NCBI GenBank assembly: GCA_023136205.1 | Contig: JAGLRQ010000130.1 | Coordinates: forward strand, 1 to 15,888 | Direction: 5' to 3' | DNA: 15,888 bases | DNA from: Candidatus Auribacterota bacterium | Lineage (GTDB): Bacteria > Auribacterota > UBA6266 | Position numbers and translations under genes: made by a program | In this document: in pieces, positions 1-15,888 of the stretch | How the letters are laid out: the number at the start of each line of letters is the position of its first letter | Position numbering within the stretch: the first letter of the stretch is position 1 | The notes under the pieces: model-generated | Databases searched by the model: none | What the model saw: only the letters and a program-made list of their open reading frames with translations | Told to the model about the DNA's origin: nothing

Positions 1-219
1 AATAGTTGGGAAATAAATCCTATTTTTAAACTGCTTTCTTCTCTGGGTAATATTGATGAGATGGAAATGTATAAGACCTTCAATTGTGGGATAGGCATGG
101 TTCTTGTTGTGGAAGAAGGCAAGGCTCAGGATATTGTCGAAGAAATTGAAAAGAACAAGGGTGAAGGGTTTATTATCGGGGAGGTTCTAAAGGGGAATAA
201 AGACGTTAAGTTTGCATAA
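1..219 (+). CDS. purM: phosphoribosylformylglycinamidine cyclo-ligase (AIR synthetase), C-terminal fragment; 5' end lies outside the window
   Basis: Frame 1 is open from base 1 to TAA at 217-219. The translation NSWEINPIFKLLSSLGNIDEMEMYKTFNCGIGMVLVVEEGKAQDIVEEIEKNKGEGFIIGEVLKGNKDVKFA resembles the PurM C-terminal domain (EM..TFNcGIGmv). It lies directly upstream of purH-purD-purE. Not in the ORF track because it has no start in the window. Confidence 0.8.
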   Translation, partial: NSWEINPIFKLLSSLGNIDEMEMYKTFNCGIGMVLVVEEGKAQDIVEEIEKNKGEGFIIGEVLKGNKDVKFA

Positions 220-235
220 ATTTGTGAGGAGGAAA

Positions 236-1810
236 ATGAAGAAAATCGAAAGAGCACTTTTAAGTGTTTATGACAAAACCGGCATTGTTGAATTTGCGAG
301 GGGTTTGCATCAACTCGGGATAGAGATTATATCTACCGGCGGCACGGCAAAACTGTTGAAAGATGAGGGTATCCCCATTGTAAAAATTTCTGATTATACA
401 GGGTTTCCGGAAATGTTAGATGGAAGAGTGAAGACTCTTCATCCGAAGGTTCATGCGGGGCTTCTTGCAGTCAGGAATAACACGGAACATAGAAAACAGA
501 TGAAAAAGATGGGTTTTGATTATATTGATCTGGTAGCTGTTAATTTATACCCTTTTGAGCAGACAATTTCTAAAAAAGACGTTACTCTTGAAGAGGCGGT
601 AGAGAATATAGATATAGGCGGGCCTACAATGCTCAGATCCGCGGCTAAAAATTTCAAAGATGCCGCGGTAATTGTTAACCCTTCAAAATATGAGATTGTT
701 TTGCAAGAACTCAGAGAAAACAAACAGATTTTGTCGGAAGAACTTAAAATGAGGCTTGCTGTAGAGGTTTTTCAGACTACTTCTAGATACGATGCCCTTA
801 TTGCCAGCTATCTTAAAAAAATATCTTCCGCGATACCGGATTCCTTACCAAGTGAATTTTCGATTTTCTGCAGCAAGAGGCAGAATCTCAGGTACGGAGA
901 GAATCCGCATCAGAAAGCAGCATTTTTCGAGGATAAGGCTTTTGAAAGCAGTGAACCTTCGGTAGTTGGGGCAAAACAGCTTCACGGCAAAGAACTTTCT
1001 TTTAATAATATAATTGATTTAAATGCCGCCATTGAAATAGTCAAAGAATTTGAAGAACCCATGGCTGTTGTAGTAAAACATACCAATCCCTGCGGTGCTG
1101 CTGTTTCAAAAGATATTTATTCAGCTTACCTTAAAGCGCTTGAAACCGATCCTGTTTCTGCCTTTGGCAGCATAATAGGCTTGAACAGAGAACTGGATAA
1201 GAAAACCGCTGATGAGATTTCAAAACTGTTTATTGAAGCAATTGTTGCGCCTTCATTTGCCGAAGATGCTCTGGAAGTGCTTAAAAAGAAGAAAAATATA
1301 AGACTTATCGAGATTGGAAAATTAAATACCTGGTACCAAAAGAAAGATATGTCGGGATTTGATATTAAAAAGGTTGTCGGTGGTATTCTTGTCCAGGATA
1401 GAGATACCAAAGGGGTAACAAAAAAGGATTTAAGGATTGTGACAGGCAAGAAACCTACTGACAGACAGATCGAAGATTTGCTTTTTGCGTGGAAAATTGT
1501 TAAACATGTGAAGTCAAATGCTGTTGTTTATGTGAAGGGGCTTCATACTATAGGTATTGGAGCCGGCCAAATGTCGAGAGTGGATTCATCTAAGATAGCT
1601 GTTATGAAGGCCAGGAAAGACCTTAAAGGGAGTGTTGTAGCTTCAGACGCGTTTTTCCCGTTCAGGGATGGTGTTGATGCTGCCGCTGAGGCCGGAGCTA
1701 TAGCGATTATCCAGCCCGGAGGGTCAATCAGGGATCAGGAAGTAATTGACGCATGCAACGAACATCAAATATCTATGGTATTTACCGGCATAAGGCATTT
1801 TAAACACTAG
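236..1810 (+). CDS. purH: bifunctional AICAR formyltransferase / IMP cyclohydrolase
   Basis: The 532-aa ORF has the MGS-like N-terminus ([19 protein letters not shown]...[12 protein letters not shown]), then [12 protein letters not shown] and the AICARFT domain ([32 protein letters not shown]). I prefer ATG at 236 ([11 protein letters not shown]) with GAGGAGG at 225-231 over the TTG at 212 used by the track. Confidence 0.95.
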
Positions 1811-1822
1811 CGGGAAATTTTT

Positions 1823-3106
1823 ATGAAAATACTTGTCATTGGTTCAGGGGGAAGAGAGCATGCTCTTGTATGGAAGCTTTCCAAAAGTTCCGGTGTCTCA
1901 AAACTATTCTGCGCGCCGGGTAACGGAGGTATAGCTTCCCTTGCCGATTGTGTAAATATAAAAGCAGATAATATAGCACAGCTTACTGCCTTTGCCCTTA
2001 AAAACGGAATAGATTACACAGTTGTTGGGCCGGAAGTGCCTCTTACTGCGGGCATATCTGACGAATTTGAGAAAAACGGCCTTAAGATTTTTGGGCCTGT
2101 GAAAAATGGTGCCCGCCTGGAAGGAAGCAAGGTTTTTTCGAAGGAGTTTATGCGGAAATATAATATACCAACCGCGGATTTTAAGGTTTTTACAGATGTT
2201 TCATCCGCGTTGGGCTATATAAATAAAAAAGGGGTACCGATTGTTATAAAAGCTGATGGCCTTGCCGCGGGAAAAGGGGTTTTTGTATGTAACAGCGCTG
2301 ATGAAGCCCGAAAGTCGGTTAGGCTTATTATGGAGCAAAAGATATTTGGAGACGCGGGGGATAAAATAATAGTTGAAGAATGCCTTGAAGGAGAGGAAGC
2401 ATCGATTCTCGCATTTTGCGATGGGGAAACAATCACGATTATGGAATCATCTCAAGACCACAAGAGAATAGATGATGAAGACAAAGGCCCTAATACAGGT
2501 GGAATGGGAGCCTATAGCCCTGCACCTGTCGTAAATGGTAAGCTGATAGGGCAAATCAGAGAAGAAATCTTTGATAGGATCCTGGCGGGTTTCAAGAAAG
2601 AGGCGATAGATTATAAGGGTGTTCTTTATGCCGGCATTATGGTTACTGATAAAGGGCCGAAGGCCCTTGAGTTTAACGTAAGATTTGGTGATCCTGAAAC
2701 ACAACCGATACTTATGAGGCTCAAAACAGATCTCATGGATATAATAAAAGCGGTAACATCAGGCAACCTGAAAGATATAAAGCTTGAATGGAATGAAAAT
2801 CCGGCAGTTTGTGTTGTGATAGCTTCAGGCGGATATCCGGGCAAGTACAGCAAGGATTATGAAATAAGGGGGTTAGATAAAACGGCAGAATTAGAAAACT
2901 TGTTTGTTTTTCATGCCGGAACAAATATAAAAAATGAAAAATTTTATACATCGGGCGGGCGGGTGCTTGGAGTAACGGCAATGGCTAATGATATTAAAAA
3001 GGCTATTGATAAGGCATATATGGGTGTTAGGTGCATATATTTCAGGGATGCTCATTTCAGAAAAGATATAGGAGCCAGGGCGATAAAAACAGTGAATCGT
3101 GAATAG
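1823..3106 (+). CDS. purD: phosphoribosylamine--glycine ligase (GAR synthetase)
   Basis: 427 aa. MKILVIGSGGREHALVWKL N-terminus, ATP-grasp core (VIKADGLAAGKGV, EEASILAFCDG, GPNTGGMGAYSP, EFNVRFGDPETQ) and SGGRVLGV near the C-terminus. The last codons (VNRE*) are encoded by heptamer repeats. Confidence 0.95.
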   Translation: MKILVIGSGGREHALVWKLSKSSGVSKLFCAPGNGGIASLADCVNIKADNIAQLTAFALKNGIDYTVVGPEVPLTAGISDEFEKNGLKIFGPVKNGARLEGSKVFSKEFMRKYNIPTADFKVFTDVSSALGYINKKGVPIVIKADGLAAGKGVFVCNSADEARKSVRLIMEQKIFGDAGDKIIVEECLEGEEASILAFCDGETITIMESSQDHKRIDDEDKGPNTGGMGAYSPAPVVNGKLIGQIREEIFDRILAGFKKEAIDYKGVLYAGIMVTDKGPKALEFNVRFGDPETQPILMRLKTDLMDIIKAVTSGNLKDIKLEWNENPAVCVVIASGGYPGKYSKDYEIRGLDKTAELENLFVFHAGTNIKNEKFYTSGGRVLGVTAMANDIKKAIDKAYMGVRCIYFRDAHFRKDIGARAIKTVNRE

Positions 3107-3188
3107 CAGGTATTTCGTTGTGCGTCGTGCGTGATGCGTCGTGCGCGAAAAAATAAGAACTCAATACTCAATACGCATCACACAATAC
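3090..3188. repeat. composite short tandem heptanucleotide repeat block in the purD-purE spacer
   Basis: Read directly from the sequence. CAGTGAA TCGTGAA at 3090-3103. TTCGTTG TGCGTCG TGCGTGA TGCGTCG TGCGCGA at 3114-3148. TCAATAC TCAATAC GCATCAC ACAATAC at 3161-3188. A 9-bp inverted repeat, GTGATGCGT (3131-3139) / ACGCATCAC (3173-3181), links the second and third arrays. Confidence 0.7.
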
Positions 3189-3214
3189 AATGTTTTATAA
3201 ATGGAGGGCTTGAA

Positions 3215-3730
3215 ATGAATATAAAACCGGTTGTTGGAATTGTTATGGGGAGTGAATCCGATTTTGAAGTGATGAAAAAAGCAGGGGATATGCTGGGCAA
3301 GTTTAAAATTCCGTATGAAATAGATGTAATAAGCGCTCACAGGTCTCCGAAACTTGTAGTAAAATATGCAGAGGAAGCCATAAGAAATGAGCTGAAAGTG
3401 ATTATTGCGGGTGCCGGTAAAGCCGCTCATCTTGCGGGAGTTATTGCGGCTCATACCACAATACCGGTTATAGGGGTACCCATTTCATCTGATGATCTTA
3501 AAGGGATGGATGCGCTTTTTTCCATGGTTCAAATGCCTGCCGGGGTACCTGTTGCTACCATGGGGCTTGGTTCTTCCGGGGCAAAGAACGCGGCAATCCT
3601 CGCGGCTGAAATACTTTCGCTTTCCGATACAAAAATATTCGATAAACTTTTAAATTACAGAACGGTTCTTGAAGAAGAAGTTTTGGCTGCTTCCGAGCGG
3701 GTAAAAAAAGCAAGTGCGGAGAAGAAATAA
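3215..3730 (+). CDS. purE: 5-(carboxyamino)imidazole ribonucleotide mutase (class I PurE-like)
   Basis: MNIKPVVGIVMGSESDFEVMKKA, SAHRSP (class I-type AHR signature as I recall it), IAGAGKAAHLAG and PVIGVP. ATG at 3215 is preceded by GGAGGG at 3203-3208. The track's start at 3131 adds 28 residues (MMRRARKNKN...) that are only a translation of the heptamer arrays. Confidence 0.9.
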   Translation: MNIKPVVGIVMGSESDFEVMKKAGDMLGKFKIPYEIDVISAHRSPKLVVKYAEEAIRNELKVIIAGAGKAAHLAGVIAAHTTIPVIGVPISSDDLKGMDALFSMVQMPAGVPVATMGLGSSGAKNAAILAAEILSLSDTKIFDKLLNYRTVLEEEVLAASERVKKASAEKK

Positions 3731-3752
3731 AGGCAATTAAAAATTTCGAGTT

Positions 3753-4361
3753 ATGAAGATTTTTAAAGCGAACAATTCAAAAGAGATTGAGGGTGCGGCA
3801 GCTAAAGCCGCGCGCGTTATCAGAAATGGCGGTATTGTAGCTTTTCCAACGGAAACTGTTTACGGGCTTGGAGTTGATGCTGAAAACAGTGAAGCTGTGA
3901 GCAGGCTTTTTAAACTTAAGAAACGCGACGAACGGAAACCCTTTACGAGGTTAATCTCTTCGGTTGAAATGATAAATCCTGGTTGTAATATTGTCCGGGA
4001 TGCTAAGAAAGTTATGGAAGAGTTTTGGCCGGGGCCTCTTACAATTATTCTTAAATGCAGTGATAAAAAGATTGGTTTCAGAATGCCCTCCTGTGAAATT
4101 GCTCTTAAGCTTGTTGAAAAGGCGAATGTCCCGCTTGCTGCTCCAAGCGCAAATCCGGGCGGAATGCCTAATCCGGTTGAGGCGGGGACGGTATTAAATT
4201 ATTTCAGGGATAAGATAGATGTTTTGATTGACGGCGGGAAAACAAGGCTTGGTGTTGAATCTACTATTATTGATTTTTCTAAACCGAAAAAAAAACTTTT
4301 AAGAGAAGGGGCATTAAAAGTGGAAGAAATAGAGAATGCAACAGGAATAAAACTAACGTAG
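3753..4361 (+). CDS. tsaC: L-threonylcarbamoyladenylate synthase, short YrdC/TsaC type (t6A biosynthesis)
   Basis: 202 aa with the YrdC/Sua5 fold signature GGIVAFPTETVYGLGVDA, KKRDERKPF, WPGPLT, APSAN and STIIDF. No C-terminal Sua5 domain. Same neighbourhood as the Bacillus ywlC-ywlE-ywlF-glyA block. Confidence 0.85.
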   Translation: MKIFKANNSKEIEGAAAKAARVIRNGGIVAFPTETVYGLGVDAENSEAVSRLFKLKKRDERKPFTRLISSVEMINPGCNIVRDAKKVMEEFWPGPLTIILKCSDKKIGFRMPSCEIALKLVEKANVPLAAPSANPGGMPNPVEAGTVLNYFRDKIDVLIDGGKTRLGVESTIIDFSKPKKKLLREGALKVEEIENATGIKLT

Positions 4362-4384
4362 CAATATCGAAAGTAAATTTACGA

Positions 4385-4846
4385 ATGAAAAAGAATGTGT
4401 TGTTTGTTTGCACGGGTAACAGTTGCCGTTCTCCAATGGCAGAGGGGTATTTTAATTATCTTACGAAAAAAAAGACACTGAATATGGAGGCCAGGTCCGC
4501 GGGTACTTCTACTTTTTGCGGTTTCTCTCCCACTGCGGAAGCAATACAGGTAATGCGTGATAGCGGTATAGATATTTCTAATCATAAAGCAAGGAAACTT
4601 ACGCTTGAGATGATAGATAGAGCTGATATAGTCGCGGTTATGGCCCGCGGCCATAAGAGCCGGATTCATTCAGAGTTCGGGGTTTTCTCGGGGAAACTGA
4701 AATTACTCAAGGAATACAGCTGCCATGCTGATCTGAAAGATATGGAGATTTTCGATCCCATAGGGAAGCCCTTGAAAGAATATAAAAAGTGTTTTGAAAG
4801 CATGAAACCGGCAATTGAATATATGGTAGAGGTGTTATGCAAATAG
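4385..4846 (+). CDS. low-molecular-weight protein phosphatase (YwlE-like; Tyr/Arg phosphatase family)
   Basis: N-terminal CX5R(S/T) P-loop VLFVCTGNSCRSPMAEG and a C-terminal DP acid motif (EIFDPIGKP). Located between tsaC and rpiB, as ywlE is in Bacillus. Confidence 0.85.
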   Translation: MKKNVLFVCTGNSCRSPMAEGYFNYLTKKKTLNMEARSAGTSTFCGFSPTAEAIQVMRDSGIDISNHKARKLTLEMIDRADIVAVMARGHKSRIHSEFGVFSGKLKLLKEYSCHADLKDMEIFDPIGKPLKEYKKCFESMKPAIEYMVEVLCK

Positions 4847-5274
4847 CTATAGCGAGTGACCATGGGGGATTTGCTTTTAAGCAAATCCTGGAAAAGTATC
4901 TTAAGGAATTAGGGCATGATGTTGAAGATTTTGGGTGCGGCAGTGAAGAGTCCTGTGACTATCCTGATTTTGGCATACCGGCCGCAAAAAGTGTAGCCAG
5001 GGAGAAAAATGAAAGAGCTATACTTGTTTGTACAAACGGCATAGGTATGTGTATGCTGGCAAATAAAATAGAAGGAATTCGCGCCGCGCTGGTCTACAGT
5101 GAAAAAACAGCCAAAAAGACAAGACAGCACCATAATTCTAATGTTCTTTGTCTCGGAGCACAGGAATTTCCATTTGGGGAACTTAAATCTTTTGTTAGAA
5201 TTTGGCTTGAAACGAATTTTGACGGCGGCAGGCACGAAAGACGTATTAATAAAATCGATGAATTGTTGCAATAG
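4837..5274 (+). CDS. rpiB: ribose-5-phosphate isomerase B (RpiB/LacAB family)
   Basis: MQIAIASDHGGFAFKQ, DYPDF, ILVCTNGIGMCMLANK, RQHHNSNVLCLGA and GGRHERRI. The start overlaps the upstream stop by 10 nt (ATGCAAATAG). Confidence 0.9.
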   Translation: MQIAIASDHGGFAFKQILEKYLKELGHDVEDFGCGSEESCDYPDFGIPAAKSVAREKNERAILVCTNGIGMCMLANKIEGIRAALVYSEKTAKKTRQHHNSNVLCLGAQEFPFGELKSFVRIWLETNFDGGRHERRINKIDELLQ

Positions 5275-5286
5275 AGGAAAAATAAA

Positions 5287-6591
5287 ATGAAAAAACTAAA
5301 AGAAGTAGACCCTGAAATTTATGATGTTATTCAGAAAGAAGTTGAAAGAGAAGAGTATCATATAGAACTTATAGCATCGGAGAATTTTACCAGCAGCGCT
5401 GTTCTTGAAGCTGCCGGTTCAGTTCTTACAAATAAATATGCCGAAGGCTACCCGGGGAAAAGATATTACGGCGGTTGTGAGTGTGTTGATATCGCGGAGA
5501 ATCTTGCGATAGAAAGAGCAAAAGCATTATTTAAAGCAGAGTATGTGAATGTCCAGCCTCACTCCGGTTCCCAGGCAAATATGGGAGTGTACTTTGCTAT
5601 TTTGAAACCCGGGGATACAATTCTTGGGATGAATCTTGCCCACGGAGGCCATCTTACCCATGGAGCTAAAGTAAATTTTTCCGGGAAAATGTACAATGTT
5701 TATTCCTATGGCGTCAGCAAAGAAAGTGAAATGCTTGACTATGATGAACTATTAAACATAGCGAAAGAATGTAAACCCAGCTTAATAATTGCGGGTGCGT
5801 CTGCTTACTCCAGAATAATCGACTTTGAAAAGTTCAGGCAAATTGCGGATGAGGTTGATGCTTATCTTATGATGGATATGGCTCACATAGCGGGCCTTGT
5901 AGCTACGGGACATCATCCCTCACCTCTCGATCACGCCCATTTTGTGACAACAACGACCCATAAAACGTTAAGAGGCCCAAGGGGCGGTATGATTTTAATG
6001 GGTAAAGATTTTGAGAATAAAATGGGACTGGTAGTAAAAAAGACAGGCAAACTGAAGATGATGAGCAGCATTATAAATTCAAGCATTATGCCCGGTATTC
6101 AGGGCGGGCCTCTGATGCACATTATAGCGGCAAAAGCAGTTGCTTTTACGGAAGCCTTAAAGCCGGATTTTGCTGAATATTCCTCGCAAATAATAAAAAA
6201 TGCAAAGGTTTTGTGTGAAACGCTTAGATCGAAGGGTTTTAGAATTGTATCAGGAGGAACAGATAATCACCTTTTCCTTGTTGACCTTACCAATAAAAAC
6301 ATAACAGGCAAAGAAGCTGAAAAAGCATTAGCAGGGGCCGGTTTGATTGTAAATAAAAATGGGATACCGTTTGACACGAAATCGGCATTTGTAACTTCAG
6401 GAATAAGGATAGGGACGCCTGCGGCAACAACCAGGGGAATGAAAGAAAAGGAGATGGAACTTATCGGAGGATTTATTTCGGAGGTCCTTTCTTTGCCTGA
6501 GAATGAAAAAGTTGCGGGTGAAATAAAAAAGAAAGTCAAAAAGCTTTGTGAAACGTTTCCGATGTATGAAGGCCTTATTAAGAAGCAGTGA
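5287..6591 (+). CDS. glyA: serine hydroxymethyltransferase
   Basis: 434 aa. [38 protein letters not shown], the PLP-lysine motif [14 protein letters not shown] and [19 protein letters not shown] upstream. Confidence 0.97.
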
Positions 6592-6620
6592 ATAGTGACT
6601 CGTGAATGGTAAACAGTGAA
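6586..6620. repeat. tandem heptanucleotide repeat (NNGTGAA family, 5 units) at the glyA / dCMP deaminase junction
   Basis: CAGTGAA TAGTGAC TCGTGAA TGGTAAA CAGTGAA read directly. The first unit contains the glyA stop (TGA 6589-6591). Units 3-5 encode MVNSE of the longest deaminase ORF. Confidence 0.7.
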
Positions 6621-7121
6621 ATGACAGAAGAAGAAAAGGTAAAAAACAAAAAGATTGGGGATGCCCGTCCCAGCTGGGATGAGTATTTTATGCAGATTGC
6701 TTGTCTTATTTCCCGGCGCTCGACCTGCCTTAGAAGGAAAGTCGGATCTGTTATAGTAAAAGACAAACATGTCCTTACGACCGGCTATAATGGTGTTCCG
6801 GCAGGACTAAAGCATTGTGTAGAGATTGGATGTCTCCGGATGAAGGAAAATGTTCCTTCTGGACAACGGCATGAGCTTTGCCGCGGCCTTCACGCGGAAA
6901 TGAATGCTCTTATTCAGGCGGCAAAATTTGGTATAAATATTGAAGGTAGTACATTCTACTGCACAGTGCATCCATGTATTCTCTGCGCGAAGATGATTAT
7001 AAATTCCGGTATCAGAAAAGTAATTATTAAGGAAGGGTATCCAGATGAAAATGCTGTAAAGATGTTTAAGGAAGCAGATATTAAAATAGAGAAATTTCAA
7101 GAAAAACGAGAACAGTGTTGA
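6606..7121 (+). CDS. dCMP deaminase (ComEB / deoxycytidylate deaminase family)
   Basis: SWDEYFM..A.L.S.RS.C.RRKVG, and the zinc motifs HAEMNAL and PCILCAKMIINSGI. The start is ambiguous: ATG 6606 lies inside the heptamer array, and ATG 6621 lies immediately after it. Confidence 0.9.
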   Translation: MVNSEMTEEEKVKNKKIGDARPSWDEYFMQIACLISRRSTCLRRKVGSVIVKDKHVLTTGYNGVPAGLKHCVEIGCLRMKENVPSGQRHELCRGLHAEMNALIQAAKFGINIEGSTFYCTVHPCILCAKMIINSGIRKVIIKEGYPDENAVKMFKEADIKIEKFQEKREQC

Positions 7122-7146
7122 CACACTATATATGGTGTGATAGGTT
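7118..7146 (+). promoter_or_regulatory. candidate sigma70-type promoter of the nrdR-nrdD operon
   Basis: TTGACA at 7118-7123, a 17-bp spacer, then TGaTAGGTT (extended -10-like) with the hexamer at 7141-7146. It overlaps NrdR box 1, as is typical for NrdR-repressed promoters. The -10 is weak, so this is tentative. Confidence 0.4.
7123..7138. promoter_or_regulatory. NrdR box 1
   Basis: ACACTATATATGGTGT is a near-perfect match to the palindromic NrdR-box consensus acaCwAtATaTwgtgt, as I recall it from comparative genomics of nrd regulons. Confidence 0.8.
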
Positions 7147-7153
7147 GGTGAGT

Positions 7154-7169
7154 GCACTATATATACTGC
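7154..7169. promoter_or_regulatory. NrdR box 2
   Basis: GCACTATATATACTGC has the same CACTATATAT core as box 1. It is offset by exactly 31 bp, the usual tandem NrdR-box spacing of about three helical turns, and lies about 40 nt upstream of the nrdR start. Confidence 0.75.
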
Positions 7170-7208
7170 TCTTCTTTCTAAACTATTATTAGCTTCAGGG
7201 TGTTGGGA

Positions 7209-7685
7209 ATGCGGTGTCCATATTGTGATTATGAAGAGGATAAAGTGGTAGACTCCAGGTCATCCAACGACGGAAAGGTCATAAGGAGACGTCGAGAATG
7301 CCTTAAGTGTTCAAAAAGATTTACCACGTATGAAAGAGTTGAAAAAGTTCCTATTTCTGTTGTAAAAAAAGGAAACATTCGTGAGGATTTTGATAGAAAC
7401 AAGATTTTTGAAGGTGTCCTTAAAGCTTGCCAGAAAAGGCCTATAGGTATAGATAGGATTGAACAATTGGTTGATGAAGTTGAGCAGGAACTTGAAACAG
7501 AAGGCAGAAAAGAAATTAAATCCGAGAAGATAGGGGAGCTTGTAATGAACAAACTCCAGTTACTGGATGATGTCGCTTATGTAAGATTTGCTTCCGTTTA
7601 CAGGCAGTTTAAAGACGTTAATCAGTTCATGTCGGAAATAACAGGTATTTTGGGTGAGGGGAAAAAGAATGATAAAAGAGGTTGA
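7209..7685 (+). CDS. nrdR: transcriptional repressor NrdR (Zn ribbon + ATP-cone)
   Basis: MRCPYCDYEEDKVVDSR...RRRRECLKCSKRFTTYE zinc ribbon, followed by an ATP-cone (VVKKGNIREDFDRNKIFEGV...AYVRFASVYRQF). ATG 7209 gives the canonical MRCP.C N-terminus. The track's GTG at 7200 adds 3 residues. Confidence 0.95.
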   Translation: MRCPYCDYEEDKVVDSRSSNDGKVIRRRRECLKCSKRFTTYERVEKVPISVVKKGNIREDFDRNKIFEGVLKACQKRPIGIDRIEQLVDEVEQELETEGRKEIKSEKIGELVMNKLQLLDDVAYVRFASVYRQFKDVNQFMSEITGILGEGKKNDKRG

Positions 7686-10074
7686 TAAGGGAACCTATAT
7701 TCGGAAAAGGGACGGCAGGCTTGTTCCGTTTGATAAAAAGAAAATAGCATCAGCTATATTCAAAGCTGCGAAAGCTGTTGGTGGTGAGAACAGGGAACTT
7801 GCCGAGGAGCTTGCGGAAGCGGGTGCTTTTTACCTCCGTAGAAACTATTCCGGTTCTGTTCCGAATATTGAGGAAGTACAGGATATAGTTGAAAAAATAC
7901 TTATTGAAACAGGGCATGCCAGGACGGCGAAAGCTTATATTCTTTACAGGGATTCGCGGGCGAGGAAACGACAGGAACTTAAAGTCAGAAAAAAAATTAT
8001 GCATTCGGGTAATTCCACAGACCTTGCCCTAATGGTTTCCCCGTCTTCGAAAGATCAAATGTTTAAGTGGGACAGGGCCAGGATAGTTCTCGCTCTGATA
8101 AGGGAAGCGCGTTTTCCGCAGCATGTTGCGGAGGAGATAGCGGCGGCAGTTGAAAAGAAAATTTTTAATTCAGGGTTGGATCAACTCTCCACATCACTCA
8201 TAAGAGAATTGGTTGATAATGAATTATTTTTAAGAGGTTATGATACTAAACTAAAAACTCAATCCATTATTGGTATGCCGACCTATGACCTTGAACAGTT
8301 GATTATGTCGAAGAGCAAAGAGAACAGCAACATAGCAACAAACAATCCCGAGGCTATTAACCTGTCGATAGCGGAAACAACCCTGAAACAATACGCTCTT
8401 GAAAAGGTTTTTAGTGAAGAAATTTCCGAAGCTCACCTGAAAGGGCAAATACATCTTCATGACCTTGGCTATCCAACGAGGGTCTATTGTTCAAGCCATT
8501 CTCTTGAATATCTTAAGAAATATGGACTTCAGCTTGCGAACCTTGATACGTCATCGGCTCCCGCAAAACATGCAAGGACGCTTACAGGGCACCTTAATAC
8601 TTTTCTTGCTTCTATGCAGGCATACTATGCAGGAGCACTGGGAGTAGGTTATATTAATGTATTTTATGCGCCTTATCTGGTCGGCATGTCATATGAACAA
8701 ATGAAGCAGGAAGCACAGTATCTTATTTTCAGTGGATCTCAGAACGCGTTTTCCCGCGGCGGCCAGACACTTTTTCTCGATTTTAATATTCACACAGGCA
8801 TTCCTAATTATATGAAAAAGGTACCTGCTATAGGGCCCGGAGGAAAATACACCGGTAAAACTTATAGTGAGTACGAGAAAGAAACCCGGATGTTTGCGAA
8901 AGCCATGCTCGAAGTATGGTCAAAAGGTGATAACGGCGGAAGAATTTTTGCATTCCCTAAATGCGATTTTCATATTAATAAAGAAACGTTTAAGGATCCT
9001 GTGCAGTTTGAGATTTTGAAATATGCCTGTGAAATTGCCAGTGAAAATGGGACACCGTATTTTATATTTGATAGGGATGAGGTGACGCTCTCGGCCTGTT
9101 GCAGACTGAGAACCAAGATAAAAGACAATTATATGCTTGAACATCCAGAGAGCATGCGTTTCTGCGGATTTCAGAATGTGACGGTTAATCTTCCCCAGGC
9201 TGCTTACCGGGCAGGGAAGGGGAATATGAAAGGTTTACTTAAAGAAGTGGAAAGGTGCGTGGGATTGTGTGTTAAGGCCCATCTTGAGAAGAAAGAGTTT
9301 ATTAATGAACTCATGAGATATCCCGGAGCGCCAATGTGGGAAGTCGGGAAGACGGCTCTGGATGGAAGGCCCTATATTGACCTTGAGCAGTGTACATACA
9401 TAATAGGGATAATGGGTTTAAACGAGGCAACACAGTTTGTTATGGGAAAAGAACTTCACGAAAATGAAGATGCCCTGAAGTTTGGATTGAAAGTTATTGC
9501 CCATATGTTTTTCCTTGCGAAACAGGCAGAAAAGAAATATGGAGTTAAATTTAGCCTGGAGGAATCTCCTGCCGAATCTGCGACCAGACGGTTGGCGAAA
9601 GTTGATATGCAGACTTTTCCTGAAGCCAGGCAGTATGTAAAAGGCGATTTTGAAAATGATGAATACTATTACACAAATTCAATTCACCTTCGCGCTGATG
9701 CGGAGGTGGATATAGTTACAAGGATTGAGAAGCAGTCAAAGTTTCATACCATGATAGAATCGGGAGCCATAATCCATGCTTTTGTGGGTGAAAAGCTTCC
9801 TTCCTCGGAAAGTGTTCTTAATCTTGTGAGAAAGACCTTTGAAAAAACTCAGGCGGCGCAGATTACAATATCACCGGAATTTACTATTTGCCGCCAGTGC
9901 AAAAAAAGTTTTATAGGCATTAAAAATTCTTGTCCGAATTGTTCTGCTGTTCGCATTCCGGGTGTGGAAACGCTTAAGGAAAAAACTTTGTCCATAAAGT
10001 GGAAAAGAAATCGGTTTGCGGCAAAAAGATGCGAGCCTGAAACAAAAACGGAAAAAATAAAAGTAAAAGCTTAA
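7669..10074 (+). CDS. nrdD: anaerobic ribonucleoside-triphosphate reductase (class III), large chain lacking a canonical glycyl-radical motif
   Basis: N-terminal ATP-cone (YIRKRDGRLVPFDKKKIASAI...AKAYILYRD), IHLHDLGY, the SACCRLR Cys motif (codons at 9097-9102), YYTNSIH, and the C-terminal Zn ribbon CRQC(x11)CPNC (9889-9942). After the ribbon it reads SAVRIPGVETLKEK plus a Lys-rich tail instead of R[IV]xGY...WN.GK. ATG 7669 with GAGGGG upstream is preferred to GTG 7654. It overlaps the nrdR end. Confidence 0.9.
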   Translation: MIKEVDKGTYIRKRDGRLVPFDKKKIASAIFKAAKAVGGENRELAEELAEAGAFYLRRNYSGSVPNIEEVQDIVEKILIETGHARTAKAYILYRDSRARKRQELKVRKKIMHSGNSTDLALMVSPSSKDQMFKWDRARIVLALIREARFPQHVAEEIAAAVEKKIFNSGLDQLSTSLIRELVDNELFLRGYDTKLKTQSIIGMPTYDLEQLIMSKSKENSNIATNNPEAINLSIAETTLKQYALEKVFSEEISEAHLKGQIHLHDLGYPTRVYCSSHSLEYLKKYGLQLANLDTSSAPAKHARTLTGHLNTFLASMQAYYAGALGVGYINVFYAPYLVGMSYEQMKQEAQYLIFSGSQNAFSRGGQTLFLDFNIHTGIPNYMKKVPAIGPGGKYTGKTYSEYEKETRMFAKAMLEVWSKGDNGGRIFAFPKCDFHINKETFKDPVQFEILKYACEIASENGTPYFIFDRDEVTLSACCRLRTKIKDNYMLEHPESMRFCGFQNVTVNLPQAAYRAGKGNMKGLLKEVERCVGLCVKAHLEKKEFINELMRYPGAPMWEVGKTALDGRPYIDLEQCTYIIGIMGLNEATQFVMGKELHENEDALKFGLKVIAHMFFLAKQAEKKYGVKFSLEESPAESATRRLAKVDMQTFPEARQYVKGDFENDEYYYTNSIHLRADAEVDIVTRIEKQSKFHTMIESGAIIHAFVGEKLPSSESVLNLVRKTFEKTQAAQITISPEFTICRQCKKSFIGIKNSCPNCSAVRIPGVETLKEKTLSIKWKRNRFAAKRCEPETKTEKIKVKA
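9966..9974 (+). repeat. direct repeat copy 1 (GGAAACGCT) in the nrdD 3' region
   Basis: GGAAACGCTtAAG at 9966-9978 versus GGAAACGCTgAAG at 10244-10256 (12 of 13 nt). Both copies are read in frame as E-T-L-K in their respective ORFs. Confidence 0.6.
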
Positions 10075-10091
10075 GATAAAGGAAGATAAAC

Positions 10092-10388
10092 ATGGAGATT
10101 ATAAGTTTTGTAGACAGATGTATAGGGGAAGGTCTGGAGTGGTCTGACGGTGAATATGGAAAAGTTGACGGAATATTTGTAAAGGACCCTTGTCGAGGCG
10201 TGCATTCTCATTTTTCAAAGGACGTTATAGAGAAAAACGATTGGGAAACGCTGAAGACTCAGATTTATCAGGGAAAAGATATTTACCATGTGACCCGGAT
10301 TGTCGGATATTTTTCAAGAATAGAAAACTGGAATAAAAGCAAGCTGGGAGAACTTAAAGACAGACAGAAAGGAATCTATACTTTGTAA
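10092..10388 (+). CDS. stand-alone NrdD-type glycyl-radical domain protein (98 aa)
   Basis: The C-terminal 35 residues, GKDIYHVTRIVGYFSRIENWNKSKLGELKDRQKG, are the canonical class III RNR glycyl-radical terminus (R-I-x-G-Y...W-N-K.K..E..DR) with Gly72 at 10305-10307. AAGGAAG RBS 6 nt upstream of ATG 10092. It is in a different frame from nrdD, 17 nt after the nrdD stop. The N-terminal ~60 aa are not recognisable to me. Confidence 0.75.
   Translation: MEIISFVDRCIGEGLEWSDGEYGKVDGIFVKDPCRGVHSHFSKDVIEKNDWETLKTQIYQGKDIYHVTRIVGYFSRIENWNKSKLGELKDRQKGIYTL
10244..10252 (+). repeat. direct repeat copy 2 (GGAAACGCT) inside the 98-aa ORF
   Basis: See copy 1. The copies lie 278 nt apart. Confidence 0.6.
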
Positions 10389-10444
10389 ACTGTAAAAAAG
10401 GATAAAAATTATTTAACGGGCAATATAAAGAGGAAGGAGTTTTT

Positions 10445-10720
10445 ATGAAAATAAAAATTTTTGGGAAATCAAATTGTGCAAAGTGTGAAACAACAAAAAA
10501 CAAATTCAACCATTTTCTTGAAAAATGGGATTGCAGGGATAAAGTTGAGCTTGTGTTTTTCGATATGGACACCGTTGAGGGAATGGCAGAAGGGGCTTTC
10601 AATGACGTTTTAAATATACCTGCCACGATAATTGAAAGAGACAATCGTCAAATAGCCAGGTGGGATGGAGAAGTTCCCAGATCCGAAGAATTTAAAACGC
10701 ATTTTTCCAACCTTAACTAA
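10445..10720 (+). CDS. glutaredoxin/NrdH-like thioredoxin-fold redoxin (CxxC)
   Basis: 91 aa. Beta-strand then CxxC at the N-terminus (MKIKIFGKSNCAKCETTK), a candidate cis-Pro loop (NIPATII), and size and layout typical of small Grx/NrdH/YruB-like proteins. Strong RBS AGGAAGGAG upstream. Confidence 0.7.
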   Translation: MKIKIFGKSNCAKCETTKNKFNHFLEKWDCRDKVELVFFDMDTVEGMAEGAFNDVLNIPATIIERDNRQIARWDGEVPRSEEFKTHFSNLN

Positions 10721-10730
10721 TATGTTATAA

Positions 10731-11447
10731 ATGCAGTCTCTTCCCGATATTAGAGGTTTTATAAAAAACACTTTGATAGAGTGGGATGGCCTGATTTCTT
10801 CGGAGGTATTTTTGCCGGGGTGTAATTTCAGGTGCCCCTATTGCCATTCATATGAACTTTTTACAAAACCCGATGAACTTGATGCCGTCAGCTGGGATGA
10901 TGTGTGCAAGTATCTGGATGAAAAGAAGGGCTGGGTTGACGGACTTGTCCTTTGCGGCGGTGAGCCTTTCATGAGCAGAGGAATATTGAATTGCCTTGAA
11001 ATGTTAAAGAATCGCGGTATCAAAGTTAAAATCGATACGAACGGTTATTTCCCCGAGGAATTGCGAAAAGCTATTGCCAGGCAGCTGGTTGCCTATATTG
11101 CGATGGATATAAAAGCGCCTTTGAATGCCCTGGAGTATTCGCGCGTTACAGGTGTAAACAATGTTGATATTTTGAAGTTGGTGGAATCGATAAACCTGAT
11201 TAAAAAATCGGGGATTGATTATGAATTTCGCACGACAGTGTGCCCGGTTTATATAAACAAAAAAAATGTCGTTGAGATTGCAAAATCAATAGAAGGCGCG
11301 AAAAAATATTCACTCCAGCAGTTTAACCCAAAGAACTGCTATAGTACATCTCTCAGGGGAATAAAACCGTATTTAAAGGAAGAAATATATGAGATGAAAA
11401 AACTTGTTGCCCCTTATGTAGAGAGTTGTATGGTAAAAGGAGTATGA
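10731..11447 (+). CDS. nrdG: anaerobic ribonucleotide reductase activating protein (radical SAM, NrdG2-like)
   Basis: IRGFIKNTLIEWDGLISSEVFLPGCNFRCPYCHS carries the CX3CX2C radical SAM cluster in the context typical of NrdG activases. GGEPF SAM-binding motif. Located in the nrd operon. Confidence 0.88.
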   Translation: MQSLPDIRGFIKNTLIEWDGLISSEVFLPGCNFRCPYCHSYELFTKPDELDAVSWDDVCKYLDEKKGWVDGLVLCGGEPFMSRGILNCLEMLKNRGIKVKIDTNGYFPEELRKAIARQLVAYIAMDIKAPLNALEYSRVTGVNNVDILKLVESINLIKKSGIDYEFRTTVCPVYINKKNVVEIAKSIEGAKKYSLQQFNPKNCYSTSLRGIKPYLKEEIYEMKKLVAPYVESCMVKGV

Positions 11448-11475
11448 AGAGAATTGTTTACCGTGGAGAGTTTGA

Positions 11476-12474
11476 ATGAGAGAAAAAGAGGCTCTTTTTG
11501 GTGTTAAGGAGGGGGATGAAATTAGATGTACTTTATGCCCGCACAGGTGTCTTCTTTCCGAAGGTTCTCTTGGAGTGTGCAGGACACGAAAGAACTCCAA
11601 TGGGAAGCTTGTCACTCTGATTTATGGCTGTGTAAGCAGTTTAGCACTTGATCCTATAGAAAAAAAACCTCTGTATCATTTTTATCCGGGGAAAGATATA
11701 TTAAGCGCGGGCACAGTAGGCTGCAACTTTCACTGCCCTTATTGCCAGAACTGGCAGATTTCGCAGAATGTGGAAGCTGTATGCAGTTACATTTCTCCTG
11801 AAGAATTGGTTGGCCGGGCTCTTAAAGAAAATTCCATAGGTATTGCCTATACATATTCGGAACCCCTAATATGGTATGAATATGTCAGGGACTCCGCTGA
11901 GCTTTGCAGAAAAAAGAATCTTAAAAATGTTTTAGTAACAAACGGTTATATAGAACCGAAACCCCTGGAAGAGCTTTTGCCTTTGATCGATGCGATGAAC
12001 ATAGATCTTAAATCTTTCAGAGAAGATTATTACAGGCGTTTGTGTGGAGGAAGCCTTGAACCTGTCCTGAAGACTATAAGATTGTCTTCCCGACACTGCC
12101 ATGTAGAACTTACCCATCTTATTGTTCCCGGGGAAAATGATTCTGTTCAGGAAATTGAAGGAATGTGCGGGTGGATAGAAAAAGAGATTGGAAAGGATAC
12201 ACCATTTCACATAAGCAGATATTTCCCGAATTATAAGTTTGATACCCCTTTTACGCCGGATACTATTCTTAAGCGAGCATATTCTATCGCTAAAAAACAC
12301 CTTAGTTACGTTTATATAGGAAATGCGGATTTACCTGGCGCGTCGGATACAAAATGCCCTTCTTGTGGAGAGGTTCTTGTAGGAAGAAGCGGTTATGACA
12401 CCAGGATTGTCTCAGTGAAAGATAATAAATGTTTAAAATGCGGCCAAAAAACAAAAATAGTCATGGATAGGTGA
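11476..12474 (+). CDS. amrS: AmmeMemoRadiSam system radical SAM enzyme (PFL-activase-like)
   Basis: Family-typical N-terminus IRCTLCPHRCLLSEGSLGVCRTRKNSNGKLVTLIYG...DPIEKKPLYHFYPG, then GCNFHCPYCQNWQISQ (radical SAM cluster), and the C-terminal Cys ribbon CPSCGEVLVGR...CLKCGQ. GGAGAG RBS upstream. Confidence 0.85.
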   Translation: MREKEALFGVKEGDEIRCTLCPHRCLLSEGSLGVCRTRKNSNGKLVTLIYGCVSSLALDPIEKKPLYHFYPGKDILSAGTVGCNFHCPYCQNWQISQNVEAVCSYISPEELVGRALKENSIGIAYTYSEPLIWYEYVRDSAELCRKKNLKNVLVTNGYIEPKPLEELLPLIDAMNIDLKSFREDYYRRLCGGSLEPVLKTIRLSSRHCHVELTHLIVPGENDSVQEIEGMCGWIEKEIGKDTPFHISRYFPNYKFDTPFTPDTILKRAYSIAKKHLSYVYIGNADLPGASDTKCPSCGEVLVGRSGYDTRIVSVKDNKCLKCGQKTKIVMDR

Positions 12475-12573
12475 AAAACAGGAGTTATAAAAATGGCTTG
12501 TATATATGTACATTATGAGTAATACTTTAGGAAGATTTGGTTGTCTATAGTCTGTTTTAAAAGGAATTCTATT

Positions 12574-12978
12574 ATGATGTTTCGCTTTGTTGGATTGTTA
12601 CTTTTAGTTTTTTTCCTGGCTTCTTGTGATGAGCAAGTACCGGATTATATTTTGCACAAGCTTCCATCAGGAAAAAAAATAAAACTGATAGGGGTCGGAG
12701 AGGTATCTTGTACCGGGGATAATATTGCTTTGATGCTTAAATATAAGACTGATTATAATATAAATAACTCTGTTGCTCTCCGTCGCGAAGTTAAAGAGAT
12801 ATGGCAATATTTTCAAGCGGATGTTGAAAAAGCCGGGTTAAAAAATGCTGTTATCAGTGTGGACGAGCCGTTGAAGAAGAGGCTAATTAAGGCAAACTGT
12901 TCATATAACTTTGCGATTTCAAAACAATCCGGTACTGCATGGAAATTTTCAAAGCCCAGACGATGTTATGATATATAG
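12574..12978 (+). CDS. small lipoprotein of unknown function
   Basis: MMFRFVGLLLLVFFLASCDEQ is a signal peptide plus lipobox (L-A-S-C). ATG 12574 has AAGGAA at 12561-12566. The track's TTG at 12541 would bury the signal peptide. The remainder shows no recognisable family. Confidence 0.6.
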   Translation: MMFRFVGLLLLVFFLASCDEQVPDYILHKLPSGKKIKLIGVGEVSCTGDNIALMLKYKTDYNINNSVALRREVKEIWQYFQADVEKAGLKNAVISVDEPLKKRLIKANCSYNFAISKQSGTAWKFSKPRRCYDI

Positions 12979-12985
12979 CTCATTT

Positions 12986-14629
12986 CTACGTTTCTTCTTG
13001 TTCTATCGTTAAATCCTGGATATCAGCTTTTTTCTCAAGGTTTTTATGCCATTCATAATAAACAATCTGTTGTTTTTCTCTGACAACTTTTTCTCTATAG
13101 TTTTCTTTTTTCTTTTCAAAAGCAGACATATCCGGTTTTACTGTATTGGTTATCCAGAGGATTACTGTTCCTGACATAATTTCTATCGGTTCGCTTAAAA
13201 TGTTTTCACCGATTGAAAATGCTACATTATTGAATTGTGGGCTTTCGTCACCCGCCTGTGTTTTAGAGGAGGCGGAAACGGATTTAGAAGTTTCAATGGC
13301 AAAACCGAGTTCTTTTGCTATATTTTCTAGCGGGGTATCCGGAGTTTTTTGAATTTTTTCTTCCATCCTTTTTCTTGATACACCGGCCTCTTTATATGCT
13401 ATCTTTTTTGCTTTTGAGATTTTCAGCGATTCTTCGGCTCTATTTTTACAATTATCAAATGGAGGGATTTTTGATGGCATTTTTACCCTGGGAATAAGTA
13501 TCACGAATTCATTTCCGAGAAAGACAGGCGCGGATACCTTGTTAATTTCGGTAGTGAACGCGACTCTTGCGAATATTATAGGGTTGGAAATGCCTTTAAT
13601 TGATTCAAACCGTGTGAAAAAATCGGATTTTTGAAGCTGGACATTATGCTTTTTCGCGGCTTCTTCCGCTGACAGCTTACCGCTATCGATATCAAAAAAG
13701 ATATCCGTAAGTTTATTTGACACAAGATCAGAAGCTCTTTTCATTGTAAGGGTTTTTGATATATCCTCTTTGCATTCATCAAATGTTTTAAGAGAATTAT
13801 CCTTTTTTCTAAACCGCTCCTTATTCTTGCTGTAAAATGCTTCTTTTTCCGCATTAGTGATATTTATTGTCGGATCTTTATCATTGATTTCAAGTGTTAT
13901 GTAGTCTACTTTTACTTTTTCATCTACTCTGAAAAGCTCTTTGTTGTTTTTATAGTATTGCTCAATTTCTTCTCCGGTGCAGGAAACTTTGTCAACGTAG
14001 TTTTTATATGGAAAGGACAAGAAAGAAAGATCCCTTTTTTCATTTTCTTTTATGTAATATTTTTCCGCTTCGCTGTCAGTTACCATTATGTTGGTAGTTA
14101 TCAGGTTTTGAAGTTTTTCAATTAAAAGACTTCGCTTAAGTTCTTTTATAAACCCGGATTGAGTGCTGTTGAAAAAGAGGAAGCGGAGCACTGTATTGAA
14201 TTTATCTTCAGCAAAACGGCCTGAAGTCTGAAAGAGAGGAAACCTTGCTATCCATTTTGTCACTTCTTTGTCCGATACGAGTATTCCCATATCCCCGGCT
14301 TCCTTTTCGAACAGCAGTCTATTCCATGCTTCTTTTCTTAAGGCGCTTTCCTGGGATATTATGCTCTCAAGGACCTGTTTGTTCGCGAGGATTGTTTCAT
14401 AATTCTGGACTTTATAGAAAAGGCACAAGCTGATGATTTGCCAGGAGGCCGCTCCTCTTAAGCTGGAAGAATATTCATTGCTGTCCACGGGTTTGCCAAA
14501 GATGAATCCTGTAATTGGTCCTTCGGGGCTGCCGCCTCCGCCTCCGCCCCATAAAACAAAGGCTGGAATGATAAGAACCAATATACCTATAAGGATATAT
14601 TTTGAATATTTATGCATTTTTATAAGCAT
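12986..14629 (-). CDS. membrane-anchored periplasmic chaperone, PpiD/SurA-like (parvulin region degenerate)
   Basis: 547 aa. N-terminal anchor KYILIGILVLIIPAFVLWGGGGGGS, as in PpiD, followed by long helical SurA-N-like regions. A parvulin-end-like stretch is present (FARVAFTTEINKVSAPVFLGNEFVILIPRVK), but I cannot see clear catalytic parvulin motifs. AAGGAGAA RBS upstream of the ATG at 14629. Confidence 0.55.
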   Translation of the reverse strand: MLIKMHKYSKYILIGILVLIIPAFVLWGGGGGGSPEGPITGFIFGKPVDSNEYSSSLRGAASWQIISLCLFYKVQNYETILANKQVLESIISQESALRKEAWNRLLFEKEAGDMGILVSDKEVTKWIARFPLFQTSGRFAEDKFNTVLRFLFFNSTQSGFIKELKRSLLIEKLQNLITTNIMVTDSEAEKYYIKENEKRDLSFLSFPYKNYVDKVSCTGEEIEQYYKNNKELFRVDEKVKVDYITLEINDKDPTINITNAEKEAFYSKNKERFRKKDNSLKTFDECKEDISKTLTMKRASDLVSNKLTDIFFDIDSGKLSAEEAAKKHNVQLQKSDFFTRFESIKGISNPIIFARVAFTTEINKVSAPVFLGNEFVILIPRVKMPSKIPPFDNCKNRAEESLKISKAKKIAYKEAGVSRKRMEEKIQKTPDTPLENIAKELGFAIETSKSVSASSKTQAGDESPQFNNVAFSIGENILSEPIEIMSGTVILWITNTVKPDMSAFEKKKENYREKVVREKQQIVYYEWHKNLEKKADIQDLTIEQEET

Positions 14630-14778
14630 ACTAAAGTTCTCCTTTGTAATGATTTGAAAAAACGATTATAATGAATGATACTCTTGAGGTAAAGCAAAAA
14701 TATAATATTATTCTTAGGCCTGATATAAAGATGGTATGTGCTTTTATCAGAAAGGGTTATGGTTATAATATTGAAAAG

Positions 14779-14834
14779 CAGTGATTAATGAATCTTTTTT
14801 ATACTATTCACGATTCACCATTCACCATTCACGA
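14779..14834. repeat. heptanucleotide repeats (NNGTGAA family) in inverted arrangement upstream of the NYN gene
   Basis: Forward degenerate units CAGTGAT TAATGAA (14779-14792), a T-rich spacer, then four reverse-orientation units TTCACGA TTCACCA TTCACCA TTCACGA (14807-14834). The arms at 14781-14793 and 14806-14818 can pair at 10 of 13 positions. Confidence 0.7.
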
Positions 14835-14851
14835 ACTACAGTATCTACTAT

Positions 14852-15277
14852 ATGAAAAAATATCTTATAGATGGTTATAATCTTCTTCATGCTTGGAAAA
14901 AAGAGCATGTGTTTAACTCAAAGACATTTGACGGTATGAGGGAAGAGCTTATCCGGAGTCTCCAAATGCTGGCTGATTTCAAAGATATAGCAATTGAAGT
15001 CTATTTTGACGGGAAAATCCGGAGTAAGGACAAAATCGAAGGCAGCCCGCACTTTAAGGTGATTTTTACCTCAAAAGAGATAACGGCTGATACCGCGATT
15101 GAAAGAGCTGTTTATAACGCTGAAAGCAAAAAAGAATTAACAGTTATAACATCGGATAGGAAGATCAGGGATTTGGCAATGGCTCTGGGGGTTCTCTCTC
15201 TTAATCCTATGCACTTTCTGGCAGATTTAAAGGAAGCCAAAAAAGAGATATCAAAGCTTCTTACCCTCAAAAAGTGA
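14852..15277 (+). CDS. NYN-domain protein, YacP/Rae1-like (predicted ribonuclease)
   Basis: MKKYLIDGYNLLHAWKK, IEVYFDGK, VIFTSKEITADTAIER and VITSDRKIRD reproduce the conserved acidic motifs of the YacP-like NYN family (DUF901) as I remember them. Confidence 0.8.
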   Translation: MKKYLIDGYNLLHAWKKEHVFNSKTFDGMREELIRSLQMLADFKDIAIEVYFDGKIRSKDKIEGSPHFKVIFTSKEITADTAIERAVYNAESKKELTVITSDRKIRDLAMALGVLSLNPMHFLADLKEAKKEISKLLTLKK

Positions 15278-15310
15278 TGGCACTCTCGACCTAAGTGTTC
15301 AAAAAATCAT

Positions 15311-15339
15311 TTGACTTTTAAGGTGGCAGATAATAGAAT
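15311..15339 (+). promoter_or_regulatory. candidate sigma70-type promoter for the downstream coiled-coil gene
   Basis: TTGACT (15311-15316), 17-bp spacer, TAGAAT (15334-15339), about 50 nt upstream of ATG 15392. AT-rich DNA produces such matches by chance, so this is tentative. Confidence 0.45.
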
Positions 15340-15391
15340 TCACTCTTAGCGTTTTGCCATTTATTAAACGGTGGTTTTGGAGGGTTCTTTC

Positions 15392-15888
15392 ATGGGGAAA
15401 CTTGTTAAAGGTGGAATAATAGTTGTGTCTATCTTAAGTGTAGTGTGTCTTGGTGTAACGACAGTATTATTTTCACATAAAATCAACGAAAGAGAGAGAG
15501 CCGATGCCCTTGCCGGTTGCATTTCAAAAGCCGCTGTCGAATTTGGGCTTGAAAATTCCGAAGAAGATGTCCTTAAGAAACTTGTAATTCCCGGAGAAAG
15601 AGATAAACTTCTTTCCAGCCTGGGGGAAAATATTATCAGGACAGTCAATGAACTTAATCAAACAAAGAGCAGTCTGAAAAAAGCAGAGGAAGATTTAACA
15701 GAGAAAAGAGAGGAAGCAAAAAAGCTTGCGGATGATTTGCAGGTTGAGAAGAAAGAAAAAGGTCAGCTAAAAATAGAGCTTGATAGACAAATAAGCCTGG
15801 CTCAAAAACTTGTAAAAGAACTTGATCTGGAAAGGGAAAAGACAAAGCAAATTGAAGAGAAACTCTCAGGCCTTTCCCATGAACTTGA
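15392..15888 (+). CDS. membrane-anchored coiled-coil protein, N-terminal part (continues beyond the window)
   Basis: Absent from the ORF track because there is no stop in the window. ATG 15392 follows GGAGGG at 15380-15385. My translation is MGKLVKGGIIVVSILSVVCLGVTTVLFSHKINERERADALAG...SLKKAEEDLTEKREEAKKLADDLQVEKKEKGQLKIELDRQISLAQKLVKELDLEREKTKQIEEKLSGLSHEL. That is one TM helix followed by a heptad-rich E/K/L coiled coil, open to base 15888. The two minus-strand track ORFs in this region look like shadows of it. Confidence 0.6.
   Translation, partial: MGKLVKGGIIVVSILSVVCLGVTTVLFSHKINERERADALAGCISKAAVEFGLENSEEDVLKKLVIPGERDKLLSSLGENIIRTVNELNQTKSSLKKAEEDLTEKREEAKKLADDLQVEKKEKGQLKIELDRQISLAQKLVKELDLEREKTKQIEEKLSGLSHEL

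Follow-up and report, generated by a model that had tools for sequence, protein, structure and literature searches.

A stand-alone glycyl-radical protein as the probable second subunit of a class III ribonucleotide reductase in Candidatus Auribacterota

Introduction

Can the glycyl-radical domain of a class III ribonucleotide reductase (RNR) be provided by a separate polypeptide? The question is raised by a locus of Candidatus Auribacterota, analysed here within a window of 15,888 nucleotides (the whole stretch of DNA under study), in which an nrdD gene is directly followed by a short open reading frame (ORF) carrying a radical motif. Oxygen destroys all glycyl radical enzymes, since the chain is cleaved at the radical glycine. 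Spare-part proteins that answer this damage are known only for formate-lyases, as in the case of GrcA/YfiD and pyruvate formate-lyase (PFL), and for other glycyl radical enzymes their existence was described as still undetermined in a June 2026 review (PMC13450708). In agreement with the original prediction, which held a radical domain acting in trans to be undescribed for RNR, the literature searched yielded spare-part proteins for formate-lyases only. This locus, together with the protein family to which its small ORF belongs, provides a specific candidate of this kind, open to experiment, for an essential enzyme of anaerobic DNA synthesis. Herein, comparative sequence analysis points with good probability to a two-subunit class III RNR, in which the radical domain would be supplied in trans by a 98-residue protein.

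Organization of the locus

The genes concerned form a block with the conserved order nrdR, nrdD, small gene, thioredoxin-like gene and nrdG (Table 1). The block is preceded by a dCMP deaminase gene and lies within a housekeeping region of nucleotide metabolism, and nrdR was found in the same first position in related loci (L005, L006, L010, L011 and L013). Most related loci, split and intact alike, have a thioredoxin-like gene separating nrdD from nrdG, and its product is likely the reductant of the RNR. Two genes downstream of the small gene, nrdG encodes the activase from which Gly72 of the small protein would be expected to receive its radical.

Table 1. Coordinates of genes and sequence features in the window
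Feature	Position	Strand	Details
nrdR, transcriptional repressor of RNR genes	7200-7685	+	Pfam Zn_ribbon_NrdR 76 bits, ATP-cone 82 bits
NrdD large catalytic subunit, class III RNR (candidate two-chain enzyme)	7654-10074	+	806 aa; stop TAA 10072-10074
Finger-loop motif ACCRLR	9094-9111	+	Residues 481-486 of the large ORF
C-terminal Zn ribbon CRQC...CPNC, complete	9889-9942	+	Residues 746-763, read from the sequence; CRQC 9889-9900 (residues 746-749), CPNC 9931-9942 (residues 760-763)
Lys-rich tail of the large ORF	9943-10071	+	43 residues, follows the Zn ribbon
RIPGV	9952-9966	+	In the Lys-rich tail
IKWK	9994-10005	+	Sole conserved patch of the Lys-rich tail
Shine-Dalgarno AAGGAAG of the small gene	10079-10085	+	6 nt before ATG 10092
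Stand-alone glycyl-radical protein (candidate small subunit)	10092-10388	+	98 aa, other frame than the large ORF
N-terminal domain of the small protein	10092-10271	+	Residues 1-60; predicted alpha-beta3-alpha2
Glycyl-radical domain HVTRIVGYFSRIENWNKSKLGELKDRQKGIY	10287-10379	+	Predicted radical site Gly72 at 10305-10307
Thioredoxin-like protein with CAKC	10445-10720	+	Pfam Thioredoxin_3, 27.3 bits
nrdG, radical-SAM activase	10731-11447	+	TIGR02495 NrdG2 167.1 bits, cut-off 131.15

Division of the NrdD sequence between two chains

The large ORF, for which the ATG at 7669 is probably the true NrdD start, is a clear member of the NrdD family. It matches Pfam NRDD (PF13597) with 393.7 bits (cut-off 26.2) over model positions 1-528 of 562, ending at residue 764, and TIGR02487 with 374.6 bits (cut-off 326.35) over positions 1-551 of 581, so that the alignments stop at residues 764-768. 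The glycyl-radical motif RVxGY...WN.GK, which should follow the ribbon, is absent from the large ORF in both alignments. The remaining elements are in place. An ATP-cone occupies residues 15-103, relatives of known structure were found in the PDB (8p23, 9d3x, 4coi and 1h78), and the C-C-R-L-R sequence of the finger loop is invariant in one of the alignments built (A3) and present in the consensus of another (A2). The cysteine of this motif is, presumably, the catalytic thiyl-radical site, as in NrdD enzymes generally. After the Zn ribbon, the chain continues with SAVRIPGVETLKEK... and runs out in a Lys-rich end, exactly as originally read.

The missing part lies on the next ORF. The intact radical motif had been placed there, in another frame and behind its own AAGGAAG ribosome-binding site (RBS), and this was borne out at 10079-10388; no terminator-like site was found between the large and small genes. 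Alignment of both ORFs to the NrdD models, proposed as a check, gave complementary coverage, since residues 63-93 of the small ORF take up Pfam NRDD at positions 532-561 (E 3e-5) where the large ORF leaves it at 528. In TIGR02487 the small ORF covers positions 548-580, and its radical domain aligns to residues 704-736 of the P. copri NrdD (8p23). NRDD is the sole Pfam match of the small ORF, its NCBIfam matches are NrdD models only, and the absence of a match to Pfam Gly_radical (PF01228) at E<=0.1 assigns the domain to the NrdD type and not to the PFL type. Among 34 members of the small-protein family, R69, V71, G72, Y73, S75, N79, W80, N81, S83, K84, E87, L88, R91, G94 and Y96 were found to be invariant. 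The cis domains of related NrdDs have almost the same consensus, and among intact relatives the closest ones (up to 72% identity) carry a radical motif that hardly differs from the one on the small ORF.

In front of the radical domain, the small protein carries a region in which C10, C34, H38 and H40 had been suggested to form a metal site. These residues are not conserved in the family, and the suggestion had to be abandoned. The region is instead a conserved alpha/beta domain, modelled by AlphaFold2 (AF2) with a pLDDT of 84-90, in which F6 and W51 are nearly invariant in the family; a search for its fold in the PDB returned no match (best E 0.73). Full-length NrdDs lack this domain and match the family profile only from about position 57.

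A stand-alone family and its association with NrdDs lacking the radical glycine

The small protein is one member of a large stand-alone family, unnamed and undescribed, that is found in uncultured bacteria and phages. A total of 135 homologues of 64-152 aa were collected, most of them about 100-120 aa long and many matching over the full length, and the family profile retrieved 611 clusters (50% identity) at E<=1e-10, almost all of 90-150 aa. The shared architecture consists of the conserved N-terminal alpha/beta domain and an NrdD-type radical domain, and the family is represented in Auribacterota, Omnitrophota, Elusimicrobiota and Planctomycetota as well as on real phage contigs. In annotation pipelines these small proteins are named "hypothetical" or are wrongly labelled as full reductases.

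Where a family gene and nrdD were found on the same contig, the NrdD always lacked the radical glycine. This applies to four independent lineages, namely the clade of the window, L170 and L242 (in which the two genes are about 4 kb apart), L009, and the phage-like contig L123. Conversely, no family gene was detected within 10 kb of an intact NrdD in any of 28 genome loci or 53 metagenome loci (0 of 81). The pairing holds at the level of contigs and may not extend to whole genomes; within the available sequence, no family gene was detected near the glycine-less NrdD in 23 of 24 loci, nor in L251 and L252. Loss of the motif is itself common, affecting 50 of the 114 NrdDs in the window's clade. 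In many of these motif-less enzymes a radical domain can still be recognised in decayed form, the glycine column being occupied by Asp, Ser, Thr or Cys, as would be expected if a trans domain took over. In Scalindua-type NrdDs the tail is well conserved and resembles a radical domain, with Ser or Thr in that column, and these enzymes may work differently.

The distribution of the family bears on an alternative in which the small protein is a spare part only, expressed after damage by oxygen or nitric oxide and rescuing, in the manner of GrcA, NrdDs that have their own radical domain, and the window lineage is a secondary oddity whose enzyme has grown dependent on the rescue part. Many small-family genes are located far from any nrdD. 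In some lineages they cluster with genes for an Rrf2-family regulator, a ferredoxin-like protein and the hybrid-cluster protein Hcp, as seen in Elusimicrobiota, Omnitrophota, some Planctomycetia and metagenome-assembled genomes labelled Clostridia (loci L001, L002, L015-L020, L022-L024, L028, L041 and L043). Judging by E. coli hcp and NsrR, this gene neighbourhood is characteristic of regulons that respond to nitrosative or oxidative stress. In addition, the Omnitrophota and Elusimicrobiota NrdDs seen keep their own radical domain (P0122, P0148, L080, L088 and L089), and in phages the small gene occurs on its own, as in L128, where it is placed between portal and head-morphogenesis genes. All of this would suit a rescue function. 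However, rescue is inapplicable to the window, whose large chain is entirely without a radical glycine, and it is at odds with the lack of any family gene in the 81 loci with an intact NrdD. A purely spare-part role is therefore unlikely; rescue as the original function of the family would be compatible with the two-subunit reading.

Recurrence of the split and selective constraint on its parts

The split operon was recovered from at least six other assemblies belonging to four GTDB species (L005, L006, which is the same record as L013, L007, L010, L011 and L012), drawn from JGI, NCBI, Logan and GTDB. The question of whether homologues recur as separate genes beside an nrdD that ends after the ribbon is thereby answered in the affirmative. 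Across these loci the identity of the small protein falls to 59% and the frame relation between the large and small genes varies. Each small gene has its own RBS, with G-rich equivalents in L006 and L007. Relative to L010, a 94% identical relative, the small ORF shows a dN/dS of 0.13 and the NrdD core a dN/dS of 0.06, and the small ORF stays intact even at about 60% identity, where synonymous sites are saturated.

These values also weigh on two further alternatives. The large chain could be a dead relic, with the small protein serving another glycyl radical enzyme or an unrelated function, as the family members encoded far from nrdD might suggest. This is very improbable in view of the strong purifying selection on the large-chain core, the intact finger loop, the position of the gene in a conserved block running from dCMP deaminase to nrdG, and the NrdD type, rather than PFL type, of the small protein's radical domain.

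Slightly less probable still is a non-canonical radical residue in the tail of the large chain, with the small protein acting as a regulator or as a decoy for NrdG. Enzymes with Ala, Ser and Thr radicals are known in the PFL-like superfamily and provide a precedent (PMC11528403), and the Scalindua-type relatives, with their radical-domain-like tail and Ser/Thr at the glycine column, lend the idea some substance. The tail of the window, however, behaves otherwise. It gave no significant match to a hidden Markov model of cis radical domains (E 7.7), it is only 33-38% identical to the tails of L011 and L013, species of the same clade, and its dN/dS among clade relatives is 0.27-0.45, the upper value being that against L010. 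An Ala, Ser or Thr radical-domain motif was sought on the window large chain and not found, the tail being unalignable and the equivalent residues varying among close relatives. Residues 781-800 were modelled with a pLDDT of 47-59 (AF2). Moreover, the small protein keeps the NrdD radical-domain consensus, which a mere decoy would not need. The tail thus reads as a weakly constrained remnant at the place of the relatives' radical domain. Nor does RIPGV, originally taken for a decayed radical motif, seem to provide a radical site: its counterpart in relatives is KIPDV, with Asp in place of Gly770 in L006 and L007, and it aligns with the linker DVYGIT rather than with RIVGY. By this alignment, RIPGV is the post-ribbon linker.

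Two adjacent ORFs in different frames that jointly cover the NrdD model might suggest an artefact of assembly or a frameshift error, or else an ordinary nrdD that has only recently become a pseudogene, but this is refuted for practical purposes by the recurrence of the layout in independent assemblies and at low identity, by the purifying selection on both parts, by the absence of an intron or other Rfam match, and by the approximately 100 residues between ribbon and motif, which occur in no intact NrdD and include a conserved 60-residue domain common to hundreds of stand-alone proteins.

Introns or inteins interrupt nrdD and other RNR genes elsewhere, as in T4 nrdD and archaeal RNRs. Interruption of this kind was considered for the window and rejected, as no intron RNA and no intein or homing-endonuclease domain lies between the coding parts. 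No Rfam family reached the gathering score in the window (9800-10500 gave chance-level matches only), and no intein or endonuclease Pfam match was obtained between the coding parts, where the stretch consists of the tail and the conserved domain.

Proposed two-subunit enzyme

The conservation of the split across species, the purifying selection, the stand-alone family and the sharing of contigs only with glycine-less NrdDs together favour the two-subunit reading. The original prediction of a radical loop supplied in trans, a GrcA-like arrangement for NrdD, holds as far as the sequence evidence reaches. As the small protein is the sole radical domain in the window lineage, it would be an obligate subunit rather than a rescue part.

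In the proposed mechanism, the 806-residue chain, having lost its own glycyl-radical domain, would contribute the ATP-cone and the Zn ribbon as well as the catalytic barrel, whose finger loop bears the cysteine, and the 98-residue protein, from the next and presumably co-transcribed gene, would provide that domain in trans. NrdG, with S-adenosylmethionine, would abstract a hydrogen from Gly72 of the small protein. The radical hairpin would then enter the barrel of the large subunit at the seat of the covalent domain in ordinary NrdD, and the radical would move to the finger-loop cysteine for nucleotide reduction, with the adjacent thioredoxin-like protein as the putative reductant. Such a division could confine destruction by oxygen to a disposable 11-kDa subunit, replaceable without remaking the 92-kDa enzyme. 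In AF2 models, the pLDDT of the radical hairpin rises from 46-51 for the small protein alone to 75-89 when both chains are fused end to end, and the whole fusion model reaches a TMt of about 0.7 to the solved NrdDs 8p2s, 4coi and 1h79. Because the alignment behind the fusion model contains intact NrdDs, the confident hairpin is not independent evidence of docking.

Implications

If this reading is true, the radical domain would be able to work in trans, and the textbook account, in which class III RNR consists of one catalytic chain and an activase, would need changing. Furthermore, it would explain the glycine-less NrdDs, nearly half of one large clade, which would otherwise be called inactive, and phage biology would gain a new auxiliary gene. 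The finding would also bear on the supply of DNA precursors in anaerobes under fluctuating oxygen and on ideas about the origin of the separate radical subunit of aerobic RNRs. A wider version, for which the chances appear evenly divided, would extend genuine two-subunit class III RNRs to many uncultured anaerobes (Planctomycetota, Auribacterota and others). Here an exchangeable 11-kDa "cartridge", charged by NrdG, would plug into a radical-less catalytic subunit, cartridge genes would stand under Rrf2-Hcp stress regulons, and phages with their own cartridges would sustain host dNTP synthesis. Outside the formate-lyases, no earlier example of a spare-part or trans-radical system would then be known, and the arrangement would be a class III counterpart of the alpha/beta division of labour in class I.

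Comparison with known systems

The closest analogues are GrcA/YfiD of E. coli and Y06I of phage T4, likewise small stand-alone proteins (about 11-14 kDa), with a PFL-type radical domain. As in the family described here, this domain has its homologue at the C-terminal end of a large glycyl radical enzyme. Likewise, the window protein consists essentially of its glycyl-radical domain (residues 61-98) and is GrcA-like in size. Activation, presumably by the activase of the parent enzyme, the existence of phage-encoded versions and links to stress-related expression are further parallels. Nevertheless, the two groups are not homologous as families, because the domain of the small family is of the NrdD type and has no Pfam Gly_radical match. 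Whereas the counterpart of the N-terminal part in GrcA/YfiD is a disordered region (PMC13450708), that of the small protein is conserved and confidently folded in AF2 models. In addition, PFL keeps its own radical domain and the window NrdD has none, which would make the small protein obligatory instead of a means of rescue.

Among the reductases themselves, the NrdDs of T. maritima, N. bacilliformis and M. barkeri (the last with an NrdH-like redoxin) are single-chain enzymes that use thiol reductants. They share with the window the ATP-cone and NRDD barrel, the CC finger loop, the Zn ribbon, an NrdG2-type activase and a thioredoxin-like gene adjoining nrdD. In these single-chain enzymes one polypeptide carries first the ribbon and then the radical domain, whereas in the window the radical domain is encoded separately and is preceded by an N-terminal domain peculiar to the small family. 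The likeness to class I RNR, in which a large catalytic subunit with the cysteine (NrdA) is joined by a small radical-storing subunit (NrdB), is conceptual. NrdB is a ferritin-like metalloprotein unrelated to the glycyl-radical hairpin, and radical chemistry, relationship to oxygen and transfer path are all different.

Split reductases that regain function are also on record. In Aeromonas phage Aeh1, nrdA is split and the two polypeptides reassemble into a fully active RNR (PMC2988022). That case, however, concerns a class I enzyme with a homing endonuclease inserted in the gene body, and it involves neither a stand-alone family nor a radical-bearing fragment. Finally, the beta and gamma subunits of benzylsuccinate synthase and the gamma subunit of 4-hydroxyphenylacetate decarboxylase are likewise small accessory polypeptides bound to a large glycyl radical enzyme; they carry Fe-S clusters or have structural roles, and the radical glycine resides on the large chain.

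Division of the reductase between two genes

The class III ribonucleotide reductase (RNR) of the window is divided between two consecutive genes, the first encoding an NrdD that lacks the radical glycine and the second a 98-aa protein that carries it. The last 38 residues of the small ORF form a textbook NrdD glycyl-radical domain (HVTRIVGYFSRIENWNKSKLGELKDRQKGIY), and curated NrdD models split cleanly between the two reading frames. Pfam NRDD (562 positions) aligns at positions 1–528 to the large ORF and at 532–561 to the small ORF, while TIGR02487 (581 positions) is covered at 1–551 and 548–580, respectively. Both genes lie in a region that is part of a housekeeping block with the order purH, purD, purE, tsaC-like, LMW-PTP, rpiB, glyA, dCMP deaminase, nrdR, nrdD, small ORF, thioredoxin-like, nrdG and an AmmeMemoRadiSam-type radical-SAM gene. 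At the junction between nrdD and the small ORF, neither a terminator-like nor a convincing promoter-like site was found.

The block of nrdR, nrdD (~800 aa, without the radical motif), small ORF (98–99 aa), trx and nrdG is repeated across independent assemblies. These include a JGI metagenome (L005), an NCBI MAG (L006, the same record as L013), a Logan assembly (L007) and the GTDB species representatives L010, L011 (UBP3 UBA6266) and L012 (Candidatus Auribacterota). Over these loci the identity of the small protein drops to 59–66% with the ORF still intact, each copy of the gene is preceded by a G-rich RBS of its own, and its frame relative to nrdD varies. These observations exclude an error of assembly, a recently acquired frameshift and programmed frameshifting at the window split. 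An intron or ribozyme between the ORFs was also rejected: Rfam gave no match at the gathering score, and a search of 9800–10500 at permissive settings brought up chance-level matches only.

Selection was assessed against L010, the closest relative. The dN/dS ratio was 0.13 for the whole small ORF (0.15 for its N-terminal domain and 0.08 for its radical domain), 0.06 for the NrdD core and 0.45 for the NrdD tail. In farther relatives, where synonymous sites are saturated, identity amounted to 84–87% in the radical domain, 43–47% in the N-terminal domain and 33–38% in the tail. Model coverage, recurrence and dN/dS confirm the original prediction of a split NrdD with its radical motif on a separate 98-aa ORF.

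The interpretation attached to that prediction is supported at its core, namely a radical domain supplied in trans, and was corrected in three details. The RIPGV segment of the tail had been taken for a decayed radical motif; it reads KIPDV in L006 and L007, with Asp in place of Gly. Aligned to a cis-radical-domain HMM, RIPGV falls on the linker DVYGIT right after the ribbon and not on RIVGY, and the whole window tail has no significant similarity to this HMM (E 7.7). Second, C10, C34, H38 and H40 of the small protein, suggested as a replacement metal site, are not conserved among 34 homologues, whose conserved N-terminal features are F6, W51 and a hydrophobic pattern. Third, since the window lineage has no other radical domain on offer, the small protein is more aptly described as an obligate subunit than as a rescue part.

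Several minor features of the locus were recorded. The GTG start listed for nrdD overlaps the nrdR end by 32 nt (7654–7685); ATG 7669 is probably the likelier start, because relatives align from residue 6. The radical-SAM gene directly 3' of nrdG (11476–12474; TIGR04337, 332 bits) has counterparts in the same position at many related loci, whether NrdD is split or intact, and no partner gene of the AMMECR1 or Memo kind was seen there. It would be a second radical-SAM enzyme linked to the RNR operon. Downstream of this gene lies a 145-aa ORF (12541–12978) that gave no match in a Pfam search.

Features of the window and of related loci and proteins
Feature	Locus or protein	Coordinates	Remarks
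Large ORF (nrdD)	window	7654–10074	806 aa; ATP-cone and NRDD barrel
Finger-loop motif ACCRLR of large ORF	window	9094–9111	
Zn ribbon CRQC...CPNC of large ORF	window	9889–9942	complete
Lys-rich tail of large ORF	window	stop 10072–10074	43 residues, then stop
Small ORF	window	10092–10388	98 aa; starts 17 nt after nrdD stop; frame differs from nrdD; AAGGAAG upstream
Rrf2-Hcp clusters with small gene	L001	5508–9042	
Rrf2-Hcp clusters with small gene	L002	2125–6023	
Rrf2-Hcp clusters with small gene	L015–L020, L022–L024, L028, L041, L043		
Small gene of phage contig	L128	9728–10156	142 aa; between portal and head-morphogenesis genes
Asp-type decayed NrdDs (RGMDY, RNLDY)	P0138, P0390, P0393–P0396		small gene ~4 kb away in L170, L242
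Cys-Cys-type decayed NrdDs (KRNSCCS)	P0422, P0454, P0461, P0487		L251: no small gene within 10 kb
Scalindua-type NrdDs	P0141, P0190, P0227, P0424, P0445, P0465, P0478, P0495		loci L192, L193, L195–L204, L208, L209, L217, L223
Second split type	L159	1798–3780 and 9965–10126	
Second split type	L104	9965–10117	
Second split type	L121	10001–10168	
NrdDs ending after first CxxC	P0162, P0169, P0172, P0174, P0180, P0181, P0184, P0208, P0218		
NrdDs ending after first CxxC, archaeal labels	P0183, P0223		Aenigmarchaeota (P0183), Heimdallarchaeota (P0223)

The small-protein family and its predicted structure

A word-indexed search retrieved 135 homologues of the small protein, ranging from 64 to 152 aa and mostly near 100–120 aa, many of them matching over the full length. 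A family profile run against 1.84 billion cluster representatives gave 1001 matches at E<=1e-3 and 611 at E<=1e-10. The best 150 matches are almost all 90–150 aa long and align from profile residue 1; full-length NrdDs align only from about position 57 onward. As judged from these alignments, the N-terminal domain is specific to the small proteins. No family covering them was found in Pfam, NCBIfam or PHROG, comparison of the small protein with PHROGs and GenBank phages yielded neither a family nor a match, and source annotations read "hypothetical" or, mistakenly, whole reductase. By sequence similarity, the small protein is a member of a large unnamed, uncharacterised family.

AlphaFold2 predicted residues 1–60 of the small protein as a confident alpha-beta3-alpha2 domain (pLDDT 84–90), for which no fold match was found in the PDB; in the same single-chain prediction the radical hairpin scored 46–51. 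A two-chain model was built as a covalent fusion only, with the large and small chains of the window joined end to end. In its alignment the cis radical domains of relatives fall on the motif of the small protein, and in the model the hairpin-helix unit rises to pLDDT 75–89, the tail is disordered (47–59 at residues 781–800) and the fold compares with solved NrdDs at TM ~0.7. These predictions are consistent with a radical hairpin that needs the barrel to fold; the fusion model does not prove docking independently, since its alignment includes intact homologues.

Association with NrdDs lacking the radical glycine

Loss of the radical glycine extends beyond the window clade. The ribbon is present and RxxG[YF] absent in ~20 of 120 relatives of the window NrdD, and in 50 of 114 members of a second set. 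Many glycine-less tails can still be recognised as decayed radical domains, matching the cis-domain HMM with E values as low as 1e-12; in these the glycine column holds Asp (RGMDY, RNLDY), Ser/Thr (Scalindua types) or Cys-Cys.

Every contig found with both a family gene and nrdD encodes an NrdD without the radical glycine. In the window clade the small gene directly follows such an nrdD. At L170, the genes for P0390 (NrdD) and P0051 (small protein), one pair obtained by cross-comparing hit lists, are 3.8 kb apart, and one more locus from a metagenome scan, L242, belongs to the same subclade and has the same layout. Likewise, a contig labelled Lokiarchaeota (L009) carries a family gene and a glycine-less nrdD, and in L123 the NrdD ends right after the ribbon, with a family gene on the same contig. 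By comparison, where NrdD is intact, no family gene was found within 10 kb at any of 28 genome loci or 53 metagenome loci. At 23 of 24 metagenome loci with a glycine-less NrdD, the flanks that were available contained no family gene either, nor was one present within 10 kb on either side of P0454 (L251) or of the RARQVPEV-type P0427 (L252). The association of the small gene with glycine-less NrdDs is one seen at contig level, within available flanks only.

In the Scalindua-type NrdDs the tail still resembles a radical domain and is strongly conserved (cis-domain HMM, E to 1e-12), with RRLASH, KRSASQ and RRNATS placing Ser or Thr at the glycine column. It is possible that these NrdDs are seryl- or threonyl-radical RNRs, by analogy with described aminoacyl radical enzymes (PMC11528403). 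The small gene was not seen in the flanks of these loci, which are mostly short.

Genomic contexts of the family

A survey of GTDB species genomes placed the small gene in clusters with an Rrf2-family regulator, a ferredoxin-like protein (Fer4/AF_0155) and a hybrid-cluster protein (Prismane/Hcp), a context classed as stress-type. Such clusters occur in Elusimicrobiota, Omnitrophota, some Planctomycetia and MAGs labelled Clostridia. L170 and L242 also have an Rrf2 gene, which separates the small gene from the nrd operon. In Planctomycetota, ~35 loci, five chromosome-level MAGs among them, carry the small gene alone with varied neighbours (clpP, araC-like, Fe-ADH, Fic, UPF0102), in which no common theme was found.

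In IMG/VR, small ORFs were present at 76 of 80 matching loci. L128 is a real tailed-phage contig with the gene order terminase subunits, portal, small gene and head-morphogenesis (region 4834–14657), and no nrdD was found within the 20 kb examined. In addition, residues 1–100 of the 802-aa protein P0335 are a small-family domain joined to a family A DNA polymerase of phage type that includes a 3'-5' exonuclease; the protein is either a true fusion or the product of two gene calls merged into one.

Proposed enzyme and comparison with known systems

The reading best supported by these sequences is a class III RNR made of two subunits. NrdG would generate the radical at Gly72 of the small protein, and the hairpin of this protein would sit in the large-subunit barrel where the lost cis domain used to be. 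The radical would then pass to the finger-loop cysteine of the large subunit, with the adjoining thioredoxin-like protein serving to reduce the RNR. The attraction of such a design would be that oxygen cleavage at the radical glycine costs the 11-kDa protein only.

The presence of family genes in Rrf2-Hcp clusters of other phyla and in phages suggests that the family also, or originally, provides a replaceable or auxiliary radical module, in which case it would be a functional analogue of GrcA/YfiD and T4 Y06I. Furthermore, the decayed tails suggest that the trans domain was available first and that the cis domain degenerated afterwards. The small protein differs from GrcA in that its radical domain is NrdD-type with no Gly_radical match, it has a folded N-terminal region, and its parent enzyme in the window is without a radical domain of its own; by domain assignment, it is not a GrcA family member. 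Compared with class III RNRs, the window system is alike in every tested feature but one, the radical motif lying off the catalytic chain.

A precedent for divided RNR chains is the split nrdA of phage Aeh1, which is fully active (PMC2988022). [quoted passage not shown] Full-text searches of open-access papers and bioRxiv preprints turned up neither a stand-alone radical protein of NrdD type nor a split radical domain. Measured against that literature, a variant that combines a class III RNR with a spare-part-type radical protein, backed by a large uncharacterised family, would be new. This finding makes the explicitly open question of spare parts beyond formate-lyases directly testable.

Other divided nrdD genes

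Other interruptions of nrdD were observed. An otherwise intact Planctomycetota nrdD (L081, 7743–10189) appears as two overlapping ORFs (7743–8747 and 8744–10189), probably through a frameshift error or as a pseudogene. In the Lokiarchaeota-labelled contig (L009, 1431–6686), a DUF559-like ORF interrupts nrdD, leaving the two ORFs 3132–4049 and 5001–6686, and the junction contains intein-like sequence. The small-family gene lies 1.4 kb upstream of the first fragment, the NrdD C-terminus reads ...NIYGVEFGKFEEIHEWDNKILNR, and the contig also contains a Topoisom_I gene.

A different cut point is found in L159, where the NrdD ends after the first CxxC and a 53-aa ORF has the second CxxC and the radical domain. 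In this second split type the large chain ends with ...FTFCNDCKKTSRGWNRDS and a stop, and a 50–55 aa ORF contains the second CxxC and radical domain, MKQVKCPHCGSTNVEGMSRIVGYFSKIKNW... Such an arrangement implies a Zn ribbon that would be common to two subunits.
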